Shown: piece after piece, positions 1-59,224 of the stretch
Layout: each line of letters begins with the position of its first letter
Position numbering within the stretch: the first letter of the stretch is position 1
Source: a virus
Taxonomy: Duplodnaviria; Caudoviricetes
Direction: 5' to 3' (one strand)
DNA: 59,224 bases
Virus record (IMG/VR): IMGVR_UViG_3300042309_002053
Span: 1-59,224 of that record
Notes under the pieces: generated by a model
The model's input: only the letters and a program-made list of their open reading frames with translations
Told to the model about the DNA's origin: nothing
Databases searched by the model: none
Translations under genes and position numbers: made by a program

Positions 1-568
1 CGCGTATTGGGATGATGGTTTTACTAGATCCGAGCTCGACAAGCTTCAAGCTATCGCCCTGGAGGCGCAGCAAGACGCTATCGTCGGTTACTCTAACGAT
101 TCAGGTGATACGGGTAGATTAGATCAAGATGTTAGAAGATCTAAAGTAAAATGGCTTTTAAGAAATGATGAGAATAGTTGGGTTTATCAAAAACTGGGTA
201 CAATAATAAGTAATTTAAACTTTTACTATTTTAGATTCGATATACAGGGGTTCGGTGAAGATATACAAATGACCAGTTATGATAGTAATATCCGTGGTAT
301 GTACAACTGGCATATAGATAATGCAGAAGGTTCAGGTGCTCCTTCACCGGTGCGTAAGCTGTCTGTTGTTATGCAACTTTCAGAACCCGGTGAGTACGAA
401 GGGGGAGACCTACAAATTCTTCATACTTCAGATGTCCCTATCACGTTAGAAAAAAAACGCGGTAGGGTATTTATTTTCCCTTCTTATAAAATTCATAGAG
501 TTACTCCGGTAACCATAGGTAGCAGACAGTCACTTGTTTGCTGGTTAACAGGCCCTGCTTTGAGGTAA
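1..568 (+). CDS. 2OG-Fe(II) oxygenase (PKHD/P4H-like), 5'-truncated by window
   Basis: Frame is open from base 2 (AYWDDGF...DVRRSKVKW) into the tracked ORF 269-568; WHID...RKLSVVMQLS...YEGGDL...FPSYKIHRVTPV..GSRQSLVCW is the HxD...H...R signature. Confidence 0.88.
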   Translation, partial: AYWDDGFTRSELDKLQAIALEAQQDAIVGYSNDSGDTGRLDQDVRRSKVKWLLRNDENSWVYQKLGTIISNLNFYYFRFDIQGFGEDIQMTSYDSNIRGMYNWHIDNAEGSGAPSPVRKLSVVMQLSEPGEYEGGDLQILHTSDVPITLEKKRGRVFIFPSYKIHRVTPVTIGSRQSLVCWLTGPALR

Positions 569-570
569 AC

Positions 571-1221
571 ATGTCTACTGACACTATAGATATTAAAGAT
601 ACTGAAACCGAAATTTCTGTAACACACTATGATGATTTTATAAGTGTTTATAAGAATGTATACCCTGAGGGGTTTTGTGCTCACATGATTGGTGAGTTTG
701 AAAGATTAATTAATTCTGGTGCAGGGTGGAAGCGTGATGATATGCACCATGTGAAATCCGATACAGCTCTTTCAATAATACCTACCATACACGTACTTGC
801 CCCGTTTAAAAATTTATACCCAATGGATGGTTTTTTTAGACGGCTTCAGGTTGCATACGATAATTATAGTAACAAGTATACATATCTTAAAACTATAAAG
901 ACCTCTACAACCAATTGCAAGATTCAACGTACTGATCCTTCCGAGGGCTATCACATTTGGCACGCAGAGGCTGGCCCGTTTAACAATAAAGACTATACGG
1001 CATACGAAAGAAGGGCGGTGGTTTTTAGTTTGTATTTAAATACTCTGGATTCTAGTACTGAAGGTGGGGAGACTGAATTTTTATATCAGAGAAGAAGAAT
1101 ACCAGCAGTTGAAAACACCTTAGTACTCTGGCCAGCTTCTTATACACACATGCATAGAGGTAATGCGGTTCTTGGATCAAAATCAAAATATATTATAACT
1201 GGATGGTTTTATTATGGTTAA
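571..1221 (+). CDS. 2OG-Fe(II) oxygenase
   Basis: GYHIWHAE, YLN, EGGETEF, WPASYTHMHRGN, KYIITGW; ATG 571 follows GAGG. Confidence 0.88.
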   Translation: MSTDTIDIKDTETEISVTHYDDFISVYKNVYPEGFCAHMIGEFERLINSGAGWKRDDMHHVKSDTALSIIPTIHVLAPFKNLYPMDGFFRRLQVAYDNYSNKYTYLKTIKTSTTNCKIQRTDPSEGYHIWHAEAGPFNNKDYTAYERRAVVFSLYLNTLDSSTEGGETEFLYQRRRIPAVENTLVLWPASYTHMHRGNAVLGSKSKYIITGWFYYG

Positions 1222-1792
1222 TGAATTTAATAATACGGGTTATGTTGTTGTGAGAAATTTTGTTGATGAAGCAACAATTCAAACCATTTCTAGATACATG
1301 GAAAACAAAATTGTTAGAGGTGAATGGGGACCGAATTACAGTGAGCCCGTTACTAGATATTCCTATTATGCTGATCCTTTAATAGAAGTAATGCTTAGAA
1401 ACTCAACGTCGGAAGTAGAAAAAATGGTAGGTGAGGAGCTTTTTCCTACCTATTCATATTCAAGAATATACTTAGAGGGTGAAGAATTAGAAAAGCATGT
1501 AGATAGGCCTTCTTGCGAGGTTAGTGTGACTATTAATGTTGCGTCTACCGGGGAAAATAGCCCTATCTATATGAAGTATCCAGGCAGGGATGCTAATAAA
1601 TACTATTTAAATCCAGGTGATGCTGTAATTTATCAGGGGTGTGTGGTGGAACACTGGAGAGATAAATTAGAGAAAAATCAAATGAATGTCCAATTCATGC
1701 TTCACTATGTAAAAAAGAACGGACCTAATAGCGGGTTTGCGCTAGACAGAAGAGAGAAATTAGGTCAAAATAGTAATGTTAGAAAAAAGTAA
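1214..1792 (+). CDS. 2OG-Fe(II) oxygenase-like protein
   Basis: PTYSYSRIY, LEKHVDRPSCEVSVT, PGDAVIYQG..EHWR, QFMLHYV. Confidence 0.8.
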   Translation: MVNEFNNTGYVVVRNFVDEATIQTISRYMENKIVRGEWGPNYSEPVTRYSYYADPLIEVMLRNSTSEVEKMVGEELFPTYSYSRIYLEGEELEKHVDRPSCEVSVTINVASTGENSPIYMKYPGRDANKYYLNPGDAVIYQGCVVEHWRDKLEKNQMNVQFMLHYVKKNGPNSGFALDRREKLGQNSNVRKK

Positions 1793-1810
1793 TAAAAAAA
1801 CGGAGCTATT

Positions 1811-3061
1811 ATGCCTATAGGTGCAGGTAAGGTAGGTTTATTCGGCGGTAAAGTAATCGTACCAGCTGGTTCGCAGACTTTTAACTCATCAGGTACTTTT
1901 ACTGTACCCCTTGGTGTTTGTAAGGTTTATGTCGTCGGTAAGGGTGGTAACGGTACCCCGGGTAACCCTGGTAATGCAGGTGTTAACGGAACAGGAGGCC
2001 ATGGGGGATGTGCCGGTACCCCTGGTAATCCGGGTACTGGTGCAAGCGGTACAGGGCCTGGCGGTGGCGGCGGTGGTGGTGCCGGCGGTGCAGTTGTAAA
2101 TCAATTTTATAGTAACCCAGTGTGGGGTGGTCCTCAGGTATGGAACCATGGAGGAGACGGCCAAGGTGGGCTTCCAGGTACACCATCTCAAGCTGGATAC
2201 GCCGGAGGTGGCGGGCATAGCGGGTCTTGTGTTGGTTATGGCGGAACCCCGGGTTCCTCTGGACAAACATGGGGTTCAGGATCTCACGGCACACCAGGTA
2301 ACCCGGGTACTCCAGGTAGCCCGGGTAACTCTGGGCATGGGGGAAACCCAGGCAATTCGGGTAGCAGCGGTGGCACATCTGCAGCATTAGGGTTCAATTT
2401 TGCCGGTGGTACTGGTGGTACCGGTGGTACTGGTGGGTCTGCTGGTAACCCGGGTAATCCCGGTAACGCTGGCCACAGAGGTTATGGTGGCGGCCCTGGC
2501 CAGCTCGGAACAAGCGGGACAGGTGGTGGTGGCGGTGGTAATGCTAGAGGGGGTCACCCCGGTTGGCCTAGTTACCCCGTATGCTGCAGAGCAGGTCCCG
2601 TATCAGGTGGCTATAATCCCGGTAGCGGTGGTTGGGGCGCTCAAGGTGGGCAACCGGGTAACTCAGGTAACGGTGCAAGCTGGTGTACCGGTGGTACCGG
2701 TGGTACTGGTGGTACTAGCGCAGGGGGCAGTTGGCACGGCCGAGGTGGCGACGGCGGCAACGGTATATCTGGATATCAAGCTACTACTTTGCCTGGTCCG
2801 TGGTCTAGACCGGCTAATACTGCTGGGGGCGGTGGAGGTGGTGGTGGGGGTCACGGTCACGCCGCTGGTAGCGGGAGTGGTGCAGCTTCAGGTAATCCCG
2901 GTAGCCCAGGTACCGGTGCTACTTCAGGTAACCCAGGCAACTCCGGTAATAATGCTTCCCCATCGACACAGAATTGTATATCTGTAACCCCGGGTGGTAC
3001 ATATTCTGTAACCGTAGGAAGCCCTGGAGGGCAAGTAACCATAGGATGGAATACACAATAA
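1811..3061 (+). CDS. Glycine-rich virion/fibre protein with G-x-P triplets and poly-Gly runs
   Basis: QTFNSSGTFTVP at N-terminus and SVTPGGTYSVTVG at C-terminus flank GNPGTPGSP-type triplets and GGGGGG runs; GGAG RBS; lies before a tail chaperone gene. Confidence 0.7.
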   Translation: MPIGAGKVGLFGGKVIVPAGSQTFNSSGTFTVPLGVCKVYVVGKGGNGTPGNPGNAGVNGTGGHGGCAGTPGNPGTGASGTGPGGGGGGGAGGAVVNQFYSNPVWGGPQVWNHGGDGQGGLPGTPSQAGYAGGGGHSGSCVGYGGTPGSSGQTWGSGSHGTPGNPGTPGSPGNSGHGGNPGNSGSSGGTSAALGFNFAGGTGGTGGTGGSAGNPGNPGNAGHRGYGGGPGQLGTSGTGGGGGGNARGGHPGWPSYPVCCRAGPVSGGYNPGSGGWGAQGGQPGNSGNGASWCTGGTGGTGGTSAGGSWHGRGGDGGNGISGYQATTLPGPWSRPANTAGGGGGGGGGHGHAAGSGSGAASGNPGSPGTGATSGNPGNSGNNASPSTQNCISVTPGGTYSVTVGSPGGQVTIGWNTQ

Positions 3062-3534
3062 TGAACGATAAAAAACTTGAAGAGATGTCTTTAGAAGAAA
3101 AAGTAGAACATTATGAACTTTTAATGAGAGAAAAAGATGCAATATACCAGCTAATGTCAAAAGAAAGTGATTTTTCTAGAGCTAGATCATTCACGGTAGG
3201 TTCAGGCATAGGTGGTGTGGTTGATATTAACATGAGAGGCCCTGATGGAAAATCTCTTCATCATTTTATTCAGCCGGTTGAGGTATCCGAGTTAATACAT
3301 ACCCTAGCGGCAACTATTGGTTGTTATGTAGCTTTAAGGCCTAGAGAAGATTTTACTGCATGGCGGAATTGGACTCTTAAGCCAGAAGAGAGAGAGCTTC
3401 TTTTTAATGACCCTGCTTATGTTGCCCAGCTTGTAAATACAGGAAAACTCGGATTAGAACATAATAATAATGGAAAAAGCATAAATATTCATGAGATACC
3501 TGCGCAAGGTCTACCAGTAAAAGACGAAAATTAA
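3061..3534 (+). CDS. hypothetical protein
   Basis: ATG 3061 overlaps the previous stop (TAATG); 157 aa. Confidence 0.7.
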   Translation: MNDKKLEEMSLEEKVEHYELLMREKDAIYQLMSKESDFSRARSFTVGSGIGGVVDINMRGPDGKSLHHFIQPVEVSELIHTLAATIGCYVALRPREDFTAWRNWTLKPEERELLFNDPAYVAQLVNTGKLGLEHNNNGKSINIHEIPAQGLPVKDEN

Positions 3535-3545
3535 CGGGAGCTAGA

Positions 3546-3986
3546 ATGTCAGCAAAGCTTTGGCAATTAAAGCAAATTTCAACCGGTGAGCCATTAAACG
3601 AACCTCAACTGTTACCGAACAATTGGGGACCTATTTTTGGAATGGAAGGGTTTAAAGATCAATTAGGGGATCTTTCTTGGTTAGGAATGGATGACAAGGG
3701 GTGGTTTATAGTTGGGGATGCTCCTCCACCGCCTCCTCCGCCCGAGCCAGAACCTGGTCCCCCAGCACCTTCAGCTCCGGAACCAGAGCAGTTTGACCCT
3801 GTATCTCATAGACTTAAACTTCTTAGAGATTCTGATTGGGTGGTTCTACCCGATGTACCTATGACATCAACAGAAAGACATGCATGGGAAGAATACAGAA
3901 GAAGTCTGAGAGATTTAACCCTTGACGTTGAATGGCCTAATGTTACTAGTTGGCCAGCGCCGCCAAATAGATTGTTATACAAGTAA
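3546..3986 (+). CDS. Phage tail fibre assembly chaperone-like protein with poly-Pro linker
   Basis: C-terminal LLRDSDW..LPDVP...AWEEYRRSLRDL...WPAPP motif typical of phage tail assembly chaperones; GGAG RBS. Confidence 0.75.
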   Translation: MSAKLWQLKQISTGEPLNEPQLLPNNWGPIFGMEGFKDQLGDLSWLGMDDKGWFIVGDAPPPPPPPEPEPGPPAPSAPEPEQFDPVSHRLKLLRDSDWVVLPDVPMTSTERHAWEEYRRSLRDLTLDVEWPNVTSWPAPPNRLLYK

Positions 3987-3988
3987 CT

Positions 3989-4015
3989 AAAGGCCTCATT
4001 AAGAGGCCTTTTTTT
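3989..4015 (+). terminator. Rho-independent terminator
   Basis: AAAGGCCTC-ATTAA-GAGGCCTTT followed by a T-run. Confidence 0.85.
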
Positions 4016-4022
4016 ATAAATA
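4015..4022 (+). promoter_or_regulatory. T4-type late promoter
   Basis: Exact TATAAATA upstream of the structural gene block; gp55 is encoded in this window. Confidence 0.85.
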
Positions 4023-4041
4023 TTGTCATTGGGGGGACTCG

Positions 4042-4374
4042 ATGGCAGCTATTTCAAATTTATCGATCGATCAAGGCGCAACATTTTCAGTTACCATTGG
4101 TGTAACAGATACTACGGGTTCGCCTAGAGATTTGACCGGTTATACCGGAAGAGCTCAGCTTCGTAGATCTTACTACACAAATTCTAACACAGCCTTTTCG
4201 GTAACTATAAACCCTATAGATGGGGAAGTGGTACTTGCTCTTACAGCAGCTAATACCACGTTACTGAAATCCGGTCGTTATGTTTATGATTTGGAGCTGG
4301 TAAATAACTCCACATTAGAAGTTGAGCGTATTGTTGAGGGAATAATTACAGTTTATCCGGAAGTTACAAAATGA
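4042..4374 (+). CDS. Putative virion structural protein (small beta-sandwich, BppU-like)
   Basis: NLSIDQGATF...DLTGYTGRAQLRRSY...GRYVYDL..RIVEGIITVYPEVT pattern common in T4-like myoviruses. Confidence 0.65.
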   Translation: MAAISNLSIDQGATFSVTIGVTDTTGSPRDLTGYTGRAQLRRSYYTNSNTAFSVTINPIDGEVVLALTAANTTLLKSGRYVYDLELVNNSTLEVERIVEGIITVYPEVTK

Positions 4375-4586
4375 CAAATAGAATCACAGTTGTTCAAGGC
4401 TCACAGAGTACCGGTTCCGTTGTAGTTAAGAAAGCAGATAATTTAACGCTTCAAGGTTTAACTAACGTTGTGTCGACTGATTTACAGGATGGATATACAC
4501 TAGTCTATGACTCTGAAACGAAAAAATGGGTAACTCAGCCGGTCTCCGGTGGTTCCATTGCCTCAGTTGATGGTGGTACATATTAA
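4371..4586 (+). CDS. Small fibre-associated protein
   Basis: LTNVVSTDLQDGYTLVYD...KW, ends VDGGTY; ATGA overlap. Confidence 0.6.
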   Translation: MTNRITVVQGSQSTGSVVVKKADNLTLQGLTNVVSTDLQDGYTLVYDSETKKWVTQPVSGGSIASVDGGTY

Positions 4587-4608
4587 AAATTACTAAAAAA
4601 GGGTTACC

Positions 4609-7284
4609 ATGTCAACAGTAATTCAGATTAAAAGATCAGCTAATGTAGCAGCTCCTACAACGCTTGATCTTTTAGAAGGCGAATTAGCCTATTCCTATGA
4701 TAAAGCAAATAACGGCGCCAATGCAAAACTATACATAGAAGCTGTTGATTCTGGCAATGGTGAAGTAATCCATACTATCGGTGGTAAGTATTATACCGAT
4801 AAAGTAGATGCTGCAACGAACAGCGCTACACCTAACACTTTAGTTCAGCGGGATGCAAACGGTAGTTTCTCTGCTAATAATATCACTGCAACCACTATTA
4901 ACGGTACAATTGTTGGTTCGTTAAGTGGACAAGCTTCATCTGCTGTTATTGCTAATACAGCTAACGCATTAACTACCGGTAGATATATTAATCTTTCTGG
5001 TGATGTTTCCGGCTCAGCTTACTTTGACGGTACAGGCAATGCCGAGATTAGCGCAACAGTTATTCAAACCAACTCTGTTGCTCTGGGTACTGATACAACT
5101 GGTGATTATGTTGCTAACGTTTTAGCCGGTACCGGTATTGAAGTTACCGGGCAAGGCGGTGAGACTGCTACGCCTACTGTTGCTCTTACAAATACTGGTG
5201 TCACAGCTAACACCTACGGTGGGGTAAGTCAGGTTACTTCCTTTACAGTAGATGCTCAAGGTAGAATTACTGCAGCTGCAAATCTTGGTATTGGTTCTTT
5301 CCTTACCGCAGATAATACCGCTACTTTATCAAATAAGACATTTGATACTGCTAATAACACCTTAAGAGTTAATGGTAATCAAATTTCCAGTTATACTGGT
5401 TCTGGCAGCACTGTTGTTCTTGATAGTATGCCAACCCTTAACGGGTTTAATATTAGAAATTCCGACCTCACGGTAGATGGGGGCACAGGGACTTTCTGGG
5501 CTGGTCAATCTGGTGTAGTACAATCTGGTGATCTAAAAGCGGGTGTTTACGCTACGGATCCTTCCGCTAATAATTCATTATTCACATTCGGTACCAATGG
5601 CTCAAATTTCATGAGCGTTGGGGTTGAAGGTAGTTTATTCGTTGGTACGGCTTTACCTTCTAATAGCGGTGGTTTAAATTCTAGCTACGCCGGCTGGTTA
5701 GTTGTTCAGTCGGGCGGTAAGTTCGGTGGAGATATCGACACGCTCGGTGGGCTTAACCTTACAGATGCTACCAGTGGTAAAATTACTTTCTCTGATGGAA
5801 CAATTCAGAGAACCGCTTACACATCTAATCACCTAACAACCGCTAACGTTGTTGAATTAACAAACTTATACTTTACCAATGCTAGAGCGAGAGCCGCTCT
5901 AACTAGCGGTAATACTATTGCGTATGATACCGCTACTGGTAATATTACACTAACACCAAGCGGTGTAGTAGCTTCTACTTATGGTGGTCAGAGCTCTGTA
6001 CCTACATTTACAGTTGATGAATTTGGTAGAATTACATCTGCCGCTAACGTTTCTGTACTGACTTCAATTACTCTGGGGGCTGACTCGGGTACAGCTGATA
6101 CCCTTTCTAATAACGATACGCTAAGAGTACTTGGTGGATCTGGTATTGATACCAGCGTAACCGATAATACCATTACGGTTTCTATTGAGACGTCTGGTGT
6201 TACAGCTGATACATACGGTGGTGCTTCTAAGATACCTGTTATAACAATTGATTCGTTAGGTAGAATTACTTCTGCTGCTAACGTATCTGTAGCAGGTGTC
6301 TCAAGCTTTACAGCTACAGGCAATACCTTTACCATATCTACGGCTGACGGTGGTTCGTTCTCGGCTTCTATTCAACATGACTCTGTTCGTCTTGGAACAG
6401 ATACTACCGGCGATTTCTTATCTAACGTAATTGCTGGTACTGGTATTACCATTACAAACCAGGGTGGTGAAGGCGCTACACCTACTATTACTAACGCGGG
6501 TGTTGTAACCCTAACAGGTACAGCTAACGAGATTGAAGTATCTGCTTCAACCGGTAGCGTAACTATTGGTCTGCCAGACAATGTTACAATTAATAAAGAC
6601 CTATCTGTTTCAGGTAACCTGTACGTTACTGGTAACGTAGTCGCACTACCGGTTGAAAACTTAGTTATCGAAGACTCGTTAATTCAATTAGCCAATAATA
6701 ACATATCAGCTGATATTATCGATATTGGTTTCTATGGAAGCTACAATACAGGCGGTGGTGATCATGAGCATGCTGGTCTATTCAGAGATGCTTCAGATGG
6801 AAAGTTCAAGCTATTCGAAGGTCTACAGGGTCAGGATAACTTAACTTCTACTATCAACATTACTGGTACAGGTTATAAAGTTGCAACCTTGGTTGCTGAC
6901 CTGCTAGCTTCTAATGCTAATGTAACCACAGCATTAACTTTCGGTAATGAAAATCACAAGATTTTACCGCTTTCTTCTAGCATTTTAGAAGTGAGAGGTG
7001 GTGTTGGTGATGCTGCAGGTGCTTTGTCTCTTGCTGCTGGTGACTACCCAACTTCATATTCTAAGATTTATCTTGAGTCTGCTAAGAAGATTACAGCCCA
7101 GGCTGATGAATTCTATGTAACTCTATTCAATGACGGTAATACAAAACTTGTAACAATGAACACCACACATACCATAGCTACTTCTAATACCAATGGTGCA
7201 TTAAGAGTTGCAGGTGGTGCTGGGTTTACAGGCGATGTATATGCCGCTTCCTTCCATGGTTATATCGACGGTGGAGTATATTAA
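4609..7284 (+). CDS. Long tail fibre-like protein
   Basis: 891 aa, Thr/Gly/Asn-rich; N-terminal IQIKRS..GELAY; three TYGG..TVD..GRIT.AAN repeats; two LGTDTTGD..AGTGI repeats; ends IDGGVY. Confidence 0.75.
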   Translation: MSTVIQIKRSANVAAPTTLDLLEGELAYSYDKANNGANAKLYIEAVDSGNGEVIHTIGGKYYTDKVDAATNSATPNTLVQRDANGSFSANNITATTINGTIVGSLSGQASSAVIANTANALTTGRYINLSGDVSGSAYFDGTGNAEISATVIQTNSVALGTDTTGDYVANVLAGTGIEVTGQGGETATPTVALTNTGVTANTYGGVSQVTSFTVDAQGRITAAANLGIGSFLTADNTATLSNKTFDTANNTLRVNGNQISSYTGSGSTVVLDSMPTLNGFNIRNSDLTVDGGTGTFWAGQSGVVQSGDLKAGVYATDPSANNSLFTFGTNGSNFMSVGVEGSLFVGTALPSNSGGLNSSYAGWLVVQSGGKFGGDIDTLGGLNLTDATSGKITFSDGTIQRTAYTSNHLTTANVVELTNLYFTNARARAALTSGNTIAYDTATGNITLTPSGVVASTYGGQSSVPTFTVDEFGRITSAANVSVLTSITLGADSGTADTLSNNDTLRVLGGSGIDTSVTDNTITVSIETSGVTADTYGGASKIPVITIDSLGRITSAANVSVAGVSSFTATGNTFTISTADGGSFSASIQHDSVRLGTDTTGDFLSNVIAGTGITITNQGGEGATPTITNAGVVTLTGTANEIEVSASTGSVTIGLPDNVTINKDLSVSGNLYVTGNVVALPVENLVIEDSLIQLANNNISADIIDIGFYGSYNTGGGDHEHAGLFRDASDGKFKLFEGLQGQDNLTSTINITGTGYKVATLVADLLASNANVTTALTFGNENHKILPLSSSILEVRGGVGDAAGALSLAAGDYPTSYSKIYLESAKKITAQADEFYVTLFNDGNTKLVTMNTTHTIATSNTNGALRVAGGAGFTGDVYAASFHGYIDGGVY

Positions 7285-7292
7285 GAGATTTT

Positions 7293-7487
7293 ATGGAAAT
7301 TGATAAGGCTAAACTGCTAAATACCATTATTGACAGATCTAATGCTAAATTAGGAGAGCTGCAACAACAAGTGATTCTTTTAGAGTCCCAGTTGCAGCTA
7401 GTCCTAGAAGCCAATACAACTCTTAAGAAGCAATTAGATGACACGGTAGAAAAAGCAAAGAAAAAAGACAATAAAACAGATTATTAA
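7293..7487 (+). CDS. Small coiled-coil protein
   Basis: Heptad-rich 64 aa ORF within the fibre operon. Confidence 0.6.
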   Translation: MEIDKAKLLNTIIDRSNAKLGELQQQVILLESQLQLVLEANTTLKKQLDDTVEKAKKKDNKTDY

Positions 7488-7534
7488 CAAGTTATATAAC
7501 TTGTTTTTAGCTACATAGCAAAGGTTTGAGCCAG

Positions 7535-8125
7535 ATGGCAAGCGTCGTACAGTTAAAAAGATCTTCTGTATCAGGTAGAATCCCTGATGCTGCTAATGTC
7601 GAGGTTGGTGAACCAGTCATCAACCTTGCTGATCAAATTATCTTCACAAAAGATGGGTCAGGTACCGTAAAGGTTATAGGTGCTGGTACTACGTCTAACA
7701 TCTCCGAAGGTACAAACCAATACTTTACCAATGCAAGAGTTATAACTGCGGTTCAGAACAACTCTATTACAAATGCTAATATTGGTAATCTTGTAGCTAA
7801 CTATACTCTTACCCTAGGTAACCCTAATACCACGGGTTATAGATTCCCAACATCCGACGGATTACCTTTACAGATATTACAAACCGATGGAAACGGACAG
7901 GTAAGCTTTGTTAATTTAGATCAGGCTTCCGGTGGCGGTTATTCTGTAAGTACGCTAGTTGAATTCCCAGGGTCCGCCGGTAATGTTGATTACGGGGCTG
8001 ACGAGGCTTTCGTAGGGGCATCAACCACAGGGTTATCTGATGCTTTCGGGGTATCATTAGGTGCTGTATATGACAATATGGAACCTATTGGAAGAATGGT
8101 TGAAGAAGATTTAGAAGCAGCTTAA
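7535..8125 (+). CDS. Fibre-associated structural protein
   Basis: N-terminal VVQLKRSSV..GEPVINLAD; ISEGTNQYFTNAR and FPTSDG..QILQTDGNG fibre motifs. Confidence 0.65.
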   Translation: MASVVQLKRSSVSGRIPDAANVEVGEPVINLADQIIFTKDGSGTVKVIGAGTTSNISEGTNQYFTNARVITAVQNNSITNANIGNLVANYTLTLGNPNTTGYRFPTSDGLPLQILQTDGNGQVSFVNLDQASGGGYSVSTLVEFPGSAGNVDYGADEAFVGASTTGLSDAFGVSLGAVYDNMEPIGRMVEEDLEAA

Positions 8126-8137
8126 TAAGGAAGAGAA

Positions 8138-10945
8138 ATGCCTACCCAAGTACAATTTAGACGCGGTACCACTGCTCAAAATAATAACTTTACCGGAGCA
8201 GCCGGTGAGTTAAGTGTTAACACCAGTAATAGCTCTATTCGTGTTCATGACGGTTCTACCCAGGGTGGTTTTGAATTAGGTAGTATGAATAGGAGCTTAC
8301 GTCAGTTTGCTTCTACAACTTCCTCAGAACTGCGTTCTGTATTGAGCGATGAAACAGGTACAGGCAATGCTGTATTCAGCCTTTCACCTACTATTTTATC
8401 GCCCACTATTGAGACATCTATTGTAGCTGGTAATACTACTTTTGATCTTGTAAACACAACCGCAACAACGGTTAATTTTGCTGGTGCTGCTACTACGCTA
8501 GAAATCGGTGCTGCTACCGGTTTAACTAATATTAACAATAATCTTGAAGTTGACGGTGATATACAGATTGATGGTGGAGACCTGACGTTTAATACGTCTA
8601 CTGCAAATATTGTTAATGCTACTTCAACCACAGTTAATTTTGCTGGAGCTGCTACCACATTAAATATAGGTGCAGTCTCTGGTACAACAACCGTAAATAA
8701 CAACCTAACTGTTGCAAGCAACTCTTTAGCTAGCAACGGTATTGTAACCAACTCATTTACCGCAGGTACTTTACAAACCTCAGGTAACGTCAACGGTAAT
8801 AATGGTAGATTTACAACTGCATTAACTGCAGCTACTCTACAGGCATCTGGCAACTTAAATGCGGCTGCTTCTTTAATTTCAGGTAATTTTAACGCTACAG
8901 GTAACGTCAACGCAGTAGACGGAAGATTTAGTACAGCCCTAACTGCTGCTACACTACAAGCCTCAGGCAACGTTAATGCTGCTGCTGGTAGAATAGCAGG
9001 TAATTTCTCAACAACCGGTGTTTTAAGAGTATCTGATACAACTGCGGCAACAGGCGAAAATACTGGAGCTGCTATAATTTCTGGCGGAGCATCTATAGGT
9101 GGTAATTTATATGTTGGAGGAAACCTGTTTATTGCGGGTACAACTACAACTGTAAATAGCAACGTCACAATTCTTGATGACCCTATACTCTATCTTGCTG
9201 ATAACAGTACCTCTGATGTACTTGATATCGGTCTAGTTGGTACATTTAATAACGGGACGCAGCAACACGGCGGCTTTATTAGAGATGCTACAGATGGTGT
9301 ATGGAAGATCTTCTCTAACGTTGTGCCTGAACCTAACATTAATGGTACGGTAGATTTTACCAGTGCTACCTATGACGCTGTTAGAATGGGTGCATTAACA
9401 GCCACCAGCGGTACATTCTCTAGCACTATTTCGGCTACATCATCTAACGTTAACGCATCAAGCGCACTGTTCACAGGTAGTGTAACAGGTGGAACTTTAC
9501 AAACGACCGGTAACTTAAACGCTGCAGCAGGACTGATTTCAGGTAACTTTAATGCTACTGGCGCTGTAAACGCCGCTAGCATGCGTGTTGGTTCTTCTGG
9601 ACTAACCTTATTAGGCTCTACAAGCGGTACTATCGCCCTTCAACCTACCTCTACTGCTGGTACAACAACCATTACATTACCTGCTACAACAGGTACAGTA
9701 GTTACAACCGGGGATTCTGGTACCGTTACTAGTACCATGATTGCTGATGGTACTATCGTAAACGCTGATATTAATGCATCGGCTGCAATTGCGGTCTCTA
9801 AATTAGCGGCTTCTACTATTTCTGGGGTCACACTAGGTAATAACCTTAATACCTTAACACTAGCTACATCCGGAACCGGTTTGAGTGGATCTACCACATA
9901 CAATGGTTCAGGGGCTGCGACATTTACTGTTACTAGTAACGCTACGAGCGCTAACACCGGAAGTGCAATAGTTGCTAGAGATTCTTCAGGTAATTTTAGC
10001 GCTGGTACGATAACAGCTACGTTAAGCGGTACTGCTACACAAGTATCTAATTCTCTTACTGCAGGTACAGGTTTATCAGGTACCGCGTTTAATGGTTCAG
10101 GTGCTCAGACCTGGACCTTAGCTACTTCAGGGGTAACTGCAGGGACATATGGGGGTGCCGGTACAGTACCAGTTTACACCGTTGATGTTTATGGGCGTAA
10201 AACTTCAGCATCTAACGTAGCTATTGGTGGATCCTTGACCGGCATAACCGGGGTTGGTACTATTTCAACCGGTACCTGGCAAGGCTCATCAATTAGTACC
10301 ACATATACGGATGCAAAAGTAACAGCTGTTAACGCCGGTACCGGTATATCTGTTAACCAGACGACAGGGTCATTAACCGTAACAAACTCTGGTGTTACGA
10401 GCTTGGTAGCTGGTACTAATATTTCTATAAGCGGTAGTACCGGAGCCGTAACGGTGAACGTATCTGGTACAGTAGCAGCTGCGACTAATGCAACTAATTC
10501 TTCTAACTCTGCGGTTACCGATGATACTACGACGAACGCTACTCATTACCCTAACTTTGTAGCAGGAACATCTGGCAATCAAGCTGAGAAAGTATCTAGT
10601 ACCAAGCTAACATTTAATCCTTCCTCTGGTCTGCTAACTTCCACCGATTATAACTCTTCTTCTGATAAGAGACTTAAGTCTAATATTAAGACTGTTGAAG
10701 GTGCTCTTGATAAGGTAAATAGCTTGAGAGGTGTTACCTTCAAATGGAAAGAAGGTGGTAGTGACTCTATAGGTCTTATCGCTCAAGAAGTACAGAAGGT
10801 CATTCCTGAAGTAGTTACCAAGGATGACAATGGTTACCTGGGTATTCGCTACACCAACATTATTGGTGTACTAGTCGAAGCTATTAAAGAACAACAAGAC
10901 CAAATAAATACATTGAAGAAACAAATCGAGAAATTAAATGGCTAA
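8138..10945 (+). CDS. Tail fibre protein, Mtd_N-like N-terminus and C-terminal intramolecular chaperone (peptidase S74)
   Basis: MPTQVQFRRGTTAQNNNFTGAAGEL; C-terminal SSDKRLKSNIK...GLIAQEV...Y..IIGVLVEAIKE coiled coil. Confidence 0.85.
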   Translation: MPTQVQFRRGTTAQNNNFTGAAGELSVNTSNSSIRVHDGSTQGGFELGSMNRSLRQFASTTSSELRSVLSDETGTGNAVFSLSPTILSPTIETSIVAGNTTFDLVNTTATTVNFAGAATTLEIGAATGLTNINNNLEVDGDIQIDGGDLTFNTSTANIVNATSTTVNFAGAATTLNIGAVSGTTTVNNNLTVASNSLASNGIVTNSFTAGTLQTSGNVNGNNGRFTTALTAATLQASGNLNAAASLISGNFNATGNVNAVDGRFSTALTAATLQASGNVNAAAGRIAGNFSTTGVLRVSDTTAATGENTGAAIISGGASIGGNLYVGGNLFIAGTTTTVNSNVTILDDPILYLADNSTSDVLDIGLVGTFNNGTQQHGGFIRDATDGVWKIFSNVVPEPNINGTVDFTSATYDAVRMGALTATSGTFSSTISATSSNVNASSALFTGSVTGGTLQTTGNLNAAAGLISGNFNATGAVNAASMRVGSSGLTLLGSTSGTIALQPTSTAGTTTITLPATTGTVVTTGDSGTVTSTMIADGTIVNADINASAAIAVSKLAASTISGVTLGNNLNTLTLATSGTGLSGSTTYNGSGAATFTVTSNATSANTGSAIVARDSSGNFSAGTITATLSGTATQVSNSLTAGTGLSGTAFNGSGAQTWTLATSGVTAGTYGGAGTVPVYTVDVYGRKTSASNVAIGGSLTGITGVGTISTGTWQGSSISTTYTDAKVTAVNAGTGISVNQTTGSLTVTNSGVTSLVAGTNISISGSTGAVTVNVSGTVAAATNATNSSNSAVTDDTTTNATHYPNFVAGTSGNQAEKVSSTKLTFNPSSGLLTSTDYNSSSDKRLKSNIKTVEGALDKVNSLRGVTFKWKEGGSDSIGLIAQEVQKVIPEVVTKDDNGYLGIRYTNIIGVLVEAIKEQQDQINTLKKQIEKLNG

Positions 10946-11891
10946 TCCATCAAGTAGACAAGGGTTAATTGATTATTGCCTCAGACAGCTGGGGCACCCT
11001 GTACTCGAGATTAATATTGATGATGATCAATTAGAAGACAGAATAGATGAAGCGTTTCAGTTCTACCGTGATTTTCACTATGATGCAACTGAAAAAGTTT
11101 ATAAAAAAGTATTAATTGAAGCTTCTTTAATACAAATAACCGGTATTAATGCTTCTTCTTATTCTATTGGTGAAAAAGTAACGGGTGCTTCTTCGGGCGC
11201 TACTGCATTCGTATATGCAAACGTGTCCGGAAATAGGTTTAAAGTTTATAAAGTAGCTGGTACGTTTACCGCCGGGGAAACTATTACCGGCGGGACCACC
11301 GGAACCATTTCTACACTTTCAAGTATTACACTGGGTAATTATGACAACAAATATATTACCTTAGATGATTCTTTCTTCGGTGTAGAGAGAATATTACAGT
11401 TGTCAAATAAGACCTCGGGCATGGGTATGTTTGACGTGCGTTATCAGCTGTTATTAAACAACATACAGTCTCTAACCAACACAGATATAATTTATTACAG
11501 TCAGCTTAAGACTCACCTCAATCTTATAAATGACCTAATGACCGGTCAGAAACCGGTTAGATTTAATCGACATATGAACAGATTGTTCATTGACATGGAT
11601 TGGTCTTATGATGTGGTTGTAGGGGATTATATTATTGTAGAAGGCTGGCAGTTCTTAGATCCAGATACCTACACCGATGTTTATAATGACGGCTTTTTAA
11701 AGCGTTATGCAACTGCTTTAATCAAACGCCAGTGGGGAACCAATTTAAAGAAATTCGAAGGTGTACAGCTTCCCGGAGGTGTGACTCTTAACGGTCAAAA
11801 GATCTTCGATGAAGCCATGGAAGAGATAGCAAATCTTAAAGATGAGGGTAAAAATACCTATCAATTACCGATAGATTTTTTTACAGGCTAA
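10938..11891 (+). CDS. gp13: Neck protein
   Basis: LIDYCLRQLGHPVLEINIDDDQ; YATALIKRQWGTNLKKFEGVQLPGGVTLNG; T4-like synteny. Confidence 0.92.
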   Translation: MANPSSRQGLIDYCLRQLGHPVLEINIDDDQLEDRIDEAFQFYRDFHYDATEKVYKKVLIEASLIQITGINASSYSIGEKVTGASSGATAFVYANVSGNRFKVYKVAGTFTAGETITGGTTGTISTLSSITLGNYDNKYITLDDSFFGVERILQLSNKTSGMGMFDVRYQLLLNNIQSLTNTDIIYYSQLKTHLNLINDLMTGQKPVRFNRHMNRLFIDMDWSYDVVVGDYIIVEGWQFLDPDTYTDVYNDGFLKRYATALIKRQWGTNLKKFEGVQLPGGVTLNGQKIFDEAMEEIANLKDEGKNTYQLPIDFFTG

Positions 11892-11958
11892 TTCTCAACA
11901 GCCCACATATGGATTTTAACATCAAGGCAATAGCTGCTCCACATAGAAGATACCAATA

Positions 11959-12702
11959 ATGGCAACCAATTTTTATTTTCAATCTGGTATACCGGGTGGT
12001 AGATCATCAGAGCAGTTATTAGTAGAAGATCTTATAATAGAATGCCTGAAGATATACGGCTTTGATGTATACTATATTCCGCGTAAATCGGTAAGTGAAG
12101 ATTTAATTCTCGGGGAAGATAACCTTAACAGGTTTGATGCTGCTTATCCGTTAGAGATGTACCTTCAGAATACCAACGGGTTTGAGGGTGACGGTGATCT
12201 GATGACTAAGTTTGGTGTGGAAATCAGAGATACTGCTACTTTTATTGTCGCAAGAAGACGCTGGGATGAGGTTATAGCTCGATCGGGTGAAGCTGTTCTC
12301 ACCACAAGACCGGCCGAAGGGGATATTTTATACTTTCCGCTAACCAAAGCTTTCTTTGAAATAAAATTCGTTGAATCTAAAGATCCCTTCTTCCAGGTTG
12401 GTAAACTATATGTTTACAAGCTTGAATGTGAATTAATGCAGTACGGTTCAGAGAAGTTTAATACTGGCATCAGTGATATTGACGATTCTGCATCAGAGAA
12501 GTCCGTTGATATTAACGAATTTAATGTACTGCTTGAAAACGGTAATAGACTGCTATTAGAGTACTTTACACCGTCTTCTCTCATATTAGAGAATTACGAG
12601 GTTAGAGATATTCTGCCTAATGCGCAGAATGAAGACTTTACCGATAATATTAACGTGTTAGATTTCACCGAAACTAATCCGTTCGGAGAAATAAATGCTT
12701 AA
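11959..12702 (+). CDS. gp14: Neck protein
   Basis: EQLLVEDLIIE..KIYG.DVYYIPR; RPAEGDILYFP; FTETNPFGE. Confidence 0.92.
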   Translation: MATNFYFQSGIPGGRSSEQLLVEDLIIECLKIYGFDVYYIPRKSVSEDLILGEDNLNRFDAAYPLEMYLQNTNGFEGDGDLMTKFGVEIRDTATFIVARRRWDEVIARSGEAVLTTRPAEGDILYFPLTKAFFEIKFVESKDPFFQVGKLYVYKLECELMQYGSEKFNTGISDIDDSASEKSVDINEFNVLLENGNRLLLEYFTPSSLILENYEVRDILPNAQNEDFTDNINVLDFTETNPFGEINA

Positions 12703-13447
12703 TCAAAAATTTTACTGGGGTACCATTAGAAAGTCTGTAATTGCTTTTGGTAACCTGTTTAACAATATTCATATTGATAGAAGAAATGATAATGGTGAAG
12801 TTGTACAAACTTTAAAAGTACCTTTATCATACGCCCCAAAAAGCAAGTTTTTAGCTAGAATAGCAGCTCAGCCACAGAGCTTTGAACAGAGCTTTCAGAC
12901 GTTTCTTCCTAGACTAGCATTTGAGATGACCGGTATAGTTTATGATCCTGGTCGAAGAATAAGTTTGGTGCAGCAAAACAGAGCGGTAAATTCTACCTCT
13001 ACGACTTTAAATGCACAGTACGCCCCGACACCATATAACATTAATATGATGTTGTACTGCTATACAAAAGATCAAGATGACGGGCTGCAAATTATTGAGC
13101 AAATATTACCCTACTTTAACCCTGACTTTAACTTATCGTTAAATGCTATCCCTGCACTGGGCATAAAAAATGACTTACCTATCATTCTTGATAGTGTATC
13201 TTATGATGATAATTATGAAGCGGACTTTAATTTAAGAAGAGCTATTATTTGGACATTAAGCTTTACAATGAAACTCAATTTCTTCGGGCCAATTAATAAA
13301 CAGGGCATTATTCGCACTACTACTGTTAACACATTTAGTGACCCTGCGCTTTCTAAAAAGCAACAAACATACAGTGCTCAAGTTGACCCCAATACCGCCA
13401 TTCCCGGGGATGATATTGACGTATTAGAGACATTTGAGGATTTTTAA
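12695..13447 (+). CDS. gp15: Tail sheath stabiliser / completion protein
   Basis: FGNLFNNI, KVPLSYAPK.KF, LPRLAFE, LQIIEQILPYFNP. Confidence 0.92.
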   Translation: MLNQKFYWGTIRKSVIAFGNLFNNIHIDRRNDNGEVVQTLKVPLSYAPKSKFLARIAAQPQSFEQSFQTFLPRLAFEMTGIVYDPGRRISLVQQNRAVNSTSTTLNAQYAPTPYNINMMLYCYTKDQDDGLQIIEQILPYFNPDFNLSLNAIPALGIKNDLPIILDSVSYDDNYEADFNLRRAIIWTLSFTMKLNFFGPINKQGIIRTTTVNTFSDPALSKKQQTYSAQVDPNTAIPGDDIDVLETFEDF

Positions 13448-13851
13448 TGAAGTCATTTGAAAAAATTAACGACGTATTCAATATAGATACGCCTGTTAAT
13501 ACCCCTTTAGAAATTGTACCCCCAGCAGCTTCTTCTGCTTTAGAGCAAGAAGATGACTTTGCCTTAGCCAGAAACACTTTACGCAATCTTATTAATAAAA
13601 ACGAAGATGTAATTACTGAGTTAATTCACATTTCTAAAAACTCAGAGCATCCGAGAGCCTATGAGGTTGTAGGACAGCTAGTCAAAGCACAATCTGATAT
13701 AGCAAAAGATCTTATTAATCTACATAAACAGAAAAAAGATATTACTGGTGAAGAGCCTCAAAAAATAAGTACGCAAAACAATATAGTATTTGCTGGTTCT
13801 ACTTCCGATCTTATGAAGCTTATTAGCGCTCAGAAAGCTAAAGCAAATTGA
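13447..13851 (+). CDS. gp16: Terminase small subunit
   Basis: DDFALARNTL..SEHPRAYEV..NIVFAGSTSDL; directly before gp17. Confidence 0.88.
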   Translation: MKSFEKINDVFNIDTPVNTPLEIVPPAASSALEQEDDFALARNTLRNLINKNEDVITELIHISKNSEHPRAYEVVGQLVKAQSDIAKDLINLHKQKKDITGEEPQKISTQNNIVFAGSTSDLMKLISAQKAKAN

Positions 13852-15509
13852 CACAAAATAAAAATTCCTATAACGGTAACCGCTCTCTTAAACAAATTGG
13901 ATATTCAATCCAGTACACGTATGAGCAGGTTCAAGAGTTAATGAAGTGTAAGGATGATCCAAAGTACTTCATTAAAACTTATTGTAAGATCGTTTCACTT
14001 GATAGTGAACAGCTAATACCATTCGAGCTTTTCGGATATCAGGAAAAGTTTATTGATGTTATACAAAATAACCGTAAAGTTATCAGTATGCAGCCCAGAC
14101 AGATGGGTAAGTCTCAAACCGTAGCTGCTTATATTCTCTGGTATACTTTATTTAACAATAATAAGACCGTCGCTATTCTGGCATATAAATCAGATGCTGC
14201 AATGGAAATTCTTTCTCGTTACCAGTTAATGTATGAGAATGTGCCTATCTGGATGCAGCAAGGTATTAAGACATGGAATAAAGGCGACGTAGAATTAGAG
14301 AATGGTTCCTCTGTATTCACTGCTGCAACTTCTTCAGCTGGTATTCGCGGTAAGTCGGTTAACTTGCTATATGTCGACGAGGTGGCAATTGTTCCTAACA
14401 ACATTGCTGAACAATTCTTCACCTCTGTATACCCCGTAGTTTCCGCAGGTGAGACTACCAAAATTATTCTAACTTCTACCCCTTTAGGTTATAACCATTT
14501 TTGGAAGTTTTGGAATGATGCAGAAAGCGGGGCTAATGGTTTTAAACATCTTAGAGTTGAATATTCCGAGCATCCGAAACGCGACGCTAAATGGGCTGCA
14601 GAACAAAAAGCACTACTGGGTGAAGTTAAATTTAATCAGGAAGTATTATGCGCGTTCCTTGGATCGTCGAACACACTTATCTCCCCAGATACTATAGCTC
14701 GTCTGTCACCAAAACCATACGTTTTTGCGAAGGATAATTTAGATGTTCTGGAAGAACCTAGAAAAGGTCATTCTTACTTTATTTCAGTCGATACATCAAG
14801 GGGAGTTGAGCGTGATTTTTCAGCATTCACAGTTATCGATACTACCGAGTATCCATTTACACTAGTAGCTAAATATAGAGATAATAAAATTAGCCCTTTG
14901 CTGTATCCTAGCGTAGTACATAAGATTGCTAAAGACTATAATAATGCATATGTTATGGTTGAGATCAACGACATCGGACAGCAAATTGCTGATATCATGC
15001 ATAACGATTTGGAATATGAAAATATGTTATGGGTTGGTAGTGATTCGAAATACGGCCAACACATATCCAGTTCCGGTAGAGATGCTAAATTAGGTGTAAG
15101 AACAACAAAACAAGTTAAAAGTATTGGCTGCGCTACACTTAAATCTTTAGTTGAAAATAACAAATTACTAGTTTTTGATAAGGATATAATTTCTGAGTTT
15201 TCAACTTTTGTGGAAACAAAAGGAACCTTTAAAGCTGATGAAGGTTACAACGACGATTTAACCATGACATTAGTTCTTTTTGGGTGGGCTTCTAATGACC
15301 CTCTTTTTAAAGACTTAATGAATGCAAACAATCGCGATGCACTGTTCAAACAGCAAATGATCAATATTGAAGAAGAACTCACACCATTTGGTTATATTGA
15401 CAACGGAATGCCTGAAGAACTTAGACCGGAAGTCATAGATGGTGATCTTTGGTTTACAGATCAGTATCAGGCAAGCTTAAAAGAGTTTGTTGAAAGCAAA
15501 ACATGGTAG
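13848..15509 (+). CDS. gp17: Terminase large subunit
   Basis: PRQMGKS Walker A, LLYVDE Walker B, TSTPLG, VDTSRG...DDL nuclease motifs; TTG start overlaps the gp16 stop. Confidence 0.95.
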   Translation: MTQNKNSYNGNRSLKQIGYSIQYTYEQVQELMKCKDDPKYFIKTYCKIVSLDSEQLIPFELFGYQEKFIDVIQNNRKVISMQPRQMGKSQTVAAYILWYTLFNNNKTVAILAYKSDAAMEILSRYQLMYENVPIWMQQGIKTWNKGDVELENGSSVFTAATSSAGIRGKSVNLLYVDEVAIVPNNIAEQFFTSVYPVVSAGETTKIILTSTPLGYNHFWKFWNDAESGANGFKHLRVEYSEHPKRDAKWAAEQKALLGEVKFNQEVLCAFLGSSNTLISPDTIARLSPKPYVFAKDNLDVLEEPRKGHSYFISVDTSRGVERDFSAFTVIDTTEYPFTLVAKYRDNKISPLLYPSVVHKIAKDYNNAYVMVEINDIGQQIADIMHNDLEYENMLWVGSDSKYGQHISSSGRDAKLGVRTTKQVKSIGCATLKSLVENNKLLVFDKDIISEFSTFVETKGTFKADEGYNDDLTMTLVLFGWASNDPLFKDLMNANNRDALFKQQMINIEEELTPFGYIDNGMPEELRPEVIDGDLWFTDQYQASLKEFVESKTW

Positions 15510-15526
15510 CTCTAAATATCAGGATT

Positions 15527-15534
15527 AATAAATA
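15527..15534 (+). promoter_or_regulatory. T4-type late promoter (variant)
   Basis: AATAAATA upstream of the gp18 RBS. Confidence 0.65.
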
Positions 15535-15581
15535 TCCATGTAAATTTTGTTATGAAACACTAACATTATAAGGAGAAGAAG

Positions 15582-17555
15582 ATGGCATTTCAGCTTTCAC
15601 CAGGAGTATTAGTAACCGAGAAGGACCTGACATCGGTCGTTCCCGCAGTTGCTACTACCGCGGGCGGTTTTGCTGGCGCCTTCCAATGGGGACCCGTAGA
15701 CCAGGTTACTACAGTAGATTCGGAAAATAATCTCGTTGAGAGATTTGGTAAGCCAAACGACACCACATTTAAGTCGTTCTTTACCGCAGCCAACTTCCTA
15801 TCTTATGGTAACAACCTTCAGGTAATCCGCGTTGTAGATAAGAGCGCTGCAAAGAACGCCGTTTCAGGTTTATCAAACGTCATAGCAATAACTGCTGTAA
15901 ACGTTTCGGGTGGGGGCTATACAGCTGCTGCTCAGGCCAACACCACAATTACATTTACAACTACAGGCGTATTTCAACCAACTGTTAATGCTACAGCTAC
16001 GTTAGAATACAGCGGTCAAAATGTAGACTCGATTACTATCGTGACCCGTGGGGTAGGTTATACCAAGGCCGTAAGAGACAACACTACAGTTACTATTGCA
16101 ACTACAGGTGCTGTACAACCTACAACCAACGCTACTGCAACTATTGGCTACACACAATTTGACGATGATGCAATTTTAATTAAGAACGAAGACGATTATA
16201 TTTCTAACGCGTCTGATGGCTCAAAGAATGTTGGTGAGTTTGTAGCTAAGTATCCTGGTGTACTTGGCAACTCACTAAAAATTTCAATGTGTGACGGGTC
16301 TACCTGGTCAGAGTGGGACTTTGCAAGCAATTTCGATGATGCCCCTGGTACTTCTTCATATGCTGCGTCTGTGGGCGGTGCTCACGATGAAATGCACATC
16401 ATCGTTATTGATGAAGATGGCGCATGGACAGGTGAGCGTAATGCAGTCTTAGAAAAGTTCGCTTTTGTTTCTAAAGCTTCAGACGCTAAGCGCTCTGATG
16501 GCTCATCGGCATACTACAAAGATGTAATTAACAACACATCCAAGTATATCTGGTGGACAGACCATACAACTGTAACCTTATCTGGTACGACCTGGGGATC
16601 ACAAGCGTCTGGCGCAACATTTGCTAACTTACAGCACGAAGTAAATATCTCATTACTTGGTGGTGTCTCAGCCGATGCTCCTACTGCCGGAAACATTCAG
16701 TCAGCTCTATCTATCCTAGCTAACGACGAAGCGTACGACATTTCTTTACTACCTCTGGGTGAAGCCGATACAGCTACTGTAAACTTCGCCATTGGTAGCG
16801 TTGCTGAAGTAAGAAAAGACTGCGTGGTATTTGCATCACCTGAAATGGCTGATGTTGTGGACAATGCAGGATCAGAAGCTACTGATGTTACCGCTTTCAG
16901 AGATACCCTGACAGCTAGCTCATATGCTGTTCTGGACTCTGGCTGGAAGTATCAGTACGATCGCTATAACGACAAGTATCGCTGGGTACCATTAAACGGT
17001 GACACAGCTGGTCTTGCTGTTCGTACCGACTTCGTAGCCGACCCATGGTTCTCTCCTGCTGGTTTCAACCGCGGTCAAGTTAAGAATGTTGTTAAGCTCG
17101 CTTATTCACCAAGCAAGACAGACAGAGACACGCTGTACAAGAAGGGTGTTAACCCAATAGTTTCGTTCCCTGGTCAGGGTACCGTACTATTCGGGGATAA
17201 GACTCTACTTGCCAAGCCTTCTGCCTTCGACAGAATTAACGTTCGTAGATTGTTCATTGTGCTTGAGAAAGCTATCGCAACCGCTGCGAAGTTCCAGCTG
17301 TTCGAATTCAACGACGCTTTCACACGTGCTCAATTCCGCAATCTAGTTGAACCGTTCTTGAGAGACGTACAAGGCCGTAGAGGTATTACCGACTTCAAGG
17401 TTGTTTGTGACGAGACTAACAATACCGGTCAAGTAATCGACCGTAATGAGTTCGTAGCAGACATCTTTGTCAAGCCAGCTCGTGCAATTAACTTCATCCA
17501 ACTGAACTTTATTGCAACACGTACTGGTATTTCATTCGAAGAAGTTGGCGCTTAA
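15582..17555 (+). CDS. gp18: Tail sheath protein
   Basis: MAFQLSPGV..E.DL; PWFSPAGFNRG; FDRINVRRLF; FIATRTG. Confidence 0.96.
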   Translation: MAFQLSPGVLVTEKDLTSVVPAVATTAGGFAGAFQWGPVDQVTTVDSENNLVERFGKPNDTTFKSFFTAANFLSYGNNLQVIRVVDKSAAKNAVSGLSNVIAITAVNVSGGGYTAAAQANTTITFTTTGVFQPTVNATATLEYSGQNVDSITIVTRGVGYTKAVRDNTTVTIATTGAVQPTTNATATIGYTQFDDDAILIKNEDDYISNASDGSKNVGEFVAKYPGVLGNSLKISMCDGSTWSEWDFASNFDDAPGTSSYAASVGGAHDEMHIIVIDEDGAWTGERNAVLEKFAFVSKASDAKRSDGSSAYYKDVINNTSKYIWWTDHTTVTLSGTTWGSQASGATFANLQHEVNISLLGGVSADAPTAGNIQSALSILANDEAYDISLLPLGEADTATVNFAIGSVAEVRKDCVVFASPEMADVVDNAGSEATDVTAFRDTLTASSYAVLDSGWKYQYDRYNDKYRWVPLNGDTAGLAVRTDFVADPWFSPAGFNRGQVKNVVKLAYSPSKTDRDTLYKKGVNPIVSFPGQGTVLFGDKTLLAKPSAFDRINVRRLFIVLEKAIATAAKFQLFEFNDAFTRAQFRNLVEPFLRDVQGRRGITDFKVVCDETNNTGQVIDRNEFVADIFVKPARAINFIQLNFIATRTGISFEEVGA

Positions 17556-17575
17556 TAGGACAAGGGAGAGAATAA

Positions 17576-18151
17576 ATGACAACATTTAACGTAGAGCGCT
17601 TTAAATCAGCTCTTACAAACGGTGGTGCTCGCCCTAATCAATTCTATGTTGAGCTTTCCTTCCCTACATACGTAGCGGGAGCCAGCATAGCAGTTGCGCG
17701 TTCGCCATTCCTAGTATCTGTAGCAGAACTTCCTGGTCAAACAGTCAACCCTGCCATTGTTCAGTATAGAGGTAGAGAAGTTAAGTTTGTTGGTGACCGT
17801 GTATACGCACCATGGACTGTAACCGTTCTAAACGACGCTGAGCTTTCTATCCGCAACGCTCTAGAGCAGTGGATGGGTGGTATGGAAGACTATGCAACCA
17901 AAATCGGTCGTCTACAACCTTCAGAATATCAACGCGATGCAAGCGTTTATCAGTTAGACAGAAATGGTAACATTCTAAAGTCTTACAAATTGGTAAATTG
18001 CTTCCCTGTTGATCTGTCACCTGTAGGCCTCGATTTCGGTGCAAACGATCAGATCTCATCATTTACTGTAACGTTCCAGTACCAGCATTTCACAACCTCT
18101 AGCAACCCGCTAGGTGGTATCGTGAATTTTGGTGGTATTTTTAACGGTTAA
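17576..18151 (+). CDS. gp19: Tail tube protein
   Basis: GGARPNQF, LPGQ, RGREVKFVGDR.YAPWTVTVLND, FTVTFQY. Confidence 0.93.
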   Translation: MTTFNVERFKSALTNGGARPNQFYVELSFPTYVAGASIAVARSPFLVSVAELPGQTVNPAIVQYRGREVKFVGDRVYAPWTVTVLNDAELSIRNALEQWMGGMEDYATKIGRLQPSEYQRDASVYQLDRNGNILKSYKLVNCFPVDLSPVGLDFGANDQISSFTVTFQYQHFTTSSNPLGGIVNFGGIFNG

Positions 18152-18172
18152 TTTACAATTTGAAATTTTATA

Positions 18173-19720
18173 ATGGCGATTAATATCTTTGGTTTTACAA
18201 TTGGGCGTGAGGATAAACAACAGGAGTTAAAGAGTCAATCTTTTATAACTCCTGTTGCCGAAGACGGCACCTCCACGGTTTCAGCCGGTGGTTATTTTGG
18301 AACATATGTAGATATAGATGCATCAGCTCGGTCTGAATCCGAGCTGATCTCTCGTTATCGAGACATTTCCAATTACCCTGACGTTGACACTGCTATAGAA
18401 GAAATTATTACTGAGGCTATCGCTGCAATTGACAGCGAGGAACCAGTGAAGCTGGATCTAGATAAACTAGATCTTTCTGATAGTATAAAGAAAAAAATTC
18501 AGGATGAGTTTGATACACTTTTAAATCTTTTAGATTTTAAAGATAAAGCACACGATGTTTTTAGACGTTGGTATATTGACGGTCGTTTGTACTATCAAAA
18601 AGTTATAAACCCAGCGCAGACAAAAAAAGGTATTCAAGAACTTAGATTTATTGATCCGAGAAAGATCAGAAAAGTTCGACAAGTACAGAAAGAAAAATTA
18701 CAGTCTGGTGTTGAGGTAATTAAGTCTATTGATGAGTTTTTTGTTTATAACGATAAAGGGATTACTACTACACCAGGTACAGATCCTAATCAATCTAACG
18801 GTATAAGAATTGCACCAGATACAATTACATTTGTACCTTCCGGGCTTCTAGACCTAGATAGAAATGTGGTTATTGGTTACTTAAACAAGGCAATTAAGCC
18901 TGTTAACCAGCTTAAAATGATGGCAGACTCCTTAGTCATTTATAGACTGAGTAGAGCACCAGAGCGTAGAATTTTTTATATTGATGTAGGAAATTTACCT
19001 AAGATAAAAGCCGAGCAGTACATGAAGGACATCATGGCTCGCTATCGCAATAAGATAATCTACGATTCTACGACCGGTGAAGTTAAGGATGATCGTAAGT
19101 TCATGACTATGTTAGAAGATTTCTGGCTACCCAGACGCGAAGGCGGAAGAGGTACAGAAATTACTACCCTTCCAGGCGGAGAAAACTTAGGACAGATTCA
19201 AGATATTGAGTTCTTCCAAAATAAAGTATACCAGGCCCTCAACGTACCGGTATCGAGATTCCAACAGCAATCAGGTTTTAACTTTGGTAGAGCTGCTGAG
19301 ATTTCTAGAGATGAAGTAAAGTTTGCAAAGTTTATTAGCAGACTGCGTAGAAAGTTTAATAAGTTATTTGATGATTTGCTAGAAACGCAACTTGTACTTA
19401 AAGGTGTTATTACACCTGAAGATTGGCAAAGCATTAAAGAAAAGCTCGATTATCAGTACGCTCAAGATCAGTATTATCAAGAAATAAAAGAAGCTGAAAA
19501 TATAAGAAATAGACTTGATGTACTAAATCAAATGTCGCCGTATGTAGGTATTTACTTTAGTAAAGACTACGTAAGAAAGAAAGTTCTAAGACTCACTAAC
19601 GAAGAAATAGAACAAATAGAACAAGAAATTGAATCTGATCCCCCTGAAATTCAACCTGGAATGCCTGGTTCTGAACAGGCAGCAGCTCTTTCTAGAGAGA
19701 CGTTGGGTAATCAGGGATAA
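18173..19720 (+). CDS. gp20: Portal protein
   Basis: IYRLSRAPERRIFYIDVGNLPK.KAEQY; EDFWLPRREGGRGTEITTLPGG. Confidence 0.97.
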   Translation: MAINIFGFTIGREDKQQELKSQSFITPVAEDGTSTVSAGGYFGTYVDIDASARSESELISRYRDISNYPDVDTAIEEIITEAIAAIDSEEPVKLDLDKLDLSDSIKKKIQDEFDTLLNLLDFKDKAHDVFRRWYIDGRLYYQKVINPAQTKKGIQELRFIDPRKIRKVRQVQKEKLQSGVEVIKSIDEFFVYNDKGITTTPGTDPNQSNGIRIAPDTITFVPSGLLDLDRNVVIGYLNKAIKPVNQLKMMADSLVIYRLSRAPERRIFYIDVGNLPKIKAEQYMKDIMARYRNKIIYDSTTGEVKDDRKFMTMLEDFWLPRREGGRGTEITTLPGGENLGQIQDIEFFQNKVYQALNVPVSRFQQQSGFNFGRAAEISRDEVKFAKFISRLRRKFNKLFDDLLETQLVLKGVITPEDWQSIKEKLDYQYAQDQYYQEIKEAENIRNRLDVLNQMSPYVGIYFSKDYVRKKVLRLTNEEIEQIEQEIESDPPEIQPGMPGSEQAAALSRETLGNQG

Positions 19721-19723
19721 ATA
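19716..19723 (+). promoter_or_regulatory. T4-type late promoter (variant)
   Basis: GATAAATA overlapping the gp20 stop. Confidence 0.55.
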
Positions 19724-19739
19724 AATTAATGGAGTAAAT

Positions 19740-19952
19740 ATGGACAATCAAGAATTAATTAACAATATTATAGATAAAATTATTTCTGGTGATAATGCCG
19801 AGGCTAAACAGTCTATTGAGAGCATTCTTACACAGAAAATGAACGATGCTATTGATGTTAAAAAACAGGAAGTCGCGCAAAGCATTTATTCTCAGCAGAC
19901 AACCGATGATGTGAGTAGTGAAGAAGAACCCGAAAGCACTCAACAAAGCTAA
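19740..19952 (+). CDS. Small acidic prohead core protein (gp67 position)
   Basis: 70 aa acidic helical ORF directly after the portal gene. Confidence 0.6.
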   Translation: MDNQELINNIIDKIISGDNAEAKQSIESILTQKMNDAIDVKKQEVAQSIYSQQTTDDVSSEEEPESTQQS

Positions 19953-19964
19953 AAGAGAATACAA

Positions 19965-20357
19965 ATGGCCGATATTCATATTCTTAAAAACACGCGACGC
20001 CAAGCCGCTGTTAAAGTATCAGGAACAGGGTCAGCTACTATTGATGTAGCGTCTCTTGCTTATGCTGATCAAACTATAACCACCGCCAATCTTGAACTGA
20101 TGCTTACAGATGCATCATTTATGACTACTTCAAGCGGTAATGTAAAGAGAAACAGCAACTTAATCCTTGTCATGCCGTCAGGATCAGCTGATACGTTTAA
20201 CTTTACTTCCGACATTGGGGTCAATCTTAACGAAGCCGCTAATTCAAATATCGTGGTTAACCTAGGTGCCACCGAAGGTGTGTGTATTTTACAGTTCAGT
20301 AAGGGTGCTGGTTATAACGATCCTAATAGACAAAATCAAGGACCTGGCTCACTATGA
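19965..20357 (+). CDS. hypothetical protein, head gene cluster
   Basis: 130 aa beta-rich ORF between the core protein and gp21; ATGA overlap with gp21. Confidence 0.6.
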   Translation: MADIHILKNTRRQAAVKVSGTGSATIDVASLAYADQTITTANLELMLTDASFMTTSSGNVKRNSNLILVMPSGSADTFNFTSDIGVNLNEAANSNIVVNLGATEGVCILQFSKGAGYNDPNRQNQGPGSL

Positions 20358-20998
20358 AGCTGATCACTGAAACCACTCAGGATGTTAAATTCCTGACGGA
20401 AAAAAAAGAAGACGGTTCTAAAGGATACTTTATTGAAGGTATCTTTATGCAAACCGAAAAAGAAAATAGAAACGGCCGCATTTACCGCAAAGGTATAATG
20501 GAAAGTGCACTTAATGAATATCAAGGTCTTATTGAATCAAAAAGATCTTTAGGAGAGTTAGGACATCCTCCTAACCCTCAAATTAATCTTAACCAAGTAT
20601 CTCACCTTATTACTCGTCTTAATTTTGAAGGCAACGACGTTTACGGTCGCGCCAAGATACTTGATACACCCATGGGTAAGATTGCCAAGAACCTAATTGA
20701 TGAAGGGGTGTCCTTCGGTGTTTCTTCTAGAGGTCTAGGTTCTATTAAAGAAGTTAACGGTATCAACGAAGTACAAGATGACTTTCATTTAGCTACTGTA
20801 GATATCGTTGCTGATCCTTCAGCCCCGGATGCCTTCGTACAAGGTATTATGGAGTCAGCTGAATGGATTCTTGACAATGGTGTATGGAAATCTGTACAAA
20901 TTGAACAGGCTAGAAAAACTATTAAAAAGGCTAATAAAGCTGAACTTAGTAGCGTTAAGCTTAAGCTATTTGAATCGTTCTTAAAGAGCGTCAAGTAA
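20354..20998 (+). CDS. gp21: Prohead protease
   Basis: NRNGRIY, LGELGHP, GVSSRGLGS, DIVADPSAPDA. Confidence 0.96.
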   Translation: MKLITETTQDVKFLTEKKEDGSKGYFIEGIFMQTEKENRNGRIYRKGIMESALNEYQGLIESKRSLGELGHPPNPQINLNQVSHLITRLNFEGNDVYGRAKILDTPMGKIAKNLIDEGVSFGVSSRGLGSIKEVNGINEVQDDFHLATVDIVADPSAPDAFVQGIMESAEWILDNGVWKSVQIEQARKTIKKANKAELSSVKLKLFESFLKSVK

Positions 20999-21006
20999 CT
21001 TTATTT

Positions 21007-21014
21007 TATAAATA
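21007..21014 (+). promoter_or_regulatory. T4-type late promoter
   Basis: Exact TATAAATA before gp22. Confidence 0.85.
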
Positions 21015-21047
21015 ATAGATCACGTAATCTACTCTTAGGAGAACAGG

Positions 21048-22163
21048 ATGTCAGTCGAAGCAAAAATTAAAGAGTTGTTAGGCCGCGTAAGCGCTTCACA
21101 ACAACTGACTGAAGAATCTACCGAGAACCTTGCTGCTGCGGGTATAGCTGATACCGGCACTAAGGCAGCTGCTAGCATGAAGAAAGATACTTCAAAAGCT
21201 GCTTCTGCTGCAATCGCTGGTGACACTACTGCGCCCAAGCAAGGTGATTCGAAAGACGCTTCATTCACAACACGCGATGAAGACGATGCTAATCCTGGTG
21301 CTGCTGTTTCAGCTGGCATCACTAAAGCAGGTCTTCCCGATAATAAGGGCGACGCTAAAACCGCCAAAGTTCCAGCAATGGAATCAACTGAAGAAGAATC
21401 AGAAGAGTTCGTAATCTCTGAAGAAGAGACTGAAGAACAAATTGATATTTCTTCTCAGTTAAATTCTATTTTCGGTGAAGAGCTCTCTGAAGACTTCAAG
21501 ACCAAAGCTACCTCTATTTTTGAAGCTGCCGTTATCGCTCGTGTAAACAGCGAAATGGAAAAAGTGACAGCCAAGCTAGAAGAGCAGTCTGTCGCACAAC
21601 TACAAGAATTCAAAACCGGTATTGTAGAAAAAGTTGATAACTATCTATCCTATGTTGTCGAGCAGTGGATGGAAGAGAATCAACTAGCTGTTGAAGCTGG
21701 GCTACGTACTGAAATTGCAGAAGATTTCATTTCTGGACTTAAGACTCTGTTTAAAGAGCACTACATTGAAGTTCCAGAAGAAAAGTATGATGTCATTACA
21801 GACCTAGAAACACAAAAGTCTGAAATGAAGGAAAAACTCGATGAGAGTATTGCTCAAAATGTTGAGCTTTCTAAGGAACTTAGCGCACTCAAGCGTGCTA
21901 AGGTACTAGAAGAACAAACAAAAGACCTAGCTGCTACGGAAGCTGAAAAGCTAACAAAGCTTGTCGAAGGTGTTGAGTTTGACACGGAAGAGCTGTACAA
22001 AGAGAAAGTAGCTGTCATTAAGGAAAATTATTTCCCTAAGACTGTTGCTAAGTCTCCTGAGCAGTTACTCGTTGAAGAAAGCGGTACCACACCTGCTTTT
22101 GAAAACAATGACACGATTTCTAGATATGCCACGGCAATTTCTAGATCTGTCAAGAAAAGATAA
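21048..22163 (+). CDS. gp22: Prohead scaffold/core protein
   Basis: LSEDFKTKATSIFEAAV, VDNYLSYVVEQWMEEN.LA, LFKEHYIEVPEEK. Confidence 0.93.
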   Translation: MSVEAKIKELLGRVSASQQLTEESTENLAAAGIADTGTKAAASMKKDTSKAASAAIAGDTTAPKQGDSKDASFTTRDEDDANPGAAVSAGITKAGLPDNKGDAKTAKVPAMESTEEESEEFVISEEETEEQIDISSQLNSIFGEELSEDFKTKATSIFEAAVIARVNSEMEKVTAKLEEQSVAQLQEFKTGIVEKVDNYLSYVVEQWMEENQLAVEAGLRTEIAEDFISGLKTLFKEHYIEVPEEKYDVITDLETQKSEMKEKLDESIAQNVELSKELSALKRAKVLEEQTKDLAATEAEKLTKLVEGVEFDTEELYKEKVAVIKENYFPKTVAKSPEQLLVEESGTTPAFENNDTISRYATAISRSVKKR

Positions 22164-22165
22164 CT

Positions 22166-22173
22166 TATAAATA
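22166..22173 (+). promoter_or_regulatory. T4-type late promoter
   Basis: Exact TATAAATA before gp23. Confidence 0.88.
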
Positions 22174-22200
22174 TACAAACCATTCCATAAGGAGAAGGTA

Positions 22201-23547
22201 ATGTACCTATCAGAAAACATTCAAAAGAAGTGGGGCGCTATTCTCGATCACGCCGACCTTCCTGAAATCAAAGACAACTATAAGAAGTCTGTAACTGCAG
22301 TACTTCTTGAGAACCAAGAAAGAGCTCTTCGCGAAGAGCGTCAGATGCTTGCTGAAGTTGCTCCTGCAAACAGCATCATGGCCAACGACGGTGCAACAAG
22401 CATCGACCGCTACGATCCGATCCTGATCGGTCTAGTACGTCGTGCTATGCCTAACCTGATGGCTTATGACATCTGCGGCGTTCAGCCTATGACTGGTCCT
22501 ACCGGTCTTATCTTCGCAATGCGCTCTGTATACGGTAACACCCGTACAGACTCCGGTCTAACCGAAGCTCTGTTCAACGAAGCTGACACCGACTTCTCGT
22601 CATCTTCTTACTCTTCAGCTCTTGCCGGCTCAGGTACTCCTCTGAACGGTACTCACCAGGGCAATAACCCTGTTGATGGTACATACACCACTGGTGGTGG
22701 TATGACCACAGCTGAAGCTGAAGCTCTTGGTGATGCTGCTGGTAACGCTTTCGGTCAGATGGGTTTTGCTATCGACAAGACCACTGTTACAGCTCGTTCA
22801 CGTGCTCTGAAGGCTGAGTACACCTTAGAACTAGCACAAGACCTGAAGGCTATCCACGGTCTTGACGCTGAGTCTGAGCTTTCAAACATCCTGTCACAGG
22901 AAATCATGTTTGAAATCAACCGCGAAGTTGTTCGTACAATCTACAAGGTTGCCAAGCCTGGTTCACCTTCTACAGCTACCGCTGGCACATTCAACCTAGA
23001 CGTTGACTCTAACGGCCGTTGGTCTGTTGAGCGCTTCAAGGGTCTGCTGTTCAACATGGAACGCGACGCTAACCACATCGGTCAAGATACCCGTCGTGGC
23101 AAGGGTAACTTCATCGTCTGCTCTGCTGACGTTGCTTCTGCTCTAGCAATGGCTGGTGTTCTGGACTATGCTCCTGCACTGTCTACCAACCTGAACGTTG
23201 ACGATACCGGTAACACCTTCGCTGGTGTCCTGAATGGTCGTTTCCGCGTTTACATCGACCCATATTCTGCCAACCTAGGCGCTGCTAGCCAGTTCTACGT
23301 TGTTGGTTATAAGGGTACTTCACCTTATGACGCTGGTATTTTCTACTGCCCATACGTTCCTCTACAGATGGTTCGTGCAGTTGATCCTAACAGCTTCCAG
23401 CCAAAGATTGGCTTCAAGACCCGCTACGGCATGATTGCTAACCCATACGTTACAACATCCGGTGGTTCTGCAGCTGCTGACGCTGACACATTTACAGCTA
23501 ACCGCAACCAGTACTATCGTCGTACCAAGGTTGTCAACCTGATGTAA
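22201..23547 (+). CDS. gp23: Major capsid protein
   Basis: GVQPMTGPTGLIFAMR, RALKAEYTLELAQDLKAIHGLDAE, YCPYVPL, FQPKIGFKTRYG. Confidence 0.98.
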   Translation: MYLSENIQKKWGAILDHADLPEIKDNYKKSVTAVLLENQERALREERQMLAEVAPANSIMANDGATSIDRYDPILIGLVRRAMPNLMAYDICGVQPMTGPTGLIFAMRSVYGNTRTDSGLTEALFNEADTDFSSSSYSSALAGSGTPLNGTHQGNNPVDGTYTTGGGMTTAEAEALGDAAGNAFGQMGFAIDKTTVTARSRALKAEYTLELAQDLKAIHGLDAESELSNILSQEIMFEINREVVRTIYKVAKPGSPSTATAGTFNLDVDSNGRWSVERFKGLLFNMERDANHIGQDTRRGKGNFIVCSADVASALAMAGVLDYAPALSTNLNVDDTGNTFAGVLNGRFRVYIDPYSANLGAASQFYVVGYKGTSPYDAGIFYCPYVPLQMVRAVDPNSFQPKIGFKTRYGMIANPYVTTSGGSAAADADTFTANRNQYYRRTKVVNLM

Positions 23548-23570
23548 TTGAACCGACAGAGATCGGTATT

Positions 23571-23598
23571 AGAGGGAGCTTCGGCTCCCTCTTTTTTT
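23571..23598 (+). terminator. Rho-independent terminator with cUUCGg tetraloop
   Basis: AGAGGGAGC-TTCG-GCTCCCTCT followed by a T-run, after gp23. Confidence 0.93.
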
Positions 23599-23601
23599 AT
23601 G

Positions 23602-23609
23602 GATAAATA
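23602..23609 (+). promoter_or_regulatory. T4-type late promoter (variant)
   Basis: GATAAATA between the terminator and gp3. Confidence 0.65.
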
Positions 23610-23626
23610 TTGTAGAAAGGATTGAA

Positions 23627-24214
23627 ATGTTTACAGCAAACCTTAGCACAATATTAAACGAAGTTACCAGTGTAACGACGTCACCGGTTACAAACTACCT
23701 AAGACCAAACGGTTTTAGGTTCACCATTAAAGAGCTTCCAGGAGTGGCATTTACTTGCCAGTCCGCTAATCTCCCAGCTCTTACTTTAGGGTCAACCGTA
23801 CAACCCACGCCGTTCTTAGATATACCTCATGTTGGCGATAAAAACTCTTTTGGTGATTTTACCATTAGATTCCTTATTGCAGAAGACATGTCAAATTATC
23901 TAGAATTATATGAATGGCTAGTTGCACTTGGCTTTCCGAAAGACTATAATCAGTATAGGAACTTTTCGGGCGATCGCATGAATCGGTTTCCTTTCGTAAG
24001 AGATGCAAGAGGAGCTCCTATTTCGGTTGCCTATTCGGACGGTACTTTGACTATATTAGATAGTAACAACGTACCTAAGACCAATATACATTTTAAGGAT
24101 ATGTTTCCCGTTTCTGTCGAGGCTTTAGACTTCGATATCACGTCTTCAAGCGTAGAATATTTTGTAGGAATAGCATCATTTAAGTACAAACTGTTTGATA
24201 TTGAAGCATTATAA
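23627..24214 (+). CDS. gp3: Tail completion / tube terminator protein
   Basis: NYLRPNGFRF, CQSANLP, FLIAEDMSNYLELYEW, SDGTLTILDSNN, FPVS. Confidence 0.88.
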   Translation: MFTANLSTILNEVTSVTTSPVTNYLRPNGFRFTIKELPGVAFTCQSANLPALTLGSTVQPTPFLDIPHVGDKNSFGDFTIRFLIAEDMSNYLELYEWLVALGFPKDYNQYRNFSGDRMNRFPFVRDARGAPISVAYSDGTLTILDSNNVPKTNIHFKDMFPVSVEALDFDITSSSVEYFVGIASFKYKLFDIEAL

Positions 24215-24228
24215 CATTTGGAGTTTTT

Positions 24229-25113
24229 ATGACACAAAGAAAAGTTGAGTTGAAAGTTGAAGAGGTTCGTAAGAATAAATTTTTTATTGCTACACCATGC
24301 TATGGTGGTCAACTAAATGAGCCGTACTTCCGTTCAGTAATTAAAATGATGACGTTTTTTAACGGTCATCAAATCCCACTAGCTTTTGGTACCATTGCTA
24401 ATGAGTCACTTGTTACTCGAGCCCGTAATGTACTGCTAGCATACTTCCTTAATTCAGACTATACTCATCTTTTGTTTATTGATGCTGATATTGAGTTTCA
24501 AGTTGAAGATGTACTAAAGCTATACGCGCACGATAAGGATGTAGTTGTCGGTGCGTACCCTAAGAAGGGTGTAGCTTGGAATAGAATTAGACAAAATCTT
24601 ACGTCACCAGAACTCGGAGATAGGCCTCTGAGTGATAAGGAAATCGCTGCATTTGGTTCTGATTATGCTATTAACTTTAAATTTGTTGATCGTGAAAAAG
24701 GTACCATTGCAGTTGAAAAAGGCCTGATCAAGCTGCATGATGCGGGTACTGGTTTTATGATGATTAAGAGAGAAGCTATTCTCAAGATGATCAAAGCATA
24801 CCCTGAACTCAAGTATAATAATGATGTAAACATTAATAATGAGAGCTTGAAGGACCATTTCTACGCCTTGTTCGATACTATGATCGACCCTGTTGATCGC
24901 CGCTATCTTTCTGAAGACTATACCTTCTGTCGTCGCTGGCAAGAAATCGGTGGCGATATTTGGCTTGATCCGACAATCTCACTCAATCACTACGGTCATT
25001 TCTGTTTCCAGGGCAACCCGCAGGCTATTATTAATTTTAATGCACCGGTAAGTAATGAACTACCTCAAGCACCTAAGCGGGAAGTAGTTACATTGGACCT
25101 CCCTGACGAATAA
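24229..25113 (+). CDS. GT-A fold glycosyltransferase-like protein
   Basis: IATPCYGG, ESLVTRARN, LLFIDADI (DxD), GTGFMMI, LSEDYTFC.RW...GG.IW.D. Confidence 0.72.
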   Translation: MTQRKVELKVEEVRKNKFFIATPCYGGQLNEPYFRSVIKMMTFFNGHQIPLAFGTIANESLVTRARNVLLAYFLNSDYTHLLFIDADIEFQVEDVLKLYAHDKDVVVGAYPKKGVAWNRIRQNLTSPELGDRPLSDKEIAAFGSDYAINFKFVDREKGTIAVEKGLIKLHDAGTGFMMIKREAILKMIKAYPELKYNNDVNINNESLKDHFYALFDTMIDPVDRRYLSEDYTFCRRWQEIGGDIWLDPTISLNHYGHFCFQGNPQAIINFNAPVSNELPQAPKREVVTLDLPDE

Positions 25114-25130
25114 ATTGCGTCTACTATATT

Positions 25131-25571
25131 ATGAAATTATCTGATCTACAAGAAGAATGGACTAAAGATTCACCCATTAATGAGACTAACCTGGGTAGTG
25201 AAGCTGCCCGGGTACCTCTTCTCCACTCTAAGTATATCGGGTATCTTGGTAAGGTCAGGCTACAGCTCCGCAAGGCAGAATCAGACTACTTTAAAACTCG
25301 TAGTAAAAAATATCGATACTATCGAGGTGAAATGTCGCGCGATGAGTTAGAAGAAGAGGGCTGGGTTCAATTTCAAGGCAATAAACCATTAAAGAACGAG
25401 ATGGATGAATTCCTTCAATGTGATGGTGATTTAATCGAACTTCAAGATAAAGTAGAGTATTTTAAAACCGTTCAATATACTCTAGAGCAAATTATTAGAT
25501 CCCTCAATTCAAGGACCTGGGATATTAAGTCAAGCATTGAATGGGTTAAGTTTACGAATGGAATGTTATGA
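25131..25571 (+). CDS. uvsY: Recombination mediator
   Basis: W.KDS.I, LHSKY, YYRG, R.WDIKS.IEW.KF; position before uvsW. Confidence 0.88.
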   Translation: MKLSDLQEEWTKDSPINETNLGSEAARVPLLHSKYIGYLGKVRLQLRKAESDYFKTRSKKYRYYRGEMSRDELEEEGWVQFQGNKPLKNEMDEFLQCDGDLIELQDKVEYFKTVQYTLEQIIRSLNSRTWDIKSSIEWVKFTNGML

Positions 25572-26194
25572 TAAATTACGAAAAAATTGTTCTTGACGAG
25601 CTGTTTTTTATTAAATTTAAATTACCCGATGATGTATTTCAGGCTATAAAAGCAGAAGTACAGGAAATGAAAGATAATAACTTTGAAGAGACAGTCCCTT
25701 ATAATACTAACCTCGCAGGTGCTATAGAACAAGAATATTCGCTTTTTAAATGTCGCGATGCTATTAATGACTTTTTTTATAATTGTAATATTAGACCAAA
25801 TGGTAAAAGACTAAAATTAGCTAAAGCCTACGGTTTATCGCTATGGGTAAATTTTCAAAAAAAACACGAATATAACCCGTTGCATAATCACGACAGTAGT
25901 TTCAGCTTTGTAACATGGGTAAACATACCATACACATTGGAAAATGAGCTTGCTTGTAGCCATGCTAAGAGCGGCACATCACCAATGGCTCCAGCGTTTA
26001 TGTTCCTTTTTTCTAAAACAGTTCCTGATCCACGCTTCCCGGTAGATTTTTTCCGGATCGAAGTTGAGAAAAAGCACGAAGGATTGTGCTTGGTTTTTCC
26101 TAGTAATTTACAGCACATGGTAACTCCGTTTTATACCTCAGATGACTATAGAATTTCAGTTTCCGGTAATTTTGACTTAGTAGATGCAGATTAA
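25568..26194 (+). CDS. Putative 2OG-Fe(II) oxygenase
   Basis: WVNFQKKHEYNPLHNH, SFVTWVNIP, FPSNLQHMVTPF, RISVSGN. Confidence 0.8.
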   Translation: MINYEKIVLDELFFIKFKLPDDVFQAIKAEVQEMKDNNFEETVPYNTNLAGAIEQEYSLFKCRDAINDFFYNCNIRPNGKRLKLAKAYGLSLWVNFQKKHEYNPLHNHDSSFSFVTWVNIPYTLENELACSHAKSGTSPMAPAFMFLFSKTVPDPRFPVDFFRIEVEKKHEGLCLVFPSNLQHMVTPFYTSDDYRISVSGNFDLVDAD

Positions 26195-27662
26195 AATCCA
26201 AAAAAAGAACGAAGTCTATTTAAAAGTAGACTGCGAACCGGGTATCGCACAAGAGCTTAACGATCATTTTTGCTTTGATGCTCCGGGGGCTCGTTTCCAC
26301 CCATTAGTACGAAATAAACTATGGGATGGTAAAATTCGTCTTTTTTCTATGCTTACTAAAGAGCTCTACATAGGGCTCTTACACTATCTAGAGCATTTTG
26401 CTGAAGTTAATAACTATCAAATCGATTATGAGCAATATACCCAACAAGCCGATGCAGTCACACCTGAACTGGTCAAACAGTTTGTCGATGAACTCAACAT
26501 ATCCTTACCGGGTGGCGCATCCGTTAGAGAATATCAATTGGATGCGATCTACCGGGCTATCACAGATGGTAGGCGTCTTCTTCTCTCACCCACAGGCTCG
26601 GGTAAATCTCTCATTATCTACTGCTTACTGCGATGGAACGAACGATTCGGAAGAAAGCAGCTTATCCTGGTCCCAACCACTTCCCTGGTCGAGCAAATGT
26701 ATGCCGATTTCCAATCCTACTCTCAAAATAACGGATGGAAAGCTTCCTATAATTGTTCAAGAATCTACTCGGGACATTCTAAAGAAAATCTTCTACCGAT
26801 CGTAATATCTACTTGGCAATCAGTATATGAATTGCCGAAAAAGTTCTTCGAAGAATTTCAAGTTGTATATGGTGATGAAGCGCACTTGTTTAAAGCAAAA
26901 TCACTTACCAGTATCATGCATAAGATGTCCAAGACACCTTATCGTGTAGGTACAACCGGTACACTAGACGGTACCAAGACCCATAAGCTAGTTCTAGAAG
27001 GGTTATTTGGACCCGTCTACAAGGTTACAACGACTAAAGAGCTGATGGATAGCAGTCAGCTGGCTGAGTTAAAGATATTTGGTATTATCCTTAACTATTC
27101 TGATGATATAAAAAAGAACAACAAAGAACTCAAATATCAAGAAGAGATGGACTGGCTAGTACAGCACGAGCCACGAAACCGTTTCATTCGGAATTTAGCG
27201 CTAAAACAGAAGGGAAACACCCTAGTTTTGTTCCAATTCGTTGAAAAACACGGTAAAAATCTGTACGATTTGATACAAAATAAAGCAGAAGAAGGTAGGA
27301 TGGTATCGTTCGTATTCGGAGGTACTGATACTGATCAAAGAGAAACCATTCGCTCGTTAACCGAGAAACAAGATAACGCTATCATTATTGCGTCCTATGG
27401 TACGTTTTCTACAGGAATAAATATTAGAAACCTTCACAATATTATTTTTGCTTCCCCTTCTAAATCACGGATTAGAAACTTGCAGTCGATTGGTAGAGGC
27501 TTAAGATTAGGTGATGAAAAGGTAAGCTGTAATCTGTATGATATTGGTGATGATTTAACTTGGAAAACAAGAAAGAACTACACCCTACTACACATGGTCG
27601 AGCGCTTGAAGATTTACAACGACGAGCACTTTGACTACAAACTAATAAAGGTAGACCTCTAA
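26184..27662 (+). CDS. uvsW: SF2 RNA-DNA/DNA helicase
   Basis: SPTGSGKS, DEAH, GTTGT, STGINI, QSIGRGLR. Confidence 0.95.
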   Translation: MQIKIQKKNEVYLKVDCEPGIAQELNDHFCFDAPGARFHPLVRNKLWDGKIRLFSMLTKELYIGLLHYLEHFAEVNNYQIDYEQYTQQADAVTPELVKQFVDELNISLPGGASVREYQLDAIYRAITDGRRLLLSPTGSGKSLIIYCLLRWNERFGRKQLILVPTTSLVEQMYADFQSYSQNNGWKASYNCSRIYSGHSKENLLPIVISTWQSVYELPKKFFEEFQVVYGDEAHLFKAKSLTSIMHKMSKTPYRVGTTGTLDGTKTHKLVLEGLFGPVYKVTTTKELMDSSQLAELKIFGIILNYSDDIKKNNKELKYQEEMDWLVQHEPRNRFIRNLALKQKGNTLVLFQFVEKHGKNLYDLIQNKAEEGRMVSFVFGGTDTDQRETIRSLTEKQDNAIIIASYGTFSTGINIRNLHNIIFASPSKSRIRNLQSIGRGLRLGDEKVSCNLYDIGDDLTWKTRKNYTLLHMVERLKIYNDEHFDYKLIKVDL

Positions 27663-28111
27663 TGTTCTGTAAGTTTCTTAAACTCACCAACGGTGAAAAT
27701 ATAATTGCGACTACGGAAGACGAATGCACAACTTTTAAAGATAAAGAATTTTTGCAAGTAACAGACCCCGTACAGGTTGGTACTATACGGATGCCCAGAG
27801 GTAATATGGTCATTGAGTCATATGTTCTTCAACCCTGGATAAGACTAGCAAAAGAAAATATAGTTAACATTCATGTTCATAATATTGTAGCTACGGTTGA
27901 TCTTCCCGAAGATGCTCAAGCACAATATTATGATTTTATTCAAACGTCAGGTAAGATTAGTTTTACTTCTGGAGATGGCCAAGCCGAAGCAGAAGAAATG
28001 GAAGAGCAGCTTGAGGAGGAACAAAATGATCTCTTAAGCAGTATTTTTGATAGTGATGAAGAGGAAGACAATGGATACACAGCAAGAACCCGTACAAGAA
28101 TTATCCACTGA
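27662..28111 (+). CDS. Conserved T4-like hypothetical protein with acidic tail
   Basis: KLTNGENIIA N-terminus; between uvsW and gp55. Confidence 0.65.
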   Translation: MFCKFLKLTNGENIIATTEDECTTFKDKEFLQVTDPVQVGTIRMPRGNMVIESYVLQPWIRLAKENIVNIHVHNIVATVDLPEDAQAQYYDFIQTSGKISFTSGDGQAEAEEMEEQLEEEQNDLLSSIFDSDEEEDNGYTARTRTRIIH

Positions 28112-28640
28112 GAAGAAACCTTCTCACTATGTAGATAATAAAAAATTTTTTGAAGCTCTGGTTGAATATAAGCAGCAAATAGAGCATGCTAAAGCAAACT
28201 GTCTTCCAAAGCCGAGAGTAAGTGAGTACATAGGAGAATGCTTCCTTAAAATTGCTACTCATTTATCCTACAAGGCTAACTTTATTAACTATACTTTTAA
28301 AGATGATATGATATCTGACGGTATAGAGAACTGCCTGACCGCTGTTGATAAGTTTGACCCTACTAGATCTACTAATCCATTTGCCTACTATACGCAGATA
28401 GTTTTCTTCGCTTTTGTAAGACGAATACAAAAAGAAAAGAAACAACAAGCAACTAAGTACAAGATGATGGAGAATGTAGATATAGATATGCTTATTTCTC
28501 ACTCTCAAGATAATGAAGAGTTTACTAATCAACTTATCGAAATGGTTCGTAAGCAGTACGACCAGATCGACACAGATAAGAAAACCTTACCAGTAAAAAA
28601 GAAGAAAGAAAAACAAGTCGAAGTTGACGACGATCAATAA
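28071..28640 (+). CDS. gp55: Late transcription sigma factor
   Basis: HYVDNKKF, YIGECFLKIA.HLS, DMISDGIENC, NPFAYYTQI..FAF.RRI.KEKKQ; ATG 28071 after GAGG. Confidence 0.93.
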   Translation: MDTQQEPVQELSTEKKPSHYVDNKKFFEALVEYKQQIEHAKANCLPKPRVSEYIGECFLKIATHLSYKANFINYTFKDDMISDGIENCLTAVDKFDPTRSTNPFAYYTQIVFFAFVRRIQKEKKQQATKYKMMENVDIDMLISHSQDNEEFTNQLIEMVRKQYDQIDTDKKTLPVKKKKEKQVEVDDDQ

Positions 28641-28652
28641 ATATCATATAAT
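28624..28652 (+). promoter_or_regulatory. Sigma70-type promoter for the 7-deazaguanine locus
   Basis: TTGACG-17 nt-TATAAT. Confidence 0.8.
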
Positions 28653-28667
28653 ATTATGTACCTGTGA

Positions 28668-28704
28668 CAGCTGCCCTTCCAGCTGAAACTAAAATAACTA
28701 GGAG
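28668..28704 (+). promoter_or_regulatory. Candidate SD-sequestering pseudoknot in the queE 5' UTR
   Basis: Stem CAGCTG/CAGCTG, loop CCCTTC, A-rich linker, then AGGAG; loop CUUC can pair with GGAG. Confidence 0.45.
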
Positions 28705-28709
28705 TTCTA

Positions 28710-29573
28710 ATGTCTAAAATTAAAGTATCGGAGTTATTTTACTCCATTCAAGGCGAGGGTCGTTATATGGGCGTACCCTCGGTCTTTCTAAGAACCTTCG
28801 GCTGTAACTTTACCTGTGACGGCTTTGGTATGCCCCCTGGGGAGAAATCAATTGAACGCGATAAAGTTGCTACAAGAGCTGAAGAGTTCAAAACTTATAA
28901 AGATCTTCCTCTTGTATCCACTGGGTGTGATTCTTATGCTTCTTGGGATGTTCGTTTCAAGCATCTTAGCCCTGTTGTGGATACTAACGGCCTTGCCGAT
29001 TCGATTGTGGATTTACTTCCGCACAAGAGGTGGGAAGACGAACATCTTGTAATCACCGGCGGTGAGCCTCTTCTGGGATGGCAACGAGCTTACCCTGATC
29101 TTCTCTCACATGAGAAGATGCTTCCTCTTAAAGAGATCACATTCGAAACTAACGGCACCCAACCGCTATCAAAAGAGTTTCGACACTACTTGCTTGATTG
29201 GACCCTTAGCCCAGAATGGGGAAGACGCGGTTACGATAAGCTAACTTTCTCTGTGTCTGCTAAGCTCTCTGTTTCGGGTGAAAAGTGGGAAGATGCTATT
29301 AAACCAGAAGTAGTTGTTGATTATGAACAGGTAGGTTATACTTACTTGAAGTTTGTTGTAGCTACACCTCAAGATGCTACTGAAGCACAACACGCTGTCG
29401 AAGAGTATCGTAAAGCTGGTTTCAAAGGACCGGTTTATATCATGCCCGTGGGTGGTGTAGAATCTGTATACTCAATGAATAACAAGAACGTAGCATTAAT
29501 GGCTATGAAAAATGGATGGCGGTATTCCGATAGATTACAGGTACCGCTATTTAAAAATGAATGGGGTACCTAA
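28710..29573 (+). CDS. queE: 7-carboxy-7-deazaguanine synthase (radical SAM)
   Basis: ELFYSIQGEG, VFLRTFGCNFTC...CDS, VITGGEPLL, FETNGT, LKFVV. Confidence 0.9.
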   Translation: MSKIKVSELFYSIQGEGRYMGVPSVFLRTFGCNFTCDGFGMPPGEKSIERDKVATRAEEFKTYKDLPLVSTGCDSYASWDVRFKHLSPVVDTNGLADSIVDLLPHKRWEDEHLVITGGEPLLGWQRAYPDLLSHEKMLPLKEITFETNGTQPLSKEFRHYLLDWTLSPEWGRRGYDKLTFSVSAKLSVSGEKWEDAIKPEVVVDYEQVGYTYLKFVVATPQDATEAQHAVEEYRKAGFKGPVYIMPVGGVESVYSMNNKNVALMAMKNGWRYSDRLQVPLFKNEWGT

Positions 29574-30316
29574 TGTCAGATGAAGTTATAGTGTATTGGA
29601 CACCAGTTAGATTTCCTGAGGTTACCCCTGCTATTGACTTAGCTATACATGACTTAAACAATATAGTAGGGGAAATGTCGGGAGATTTGCCCGGGAGATC
29701 TACCAGTATTATAAATTGCCCAGCCATAACCGGGACCCTTAAAAATACATTTCGTGTTAAATCTAATTTAAATTATGATCTAACATGGTCCGATAATGGA
29801 TTTCACTCCTCACAAAAAAATCAAGAATTTTTTAACAAGTATGTTAAAATACGAGACACTAAAACCGGTCTTGTATCTATTGACAGTCTGGGTATGTTGT
29901 TTTTTACTGAAGCACCCTCTCTCATTATGGAGGTAAAAAATGCTACATATGCAAGAAATAATTTTCGATCAACTTCAATATTTACAGAAGGGTCATTCGA
30001 TATAGGTAAGTGGTACAGACCGACGGAGATCTCTTTTTTCTTTATGAATAAGAATTCAACTGTAAATATTTGCTATGATGATTCTTTATATTATGTTAAA
30101 TTTTTAACTGAAAAAAAAGTGAGACTTAAGAAATATCATTTCACCCGTAACCTAGCCGATAGACTAGATGGGTTTATCGTTAATAGAGATAACATTAAGG
30201 ATAACTTTAAAGATATTAAATTTATTAACAAACTACAAAAATACTATAATGCATTTGAACAATCAAGATATAAGTCTTATATCTTAAAAGAAATCAAAAA
30301 TAACTTGATGGAGTAA
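29573..30316 (+). CDS. hypothetical protein (AT-rich)
   Basis: TAATG overlap with queE; NCPA..NTF, GSFDIGKWYRP. Confidence 0.65.
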   Translation: MSDEVIVYWTPVRFPEVTPAIDLAIHDLNNIVGEMSGDLPGRSTSIINCPAITGTLKNTFRVKSNLNYDLTWSDNGFHSSQKNQEFFNKYVKIRDTKTGLVSIDSLGMLFFTEAPSLIMEVKNATYARNNFRSTSIFTEGSFDIGKWYRPTEISFFFMNKNSTVNICYDDSLYYVKFLTEKKVRLKKYHFTRNLADRLDGFIVNRDNIKDNFKDIKFINKLQKYYNAFEQSRYKSYILKEIKNNLME

Positions 30317-30318
30317 AC

Positions 30319-30996
30319 ATGAGCTTACAAAAAGGAAAGACCGACCCTGAGCTGGGTTATCAGATCGACGAATACCTTAAGGCAAAAGGTGTTCATACCC
30401 CTACAAACATCGATATGCTTCTTCGCAAAGACGAGGGCAAGATCAAAAAGATCGAGAAGCATTTCGCTGCCATTATGGATATTCTTGGCTTGGATCGTAA
30501 CGATGATTCACTTACTGAAACCCCTAAGCGTGTAGCTAAGATGTATGTGAATGAGATTTTCTGGGGCCTAAGACCTGAGAACTTTCCTAAGTGTACCGTT
30601 ATCGAGAATAAGATGGGGTATGACGAGATGGTGATTGAAAAAGACATTACACTAATGTCTAACTGCGAGCATCACTTTGTTACTATCGATGGTAAGGCTC
30701 ACGTAGCTTATATTCCTAAGGGTAAGGTTCTGGGTTTGTCTAAGCTTAATCGTATCGTAGAATACTTTGCGCGTAGACCTCAGGTTCAGGAACGAATTGC
30801 CGAACAGGTGTATCATGCTCTGGTCTATATTCTTGGTACTGAAGATGTGGCAGTGGTTATTGAGGGCGTTCACTACTGTGTTAAGTCGCGTGGTGTGGAA
30901 GATCACAGCTCGTATACTATGACTGCCAAACTAGGTGGCTGCTTTAGAAATGAGCCTGATTGCCGCGCCGAATTTATGTCACTGATTAAGAAATGA
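30319..30996 (+). CDS. folE: GTP cyclohydrolase I
   Basis: TPKRVAKMY, CEHHF, GLSKLNR, RRPQVQER, HYCVKSRGV. Confidence 0.96.
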   Translation: MSLQKGKTDPELGYQIDEYLKAKGVHTPTNIDMLLRKDEGKIKKIEKHFAAIMDILGLDRNDDSLTETPKRVAKMYVNEIFWGLRPENFPKCTVIENKMGYDEMVIEKDITLMSNCEHHFVTIDGKAHVAYIPKGKVLGLSKLNRIVEYFARRPQVQERIAEQVYHALVYILGTEDVAVVIEGVHYCVKSRGVEDHSSYTMTAKLGGCFRNEPDCRAEFMSLIKK

Positions 30997-31544
30997 TAGA
31001 ACCTTTTTATGTTGACACTGGATTAGATAATACTTTTAATTCTATTCTTATTAAAGAGATTATATACACTAAAGGCTGGGCTTTAAGTGGGGATATAGAA
31101 CTGTTTAATAACGGCGGTGATCTAGGGGATTATTCTGATTCAGGGTTTCAGTTTGTAAGTTTCCTTAAAGGGTCAAATGAAAATCACCCCCAATATAGTA
31201 CGGTAAATTCTTACGCAAGTTTGATAGGTAATATAGTATTAAAAAAACAAAAAAATATACTAATAAAAAATTATGACATGGGTCGATTTTTCTGGAGCTA
31301 TTATAATAAAGCTTCAAACGGTTTAACCCATGTAGATACATCAGAAAGCATGCAAGGTGATTATTTAAGCATAGTATATTACTTAAATAACAACGACGGC
31401 GGTACAGAAGTAGATGGTAAAAAATATAATAGCAAAGCGGGATATGCTTTAGTATTTAACTCCAGATCCCCGCACAGAGGGTTCGGTCCTTACAATGAAA
31501 AAATGAAGCTTGTTCTTAATATTATGCTGAGAATAAATTTTTAA
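30993..31544 (+). CDS. 2OG-Fe(II) oxygenase-like protein
   Basis: HVD, SIVYYLNNNDGGT, FNSRSPHRG, LVLN. Confidence 0.72.
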   Translation: MIEPFYVDTGLDNTFNSILIKEIIYTKGWALSGDIELFNNGGDLGDYSDSGFQFVSFLKGSNENHPQYSTVNSYASLIGNIVLKKQKNILIKNYDMGRFFWSYYNKASNGLTHVDTSESMQGDYLSIVYYLNNNDGGTEVDGKKYNSKAGYALVFNSRSPHRGFGPYNEKMKLVLNIMLRINF

Positions 31545-31548
31545 CCTT

Positions 31549-32154
31549 ATGGAAATTTTATCTCTATTTCCTGATTATCTACTTGTTGATCATGCATCAG
31601 ATCAAGAGTTATCCGATATAAGAGAAGAACTTTGGCTTAAAAAGACTGAAATTAGTAAACTTATAACTCAAGGCACCTGGGGAGATAATATATCTACCAC
31701 TGTTGATTTATGTAAAAACGTAATTAAACAATTTAATCTCATAAAACTCGAAAGCTTTATAGAACCTAGAATACATGCGTACTTAAAAACCTATACCTTG
31801 TATAAAGACGTTTCTAAAATTTCCTTATTTGAAAGCTGGGTTAATTTTTCGAATAGATACAGCTTTCAAAACTTACATATTCATCCTCCATGGCATTCAA
31901 CAGTAAGCGGGGTATTTTTTGTTGAAGTACCTGAGAATTGCGGAAATACTGTATTTGTACCGGGGTTAGTTGAAGAAGATTTAAAAGGCAGCTATGAAGT
32001 GAAACCCGAGCCTGGTAAACTTTTAATCTTTCACGGCTCTTTACCGCACATGGTTCGGGTTAATAACAGCACTTCTTCTAGAATTTCTATATCGTTTAAC
32101 TATAGTCTTAAAATAGATAGATTTTATAATTATGAGTTTGATAATGTGGTATAA
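31549..32154 (+). CDS. Putative 2OG-Fe(II) oxygenase
   Basis: SWVN, HIHP, SGVFFV, GKLLIFHGSLPHMV, RISISFN. Confidence 0.8.
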   Translation: MEILSLFPDYLLVDHASDQELSDIREELWLKKTEISKLITQGTWGDNISTTVDLCKNVIKQFNLIKLESFIEPRIHAYLKTYTLYKDVSKISLFESWVNFSNRYSFQNLHIHPPWHSTVSGVFFVEVPENCGNTVFVPGLVEEDLKGSYEVKPEPGKLLIFHGSLPHMVRVNNSTSSRISISFNYSLKIDRFYNYEFDNVV

Positions 32155-32575
32155 AAATTCTGAAGGGCGGTACGGTGCAAAAGGCGCCAAGGGTGATCTA
32201 GGAGAGTCTATTGTAGAAGAATATTGTAAAACAAACAGTATTCCTTTTGAGGATAAAAACGACTTAAACAGTCAAGTTAATCTTAAAATAGACTGTTTAA
32301 TTGACAGTACGCCTGTAGATGTAAAGTCAAACTTTTATCAAGGCTTCCTTTGTGTAGAGTTATACACAGTAAAAAATGGAGCGGGCTGGCTTTACACCAC
32401 AACAGCAAAGCAGATATACGGTGTAGATGTTGATACGAAGTCAATTTATCGATATAATGTGGATGATATGCTGACTTACGTCAATGAAAATAAAGCCCGA
32501 GCCAAAAAAACCAAGTTTGGTGACATTGTTATGTGGGTACCTGTTAAAGCAAAAATTATAGAGAAGCTACAATGA
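32132..32575 (+). CDS. PD-(D/E)xK nuclease-like protein
   Basis: GDLGESIV...IDCLI...VDVKSN spacing fits E..D..(D/E)xK; start could be 32144. Confidence 0.5.
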   Translation: MSLIMWYKNSEGRYGAKGAKGDLGESIVEEYCKTNSIPFEDKNDLNSQVNLKIDCLIDSTPVDVKSNFYQGFLCVELYTVKNGAGWLYTTTAKQIYGVDVDTKSIYRYNVDDMLTYVNENKARAKKTKFGDIVMWVPVKAKIIEKLQ

Positions 32576-33372
32576 AAATTAGTCATGAATCACCGATCTC
32601 TCTTCTTAATCATTCTCGTAGTTATAACGATTATGACTACGCTCTGGTACACCTCTTCGATTCAGATGAAACCTATCTTAAGTTCTTCGTCGAATCGCTG
32701 AAACAAGGTAGACATGTTATACTTGATAATTCTATCTTTGAGCTAGGCGAAGCTTACGACCATGAAAAGTTTTTGCACTGGGTTGATTATTTGAAGCCAA
32801 CAGAGTATATCATACCTGATGTGCTCGAAAGCAGCGTAGGAACAATGAATAATGCCCAAGAATGGAAAGAAAAGTTCTGGGGTAAGACCCCGAAAAGCAG
32901 TAAATGTATTGGGGTAGTTCAGGGCAAGACATACCAAGAAATAGTTCAATGCTATAAGTACCTGGATAATTATATTAATGTAGACAAGCTCGCTTTCTCC
33001 TTTGACTATTCACTATACCTTGAGCTTGCCCCGCACCCTAATAAATGGATGTCATTTGCACTAGGCCGTATTGCTTTGTTAAACAAGCTCCTCAATGATG
33101 GGATTATTAATACTAATAAACCGCATCATCTACTAGGATGTGCCCTGCCGATCGAGTTTATGTTTTACAGAAACGGCTTTGACTGGCTTGAAACCCTCGA
33201 TACATCTAACCCTGTTGTTCATGGTCTTCTCGGGATTGAATACGAGCCAGGTGGTCTAACCAAGAAAGAGTCTATTAAGCTGGTAGATCTTCTGTATAGA
33301 AATACAGATCAAACTGATGTTGACAAAATTGAACACAACGTTAAGATTTTTAGAAAAATCGTAAACGGCTAA
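32572..33372 (+). CDS. dpdA: DpdA-like / tRNA-guanine-transglycosylase-fold deazaguanine insertion enzyme
   Basis: ILDNSIFE (cf. TGT DSGGF), IPDV, GVVQG, HHLLG, LDTSNP (second catalytic Asp); lies inside the que cluster. Confidence 0.75.
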   Translation: MKISHESPISLLNHSRSYNDYDYALVHLFDSDETYLKFFVESLKQGRHVILDNSIFELGEAYDHEKFLHWVDYLKPTEYIIPDVLESSVGTMNNAQEWKEKFWGKTPKSSKCIGVVQGKTYQEIVQCYKYLDNYINVDKLAFSFDYSLYLELAPHPNKWMSFALGRIALLNKLLNDGIINTNKPHHLLGCALPIEFMFYRNGFDWLETLDTSNPVVHGLLGIEYEPGGLTKKESIKLVDLLYRNTDQTDVDKIEHNVKIFRKIVNG

Positions 33373-33373
33373 A

Positions 33374-34039
33374 ATGTTTTTCTACCCTACTGTTATTATT
33401 GATGATTTTTTAAAAGATCCTTTAAAGGTTAGAGAATACGCTTTGACTTTAAATTATAGCAAGGGATATAATTATTCGGGTAAGAGAACTGATAATCTAT
33501 TTAATGTAAATACCTATTTTAGTTCTTCTATATGCAATAAAATTTTATACTCGTGTGGAATTCCATTTATAGATTATAAAGCAGAATTGAATTTTCACCT
33601 TACCGGGCAGGAATTTGGAGAATCGGGATGGCCTCATACGGATTTTGACGATCTTAATGATACTAAGTTTGCATGCGTCGTTTATCTCAACACCCAGCCT
33701 AACGGGTTAGATAGCGGTACAAGTATTTTCAGGGTGAAGGGCTTCAAAAATATAGACGAGACCGTACCGGTGATGCAGACAACATTTAAAACGGGGCAGG
33801 ATAACTTAGAAGAAAAAAACAGTGCTATAGACAATTACGAAGAGACAGTTAGAGTAGGGGGAATATTTAATCGAATGATTGCATATGACTCTCGTCGTCC
33901 TCACTGTGGTAATGGGTACTTTGGAGACACCTCAGATAATCAACGACTTACTCTTTTAGCTTTTTTTAAAGAAATTGATTTATGTACCCCTTATAAGTTT
34001 ACCCCTATTGTTTACGCTGATATGGTTAGTAAAGTATGA
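33374..34039 (+). CDS. 2OG-Fe(II) oxygenase-like protein
   Basis: IIDDFLKDP..VREYAL, YSGKRT, WPHTD, VVYLN, FNRMIAYD...HC, RLT. Confidence 0.75.
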   Translation: MFFYPTVIIDDFLKDPLKVREYALTLNYSKGYNYSGKRTDNLFNVNTYFSSSICNKILYSCGIPFIDYKAELNFHLTGQEFGESGWPHTDFDDLNDTKFACVVYLNTQPNGLDSGTSIFRVKGFKNIDETVPVMQTTFKTGQDNLEEKNSAIDNYEETVRVGGIFNRMIAYDSRRPHCGNGYFGDTSDNQRLTLLAFFKEIDLCTPYKFTPIVYADMVSKV

Positions 34040-34578
34040 TATGGATTGCATTTTTTAGTCAAACAGGGTCTGAAATAGTTGAACTAAGCAAGCAGCTTGG
34101 TCGAAAACCTGATCTCATTGTTACGAATAACTTTGAAGAAAAAATAAAATTCCACCCTGGTATCCGAGAACTTGGCGTTACAATTCAATCTGCCAGGCAT
34201 GATATGCTTATGGAATACTTCCGTAAGCAGTTAATTTTGAAACCAGAAGATGTACTCATTACCCTCCACGGTTACTTGAGAATATTACCTCCCGATATTT
34301 GTGAGATGTATGAAATCTATAACGGTCATCCCGGGGCGATAGATCTCTACCCGGAATTAAAAGGTAAAGACCCGCAAGAAAAAGTATGGAATGATAATGC
34401 CAAATATCCTATAATAGGAAGTGTCGTGCATGAGTGTACGGCTGAGCTTGACGCAGGGGCAATTGTAAAAACTGTTCATTTTAGAAACAGAAGTTACTCC
34501 AAAGATGAAGTCTACAGCACTCTTAAAATGGCATCTCTTTCTGCCTGGAATTTCTTCTTGAAGGAAAAAGGTTTATGA
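34036..34578 (+). CDS. PurN-like formyltransferase (candidate DpdN, preQ1 formyltransferase)
   Basis: FFSQTGS, LHGYLRILP, NGHPG, GSVVH...LDAG match 10-formyl-THF formyltransferase motifs; between dpdA and queF. Confidence 0.8.
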   Translation: MIWIAFFSQTGSEIVELSKQLGRKPDLIVTNNFEEKIKFHPGIRELGVTIQSARHDMLMEYFRKQLILKPEDVLITLHGYLRILPPDICEMYEIYNGHPGAIDLYPELKGKDPQEKVWNDNAKYPIIGSVVHECTAELDAGAIVKTVHFRNRSYSKDEVYSTLKMASLSAWNFFLKEKGL

Positions 34579-35108
34579 GGATTGGTATTACTGGAGCGCA
34601 GTCGGTAGGTAAGACTACCTTACTTAACGCATTGCGTAGTGAAAAATTTTTTAAAGACTACGCTATTTGTGATGAAGTGACACGTCGCGTTCGTTCATAT
34701 GGTATACCGATTAACGAACAAGGTACTAGTGTTACTCAGCGTCTGATTATGAACGAGCATATCGTTAATATCTTCATGCATGAAAAGATGTTAACTGATC
34801 GTACCGCTCTTGACGGGTTAGTCTATACACTCTATCTGCATAAGAAGGGCAACATCGACTCTAAGACGCTTCTCTATGTTGAGGATGTCTTTAAACGTCT
34901 GATTAAGAGATATGATCATATTTTTTATATTGAGCCTGAGTTCGATATAGTAGATGATGGTGAGAGAAGCATCGACAAAGAGTTTAGAGATGAAATTGTT
35001 GAACTCTTCGACTCTGTAATGAAGCGGTATAAAATTAGTACTATAAAAATTAAAGGCTCAGTTAGAGATCGAGTCAATATGGTAATTGAAATTTTAGAAG
35101 GAAGATAA
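34575..35108 (+). CDS. P-loop NMP/dNMP kinase-like protein (AAA_28/NadR-like)
   Basis: GAQSVGKTT, DRTALD..VY, YDHIFY, DDGER. Confidence 0.75.
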   Translation: MRIGITGAQSVGKTTLLNALRSEKFFKDYAICDEVTRRVRSYGIPINEQGTSVTQRLIMNEHIVNIFMHEKMLTDRTALDGLVYTLYLHKKGNIDSKTLLYVEDVFKRLIKRYDHIFYIEPEFDIVDDGERSIDKEFRDEIVELFDSVMKRYKISTIKIKGSVRDRVNMVIEILEGR

Positions 35109-36037
35109 TGTCTGACAATCAAAAACAATTAAATGAGCTGGTATCGGTTCATCTAGGTAAGGCTGGTGATGGTACTGTGGTTAAGCCTTATGTAACGCCA
35201 GATGAGGTTGACTCTAGTCTGCTGGTTTCCGTACCTAGGCATTTGAACCGTACTGCATACGGTATCGACGATAATGCGCTTAACTTTGTCGGTGTTGATG
35301 CGTGGAACGGGTATGAATTCTCTACTTTGCTTGAGAATGGTTTTCCTGTATCGGGTTGGTTGAAGTTTACCTACCCAGCCAATTCTCCTAATATTGTTGA
35401 GTCTAAGTCTGTAAAACTGTATTTAAATTCTTATAATATGGCTCGACTCATTAAATCTACTGATGATGTCTGGCAGATTGAAGAGCAGATTACTCGAGAT
35501 CTTCGTAAGGCTGTAGGTAGTGAAGATGTAGAAGTATTCCTTCGTTGGGGTGATATTGATACCGTTAAGCCTATCATCGGTGACTTCGTATCTCTAGAGC
35601 ATTACTGTAACATTCAAAAGATGCAGTTTAATGACTATAATGAATACGCTGGTATTCTAGAGGTAGTTCCTTCTATTGGTCGTTATGAAAGATGGCGTTC
35701 ATACTCTCTGCGCTCTAATTGTCGAGTAACTAATCAGCCTGACTGGGGCGACGTTTTTGTTCATATTAAGGGTGATAAAGCTGTAACACCTGAGTCGCTT
35801 TTGAAGTATATTGTCAGTATGCGTAAGGAAAATCATTTCCATGAAGAAATTGCCGAATGTATCTACACCCGGTTATACGATCTCTTACAACCTGAAGAAC
35901 TATTCGTGGCATGTCTGTATACCCGGAGAGGGGGTATCGACATCAATCCCGTTAGAGCTTCTGATGTACGAACCCTCTACAAGTACGGGGCTATTTGCGA
36001 CGTTACTAACTTCTGCACGAAGACTCCAAGACAATGA
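35108..36037 (+). CDS. queF: NADPH-dependent 7-cyano-7-deazaguanine reductase, bimodular type
   Basis: IVESKSVKLYLNS, LRSNCRVTNQPDWG, HFHEE, YTRRGGIDINP. Confidence 0.93.
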   Translation: MSDNQKQLNELVSVHLGKAGDGTVVKPYVTPDEVDSSLLVSVPRHLNRTAYGIDDNALNFVGVDAWNGYEFSTLLENGFPVSGWLKFTYPANSPNIVESKSVKLYLNSYNMARLIKSTDDVWQIEEQITRDLRKAVGSEDVEVFLRWGDIDTVKPIIGDFVSLEHYCNIQKMQFNDYNEYAGILEVVPSIGRYERWRSYSLRSNCRVTNQPDWGDVFVHIKGDKAVTPESLLKYIVSMRKENHFHEEIAECIYTRLYDLLQPEELFVACLYTRRGGIDINPVRASDVRTLYKYGAICDVTNFCTKTPRQ

Positions 36038-36246
36038 TCAATTACAACGCATCTCCTGACCCTAATGTTGACGAGATCTGTAATGAGTTTTGTGCTCGAG
36101 CCGAACACGGCTTTAAAAAATATGGAGTAACCACCACGCGTACAGATCTTGATCTTGACCAATGGCTCCAGCATCTAAAAGAAGAACTGATGGATGCTGT
36201 AGTATATCTACATCGTATTCAAAAGGAAAGAAATGAAAGCAAGTGA
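36034..36246 (+). CDS. Small all-alpha MazG-like/NTP-pyrophosphatase-like protein
   Basis: G.KKYG...WLQHLKEELMDAVVY (EExxD helix); overlaps both queF and queC. Confidence 0.5.
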   Translation: MINYNASPDPNVDEICNEFCARAEHGFKKYGVTTTRTDLDLDQWLQHLKEELMDAVVYLHRIQKERNESK

Positions 36247-36994
36247 AGCACTAGCATTGCTACCTGAGACAAAAGGCTGCGTAGTTATTCTCTCTGGTGG
36301 TATGGATAGTACCATCACCATGCGTCTGGCTGTAGAGAAGTATGGCCGAGAGAATGTTTCCGCTCTGACCTTCTTTTACGGTCAGAAGCAGAAACGTGAA
36401 ATCGAAATGGCTAGGATGTCTACTAACCTGCTGGGTGTAAAGCATAAGGTTATTGATGCTTCGTTTCTTGGTGATATCTCTAAAGGCTTTTCTGCAAATG
36501 TTGACACCGATATGGAAATGCCTACGATTAGGGATGTGCTAGGTGATCCTAGACCTAAGACATATGTACCTAATCGTAATATGATTTTGATGTCTATTGC
36601 AGCTGCTTTTGCTGAAACTCAAAACGTCGATACTATCTTATGCGGTCTGCAGGTACATGATGAATACGGTTATCATGACACGACTCAGCGATGGGTAGAT
36701 AAGGTTAACGACCTCCTTTCTGAAAATCGTATAATTAAAATTAAACTGGTCGCGCCGTTTAGTAAACTGAGTAAGTTTGATGAGTTACATATCCTTCGGG
36801 AACTTGATGGTAATTTAAACTTGACTATGTTTACACTTACATGTTATAATCCTGATAGTGAAGGCAACAGCTGCGGTAACTGCCCTTCATGCTCGGAAAG
36901 AATTGCTAACTTTGCAAAGGTTGGTGAGAAAGATCCGATTGCGTATCGCTCTAAACTAGACTGGGATCATCTAATTGATAGGATGAAAGTATAA
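36233..36994 (+). CDS. queC: 7-cyano-7-deazaguanine synthase
   Basis: LSGGMDS, YGQ, TYVPNRN, TCY...CGNCPSC zinc motif. Confidence 0.93.
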   Translation: MKASEALALLPETKGCVVILSGGMDSTITMRLAVEKYGRENVSALTFFYGQKQKREIEMARMSTNLLGVKHKVIDASFLGDISKGFSANVDTDMEMPTIRDVLGDPRPKTYVPNRNMILMSIAAAFAETQNVDTILCGLQVHDEYGYHDTTQRWVDKVNDLLSENRIIKIKLVAPFSKLSKFDELHILRELDGNLNLTMFTLTCYNPDSEGNSCGNCPSCSERIANFAKVGEKDPIAYRSKLDWDHLIDRMKV

Positions 36995-37614
36995 TGTGTG
37001 CTATTTCAGGCTCTTTCAGTAAGAGCAAGCTTCTTGAGCTTTACCGTCTAAACGCATATCGCGGGGAGATGAATCATTCTCTAACTTCCTTCGAATATGA
37101 TAATGACGGTAGACTTAGACTAGGTGTCTTGTTCCAAGACGATGGACCCCTTGATACGGAAGTACTAGATTCTCTTCATGAGAAAGATGATAAGTATTTT
37201 TTAGCTCACTCTCAAGCTCCTACCACAGACACTAATAGTGTGCACCCAGCTGCGTACGGTGACGCCATGCTGTGGCATAATGGTATTATCAAACAAAAGA
37301 GTATGTCGCCAGGTACCTGGGATACCGCATGGCTTCTAGAACAAATTCTAAATTACGGTTGGTCGTCCCTATCGAGGGTAGATGGTACGTTTGCCTGTGT
37401 AATGTTTTGGGGTAATAACCTATACTGTTTTAGAAACGAAATTTCACCGTTATTTGTGGATAAAGAACTTAACCTTTCATCTACCAAAGCAGAAGGGTTT
37501 GAGTCGCTTAAACCTAATGTTGTTCATAAAATGAATTTAGAATTCCGCACTTTGACCCCAGTTGCCTATTTCGATACTTTTGAGAACCCTTATTATTTTG
37601 GAGATGCAGCGTAA
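36994..37614 (+). CDS. Stand-alone class II (Ntn) glutamine amidotransferase-like protein
   Basis: N-terminal Cys (MCAISG), LWHNGII, WDT, GTFA, FRNEISPL; TAATG coupling to queC. Confidence 0.75.
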   Translation: MCAISGSFSKSKLLELYRLNAYRGEMNHSLTSFEYDNDGRLRLGVLFQDDGPLDTEVLDSLHEKDDKYFLAHSQAPTTDTNSVHPAAYGDAMLWHNGIIKQKSMSPGTWDTAWLLEQILNYGWSSLSRVDGTFACVMFWGNNLYCFRNEISPLFVDKELNLSSTKAEGFESLKPNVVHKMNLEFRTLTPVAYFDTFENPYYFGDAA

Positions 37615-38138
37615 TGATACCAATGCCAATGCTACCTGAATTTGCAATGAAACATATCGCAAGCGAAAATAGTAGATCAAAACTTACTAATATACTAGAA
37701 GGCGATATACAGCCTAATGCGGTAGATTTGAGACTAGGTAAAGTTTTTAGGATACTCGACAATGATTTCTTCATCTCTAACGATCATAAGGTACATAGAG
37801 GTTCAGAAGAGATTCAACCTAACGATGAAGGGTATTATGTACTAAAGCCGGGCTCATATGAAATCGTTATGGAGAATATTATCCATGTTGGTGAAAATGA
37901 AGCCGGGTGGGTCATTACACGTAGCACATTGAACCGTAATGGGTGTTTTATTACCTCCGGTCTTTATGACTCAGGCTATCATGGCGTTATGGCTGGAGTG
38001 CTACACGTAACAACAGGTACCGCAAGAATTAAGCAGGGTACCCGTGTCGGTCAATACTTGAGCTTCAGTGCTCAGTCGCTTAAAATGTATGACGGTGATT
38101 ACGGTGTTGGTAAGTCACACGATAAAAAATATACATAA
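37614..38138 (+). CDS. Trimeric dUTPase / dCTP deaminase family protein
   Basis: QPNAVDLRL, RSTLNRNG, YDSGYHG, GTRVGQ, YDGDY. Confidence 0.82.
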   Translation: MIPMPMLPEFAMKHIASENSRSKLTNILEGDIQPNAVDLRLGKVFRILDNDFFISNDHKVHRGSEEIQPNDEGYYVLKPGSYEIVMENIIHVGENEAGWVITRSTLNRNGCFITSGLYDSGYHGVMAGVLHVTTGTARIKQGTRVGQYLSFSAQSLKMYDGDYGVGKSHDKKYT

Positions 38139-38142
38139 TAAT

Positions 38143-38201
38143 AGCGGTCTGTTGGCGTCACCCCGCTTTATAAACTCTGCCGCCTATGTCTAACATAGGA
38201 G
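38143..38201 (+). ncRNA. Candidate preQ1-I-like riboswitch / structured leader of queD
   Basis: Stem AGCGG/CCGCT with loop TCTGTTGGCGTCACC, tail TTATAAAC, then hairpin CCTATG-TCTAA-CATAGG covering the AGGAG SD. Confidence 0.5.
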
Positions 38202-38206
38202 AAAAA

Positions 38207-38704
38207 ATGCAACCTGTAGTATATAAGTACGTTTCGACTAAAGAGTATCACGATGAGTTCCCTTGCGCTTATCGTCAATGGCGAGCTGATAGCCATTGTA
38301 ATCTGATTCACGGATACTCTTTCTCGATGAAGTTTTACTTCGGTACTAATAATCTTGATGTTCGTAATTGGGTAGCTGATTATGGCGGTCTTAAGGAACT
38401 AAAGAACGTTCTTAAAGATCAGTTTGATCATACGCTACTTGTAGCTGAAGATGATCCTGAACTTGAAACGTTTAAACTTCTGCAAGAAAAGAAACTAGCC
38501 AAGCTTACCATTCTGCCACGTCTCGGTTGTGAGAGTCTAGCTGATCAACTTTATAAGTATGTTAACGGGGTATACATTCCTGACTTCTGGGGACCCGGAG
38601 AAGCAGATCGTCTGTGGTGCTTCCGCATAGAAGTAAGAGAGACACAAAGCAATATGGCATGGCGAGAAGGCCACCGGGAATGGGGTGAAGATCTATTCGC
38701 ATGA
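38207..38704 (+). CDS. queD: 6-carboxy-tetrahydropterin synthase (atypical)
   Basis: CAYRQ..SHC.LIHGYS, WVADYGGLKELK..L...FDHTLLV, EVRET..N.A; ATG 38207 after AGGAG. Confidence 0.82.
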   Translation: MQPVVYKYVSTKEYHDEFPCAYRQWRADSHCNLIHGYSFSMKFYFGTNNLDVRNWVADYGGLKELKNVLKDQFDHTLLVAEDDPELETFKLLQEKKLAKLTILPRLGCESLADQLYKYVNGVYIPDFWGPGEADRLWCFRIEVRETQSNMAWREGHREWGEDLFA

Positions 38705-39870
38705 GTAAACAAGTCGACGTTATTGGAGCTGGCATCACCGGGCTGATGTCAGCTTATTTCTTGTCTAAGAAGGGATATCAGGTTTCTGTATTTGAACGGG
38801 AACCGTATCCTGCTATGCAATGTTCTTATGCCAACGGTGGCCAGATTTCAGTTTGCAATTCAGAAACTTGGAATAACTGGCCTACCGTGTGGAAGGGTAC
38901 CAAGTGGTTATTAAAGCAAGATGCTCCTCTTCTTATTAGACCATATCCGTCTTTCCACAAAATTAAATGGATGGCAGGTTTCCTTAAACATACATTGACG
39001 GGGAGCCATATTAATAACACTATCGAAACTATTAGACTGGGTATAGAAAGTAGAAACCTATACAATCAAATAGATAGTGAATATAATCTCGGTCCTCTAT
39101 ATGATAGAGTTGATAAGGGTATGATGCACGTTCATACCAACGAAAAAGACTACCAGCATGCAGCAAGTATGCAGGAGCTCTTTACGGCTTATGGTCTCGA
39201 TTGGGAAATGATCAGTGCTGAAGAAGCAAGAAGAATAGAGCCTGCACTTAAAAGCTTTAAAGATGTATTAGGTGGTACGTATGTAAGAACTGATTGGTCA
39301 GGTGATATACACAAGTACTGCAAGCAAATTAAAAACATTCTAAAAGATAGGGGCGTGCTCTTTTACTTCGGCAGCTCTTTTGATATGGATAGAATTGATC
39401 GCCCTACAGTAATTGCTACGGGTCATGAAATGTATAACCATGCCAGAGAGCTGGGAGATGAATTTAACATTTACCCGGTTAAAGGTTATTCAGTTACTAT
39501 TAGCTTGAATGACGAACGAAGCAAGCAGGCCGCCCCTACAGTTTCTTTACTAGACAACAATAAAAAGATTGTTGCGTCAAGAATGGGAGATAGACTAAGA
39601 GTTGCAGGCACCGCCGAGCTGGATGGTACTAATTTAGATATTAGACAGGAAAGAATCGAGCCACTGTTACAATGGGTGAGAGAAAACTTTAAAGACGTAA
39701 ACACCGAAGACTACAGCACCTGGGCATGTTTACGGCCTATGAACTCTAACATGATGCCTATTGTACAAAAGTCAAAAAGCAACGATAATGTATTTTATAA
39801 TGGGGGGCATGGGCACCTGGGTTGGACTTTGGGTGCTGTAACTGGAAAGATGGTTGCTGATCTAATATGA
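38701..39870 (+). CDS. FAD-dependent D-amino acid dehydrogenase-like (DadA/DAO family)
   Basis: VIGAGITG, SYANGGQIS, YPVKGYS, RLRVAGTAE, WACLRPM, GHGHLGWT. Confidence 0.88.
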   Translation: MSKQVDVIGAGITGLMSAYFLSKKGYQVSVFEREPYPAMQCSYANGGQISVCNSETWNNWPTVWKGTKWLLKQDAPLLIRPYPSFHKIKWMAGFLKHTLTGSHINNTIETIRLGIESRNLYNQIDSEYNLGPLYDRVDKGMMHVHTNEKDYQHAASMQELFTAYGLDWEMISAEEARRIEPALKSFKDVLGGTYVRTDWSGDIHKYCKQIKNILKDRGVLFYFGSSFDMDRIDRPTVIATGHEMYNHARELGDEFNIYPVKGYSVTISLNDERSKQAAPTVSLLDNNKKIVASRMGDRLRVAGTAELDGTNLDIRQERIEPLLQWVRENFKDVNTEDYSTWACLRPMNSNMMPIVQKSKSNDNVFYNGGHGHLGWTLGAVTGKMVADLI

Positions 39871-40925
39871 AAGTAGCTTTAATTACTGATACGCATTTCG
39901 GTGCTAGATCGGATTCCGTTCCGTTTGATAACTTCTTTCGTAAGTTTTACGAAGAGTGTTTTTGGCCTAAAATAGATGAACTAGGCATTAAGACAATCTT
40001 TCATCTAGGTGATTGTTTTGATCGCCGTAAGTATATTAACTTTAACACGCTTAAATCCTGCAGAGAGTATTTCTTTGATGCAGCTAAAGAAAGAAACGTG
40101 CAAGTAGTAATGATTGTAGGGAATCATGACACATTCTTTAAGAACACAAATAACGTCAATTCTCCTGGGCTACTTCTTCAGGACTATGATAACATTACTG
40201 CTTATTCTGGTCCCGTTGAGTATAGTGTTGATGGACTGTCTATTCTTTTAATGCCTTGGGTATGTACGGATAACTATAACGAGTGTATGGAAGCACTCAA
40301 GATTGCTAAGTCACCGGTACTATTCGGTCACTTTGAGATTGCTGGTTTCCAAATGTATAAAGGGCACGAAAATGATGAAGGCTTTAATCCTAATTTGTTT
40401 AATAGCTTTGATCTTGTTTGCTCCGGGCATTTTCATCACCGCAGTAGTAACGGTAATATCCATTACCTTGGCAATCCTTATGAGCTTACTTGGGCTGATT
40501 TTGATGATCCTCGTGGTTTTCATATCTTTGATACTTCTTCCCTTCAGCTGGATTTTGTAAGAAACCCGTACAGTATCTTTACTAAGTACTACTACGATGA
40601 TACAAAAGAAGATCCGCTAAGCGTAGATACTTCTACATTCGCCAATCAACATGTAAAAATTATCGTAATAAACAAGACCGACTTTTATAAATTTGATCAA
40701 TTTATCGAGCGCATTTATAAACACAATCCTCTAGAGCTCAAAATCATAGAAGATCTTTCAGAGTTCGAATCTGAAGCTTTGGGTAATGATGATGTTGATT
40801 TAGAAGATACTTTAACTCTGCTATCACAGTACGTTGATAGTCTTGAAACCGACGCTGACAAGGATCGTATTAAGACGTTGATGAAGACGTTGTATGTGGA
40901 AGCGCAAAATTACGAAGAAGCATGA
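39867..40925 (+). CDS. gp47: Recombination endonuclease subunit (Mre11/SbcD-like)
   Basis: DTHFG, GDCFDRRK, GNHD, GHFE, SGHFH. Confidence 0.94.
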   Translation: MKVALITDTHFGARSDSVPFDNFFRKFYEECFWPKIDELGIKTIFHLGDCFDRRKYINFNTLKSCREYFFDAAKERNVQVVMIVGNHDTFFKNTNNVNSPGLLLQDYDNITAYSGPVEYSVDGLSILLMPWVCTDNYNECMEALKIAKSPVLFGHFEIAGFQMYKGHENDEGFNPNLFNSFDLVCSGHFHHRSSNGNIHYLGNPYELTWADFDDPRGFHIFDTSSLQLDFVRNPYSIFTKYYYDDTKEDPLSVDTSTFANQHVKIIVINKTDFYKFDQFIERIYKHNPLELKIIEDLSEFESEALGNDDVDLEDTLTLLSQYVDSLETDADKDRIKTLMKTLYVEAQNYEEA

Positions 40926-42634
40926 TTAAATTTGAAGCAATTCGATGGCGTAATTTCCTTTCTACTGGTTCAAATTTTACAGAAGTAAGACTAGATCGAT
41001 CACCCACTACACTCATTGTGGGTGAAAATGGAGCTGGTAAGTCTACTATCTTAGACGCAATCTGCTATGGGTTGTTTAATAAACCATTTAGGAATATCAA
41101 CAAGCCTCAGCTCGTCAACTCTATCAACCAGAAACAGATGGTGGTGGAGATAGAGTTTAGTATCGGTACAAAGAAGTATAAAATTGTTCGAGGCGCCAAG
41201 CCTAATGTATTTGAAATCTATCTCAACGATGAGATGATTAATCAAGATGCTGCTTCTAGAGATTATCAGAAGTACTTAGAAGAGCATGTACTGAAGCTAA
41301 ACTATAAGTCTTTTACTCAGATCGTTATTCTGGGTTCGGCTTCCTTTACGCCGTTCATGCAATTACCTACCGGGCATCGTAGAGAAGTTATCGAGGACCT
41401 GCTCGATATTAAGATCTTCTCTACTATGAATGAGGTACTGAAAGAAAAGTATAATGATGTTAAGGTAAAAATTACCAAGGCAGAAAATGAAATAGAACTT
41501 GGTAAGCAGAAGGTAAAACTACAGCAAGACTATATTAAGACGCTTGAAGAAGACAAGCAAAAGAAGGTAGATGATGTACAGCGCAGAATCAATGAAACTA
41601 ATGCGGATCTTGTTCAATTGTCTAATTCTGTACAAACCGAACAAACGGCAAAAGATACTTTGCAATCCTCAATATCTGACGCGTCCGATAAAAGAAAGAA
41701 GCGTATGGAGATGGGACAGCTACTTCAAAAACTTTCCGAGCGTATTAAAGCGCAAGAGAAAAGTATCGAGTTCTATACCGAGCATGACGTTTGTCCGACA
41801 TGTAGTCAAGACTTGGCTGAAGATCTCAAAGAGACGGCAAAAGCAGCTCACACCCATAAAATTGAAGAAATTCAAGGAGCCGTTGTTACCCTTACGACCC
41901 AACTCGAAGAGATTGGAACAAGACTTGATGAGATTGATGTTATCGAAGAACAAATTTCTAAGCACAAAGATAGCATCATCAGTCTCAATACCCAGATCAT
42001 TGCCAGTCAGCAATACATACAAAAGCTTAATGCAGAGCTCAATAATGAAACTACCGCACGGGGTAACATTGACGAGGAAAAAGCAACTCTCAAATCGCTT
42101 GCAAAAGAAGTTGTGGAGCTCTCTAATCAGAAGACATCGCTGGTCGAAGAACGGCACTACCTTGACGTTGCAGGCATCTTACTTAAAGACACGGGAATTA
42201 AGACGAAGGTTATTAGACAGTACCTCCCGGTCATCAATAAGCTAGTAAATAAGTACCTACAGGCGATGGACTTCTTTGTGTCGTTTGAACTCGATGAAGC
42301 ATTCAATGAGAAGATTAAATCACGGCACCGAGATGAGTTTAGCTACGCTTCGTTCAGCGAAGGTGAGAAAGCTAAAATTGACTTAGCATTGCTATTTGCT
42401 TGGCGTACTATTGCTAAGATGAAGAACTCTGCCAGCACTAATCTATTGCTACTTGATGAAGTGTTCGACGGTAGCTTGGATATAAATGGTACAGACTATG
42501 TTATGACTATCCTCAATACCATTGGGGAAGATAATAATATCTTTATTATCAGTCATAAAGATGCGTTGTTCGATAAGTTTAGATCAGTGATTCGTTTTGA
42601 GAAGCATCAGAATTTCAGCAGAATAGCTAAGTAA
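40922..42634 (+). CDS. gp46: Recombination endonuclease subunit (Rad50/SbcC-like)
   Basis: GENGAGKST, CPTC zinc hook, FSEGEK signature, LLDEVFD, ISH. Confidence 0.95.
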   Translation: MIKFEAIRWRNFLSTGSNFTEVRLDRSPTTLIVGENGAGKSTILDAICYGLFNKPFRNINKPQLVNSINQKQMVVEIEFSIGTKKYKIVRGAKPNVFEIYLNDEMINQDAASRDYQKYLEEHVLKLNYKSFTQIVILGSASFTPFMQLPTGHRREVIEDLLDIKIFSTMNEVLKEKYNDVKVKITKAENEIELGKQKVKLQQDYIKTLEEDKQKKVDDVQRRINETNADLVQLSNSVQTEQTAKDTLQSSISDASDKRKKRMEMGQLLQKLSERIKAQEKSIEFYTEHDVCPTCSQDLAEDLKETAKAAHTHKIEEIQGAVVTLTTQLEEIGTRLDEIDVIEEQISKHKDSIISLNTQIIASQQYIQKLNAELNNETTARGNIDEEKATLKSLAKEVVELSNQKTSLVEERHYLDVAGILLKDTGIKTKVIRQYLPVINKLVNKYLQAMDFFVSFELDEAFNEKIKSRHRDEFSYASFSEGEKAKIDLALLFAWRTIAKMKNSASTNLLLLDEVFDGSLDINGTDYVMTILNTIGEDNNIFIISHKDALFDKFRSVIRFEKHQNFSRIAK

Positions 42635-42657
42635 TAAATATTCTAAAAGGAGGTCTT

Positions 42658-43080
42658 ATGCCTATCCCAAAAGAGTATTTAGATGATACATTTGATTTTG
42701 GCTTTTCCGCTGTAGATGATGATGCGCCGGCTACGGCTACACCTACCCCTACAGTTAACACCCAGGAAATCTCTCAACCTATTGTTGAAAGAATTACCAA
42801 TCTAGAAAGTAAAGTTAACACTTTAGGTACCAATGTTGGGGAAGTGTTAAACATTCTTGAAAGGTTGGAGCAGGTAGGTACACCTACATTAGATACTGAT
42901 GAGTATAAACTACTCATTCAGAAAGATGTGAAGGAAAAGCTGGCTGCTGTAGAGAAACTTATTATTCCTCTGTTGGTTAACTTAATGAAAAATCCTGAGA
43001 AGGATACCATTAAATGGCCAAATAGAGCACCGCTTATTGAAAAGCAAATAGAAAGAATTCTAGCTATTACTCGCTCTTAG
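42658..43080 (+). CDS. Conserved hypothetical protein (late)
   Basis: DFGFSAVD...LIIPLLVNLMKNPEK..I.WPNR; AATAAATA at 42633-42640 and AGGAGG RBS. Confidence 0.7.
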   Translation: MPIPKEYLDDTFDFGFSAVDDDAPATATPTPTVNTQEISQPIVERITNLESKVNTLGTNVGEVLNILERLEQVGTPTLDTDEYKLLIQKDVKEKLAAVEKLIIPLLVNLMKNPEKDTIKWPNRAPLIEKQIERILAITRS

Positions 43081-43606
43081 AGCCAGAACCATTTTTAAAG
43101 TAATAGAGACCTGCTTCGGTAGAATAATAGTCTCTTCCTAAGCTGTACCCAGGTGGTACATCTCTTCTATCTCTCACTCTAGTTTCTTTATCTGATCTGG
43201 GGTCGTGAGCCCAGTAGGTGTCTTTGGTATGTTGATTACCAATCTTTTTTTCTGACATAACTGTTTTAGTCTCGTCAGAATGTTTTTTACCATTAAAGTT
43301 AGATCTTCCTTTTAAAGCTAGAGATATCTTACGTCTAGTTAATTCATCTCTAGGCTTACCAATCTTGGATTCTGAAATTTTTTTCTTAGTCTCTTCAGAA
43401 AATGTCTTTGAGACCTGAAACATTTCTTCATAAGAAAAGCCAGGGTAGCTTCTCAGCATCCTGGCTTTAATTACATCTAAGACAGATCTATCCTTTATAG
43501 AATTAATTACTTCATATCTACTACCTAGTTTCTTCTTGATCTTTTCTAATGGAAGATCGGAAGCAACTATTTTTTTATCTGCAGTTAGTAGGTAGAAATG
43601 AATCAT
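43067..43606 (-). CDS. NUMOD3-repeat DNA-binding protein (homing-endonuclease related)
   Basis: SEETKKKISES.IG, ELTRRKISLALKG, GKKHSDETKTVMSE repeats; no clear catalytic motif. Confidence 0.72.
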   Translation of the reverse strand: MIHFYLLTADKKIVASDLPLEKIKKKLGSRYEVINSIKDRSVLDVIKARMLRSYPGFSYEEMFQVSKTFSEETKKKISESKIGKPRDELTRRKISLALKGRSNFNGKKHSDETKTVMSEKKIGNQHTKDTYWAHDPRSDKETRVRDRRDVPPGYSLGRDYYSTEAGLYYFKNGSGSKSE

Positions 43607-43668
43607 AATTAATAAAGTAAGGCGCGTACAGGCACCAAAGCCAGTACGCTACCCCTAAGTCATAAAAA

Positions 43669-44292
43669 TTAATCATGCATCTTTGGACTCTGACCTGGTA
43701 TTAAACCTAGATCATCATCCATCATTGACATGTTACCCATTGGCATTTGATTGCCAAAAGAAGACTGCATTGGCTGGGGAGCCTGGAAGCTAGATTGCAT
43801 TCCCCCTCCGAAGCTCGGCTGCTGCATCGGCTGCATTGGTCTGTGCTGCATAGGCATGCTCTGATTATAAGAAGGCTGCTGCATTCCAAAACCGTTGCCG
43901 TTATTCATACCAGCGGCTTTAGCGCCAGCCATTGCAGCTTCTTTACCAGTTCCAGCAAGCATTATACCTGATAGTGTACCGCATAAGAACGTAGCAACTG
44001 GAATAATAAGTTCAAAAAACTTTTGATCTATAGGGCTAATAGCGTTTAAAGGCTGAGTAACAAACATAATGCTATAGAGTACTGTAAATACAATACCTAT
44101 AAGCGTGAATGCCAAACAGCAGCCAATAAAAAACTTAAGACGAACCATCAGCTCGTTTTCAGTATAGCGCTCTCCAGGTTTAGAAACCTTTTCAGCTCTA
44201 TCTTGATGTCTTTCTTCTTTTTTCTCTTCCATTTTAACCTCTTCAACTTTCACTTCTTTAGGGGTTGGTGTAAATAATTCTTTCAAGCTCAT
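43669..44292 (-). CDS. Two-TM membrane protein with Gln/Met/Pro-rich tail
   Basis: FFIGCCLAFTLIGIVFTVLYSIMF and LIIPVATFLCGTLSGIMLAG hydrophobic segments. Confidence 0.75.
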   Translation of the reverse strand: MSLKELFTPTPKEVKVEEVKMEEKKEERHQDRAEKVSKPGERYTENELMVRLKFFIGCCLAFTLIGIVFTVLYSIMFVTQPLNAISPIDQKFFELIIPVATFLCGTLSGIMLAGTGKEAAMAGAKAAGMNNGNGFGMQQPSYNQSMPMQHRPMQPMQQPSFGGGMQSSFQAPQPMQSSFGNQMPMGNMSMMDDDLGLIPGQSPKMHD

Positions 44293-44534
44293 CTCATTTC
44301 TCCTTTACATGGTGAAGGGCTGCTCATGGACATATTTTTTTGAGTAAGATTCTCTTGACCCTTAAAGATATATTCTGGGCAATCTCTTGAAACTTCACAA
44401 ATTGGTTTTTGGCAAAATTCTTTATCCCAATTTTCTGGATTTTGGCAAGGATAGCGATATCTATTCTCGCATCCGGTAATAAAAAAACATCCTAATATCA
44501 TAACAAAAATTAATTTAATATCAGGAATTTTCAT
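44289..44534 (-). CDS. Small Cys-rich lipoprotein
   Basis: Signal peptide with lipobox-like ITGC, then RYRYPCQNP..C..P.C....CP. Confidence 0.72.
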   Translation of the reverse strand: MKIPDIKLIFVMILGCFFITGCENRYRYPCQNPENWDKEFCQKPICEVSRDCPEYIFKGQENLTQKNMSMSSPSPCKGEMR

Positions 44535-44922
44535 ATTTTCTCCAAGCTTGTAATTCGTCAGGTTTTTTTACATAAGGTCTGTTACCCTCACTTTTTGGTT
44601 CATTTTTATCCACATTAACATTGTTTCTAGTTAAATACTTATCTATTAGAGCATTTCCAACCCAAGCAGCCATGTACCCAGCAAAATACCATTCGCTGAA
44701 TCTTTGATCTAATATTAGATAAACGAAGCCCCAGGTACTTACAATCCAAGCACCGAAACGAACGAATTTCTTTTCATCTATCTTACCATTAGAGCAAATA
44801 AGATCTTTTACATCTATATTATTATTGCTATTTCTATGCCATATCCAAATGATAAGAAGAAGGAAGAATACTACTACCAATAGCAGTGTACTCATTCCTA
44901 CGGTTACCTTAGAAATATCCAT
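44521..44922 (-). CDS. Membrane protein (holin-like topology)
   Basis: About three hydrophobic segments and a charged C-terminal tail; TAATG coupling to the upstream gene. Confidence 0.6.
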   Translation of the reverse strand: MDISKVTVGMSTLLLVVVFFLLLIIWIWHRNSNNNIDVKDLICSNGKIDEKKFVRFGAWIVSTWGFVYLILDQRFSEWYFAGYMAAWVGNALIDKYLTRNNVNVDKNEPKSEGNRPYVKKPDELQAWRKYENS

Positions 44923-45428
44923 TACCATTTTCCGTTTGCTTGTCCAAACTCATAAAAAAGAATAGAAAAATAAACACCAGCAGCTAATGCCATGCAAAGC
45001 AAAGAAGCATACCAGGCGTTTTCTATAAATTTCTTACGTTTTTTAACCTGAAGTTCTATTAACTTTCTTCTTTTTTCTTTTATCTCTCGTCTATCTTTAA
45101 TAAAATCTGCATAGCCTTTTTGACCTAAAGCTTGAAGCTCGCCATAATAAAACATCAATTTAATTTCATCTTCCATCTGCTGGAGTCTAAGCTTGGCAGC
45201 GCTTAGGTCTAAAGCTTCTGCTGTAGCGGATTTTGAAAAATTTAAACTCTCAAATATACCTGGAGACTTATTGGTCTCCGTTGCTATAATACCGTACAGC
45301 TGGTCAGCAGCGTCAGCCCATTTACTTAACTGTCCAAATATATCTTGTACTTCTCTTCCCAATTCAACAGCTTTTTTTACGCCGTTGAAGGCAGCCGTAG
45401 CTGCCATTAAAAGTGATGCGGGATCCAT
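44922..45428 (-). CDS. Helical protein with C-terminal TM segment
   Basis: MDPASLLMAATAAF.GVKKAV; basic stretch, then WYASLLCMALAAGVYFSILF. Confidence 0.7.
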   Translation of the reverse strand: MDPASLLMAATAAFNGVKKAVELGREVQDIFGQLSKWADAADQLYGIIATETNKSPGIFESLNFSKSATAEALDLSAAKLRLQQMEDEIKLMFYYGELQALGQKGYADFIKDRREIKEKRRKLIELQVKKRKKFIENAWYASLLCMALAAGVYFSILFYEFGQANGKW

Positions 45429-46045
45429 TACTTATTAGCCAAGGGGTTATCCATAGCTTTTTGAATCTTGCTATCAACTTCTTTCTTTAACTGCTCGACT
45501 TCTTTATTAATTTCTCTTCTTGCAGCTGTAAACTCGCTATTAATTTCTTTGCGAGTTTGTTCCATATCTCTGCGAATAGCGTTAGCTTCATTTCTTGCTC
45601 GCTCTAGATCTTCACGTACAGCCTTACGCATTTCTCTCATTTCTATTTCAGTTTCACGCTGTGCTGTCTTAACACTGCGCTCTACTTGCTCTGTAACAGT
45701 TTCATTCCTTCTGATGTCATTCTTTAAATCAGTTTTAATGTCTCGGGTGTAATCAGAAGTTTTAGCGGAATTTTCTTCAATTACTGCTAAACGCTTATCA
45801 AACTCAGAAAGATCGGGAGAAACGTACTCTGCAATCTTTTTCTTCATTCCGATATAGTCTTTATAGACTTCGAATGCACCATAAAGAGCACCAAGCGTAG
45901 AGCTTACTATGGTTGCAGCTACCATGAGTTTTGCAGGGGTAAATTCATACCCTCCAATGCTTATGACGGTATCTTTAGAAGCGTACTTTTTAGCTGCTGC
46001 TTCTAGTTCATCTACTTTTTTGTTTACATCTACTTTTTCTGACAT
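45428..46045 (-). CDS. Single-TM coiled-coil protein
   Basis: LMVAATIVSSTLGALYGAF followed by a long heptad region; ends DNPLANK. Confidence 0.72.
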   Translation of the reverse strand: MSEKVDVNKKVDELEAAAKKYASKDTVISIGGYEFTPAKLMVAATIVSSTLGALYGAFEVYKDYIGMKKKIAEYVSPDLSEFDKRLAVIEENSAKTSDYTRDIKTDLKNDIRRNETVTEQVERSVKTAQRETEIEMREMRKAVREDLERARNEANAIRRDMEQTRKEINSEFTAARREINKEVEQLKKEVDSKIQKAMDNPLANK

Positions 46046-46047
46046 AG

Positions 46048-47928
46048 TTACCTCGGTAAGTATTGTTGTTCCACCATTTGTTGGTGGAGTCTATCACTAG
46101 CCAGTTGCCTTAATACTCTAGCATTGTCTACGACTTTTTGATTGCGGTAAATCTCTTTAGGGGCATAGAACGCCGCATCTCTTAAAGCTAAGTTTAAATA
46201 GCTGTCATACCCTGCAGGAGAGACAGCCATTCGGGATATGTTAACCCCGCCCGCTGCTTCGTTATCCTGACTATTTCTGTTTACTACAGGACCGGACATA
46301 GATGAGTCATTACTCTGCTGCAGTAAGTTCTTCCCTTCTAAAATTTGATTTATAGGGTTAGATCTATCGGTTAAAAAGTTAGGAGGGACTAAAGCGTATG
46401 TTTCGTTTAGCTGAGTTGCTGCACTCCCGGCTGTATTGATTTGACTTGCTGAAACGTTATTTGTTTCGTTGTTAATTTGAGTAGGCGCTGGAATATTTGA
46501 TTGTCTTGAATCTGGAGCTAGTAATGCTAAGGCTGAAGTAACGGTAGACGCCTGATTGCTGGTGGAAGTATCAGCTTGTATCCTTACAGACTCATTATTT
46601 ACTGCTGAGAGAGTAGTTGTTGTTATAGTCTGTTGTACACTATTAACAAGCTGAGGTCTGCTATCTATTGTTATATTTCCTACCTCTTGTCTACTTTGTA
46701 CTTGCTGTGTTACTTGCGGAGAAGCAAATAATGACAGAGAGCTCTGATTAGAGCTAGGTAAATTTAACACCGAGCTGCTTTGGGATTGATTTACTCTTAT
46801 AGAATTATTATTGGACTGAGGGCCTGATGCAGAACCGCTCATTGCTATGCTACTTGCTGAAGATGAAGCTGCTACACTTACTGCTTCTTGTTGAGCTTGT
46901 TGTGCAGCAGCCTGTGCAGCCGCTATAGAATTTTGAGAAGCTGTTGCAGCAATAGCATTTTCTCTTTCTTGATTTCTTGCTACTATACTCAGACCTAAAG
47001 CAACGCTACTTGATGTGCTGGAGCTTTCTCTGGAAGGTGAGCTTGAAGATGAAGAAGGAGATGAACCGACACTGGTTGTTGGAGCAGGGCTCGATACTGC
47101 TACGGATGCGGTTGATGTGGTATTATTATTTGATGTAGTATTAGTTGTTTGAACGGGTGTAGGCTCAGAAATTACTGAAGAAGTTGTGGAAGCAGTAGTC
47201 TCTAAGGCTGGAGCTGTTGTTACCGGGGCTAATTTATTTAATTCCTCAAGATACCCTGGGCATGTAGGGCTATAAAGAGGATTAGACGCGCAAGGATCTA
47301 CCGAATATTTTAAGCTAAAGCTTACGTTGTAAATTTCTGGTCCATAAGGCCCAGCCCAGCCGTTGTTATCTCTACCTACAAAACCGTACTGCACACTTCC
47401 TAGATCTTTTGAAGCAAACGGGGTAACGAAGTTTTCACTAAAGTTAAAAGCAGTCCAGTCAAATTTATAATTTAAATTATAATTTTTGTTAAAAACCGTG
47501 CTTCCATTTGATCCATAAAAACTAACATAAGCACTAAGGGTATCAACCTGCCCGTTATCCCACCCATTACCGTTCTTAGCCATAAATCCAAAATTATATC
47601 CATCTACTCTTAAACCGGTTCCTGAATTGGGTAGAATAGAGGATACAGATTGAATCTGGTAAAGGTTTGTTGTTCCAAAAGAAAAATTAATATTGTTGCC
47701 TGGTCTCACAATAGCATTAGGCCCGCAATAGCCCGGGTCCCCCCACATCCAGCAGGTTAGACTATTTTGGTAAACGCCGTTAACCCATGGGGTGGAGTTT
47801 GTTCCAGAAACAGTTGGTTGTACTACGTTAGGTGTAGTATAAACCTGCCCTGGAACGAGAGTTACTTCTTGTGCAAAAGCAAATGACGAAAAAAGAAGTG
47901 ATAGAAATATACTTCTTAGAACGGTCAT
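46048..47928 (-). CDS. Exported protein: signal peptide, Cys-containing globular domain, Ser/Thr linker
   Basis: MTVLRSIFLSLLFSSFAFA-Q signal; CWMWGDPGYC; DPCASNPLYSPTCPGY; long S/T/Q/A low-complexity stalk. Confidence 0.75.
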   Translation of the reverse strand: MTVLRSIFLSLLFSSFAFAQEVTLVPGQVYTTPNVVQPTVSGTNSTPWVNGVYQNSLTCWMWGDPGYCGPNAIVRPGNNINFSFGTTNLYQIQSVSSILPNSGTGLRVDGYNFGFMAKNGNGWDNGQVDTLSAYVSFYGSNGSTVFNKNYNLNYKFDWTAFNFSENFVTPFASKDLGSVQYGFVGRDNNGWAGPYGPEIYNVSFSLKYSVDPCASNPLYSPTCPGYLEELNKLAPVTTAPALETTASTTSSVISEPTPVQTTNTTSNNNTTSTASVAVSSPAPTTSVGSSPSSSSSSPSRESSSTSSSVALGLSIVARNQERENAIAATASQNSIAAAQAAAQQAQQEAVSVAASSSASSIAMSGSASGPQSNNNSIRVNQSQSSSVLNLPSSNQSSLSLFASPQVTQQVQSRQEVGNITIDSRPQLVNSVQQTITTTTLSAVNNESVRIQADTSTSNQASTVTSALALLAPDSRQSNIPAPTQINNETNNVSASQINTAGSAATQLNETYALVPPNFLTDRSNPINQILEGKNLLQQSNDSSMSGPVVNRNSQDNEAAGGVNISRMAVSPAGYDSYLNLALRDAAFYAPKEIYRNQKVVDNARVLRQLASDRLHQQMVEQQYLPR

Positions 47929-49247
47929 CTTAGCTTAGGAATTTTGTCAGGGTTAGCTTCCCAGGCCAGTTTGGCCTGCTCTCCGATCTTACCTTCAAAC
48001 GGGCAAGGAGTTCCAGCAGCCATCATAGCATCCCACACGCGTCTGTCTTGACACATAGTAGCAACCGCGGCTACTTTCATACCCATATCAAAAAGAGTCT
48101 TGCTTAGCTTTAAGCGCTCGCAGTTTTCATCTTTCATGGTGCCACCGAAGCTCAAGCCGAACACTTGAGTTTGTGTAGCTCCTGATACCCCGGTAACGCA
48201 AAGATCAGAACCAGCACTAAGCATAGCTGGGGCTATAGCTGTAGGGGGAGGCTGAATCACTCTTTGAGTAACATTTGACTCGTTTATATTTCTATTTGTC
48301 ATCTCTCCCGACTGAATGTTTTGGTTAACATTAGTAGAGTTATTAGTGTTTACATTATTATTTGTACTTACGCTGGTACTATTTGACTGATTAACATTAT
48401 TATTGTTATAAGTCATTGTTCCAGAATTAATGTTATTGTTAGTATTTACATTGGTAGAATTATTAGTACTAACACTTGTGCTGGTATTAATGTTTCTATT
48501 CGTCATATCACCAGTTTGAACATTATTATTTGTATTAACGCTGGAGCTGACGTTATTGTTGTTATAAGTCATTGTCCCAGAATTAACATTATAATTTAAG
48601 TTCGTAGCGTTGCTAGTATTGACGTTGTTATTATTATACGTCATAGTACCACTATTAATGTTATGATTTGTGTTTGTAGAGGTACTTACATTATTGTTGT
48701 TAAACGTTTGAGTTCCGCTGTTAATATTATGATTAGTATTTGTGGAAGAGCTGGTACTCGTATTAACGTTGTTATTATTGTTGTTGTTAGTAAGAGTCCC
48801 GCTTTGAATGTTATTGTTGGTGTAGGTAACTGAGCCACTCATAACGTTATTATTGTTATTAGTGATTGTCCCATTTGTGGTATTTTGATTAATATTGGTT
48901 ACCGTACCACTCTGTACGTTATTATTATTGTTATTATATGTAACCGTACCAGAGTTAACGTTATTATTTGTATTAACGTTAGTATTGGTACTATTCACAG
49001 TACTCGTGCTGGTACTGGTATTATTAGTAGTGGTATTATTGTTTGTGGTAACCGTGCTGGTGCTGTTAGACGTTGAGTTTGTATCGACTAACGTTTTTGA
49101 ATCGTAGGTACCCTGATTTATAGGGGTCGTTGTGCTTGTGGTTGTGCCACCAGTAGTAGTTTGAGTGCTCGTGGTCTGAGCGTTTGTATTCAAATTCAAA
49201 GAAAAAATGGCGAAAAGGAATAATATAGCAGTTCTAGCTGCATTCAT
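47925..49247 (-). CDS. Exported Asn/Thr-repeat protein with Cys-rich C-terminal domain
   Basis: Start 49247 after AAGGAG; signal MNAARTAILFLFAIFSL; about 10 N[IV]xSGTxTxNNNN repeats; PPPTAIAP..DLC...NCERLKLSKTLFDMGMKVAAVATMCQD..CP. Confidence 0.78.
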   Translation of the reverse strand: MNAARTAILFLFAIFSLNLNTNAQTTSTQTTTGGTTTSTTTPINQGTYDSKTLVDTNSTSNSTSTVTTNNNTTTNNTSTSTSTVNSTNTNVNTNNNVNSGTVTYNNNNNNVQSGTVTNINQNTTNGTITNNNNNVMSGSVTYTNNNIQSGTLTNNNNNNNVNTSTSSSTNTNHNINSGTQTFNNNNVSTSTNTNHNINSGTMTYNNNNVNTSNATNLNYNVNSGTMTYNNNNVSSSVNTNNNVQTGDMTNRNINTSTSVSTNNSTNVNTNNNINSGTMTYNNNNVNQSNSTSVSTNNNVNTNNSTNVNQNIQSGEMTNRNINESNVTQRVIQPPPTAIAPAMLSAGSDLCVTGVSGATQTQVFGLSFGGTMKDENCERLKLSKTLFDMGMKVAAVATMCQDRRVWDAMMAAGTPCPFEGKIGEQAKLAWEANPDKIPKLR

Positions 49248-49273
49248 CTTGACTCCTTTCGTCGTGTCCGGAA

Positions 49274-49281
49274 TATTTATA
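49274..49281 (-). promoter_or_regulatory. T4-type late promoter driving the minus-strand envelope operon
   Basis: TATTTATA on plus = TATAAATA on minus, 26 nt upstream of the ATG at 49247. Confidence 0.82.
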
Positions 49282-49354
49282 GAGCCATGGATATCTCGAG
49301 GCGTCCCTATATAATAGTACTTACTTTTATGTACTCTTGGTCTAGGAGGATGAT

Positions 49355-49609
49355 ATGGATGAAGAAGCAAAAGTAAAGCACTCTAAGCGAATCCAGCAGA
49401 AACAAAATTATGTTAAGAAACAGACCAAAATAGCCAAAGCGCATGGCTTACCTGTAAAGCTAGGAGAAGAGCACAGACTTCAAGATCATGCTGCTATGAA
49501 CTGCGGAATTCCTAAATGCCCTATGTGTATGAATCCTAGACGTCAATTTAAGGAAAAGACAATACAAGAAAAATCATTTGAGCAAACAGAAAAATGGGTA
49601 GCTGAGTAG
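49355..49609 (+). CDS. Small basic protein with Cys/His cluster
   Basis: AGGAGG RBS; H.AMNCGIPKCPMC.NPR. Confidence 0.7.
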   Translation: MDEEAKVKHSKRIQQKQNYVKKQTKIAKAHGLPVKLGEEHRLQDHAAMNCGIPKCPMCMNPRRQFKEKTIQEKSFEQTEKWVAE

Positions 49610-49674
49610 CTATTGCTTCCATAGGTATTATTCATGAAAAACTTATTGACTTTTACAATAAGTAATCATATAAT
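49610..49674 (+). promoter_or_regulatory. Sigma70 promoter of ahpC with OxyR/LysR-like operator
   Basis: TTGACT-17-TATAAT (49646-49674); CTAT-N7-ATAG-N7-TCAT (49610-49635) and ATTG-N7-CAAT (49645-49659). Confidence 0.7.
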
Positions 49675-49719
49675 GTAGTTTTAGGCCCTTAGGGCCTTTC
49701 TTTTTCTTAAGGAGATAAA

Positions 49720-50256
49720 ATGTTAACCGTTGGTAATAAACTGCCCGAATTTGTTGTTACTGGAGTAAACCCTGGCTCTGATCAATTCTTTGACATTACC
49801 GAGAAGTCGTTTGAAGGTAAGTGGAAAGTAATTGTATTCTATCCCAAGGACTTTACATTCGTATGTCCAACTGAAATCGTTGCGTACGATAAACTGTTCC
49901 AAGACTTCGCCGATCGCGATGCCGTTCTTTTGACCGGTTCTACTGATAACGAATTTTGTAAACTGGCATGGCAAAAGCATCACGAAGATCTAGGTAAGAT
50001 CAAGCACATTCAGTTTGCTGATACTCAACGAGATTGGGACACATCCCTTTCCGTTCAGCTTGGAGTATTCTATAACCCAGCTGGCGCTGCTCTTCGCGCT
50101 ACTTTTATTGTTGATCCTGATAACGTCATTCAGCACGTTACCGTTAACAATCTGAACGTTGGTCGTTCACCAGAAGAAACTCTTCGTATTCTTGATGCTC
50201 TTCAAACCGGTGAACTGTGTGCATGTAATCGCACAGTAGGTGGGGATACACTGTAA
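49720..50256 (+). CDS. ahpC: Peroxiredoxin / alkyl hydroperoxide reductase C
   Basis: FYPKDFTFVCPTE, RATFIVDP, VGRS.EE.LR.LDALQ.GELC. Confidence 0.95.
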   Translation: MLTVGNKLPEFVVTGVNPGSDQFFDITEKSFEGKWKVIVFYPKDFTFVCPTEIVAYDKLFQDFADRDAVLLTGSTDNEFCKLAWQKHHEDLGKIKHIQFADTQRDWDTSLSVQLGVFYNPAGAALRATFIVDPDNVIQHVTVNNLNVGRSPEETLRILDALQTGELCACNRTVGGDTL

Positions 50257-50879
50257 TGTTAGAGACTCTCTCTGATCTTTTTAGAGAGGCTTATAAGCGG
50301 AACTGGATTACTGCAAGAGACGGTAACGCCAGTATCCGCTGGCACGATCGTGATCATTTTTACATAACTCCTAGCGGGGTACGTAAACAAACTCTACAAC
50401 CTGAGCAATTTAAAAAGATAGGCCTTTTACATCAACCGGTTGATAGATGGAGTTGGACGGACCTCCCCTATACAGATATAAGTTCCAACTTAAAACCTAG
50501 CGGTGAAATACCTCTGCATTTAGGAATTCAAAAGAAGATAGATTCTGAGGTTAGAGCTGTCTTACATTTTCACCCTACCTATACGGTAGCGGCAATGTAC
50601 GCTGGCATTGAGTTAAGCGAACTGGTGAAAGAGTTCCCTGAGCTGGGTCGCTATACTAAGGTAGGAAAAAATGTGCCCGATGTTCCTCCTATCAGTCAAG
50701 CGCTTGCCGATGCTACTATTCCTTCTCTAGGGGTAATGAGAGACGGTAGTGTAGAAAACCACATAGTAGGAATTGATAGGCATGGGGTAGTTGCTGTAGA
50801 CACAAGCCCCTGGCGGGCTTTTGAACATATTGAACGCTTAGAACATATTTGTAAGATCGTACTTTCTTCTAAAAAGTAA
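50256..50879 (+). CDS. Class II aldolase/adducin family protein
   Basis: DGNAS, ITPSG, KPSGE..LH, VLHFHP, HGVVA, ERLEH. Confidence 0.85.
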   Translation: MLETLSDLFREAYKRNWITARDGNASIRWHDRDHFYITPSGVRKQTLQPEQFKKIGLLHQPVDRWSWTDLPYTDISSNLKPSGEIPLHLGIQKKIDSEVRAVLHFHPTYTVAAMYAGIELSELVKEFPELGRYTKVGKNVPDVPPISQALADATIPSLGVMRDGSVENHIVGIDRHGVVAVDTSPWRAFEHIERLEHICKIVLSSKK

Positions 50880-50884
50880 TTATC

Positions 50885-52060
50885 ATGAATAATTTGCTAT
50901 TGATTATGGCAGCTATGGTAACAATTCCATGGCTGTTACTAAAATTGACCGGGCTTGGGAAGTATATTCCGCTCCCTATGGCACAAATTGCGTTTGGTAT
51001 TTGCTTTGGACCTAGCGCATTTGGTGCTGCTTGGCCTGAGTTATGGTCTACACTTTTTACTCAACCTGTAAGATTTGGATTAGATGCTATACAGATTTTA
51101 GCTATCACGGTCTTTGCGTTCATTGCTGGTATTGAGCTAAAACCTAAGGAGATTATTGAAAGAGAAGGTAATGCGATTTGGAAGCAAGCATTCCATGTCA
51201 TTTTGATTCCTATTCTCCTTGCCGGTGTTGGTTTTATTCTATTCTTCGACGACCCTATTTGGCATAGCCCTGACGTACCTTTTTGGAAATATGCCTGGAC
51301 AATGGGCGTAGCTACTTGTATTACAGCTATGCCAATGTTGGTGATTGCATGCAAGACAATGGGTATCTGGGGTACCCATACAAGTAAAAAGCTACTAGGT
51401 CTTGTTACATTTGACGACCTAGTTCTATGGCTGACTATAGCGGTTATTGTTAGTATGGGTAAGTATGCTATCAACGCCTCTATATTCTTTGCCGTTCTAG
51501 CTGTTCTATGGTACATTTGGCCTAAGCTACTTGAAAAAGCCGGAGAAGAAGCCTACCCTACTCTAACTGTCGCTTTAGCATTATCGATGGCTTGTTTCAG
51601 CCATTGGGCTGGTTTACATTATGTTCTAGGTGCGTTCTTTGCAGGAATGATTACACCTAAAAAGACAATCAAGTGGAATGAAGGCATGGAACTGCAGCAA
51701 ATGTTCTGGTTAATGCCTGTGTTCTTTATTTGGACAGGTCTCAAGACTTCATGGACTGTAGACTTCCAAACCATTTTTACAGCGGCTATTGGAATGTATG
51801 TGCTTGCTGTGCTTACCAAGTTTGTAGGTGTCTGGTTAGCGTATAAGCATGAAGGAATTAGAGTTGTATGTTTTAAAACCGCGTTATTGCAGACAAAAGG
51901 TCTAATGGAAATATTTTTAGTCACTATGCTACTAACGGCGGGTATTGTCAGTACGAATATGTTTGCAGCCGTAGTTGTTATGAGCTTAATAAGCACCGTA
52001 ACAGCAGTCCCGCTTGCTAAACTATTTTATAAGGAAGAATATTTTAAGGAGGAAAAATGA
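50885..52060 (+). CDS. Cation:proton antiporter (CPA2/Kef-type)
   Basis: Many TM segments; GICFGPS, F.AGIEL, ITAMPML, FDD, LGAFFAG, PVFF..TGL, KGLMEI. Confidence 0.85.
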   Translation: MNNLLLIMAAMVTIPWLLLKLTGLGKYIPLPMAQIAFGICFGPSAFGAAWPELWSTLFTQPVRFGLDAIQILAITVFAFIAGIELKPKEIIEREGNAIWKQAFHVILIPILLAGVGFILFFDDPIWHSPDVPFWKYAWTMGVATCITAMPMLVIACKTMGIWGTHTSKKLLGLVTFDDLVLWLTIAVIVSMGKYAINASIFFAVLAVLWYIWPKLLEKAGEEAYPTLTVALALSMACFSHWAGLHYVLGAFFAGMITPKKTIKWNEGMELQQMFWLMPVFFIWTGLKTSWTVDFQTIFTAAIGMYVLAVLTKFVGVWLAYKHEGIRVVCFKTALLQTKGLMEIFLVTMLLTAGIVSTNMFAAVVVMSLISTVTAVPLAKLFYKEEYFKEEK

Positions 52061-52569
52061 CCTGGGTAGATCAAATAAAGGAGGCTTTGCCTGAATATGC
52101 GAAAGATGCGAAACTTAATCTTGACGCTGTTATTAATCGCAGTACTCTTGATTCCGTTGTTGCTAATGGATGCGCGTTGGCAGCCGCAATGGCTACAGGT
52201 AATGGAAAGCTCGTCTCATTTATACAGTCAAGCCTTGACGATGCCAAAGAACGAGACGCCGCGCTAACAGCTGCGGCTATTATGGCACAAAATAACGTAT
52301 GGTATCCATATGTAGAAATGGCTGAAGACCCTAATCTCAAAGGGCTGCCTGCTGGCCTTAGAATGAATGCTATTGCATCTCATGGCGGAACAACCAAGGT
52401 AAACTTTGAAGCATATTCTTTAGCAGCTTCTATTGTGGGCAAATGCCACTTTTGCGTCAAAGCACACTATGATACGCTTAAGAAAGAAGGAATGACTGTT
52501 GAGCAGTTACGGGATATAGGGAGGGTAGCAGCAGTCGTAACGTCTGTTGCAAGAGTTCTAAACTCGTAA
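52057..52569 (+). CDS. ahpD: Alkyl hydroperoxide reductase D (CMD family)
   Basis: LPEYAKDAKLNL, MAQNNVWY, LRMN, FEAYSLAASIVGKCHFCVKAH. Confidence 0.93.
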   Translation: MTWVDQIKEALPEYAKDAKLNLDAVINRSTLDSVVANGCALAAAMATGNGKLVSFIQSSLDDAKERDAALTAAAIMAQNNVWYPYVEMAEDPNLKGLPAGLRMNAIASHGGTTKVNFEAYSLAASIVGKCHFCVKAHYDTLKKEGMTVEQLRDIGRVAAVVTSVARVLNS

Positions 52570-52610
52570 CGTAAAGCCCGGTTGCCGGGCTTTTCTTTTT
52601 ATTGTATAAT
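52565..52610 (+). promoter_or_regulatory. Early promoter with CGTAAC element
   Basis: CGTAACGTAA..GTTGCCG-17-TATAAT with TG directly before the -10. Confidence 0.7.
52573..52600 (+). terminator. Rho-independent terminator overlapping the next promoter
   Basis: AAAGCCCGG-TTG-CCGGGCTTT followed by TCTTTTT. Confidence 0.8.
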
Positions 52611-52616
52611 GTAGTT

Positions 52617-52955
52617 ATGATAGTCGCTCAAGAAACTACTCAGTGGAATGCTCCTTATCAGGTTCTAAACCACATTTACTTTCTTAACAACTCCCGCACT
52701 AAGATGTATGCGTACATCCGAAGTGATACGGGTGAGAGCAAAATCTTCAAAAACCCCATTGAGTTTTCTGCACGGGGCAGATCCTTCACCGTTCTACGCA
52801 AGGTAGACGATGAAAGCCCCGGGGTGGCTATCACCGGATCAAAAGGTGACGTGTATTACGTTACTAAACATAATGGTGAGTACAAGTGTACTTGTACCGG
52901 ATACAAGTATCATGGAACTTGCAAGCATATTGAACAGGTAAAAAATGGACATTAA
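52617..52955 (+). CDS. SWIM zinc-finger protein
   Basis: GSKG.VYYV...CTCTGYKYHGTCKH; ATG 6 nt after the -10. Confidence 0.75.
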   Translation: MIVAQETTQWNAPYQVLNHIYFLNNSRTKMYAYIRSDTGESKIFKNPIEFSARGRSFTVLRKVDDESPGVAITGSKGDVYYVTKHNGEYKCTCTGYKYHGTCKHIEQVKNGH

Positions 52956-53349
52956 TCTTGACCGGGAGCTTTGCGAAAAGTACCCTAAACTGTTTGTAAA
53001 TCGTCATGCCCCTATGACTGTTACAGCTATGTGCTGGGGTTTCGATCATGGAGATGGTTGGTTTGATCTAATTGATACCCTATGTAGAAATATACAACAC
53101 CATATCGATTGGCAAAATAGAACAGAAGAAAAAGTACACCAGGTGGTCGTTGATCAAGTAAAAGAAAAGTTTGGTACTCTTCGCTTTTACTATACCGGGG
53201 GAGATGATATAATTTCCGGAATGGTTACAATGGCAGAATCAATGTCAAGCCATATCTGTGAGGTATGTGGTTCTAAAGGTAGAATGAGAAATGACGGGTG
53301 GATTAGAACATTATGTGATACGCATGCAAAGGAAATGGGATACGAATGA
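52945..53349 (+). CDS. Conserved phage hypothetical protein
   Basis: GDGWFDLI...QVKEKFGTLRFY...CEVCG...W.RTLC..H. Confidence 0.75.
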   Translation: MDINLDRELCEKYPKLFVNRHAPMTVTAMCWGFDHGDGWFDLIDTLCRNIQHHIDWQNRTEEKVHQVVVDQVKEKFGTLRFYYTGGDDIISGMVTMAESMSSHICEVCGSKGRMRNDGWIRTLCDTHAKEMGYE

Positions 53350-53852
53350 GAAAGACTCTTTATGTTGATATGGATGGCGTTCTTTCAGATTTTGAAAGGC
53401 GCTATAAGGATAAGTTTGGCATGACTCCTCAGGAGGTTCGTGCTGATAGAGCTGTTAAGCGTTTTAGTACTCACTGGAAGCAGTTTATTGATGATGCTGA
53501 ATTTGCTACTCTAGATACGTTCCATGGTGCAGGTACTCTTGTGACCAGGATTACTCGTTTGCAAGAGCAGCATAAGTTTGACATCGCTATTCTAACTTCT
53601 TCTGGTGGCTTCGACCGTCACTTCGATGTTGCTATGCAGAAAATGGAATGGCTTGAGAGCCAATGCATTGACTGGGCACCTATTGTTGTTCCTGGTAAGC
53701 GATTCAAGGCCGGTTTTGCTAACGATAAATCATTCTTGATTGATGATACACCTGCCAACGTCGATAACTTTATTAACGCCGGTGGTCATGCCGCTCTTCA
53801 TTCCGATGTGGAAAAGACTATCGAAGAGCTGACACGCTGGTTGGAGAAATAA
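53346..53852 (+). CDS. HAD-family 5'(3')-deoxyribonucleotidase-like protein
   Basis: YVDMDGVL.DF, ILTS, K..W, LIDD...N...F...GG. Confidence 0.85.
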   Translation: MRKTLYVDMDGVLSDFERRYKDKFGMTPQEVRADRAVKRFSTHWKQFIDDAEFATLDTFHGAGTLVTRITRLQEQHKFDIAILTSSGGFDRHFDVAMQKMEWLESQCIDWAPIVVPGKRFKAGFANDKSFLIDDTPANVDNFINAGGHAALHSDVEKTIEELTRWLEK

Positions 53853-54062
53853 ATGGGTTGGGCATCGGGGAGCTTGCTTCTTGGGGATATAATTTTGTCA
53901 ACTAAAAAGGCAATCCCCAAGAAGTATCGAAAAGAATATTATAAATTATTGATAACGCATTTTGAGTATCATGATTGTGATAATGTAGGAGAATGTGTAG
54001 GTTTTTTAGATGACGAGTATAACAAAGCGTATTATGAACTATATCCTAAGGAAGAAGAATGA
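53853..54062 (+). CDS. hypothetical protein
   Basis: GGAG RBS; MGWASGS...FE..DCD. Confidence 0.65.
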   Translation: MGWASGSLLLGDIILSTKKAIPKKYRKEYYKLLITHFEYHDCDNVGECVGFLDDEYNKAYYELYPKEEE

Positions 54063-54358
54063 ACGTTGCTAACCCCCATCCTAATATTCAAATTCGTACC
54101 TCTATTTCTGTTAACCTATCTGCATCTCAATGGCATCTTTATGTAGATAAGTTTCCGAGAACTATTGTTGAAAAAGTAGCGGACTACCTCAATAAACGCA
54201 TCAATGTGCATTTTAATAAGGGAGAGCCACGGGCTAAGGTAGAGGAAGCGTTCCTTATGCTTTCTAAAGACTTTGCTATGTATGGAGCTTCTTCTAAAGA
54301 GACGCGTAAGGTTTTTGATGGCATTCTTGAAACTGTTTGCCCTGAAGGACAAAAATGA
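54059..54358 (+). CDS. hypothetical protein
   Basis: ATGA overlaps on both sides. Confidence 0.6.
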   Translation: MNVANPHPNIQIRTSISVNLSASQWHLYVDKFPRTIVEKVADYLNKRINVHFNKGEPRAKVEEAFLMLSKDFAMYGASSKETRKVFDGILETVCPEGQK

Positions 54359-54627
54359 ACGAGCATATTAGACGATTAGCCGAACAAGCAGAGTTTGTAT
54401 TTTGGGAAGACGAGCCATGGGGTCCCGGTCCAGGACATATTGACTGGGCGCCTGACTATAGCAGGGAGTTTGAAAAGTTTGTTGAGCTTCTGGTAAAGGA
54501 CTGTGCTGAAACAGTAGAAAAACTTAAATTCTCACCCGAAGGTCCTTCAGATGAGGTTAGATATCAACGTGTACTAGCTGCTCGAGCTCTTCTAGAGAGG
54601 TATGGCTTGGTAGGAAAAGCTCCATAA
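54355..54627 (+). CDS. hypothetical protein
   Basis: MNEHIRRLAEQA...KFVELLVKDCA. Confidence 0.65.
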   Translation: MNEHIRRLAEQAEFVFWEDEPWGPGPGHIDWAPDYSREFEKFVELLVKDCAETVEKLKFSPEGPSDEVRYQRVLAARALLERYGLVGKAP

Positions 54628-54665
54628 TCTCAATAGCCTAAATATTTTTATTTGGCAGAGGGTAT

Positions 54666-55277
54666 ATGAAAACTTTCTTTTCTCTACGCGAATCTACAAA
54701 GCTAAACGAAGGCGGTATTGAAACTCCTAAGAGAACAACACCTTTCGGCAATCCTCCTCCTGGTACCATTGCCCACGATCAAATGATGGGTAAGTATAAG
54801 CAGCTGAGAAAAGCTCAGAGGGAAAGAGAAGCCAAGAAAGAAAAGGTTGAAGAACAGGTAAAGACTACACACGAAGACCCTCTAGTTACTGTACATCAAG
54901 ACGGTGAATTGCATACTCATGCTAATCTCTCCACCGCTAACAACATTTTTAATACCAATGTCAAGCACACAGATGTACATAAGGGGCCTATTACTGTTAC
55001 CAGCGGCCGTGAAGATAAAAAGAAACTAAAATTTGCTCTTTCAATGCATCACGCTGCAGCCATGAAAGAAGAAACAGAACTTCAAGAAGGGGATTATTCT
55101 GTAACGGTAAGTCATAGACTAGAAGGCAAGACAACAAAACACGAATATACCGTGAAAAATGCTCAAAGCCCCAGACATGCCAAGCACATTGCAATGCAGA
55201 AGCATGAAAAGAAAATTGGACCATTGAAGCCAGGTGAACAGTTTAGCGCCAGCAATATGGATGTTAAAGAACTATAA
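54666..55277 (+). CDS. Candidate capsid-internal protein
   Basis: MKTF...LRE N-terminus; LNE, VEE, LQE sites; CCTAAATA late-promoter-like sequence at 54637-54644. Confidence 0.5.
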   Translation: MKTFFSLRESTKLNEGGIETPKRTTPFGNPPPGTIAHDQMMGKYKQLRKAQREREAKKEKVEEQVKTTHEDPLVTVHQDGELHTHANLSTANNIFNTNVKHTDVHKGPITVTSGREDKKKLKFALSMHHAAAMKEETELQEGDYSVTVSHRLEGKTTKHEYTVKNAQSPRHAKHIAMQKHEKKIGPLKPGEQFSASNMDVKEL

Positions 55278-55279
55278 TA

Positions 55280-55558
55280 ATGCAAATTAATGATATACTC
55301 AGCGATGAGGAAATAGAAGATTGTATCGAAGGTTCTTCTAGTATAGTATTAATTCGTCAAGCAATTAGTTTATCTCAAAATAATAATTTAGTTGATGAAG
55401 ATAGTTTCGCTGATATATTTGCATTTGAATTAAGAGATTTTATAGATTTTGAACCCAGTTCCCTAGAATATATGGAAGCATATGAAGTAAATTGGGACTG
55501 GGGATATAGTATTGCAGAAAATATTAACGAATTACTAGTTACTAAGTGGACGAAGTAA
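55280..55558 (+). CDS. Acidic hypothetical protein
   Basis: 92 aa ORF directly after the previous stop. Confidence 0.6.
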   Translation: MQINDILSDEEIEDCIEGSSSIVLIRQAISLSQNNNLVDEDSFADIFAFELRDFIDFEPSSLEYMEAYEVNWDWGYSIAENINELLVTKWTK

Positions 55559-55599
55559 CGTAACGTATCTATTGCATTTCGGTCTCGTGCTTCTATAAT
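55555..55599 (+). promoter_or_regulatory. Early promoter with CGTAAC element
   Basis: GTAACGTAACGTA..TTGCAT-16-TATAAT. Confidence 0.75.
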
Positions 55600-55623
55600 A
55601 GAGGTATGTTAAGGAGAGATGAA

Positions 55624-55914
55624 ATGCAAATGGGAACTTGCCCGGTCTGCAACGGATCGGGTCGCGTAGCTCTTTCAGATAGAGATCGCAAATACGCTCC
55701 AAACCTTTACGGTTACGATAAAGAAACCGATACTGTTCCTTGCCGTAACTGCGGTGGACAATCCATGTACGGAGAACCTACAGGGAAAGTACTTCTTCGG
55801 CCTGATGGAACTCCCTGCGTGCATGAATACGTTGGTGTCCAGCGAGGCCGCTGCTATACGGTCTATACATGCAAGCACTGCGGAAGCAGTTACGATATCG
55901 ATTCAGGAGACTGA
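55624..55914 (+). CDS. Zinc-ribbon protein (DnaJ-like CxxCxGxG)
   Basis: CPVCNGSG, CRNCGG, CKHCG; AGGAG RBS. Confidence 0.7.
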   Translation: MQMGTCPVCNGSGRVALSDRDRKYAPNLYGYDKETDTVPCRNCGGQSMYGEPTGKVLLRPDGTPCVHEYVGVQRGRCYTVYTCKHCGSSYDIDSGD

Positions 55915-55955
55915 CGTTACGTAACGGTTGCACTTTGGTCTGGTGCTGATATAAT
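55913..55955 (+). promoter_or_regulatory. Early promoter with CGTAAC element
   Basis: Palindrome CGTTACGTAACG, then G-TTGCAC-16-TATAAT. Confidence 0.78.
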
Positions 55956-55978
55956 GGATGTATTGAGATAGGAGATAC

Positions 55979-56338
55979 ATGATGCGAATTCTGATTACCA
56001 CCCAATTCCGCGAAAACTACGGCGCCCATGACTGGGACGGTACCGGTGAATGCCCTCAGTACTGGAAGTTCAAAGGCGGTGACGAAATCATCGTCGAGGT
56101 CGAAGGCTTCCGCTTTGATTCTGAGTTCGCTCGGAAGAACGCCGAGATCATTATTGACTCTATGCGCTCGAAGATCGAGCACAAGAGTGATTACTCGGAA
56201 GAGTATATCCTTGGTTGGGAATTCGTCGAAGACGACTTCATGACTCAGTTCGAGAAAGATCAGCTCGAGTTCGAAGGGAAAATTACTTTCCCGGCCAAGC
56301 GTATCAATTATGATGAGTTTGTTGCGGAGGCTGCATAA
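55979..56338 (+). CDS. Conserved phage hypothetical protein
   Basis: TQFRENYGAHDWDG.GECPQYWKFKGG; AGGAG RBS. Confidence 0.75.
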   Translation: MMRILITTQFRENYGAHDWDGTGECPQYWKFKGGDEIIVEVEGFRFDSEFARKNAEIIIDSMRSKIEHKSDYSEEYILGWEFVEDDFMTQFEKDQLEFEGKITFPAKRINYDEFVAEAA

Positions 56339-56517
56339 TGTATTACAAGCGAGTTCCCATGACCGTTCATGAGGCGGTTGCTTTCGAAACTGCTAAAGGG
56401 TTCGATACAAAGGATGAGTTTTACGAAGTGATGCGAGAGATTTCCGAGCTTTACGAAACCTCTCTTGCCGAGGTGCTTGGCATCTTCTATAATCAAGACT
56501 CAACTGCTGAGGTCTAA
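56338..56517 (+). CDS. hypothetical protein (59 aa, not in ORF track)
   Basis: TAATG coupling and GGAGG RBS; MYYKRVPMTVHEAVAFETAKG...STAEV. Confidence 0.65.
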   Translation: MYYKRVPMTVHEAVAFETAKGFDTKDEFYEVMREISELYETSLAEVLGIFYNQDSTAEV

Positions 56518-57003
56518 ATGTCTACCTTTAACGTTACTAGCCAAGAAGTTTCTGATCTGCATAATGCTAAGTGCTATTTGCGTTTTGCGCTTGAGCGCTG
56601 TAAAGAATTGTTCAAAGATGATAATCAGGTGCTGAAGGATCTTCAACGCTCTATGAATTCCCTGTACCCGGTAGCTTCTCGTCTAATGAGTGAACAGGAC
56701 GCTATTAATGATCAGAAGAGGAAAGTGTTTGAGGATATTCGAAAGCGCAACGGCTTTATTTCTATCTGGTCCATCTATGATATCAGTAACCTTTTTGATC
56801 TGTCTGGGCTAGAAGCTGAAGAACTGGTCTATGATGGGTGGGATGCAGAGTTTACTACACCTCTACCCGGGGGAAACCTTAAGTGGTGGGATCTTTACGC
56901 AGCTGCTGAAAAGCTTATCAAGCAAAGTGAAGATCAGGATCATATCTTTATCGAAGCGTTTAAAAAAGACGGTAACAAGATTTATCTTTTTTGTGGGAGC
57001 TAA
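56518..57003 (+). CDS. hypothetical protein
   Basis: GAGG RBS; SIWSIY...WWDLYAAAEKLI..S.D.DHIFIE.F. Confidence 0.7.
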   Translation: MSTFNVTSQEVSDLHNAKCYLRFALERCKELFKDDNQVLKDLQRSMNSLYPVASRLMSEQDAINDQKRKVFEDIRKRNGFISIWSIYDISNLFDLSGLEAEELVYDGWDAEFTTPLPGGNLKWWDLYAAAEKLIKQSEDQDHIFIEAFKKDGNKIYLFCGS

Positions 57004-57005
57004 TC

Positions 57006-57416
57006 ATGACAATGCCTGCTGGTAAGTATTATGTTGGAGATCTCTGCTACGTCCTGCATGATGAGTGGGATGAGTGTTGCAATTTGTTCTTCGAAGATCG
57101 CACCGATCATAAATGTAACGAGGGAGAATTTACTCTCCGGGATGGCCGGCGCTTTGCTACCTATAATACAGCTTATGGTGATGGTGGGTATTTTGATGAA
57201 CAGGGTAGGGAGTATGGCGTAGACTCCGGGGGTATTGGTTGCATTAAGCTTTTGGATATCGATCTAGCCAGCGGAAGTAACTATATCGACGGGGGTCAGA
57301 TTATTGACTTTCCCCGGGAATTCGAAACTGCATATCAAGACGGTAAAATTATTATCGGGCATGTAGTTATTGATACTGATCCAGATTATGAGAATGAATA
57401 CGATTATGAAAATTGA
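57006..57416 (+). CDS. Conserved phage hypothetical protein
   Basis: PAGKYYVGDLCYV...TAYGDG.Y.D...VDSG.IG. Confidence 0.72.
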   Translation: MTMPAGKYYVGDLCYVLHDEWDECCNLFFEDRTDHKCNEGEFTLRDGRRFATYNTAYGDGGYFDEQGREYGVDSGGIGCIKLLDIDLASGSNYIDGGQIIDFPREFETAYQDGKIIIGHVVIDTDPDYENEYDYEN

Positions 57417-57621
57417 TCGGTTTGAACTAGAGCAGAATATTACTGCATGCTGGAGTATTATTGAAGATATTAAACTGCTTCATGAAAATGTTCTAGAATC
57501 AGATATGTCTAAGGATGATATTTCTAATAACCTTATTGGGTTGGAATATCTTTATAATATGAAGTTTGAAAAACTGTGGCGAACCTTTGAATTTCTTATT
57601 GCAGAGAAGAAAATACTATGA
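57406..57621 (+). CDS. hypothetical protein
   Basis: DRFELEQ.I..CW...DI...KFEKLW..FE. Confidence 0.65.
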   Translation: MKIDRFELEQNITACWSIIEDIKLLHENVLESDMSKDDISNNLIGLEYLYNMKFEKLWRTFEFLIAEKKIL

Positions 57622-57803
57622 GCGATTTTGAAGTTCACGCTATTGGAACCTTCGAAGAAATAAAAGCTTCAAGGGAATTAGCTCGAGCCATCGAACAAAT
57701 TACTATTCAGTTTGGTAATGGTATTGTTCCTCATTCAGTATTTCAGGCTTATCAGAAATTACTAGCCGTTTACAATTTGCAAATCGCAAATGGAACTCCT
57801 TAA
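57618..57803 (+). CDS. hypothetical protein
   Basis: ATGA overlap; 61 aa. Confidence 0.6.
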   Translation: MSDFEVHAIGTFEEIKASRELARAIEQITIQFGNGIVPHSVFQAYQKLLAVYNLQIANGTP

Positions 57804-57828
57804 TACGAATAAGAATTATTCTTATCTA

Positions 57829-57871
57829 GACGTAACGTAACAGTTGCGTCTTTTTCTTTTGCTCCTATAAT
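57829..57871 (+). promoter_or_regulatory. Early promoter with CGTAAC element
   Basis: GACGTAACGTAACAG-TTGCGT-16-TATAAT. Confidence 0.78.
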
Positions 57872-57896
57872 GAGTGTAACGAAATAGGAGATCGCA

Positions 57897-58064
57897 ATGT
57901 TCAGCAACCTGATGAATGAAGTGGAAGCGCTGCGTAACGCTTGGGGTTACGGCATCCTTGAAGCTATAATGTGGATAAGGGAACATGAGGAAGAGTTTCC
58001 TTATGAGGTGCGCATGGAACTGAACGAGTTCATGCGTCAAGGTCAACAAATGTTTGGAGCTTAA
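57897..58064 (+). CDS. hypothetical protein (55 aa, not in ORF track)
   Basis: AGGAG RBS after the promoter; MFSNLMNEVEALRNAWGYG...QQMFGA. Confidence 0.7.
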   Translation: MFSNLMNEVEALRNAWGYGILEAIMWIREHEEEFPYEVRMELNEFMRQGQQMFGA

Positions 58065-58065
58065 T

Positions 58066-58299
58066 ATGTCTCGCATGTCTGAAATCGCAATGGAAATCGA
58101 AGATCTGATCCTGGTTGGCAACCTCTCTAACGAGGAAATTGCCAAGGTGTTGAACGTACCTATTGAGTGGGTAGAGAGTACCGAGAAAGGTCTGGTCGAG
58201 AGCGGAGATATCGATGATTCGATGGATGGAGATCATGAAACTGCTCTAGCCTCCGCTGGCTGGGGTACAGATGAGGATTATGGTTATTATGGAGAGTGA
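58066..58299 (+). CDS. Acidic hypothetical protein with HTH-like segment
   Basis: GGAG RBS; SNEEIAKVLNVPIEWV; DESMDGD-like DDSMDGDHETALASAGWGTDEDYG. Confidence 0.7.
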   Translation: MSRMSEIAMEIEDLILVGNLSNEEIAKVLNVPIEWVESTEKGLVESGDIDDSMDGDHETALASAGWGTDEDYGYYGE

Positions 58300-58465
58300 G
58301 CATTTTGTTCGCTGCGCCCTCTGCGGGGCAGAGCACGATACCAGCAAGGTTAAATTCCTGGATGTGGAAGAAGATCCGCTTGGTCGTGACGTAATGCACT
58401 TTGAATGCCCTATTACCGGGGAGGAAACCTGCTCCCTGGTATATCGCGGTAAAACTGGAGAATAA
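58289..58465 (+). CDS. Small zinc-ribbon-like protein
   Basis: CALCG...EED..GRD...FECP; GAGG upstream. Confidence 0.6.
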   Translation: MESEHFVRCALCGAEHDTSKVKFLDVEEDPLGRDVMHFECPITGEETCSLVYRGKTGE

Positions 58466-58466
58466 C

Positions 58467-58697
58467 GTGAAAGTATCCGATCTTATTAATATTTTGTCGC
58501 AATTCGATCCTGAGAGGGAAGTTCGAATTGCTCAACCTCAGCATGATTATTGGCATTCAACTGCTGCAGTAGATATTAACGAATTTGATATTGGATTGGT
58601 TAATGTGCAGCATTCAGATTATTTTCGTGCAGATGTAATTGCGGACGAATCTGATTACGAAGATGAAGAGCTTAAAGAAGTAGTATTGCTAGGTTAA
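58467..58697 (+). CDS. hypothetical protein
   Basis: GGAG RBS then GTG; MKVSDLINILSQFDPE.EV. Confidence 0.6.
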   Translation: MKVSDLINILSQFDPEREVRIAQPQHDYWHSTAAVDINEFDIGLVNVQHSDYFRADVIADESDYEDEELKEVVLLG

Positions 58698-58698
58698 T

Positions 58699-58803
58699 AT
58701 GGAAACGGTAGTATGGTTATTCTTTCTAGCATTTTTGCTAGAATTTATTGGAATAATTATTACTGTTTTTATAATGCGATTTGGAGTATATCGCGAGTGG
58801 TAA
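58699..58803 (+). CDS. 34 aa single-TM membrane peptide (not in ORF track)
   Basis: METVVWLFFLAFLLEFIGIIITVFIMRFGVYREW; AGGT upstream. Confidence 0.5.
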   Translation: METVVWLFFLAFLLEFIGIIITVFIMRFGVYREW

Positions 58804-58822
58804 AGACCTAGCAAAATGCTCG

Positions 58823-58865
58823 GACGTAACGAAACAGTTGCCTTTGGTCCTGATGCTCCTATAAT
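58823..58865 (+). promoter_or_regulatory. Early promoter with CGTAAC element
   Basis: GACGTAACGAAACAG-TTGCCT-16-TATAAT. Confidence 0.78.
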
Positions 58866-58895
58866 GGATGTATGGTGAATGAGAAAGGAACTGAA

Positions 58896-59132
58896 ATGAC
58901 TGACTTCGAATCCAAGTGCTACGGTATGACTCAAGAAGACATTCGTGAGGAATACATGAATTCCATCACTGCTCGTTTCAGCGGTCTTGAGATGGTTGTG
59001 ATGGGTATTCTGTCGGATGCTCAAGAGCTGATGAGCTTTGGGCATGAGCAAGCCTTCGATCAAGCTCGTAAGAACATGAACATCGCCAAGTTCATCCGGT
59101 CTGAGATGATGGCTGCAAAGGAAACTGCATAA
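58896..59132 (+). CDS. hypothetical protein
   Basis: AAAGGA RBS; MTDFESKCYG...ILSDAQEL...ARK.MNIAKF. Confidence 0.7.
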   Translation: MTDFESKCYGMTQEDIREEYMNSITARFSGLEMVVMGILSDAQELMSFGHEQAFDQARKNMNIAKFIRSEMMAAKETA

Positions 59133-59224
59133 TGGAAAACTTCAACGCTCTGTCTCGCCCGATGCGGGATACGATAATTTACTGCATGAATAATGCTCAG
59201 CAGTTCGTCGCTGATATGCATTTG
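59132..59224 (+). CDS. hypothetical protein, 3'-truncated by window
   Basis: TAATG coupling; frame open to the window end. Confidence 0.5.
   Translation, partial: MENFNALSRPMRDTIIYCMNNAQQFVADMHL

Follow-up and report, generated by a model that had tools for sequence, protein, structure and literature searches.

A preQ1-I-like pseudoknot in the leaders of phage queD-like genes, probably a translational ON riboswitch

The segment between positions 38143 and 38184 of the phage DNA analysed here is predicted, on comparative evidence, to form an H-type pseudoknot with two covarying helices, which is specific to phage queD-like genes and is found once per contig. We consider it fairly probable that this segment serves as the aptamer of a conserved RNA element which lies at the 5' end of the queD-like mRNA and acts on it in cis, and that it works as a small-molecule, preQ1-I-like, translational ON riboswitch. 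The helices P1 and P2 seem to be among the better-supported small RNA structures that can be obtained from sequence alone. In addition, a riboswitch is generally recognised by a covarying and conserved aptamer, located in the leader of genes of one pathway and followed by variable expression platforms, and this is the pattern that the leaders appear to present.

The window, that is, the whole stretch of DNA that was analysed, is an entire IMG/VR virus record of 59,224 bases, with a completeness estimate of 36%. It derives from a T4-like myophage with a T4-type structural module. Its capsid protein shows 65-66% identity to those of Pelagibacter phage Mosig and Methylophilales phage Melnitz, which are the nearest cultured relatives by capsid, and near-identical DNA is present in lake and freshwater metagenomes from a dozen studies. 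A previous sequence-only reading of this DNA had placed the element in the queD leader of a phage with a 7-deazaguanine pathway. This siting was borne out: QueE-like, GTP cyclohydrolase I, QueF, QueC, and QueD-like proteins are all encoded in the window (Table 1). SbcD/SbcC-like genes are also located in the pathway region.

The QueD-like protein has CxxxHGY where the canonical motif is CxxxHGH. The start of the queD-like gene at the ATG of position 38207 agrees with the Shine-Dalgarno (SD) sequence and with the N-termini of the homologues; a longer open reading frame from the ATG at 38186 has no SD sequence and was rejected. The gap between the stop codon of the dCTP-deaminase-like (DCD-like) gene (38138) and the ATG of queD is 68 nt in length, houses the element, and is one of 14 gaps longer than 40 nt in the window. 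The overlap of start and stop codons means that the gene of the DAO-family oxidoreductase may be translationally coupled to the regulated queD gene. Of the 67 loci tagged as bearing the motif, 10 have a DAO homologue immediately 3' of queD. A frequent arrangement in the loci with the motif is FolE, the element, QueD, in some cases DAO, and then QueE; in this common order, the element is adjoined on one side by FolE, the maker of the QueD substrate, and on the other side by QueD.

The aptamer is on the + strand and is about 42 nt in length, with two helices (P1 and P2) and three loops (L1 to L3). The 5-bp stem P1, the loop that begins with U and ends with UCACC, and the tail TTATAAAC, all of which the sequence-only reading had described, were confirmed in the sequence, together with the hairpin CCTATG/CATAGG that covers the GG of the AGGAG SD sequence. 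The family consensus of L3 is xUAxAxAYUCUGC (13 nt). When the leader of the window was folded as a single sequence, the minimum free energy (MFE) was -15.9 kcal/mol with a z value of -1.00, and 30 of 200 shuffled sequences were equally stable. The fold of the window alone is no better than chance; P1 and the SD hairpin are nonetheless contained in it. The element is judged to be real because the comparative evidence is decisive, the single-sequence fold being unremarkable.

Table 1. Coordinates of the queD leader features and of the neighbouring genes in the window
Feature	Position	Strand	Remarks
gp55-like late sigma factor	28047-28640		
QueE-like	28710-29573		
GTP cyclohydrolase I	30319-30996		
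Formyltransferase-domain protein	34036-34578		
QueF	35108-36037		
QueC	36233-36994		
206-aa protein	36994-37614		without Pfam match
dCTP-deaminase-like (DCD-like) protein	37614-38138		
TATACATA, 7/8 match to T4-type late promoter core TATAAATA	38130..38137	+	consensus match
P1 5' strand AGCGG	38143..38147	+	pairs with 38163-67
L1 UCUGUU	38148..38153	+	family pattern N-C-U, then variable stretch
P2 5' strand GGCG	38154..38157	+	pairs with 38181-84
L2 UCACC	38158..38162	+	family forms UCAYC or UCAUUC; last C invariant
P1 3' strand CCGCU	38163..38167	+	pairs with AGCGG
L3 UUAUAAACUCUGC, 13 nt	38168..38180	+	A at 3, 5, 7 and U-C-U-G-C at 9-13 invariant or nearly so
P2 3' strand CGCC	38181..38184	+	last two C's common to SD hairpin
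SD-sequestering hairpin CCUAUG-UCUAA-CAUAGG, class A platform	38183..38199	+	strands 38183-88 / 38194-99; in MFE and centroid structures
Shine-Dalgarno AGGAG	38197..38201	+	5 nt ahead of ATG 38207
queD-like gene, PTPS / T-fold, 165 aa	38207..38704	+	PF01242, E 6.5e-16; phrog_2389
FAD-dependent oxidoreductase, DAO family	38701..39870	+	ATG overlaps queD stop (ATGA)

IMG/VR contains at least 594 stretches encoding relatives of the window QueD, of which the best 80 (83-91% identical) were taken with their flanks. The 44 distinct aptamers from these QueD-selected loci, which were chosen without reference to RNA, were aligned by MAFFT (alignment A1). P1 is paired in all of the 220 cells of A1. Three of its five pairs are changed on both sides, in 13 such cells; none of 500 shuffles reached the covariation score, and controls with a slid partner strand were paired in 43-62% of the cells. 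The middle pair is changed from C-G to U-A or A-U, and changes from G-C to C-G and from A-U to U-A are also observed, as in the variants AGUGG/CCACU, AGAGG/CCUCU, ACCGG/CCGGU, UGCGG/CCGCA, and AUCGG/CCGAU. On a tree of 125 QueD-like proteins the middle pair shows at least 28 changes among C-G, A-U, and U-A and is never unpaired. This count of changes is given beside the cell counts, as cells are not events; it is rough, since the tree was a quick FastTree one and the leaders may recombine. Covariation in the upstream regions of phage queD genes had been suggested as a check on the sequence-only reading, and a conserved element with compensatory changes was found in these regions.

The invariant positions of A1 are the two loop-proximal G-C pairs of P1, the unpaired second base of L1 (C10) and last base of L2 (C23), each of which is C in 44 of 44 sequences, and the L3 columns A31, A33, A35, T37, C38, and G40, which correspond to the adenines at 3, 5, and 7 and to U, C, and G of UCUGC. 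Among 108 sequences, the first base of L1 is U in 47, C in 32, and A in 29, the third base is U in 107, and L3 has a length of 13 nt in 107. The total length of the P1 loop is 13-19 nt. It should be mentioned that a second set of loci was picked by a pattern that fixes bases of L2 and L3; in this set, only P1, the P2 strands, and the flanks are unbiased.

P2 is formed between the 4-5 bases directly ahead of L2 and the 4-5 bases directly after the invariant UCUGC. MAFFT gave no common register for the 4-bp and 5-bp forms, and they were aligned separately. Overall, 84-91% of the cells are paired, and eight of the nine pairs across the two classes are changed on both sides. In the 5-bp class (60 distinct sequences), 83.7% of 300 cells are paired and all five pairs are double-changed (51 cells); the covariation score was reached in 0 of 500 shuffles, and the slid controls were 19-49% paired. 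In the 4-bp class (40 sequences including the window), the corresponding values are 91.3% of 160 cells, three of four pairs, and 23 cells, and again no shuffle out of 500 reached the score. The 4-bp helices include GGCG/CGCC (the window), GGCA/UGCC, GGUG/CACC, GGGC/GUCC, GGCU/AGCC, and AUGC/GCAU, and the 5-bp helices include GACAU/AUGUC, GGCAU/AUGCC, GACGC/GUGUC, GACUU/AAGUC, and GACAA/UUGUC. When the loops and the 3' strands were re-dealt among 109 aptamers (a set that includes one false positive, L001), the mean contiguous P2 decreased from 4.0 to 2.9 bp, and none of 2000 permutations reached the real value.

The pairing of GGCG with CGCC, which the sequence-only reading had offered as one means of disturbing the SD hairpin, is thereby seen to be the window copy of a conserved and covarying pseudoknot helix. 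The other pairing offered there, UGUUGG with CUAACA, does form 6 bp in the window but is not conserved: at least 5 bp are possible in 9 of the 62 class A leaders, compared with 6.65 expected from shuffles. An alternative register of P2 is observed in the 4-bp class, where GGCR pairs with the invariant UGC of L3 at a slide of -3 (88.1% paired, no covariation), but only 22.3% of the cells are paired at this slide in the 5-bp class. This register, which speaks against the ON wiring discussed below, would permit P2-like pairing with the hairpin intact.

A covariance model (R1) was built from A1. In the window, it finds a single copy with a score of 61.1 bits (E 2e-20), the next best match having 11.3 bits. 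Each of five contigs with lengths of 157-210 kb likewise contains a single strong match. Among the QueD-selected loci (the best 80 of at least 594), the element is located before the queD-like gene in 66, with scores of 29.5-67 bits. Thirteen of these 80 loci are without an R1 match; where they were inspected, queD abuts the preceding gene. The contig of one locus (L057) ends 46 nt ahead of queD. A rearranged partial copy is present in one locus (L045), and a second, tail-less P1 hairpin in another (L013).

IMG/VR was also scanned independently of protein with the DNA pattern TCAYCCCNNWNWANANAYTCTGC. At least 120 stretches were matched, and 80 of them were taken. R1 matches 78 of these 80 pattern-picked viral loci (from at least 120) with 33-66 bits, and the other two are chance matches. 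The next open reading frame matches the window QueD at 29-88% identity in 77 of the 78 loci, and the 78th is a mis-called reading frame. This means that the element travels with divergent queD genes; in other words, it seems to accompany very divergent QueD-like genes. As judged from these contigs, the element appears to be kept by well over a hundred uncultured phages and to be widespread in freshwater phage contigs.

The same pattern gave at least 121 matches in 185,579 prokaryotic species genomes, and 80 of these matches were scored with R1. One true copy, with 39.7 bits, was found among them. It is located on a 5.5-kb contig of a Bacteroidetes MAG (L264), which encodes a QueD 79% identical to that of the window and is most likely phage DNA. 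The remaining matches among these 80 of at least 121 scored 19.3 bits or less and include no true copy. In cultured phages, no R1 match above 11.6 bits was found in six queD loci, and none above 12.6 bits in the eight whole genomes of ACP17, X1, R5C, Phosso, PhiXhv-15, Mosig, Melnitz, and S-H38. BLASTN against GenBank phages found nothing with the 2.3-kb locus and only chance matches (E values of 0.2 or more) with two leaders. No account of a queD-leader riboswitch or a phage 7-deazaguanine riboswitch was found in the literature searched, which did not extend to subscription journals and bioRxiv supplements, and the word riboswitch is absent from the main text of the principal papers on phage 7-deazaguanines. 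A note on phage Seurat cites a preQ1 review, in its reference list only.

PMC10622847, in which types I-III are distinguished, describes the preQ1-I riboswitch as an H-type pseudoknot with a P1 of 5-6 bp, a specificity cytidine in L2, and an A-rich L3. The present element resembles preQ1-I (RF00522) in being an H-type pseudoknot of about 42 nt with a 5-bp P1 whose last two pairs are G-C, an L2 whose 3'-terminal base, next to P1, is always C (44/44), conserved adenines in L3, and a short P2 formed from the loop and the 3' tail. It also resembles preQ1-I in its tie to 7-deazaguanine biosynthesis genes and in its presumed control at the ribosome-binding site (RBS). However, L3 of the element is 13 nt in length and ends in an added invariant UCUGC. 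The fixed U directly after P1, which in L1 of preQ1-I contacts the ligand, is lacking. Furthermore, P2 shares its 3' bases with the anti-SD or anti-AUG strand instead of with the SD sequence itself, so that in the models ligand binding should activate. Within the material examined, the element is almost only in phage contigs.

An Rfam preQ1 search had been named in the sequence-only reading as a further check, and it did not place the element in that family. When the window was searched at E values up to 10, RF00522 gave no match at 38143-38184; its sole match in the window is at 44099-44143, with 10.6 bits against a gathering cut-off of 39 bits. None of the 4227 Rfam families was found at the element when the whole window was searched at gathering thresholds. 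Searches of a 251-nt and a 65-nt stretch at E values up to 10 gave only a chance match to a lncRNA (14.1 bits) and no PreQ1 family, and no family matched 20 related loci at gathering. Because of the missing RF00522 match, the 13-nt L3, the absence of a fixed U, and the anti-RBS P2 strand, the element is placed outside the Rfam PreQ1 family; by analogy, it would work like a preQ1-I aptamer and is not a catalogued member. The sequence-only reading therefore stands for the preQ1-I-like layout (P1 with 5 bp, an invariant C as the last loop base, adenines in the tail, and the pseudoknot helix P2), for the queD leader, and for the competing helices described below, and falls for the Rfam PreQ1 membership and the UGUUGG/CUAACA pairing.

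Other known systems share some of these properties. The preQ1-II and preQ1-III riboswitches, described as larger folds in a part of PMC11602147, are pseudoknotted sensors of the same pathway that act on translation, the role of the present element being assigned by analogy; their Rfam models gave no match to the element at any threshold used. Glutamine riboswitches are carried by pelagimyophage-like phages, according to the section of PMC9004378 on this subject, in which riboswitches are regarded as a rare feature in phages. The queD element is likewise carried by T4-like aquatic myophages. However, the glutamine riboswitches differ in fold, ligand, and target gene. They also belong to a class known from bacteria, while for the queD element no bacterial counterpart was seen among the genomes scanned. 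The leader of T4 gene 32 has a 5' H-type pseudoknot that mediates translational control and is bound by the gene's own protein product. Unlike the queD element, it has no link to a metabolic pathway.

The expression platforms of 125 distinct leaders fall into class A (62, including the window), class B (25), and others (38). In class A, the GG of the SD sequence is paired within the hairpin CCUAUG...CAUAGG, and in class B, the AUG is covered by the helix (U/C)CAUC...GAUGG. The sequestering helix of either design takes its first two bases from the end of the P2 3' strand. These bases in the window are C38183 and C38184, which are common to the P2 3' strand and the SD hairpin. The sequence-only reading had proposed two mutually exclusive folds, and P2 and the SD hairpin do compete for these two C's. 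This overlap between the P2 3' strand and the anti-RBS helix, present in two different platform designs, suggests an ON switch. In terms of the models, the wiring suggests ON logic rather than the OFF logic of the known preQ1 riboswitches. The class A hairpin is conserved in 57 platforms with none of its five pairs changed on both sides, and none of the eight pairs of the class B helix is changed in this way; the ON wiring is therefore based on conservation and energy models only.

In 95 of the 125 leaders, the nested MFE structure pairs the RBS window with two or more bases from the 3' strand of P2, compared with 40.9 expected for shuffled platforms. When the aptamer was held folded (P1 and P2), the modelled mean accessibility of the RBS in the 125 leaders increased from 0.46 to 0.61, with a rise of more than 0.1 in 83 leaders and a fall in 3. 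The SD hairpin of the window has a free energy of -6.2 kcal/mol alone and -0.3 kcal/mol without the shared CC/GG pairs, and P2 as a duplex has about -5 kcal/mol. The modelled effect in the window is small: the unpaired probability changes from 0.35 to 0.43 for the SD sequence and from 0.60 to 0.91 for the AUG. In the model, the freed SD sequence can pair weakly with codons 3-5, and its GG mostly stays paired. This possibility of pairing with codons 3-5 seems to be the cause of the small gain.

Signals that might start transcription were found close to the aptamer. The sequence TATACATA ends 5 nt ahead of P1, overlaps the stop codon of the DCD-like gene, and is a possible transcription start signal. 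T4-late-like cores of at least 7/8 are located within 30 nt of P1 in 40 of the 125 unique upstream 60-mers (shuffle mean 6.7, maximum 14); the late consensus TATAAAT is as given in the relevant part of PMC9004378. The sigma70-like site near P1 in the window is weak (GTCACA-17-AATAAT, 9/12). Sigma70-like promoters of at least 9/12 end 0-20 nt ahead of P1, mostly 6-10 nt, in 35 of the 125 (shuffle mean 7.9, maximum 16), and 68 of the 125 upstream regions have a promoter of one or the other type. This placement, which is one of consensus matching and not of mapping, fits a leader in which the aptamer would be the first structured element. In addition, 51 of 60 class A leaders have a TTTACA/TATACA-N17-TGnTAnAAT string across L3 and the hairpin loop (shuffle mean 2.7). 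Outside class A, such a promoter is present in only 9 of 65 leaders, and the window is without it (8/12, no TG). A leader peptide or an N-terminal extension of QueD was excluded: no reading frame could be kept through loops of 13-19 nt and a variable distance to the AUG, and the base changes restore pairing instead of being synonymous.

The invariant C of L2 stands at the place of the specificity cytidine of preQ1-I, and for this reason a ligand with a guanine-like face is proposed. The terminal C of L2 would read the Watson-Crick face of such a ligand, and the adenines of L3 would line the minor groove of P1. A guanine-like face is common to all 7-deazaguanines of the pathway and to the pterins H2NTP and CPH4. 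Candidate ligands would thus be preQ1, preQ0, CDG, or a pterin, namely the substrate (H2NTP) or the product (CPH4) of QueD. In the ligand-free state, the shared C's would join the hairpin masking the GG of the SD sequence (class A) or the helix covering the AUG (class B). Binding of the ligand would lock P2 and free the RBS of queD, and translation would be turned on; the overlapping downstream genes would probably be freed along with queD. Given the order FolE-element-QueD and the proposed ON wiring, activation of a feed-forward kind by the pterin substrate would be as plausible as control by a preQ-type base. We know of no precedent for feed-forward or positive control of queD among preQ1 riboswitches. 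A 7-deazapurine or pterin ligand and the ON logic are both reasoned guesses.

A protein-binding translational operator is a rather unlikely alternative to this riboswitch. In this case, the pseudoknot would be recognised by a phage or host protein; the QueD-like protein might fill this role, as might a phage repressor of translation with general action. Invariant unpaired bases beside covarying helices suit a protein site and a ligand pocket equally, and the sole constantly present partner of the element is the QueD-like gene. Phages of the T4 morphotype use leader pseudoknots and operators in autogenous control, for example in genes 32 and 43. However, the element is found with QueD proteins down to 29% identity and with varied neighbours, no common partner other than QueD being evident, and a small conserved aptamer on interchangeable platforms is the usual pattern of a riboswitch. 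To our knowledge, T-fold enzymes are not RNA binders. It is less probable still that the element is a diverged preQ1-I member which binds preQ1 or preQ0 and represses queD by feedback, although all the preQ1 riboswitches known to us repress. Since QueF is the last step of the pathway in the window, preQ1 would be made, and the alternative P2 register with the invariant UGC leaves the SD hairpin intact. The overall layout and the invariant GG...C-CC core also match the account of preQ1-I in PMC10622847. Against this, RF00522 has no match at the locus, the 13-nt L3 contains UCUGC as an additional invariant block, P2 shares its 3' bases with the anti-RBS strand and not with the SD sequence, and the alternative register is absent from the 5-bp class.

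We give an equally low probability to a structural element that acts independently of any ligand, that is, a stabiliser at the 5' terminus of the mRNA, a tuner or timer of translation, or an RNA thermometer. The location at or near the predicted 5' end and the small modelled accessibility change in the window would agree with such a role, but a stabiliser does not need about a dozen invariant unpaired bases in L1-L3, and the element is strictly tied to one gene family while other genes on the same contigs are without it. Conservation at the level of DNA, as a terminator plus promoter rather than as RNA structure, is very improbable and was already disfavoured. It has in its favour the promoter string across L3 and the hairpin loop of class A leaders. 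However, the compensatory changes in P1 and P2 have no explanation at the DNA level, the aptamer is equally conserved in the leaders without that promoter, and the window lacks the string. No terminator-like site was called at P1 in the scan of the window, and the reading of P1 as a terminator was dropped.

For the preferred reading, a translational ON riboswitch, a more specific scheme may tentatively be put forward. The element might represent a new, phage-confined riboswitch class, in which a preQ1-I-like pseudoknot would sense a guanine-faced 7-deazaguanine intermediate, possibly the pterin substrate of QueD in preference to preQ1. By turning translation on, it would gate the first committed step of DNA hypermodification. 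In class A leaders, the sigma70 promoter embedded in the platform might let early transcripts escape this control, late ones being gated by the ligand.

The riboswitches known to us in phages are copies of bacterial classes. The present element seems to be confined to phages, and the one gene to which it is tied belongs to the pathway by which guanine in phage DNA is replaced as a means of evading restriction. It looks like a new relative of the preQ1 riboswitch, found in phages only, and it probably switches on a DNA-base modification enzyme. Its size of about 42 nt should make binding and structure studies easy, and the natural compensatory variants are ready controls. If the element binds a metabolite, it would be a new aptamer, small and akin to the smallest riboswitch known, and the first activating relative of the preQ1 switches, and it would give a first view of how phages regulate the hypermodification of their DNA.

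The QueD-like protein encoded at 38207-38704 carries CNLIHGY in its signature region. The same substitution, CxxxHGY in place of the canonical QueD signature CxxxHGH, is shared by every one of the 125 QueD-like proteins encoded downstream of distinct leaders, and six cultured phages (ACP17, X1, R5C, Phosso, Me-ZS1 and PhiXhv-15) have it in their homologues as well. The sole PDB match, the CPH4 synthase 7v0f, has IHGH at the equivalent place. Because of this difference from the canonical signature, CPH4-synthase activity of the CxxxHGY clade is only assumed here.

A gene for a formyltransferase N-domain protein is located two genes 5′ of the bimodular QueF gene. According to PMC10516641, these two genes form the set proposed for formyl-preQ1 DNA (DpdN). 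Of the 56 ORFs scanned in the window, which represents about one third of the genome, none was recognised as a DpdA/TGT homologue. On the 3′ side of queD, the start of the DAO-family gene overlaps the queD stop codon (ATGA), and its product has no PHROG match. Of the 67 loci tagged as motif-bearing, ten have a DAO homologue immediately after queD, and in six of these ten queE comes next. A terminator-like hairpin lies just 3′ of queD, within 55 nt of the start of the DAO gene. It overlaps the codons of the Rossmann motif, and one such site was found against 0.6 expected; this hairpin may be a coincidence.

Features of the window and of the related viral loci (bits for the element copy are scores of R1, the covariance model built from the aptamer alignment)
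Feature	Location	Detail
Formyltransferase N-domain protein	window 34036-34578	PF00551, 26.9 bits vs cut-off 26.1
Bimodular QueF	window 35108-36037	
Second P2 register	window 38154-38157 with 38178-38181	
DAO-family FAD-dependent oxidoreductase	window 38701-39870	PF01266, E 7e-56
Terminator-like hairpin	window 38726-38755	12 pairs, then ATTTCTTGTC
Embedded sigma70 promoter, example	L006:2945-2990	class A leader
P1 hairpin with family loop and sigma70-like promoter	L013:2217-2242	
Second, degenerate element copy	L102:189-237	30.2 bits

In the related locus L102, the P1 of the degenerate copy is ACCAG/CUGGU and its L3 ends with UUCGC. This copy is upstream of a 309-aa ORF whose class I SAM-methyltransferase signatures are weak (the best is PF03602, E 2e-5) and which stops just 5′ of the normal queD element; this is the sole non-queD association observed for the element. 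The hairpin in L013, another related locus, has neither L3 nor the P2 3′ strand and probably represents a partial duplication of the element. It precedes an unrelated ORF and lies approximately 640 nt 5′ of the true element.

The loop GGCR of the 4-bp P2 class has a second possible partner, formed by the invariant U-G-C of L3 and the next base (slide -3), with which 88.1% of cells are paired. No covariation was observed for this second register in the class; the register could be relevant to the switch or could be a by-product of composition.

The leaders of class A, in which a hairpin masks the SD, contain a further feature. Of 60 class A leaders, 51 (shuffle mean, 2.7) have a near-consensus extended -10 sigma70 promoter that spans the start of L3 and the loop of the SD hairpin. 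Its -35 part is TTTACA or TATACA at the start of L3, and its -10 part, TGnTATAAT or TAAAAT, is in the hairpin loop after a spacer of 17-18 nt; the TG is present in all 51. This promoter is missing at window 38167-38196 (8/12 match, no TG), where the hairpin loop is shortened. Transcripts from the embedded promoter would begin within the 3′ arm of the SD hairpin, and would carry neither the aptamer nor the anti-SD strand.

The 60 nt 5′ of P1 were also surveyed in the 125 distinct leaders (window site, 38130-38137). Sigma70-like promoters were found there in 6/62 class A leaders, compared with 27/63 others (Fisher p 3e-5, kinship ignored). TAAATA within 30 nt of P1 was found in 41/62 and 21/63, respectively (p 3e-4, kinship again ignored). 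The type of upstream promoter is associated with the platform class across these leaders, which suggests that class A phages produce early unregulated and late regulated transcripts.
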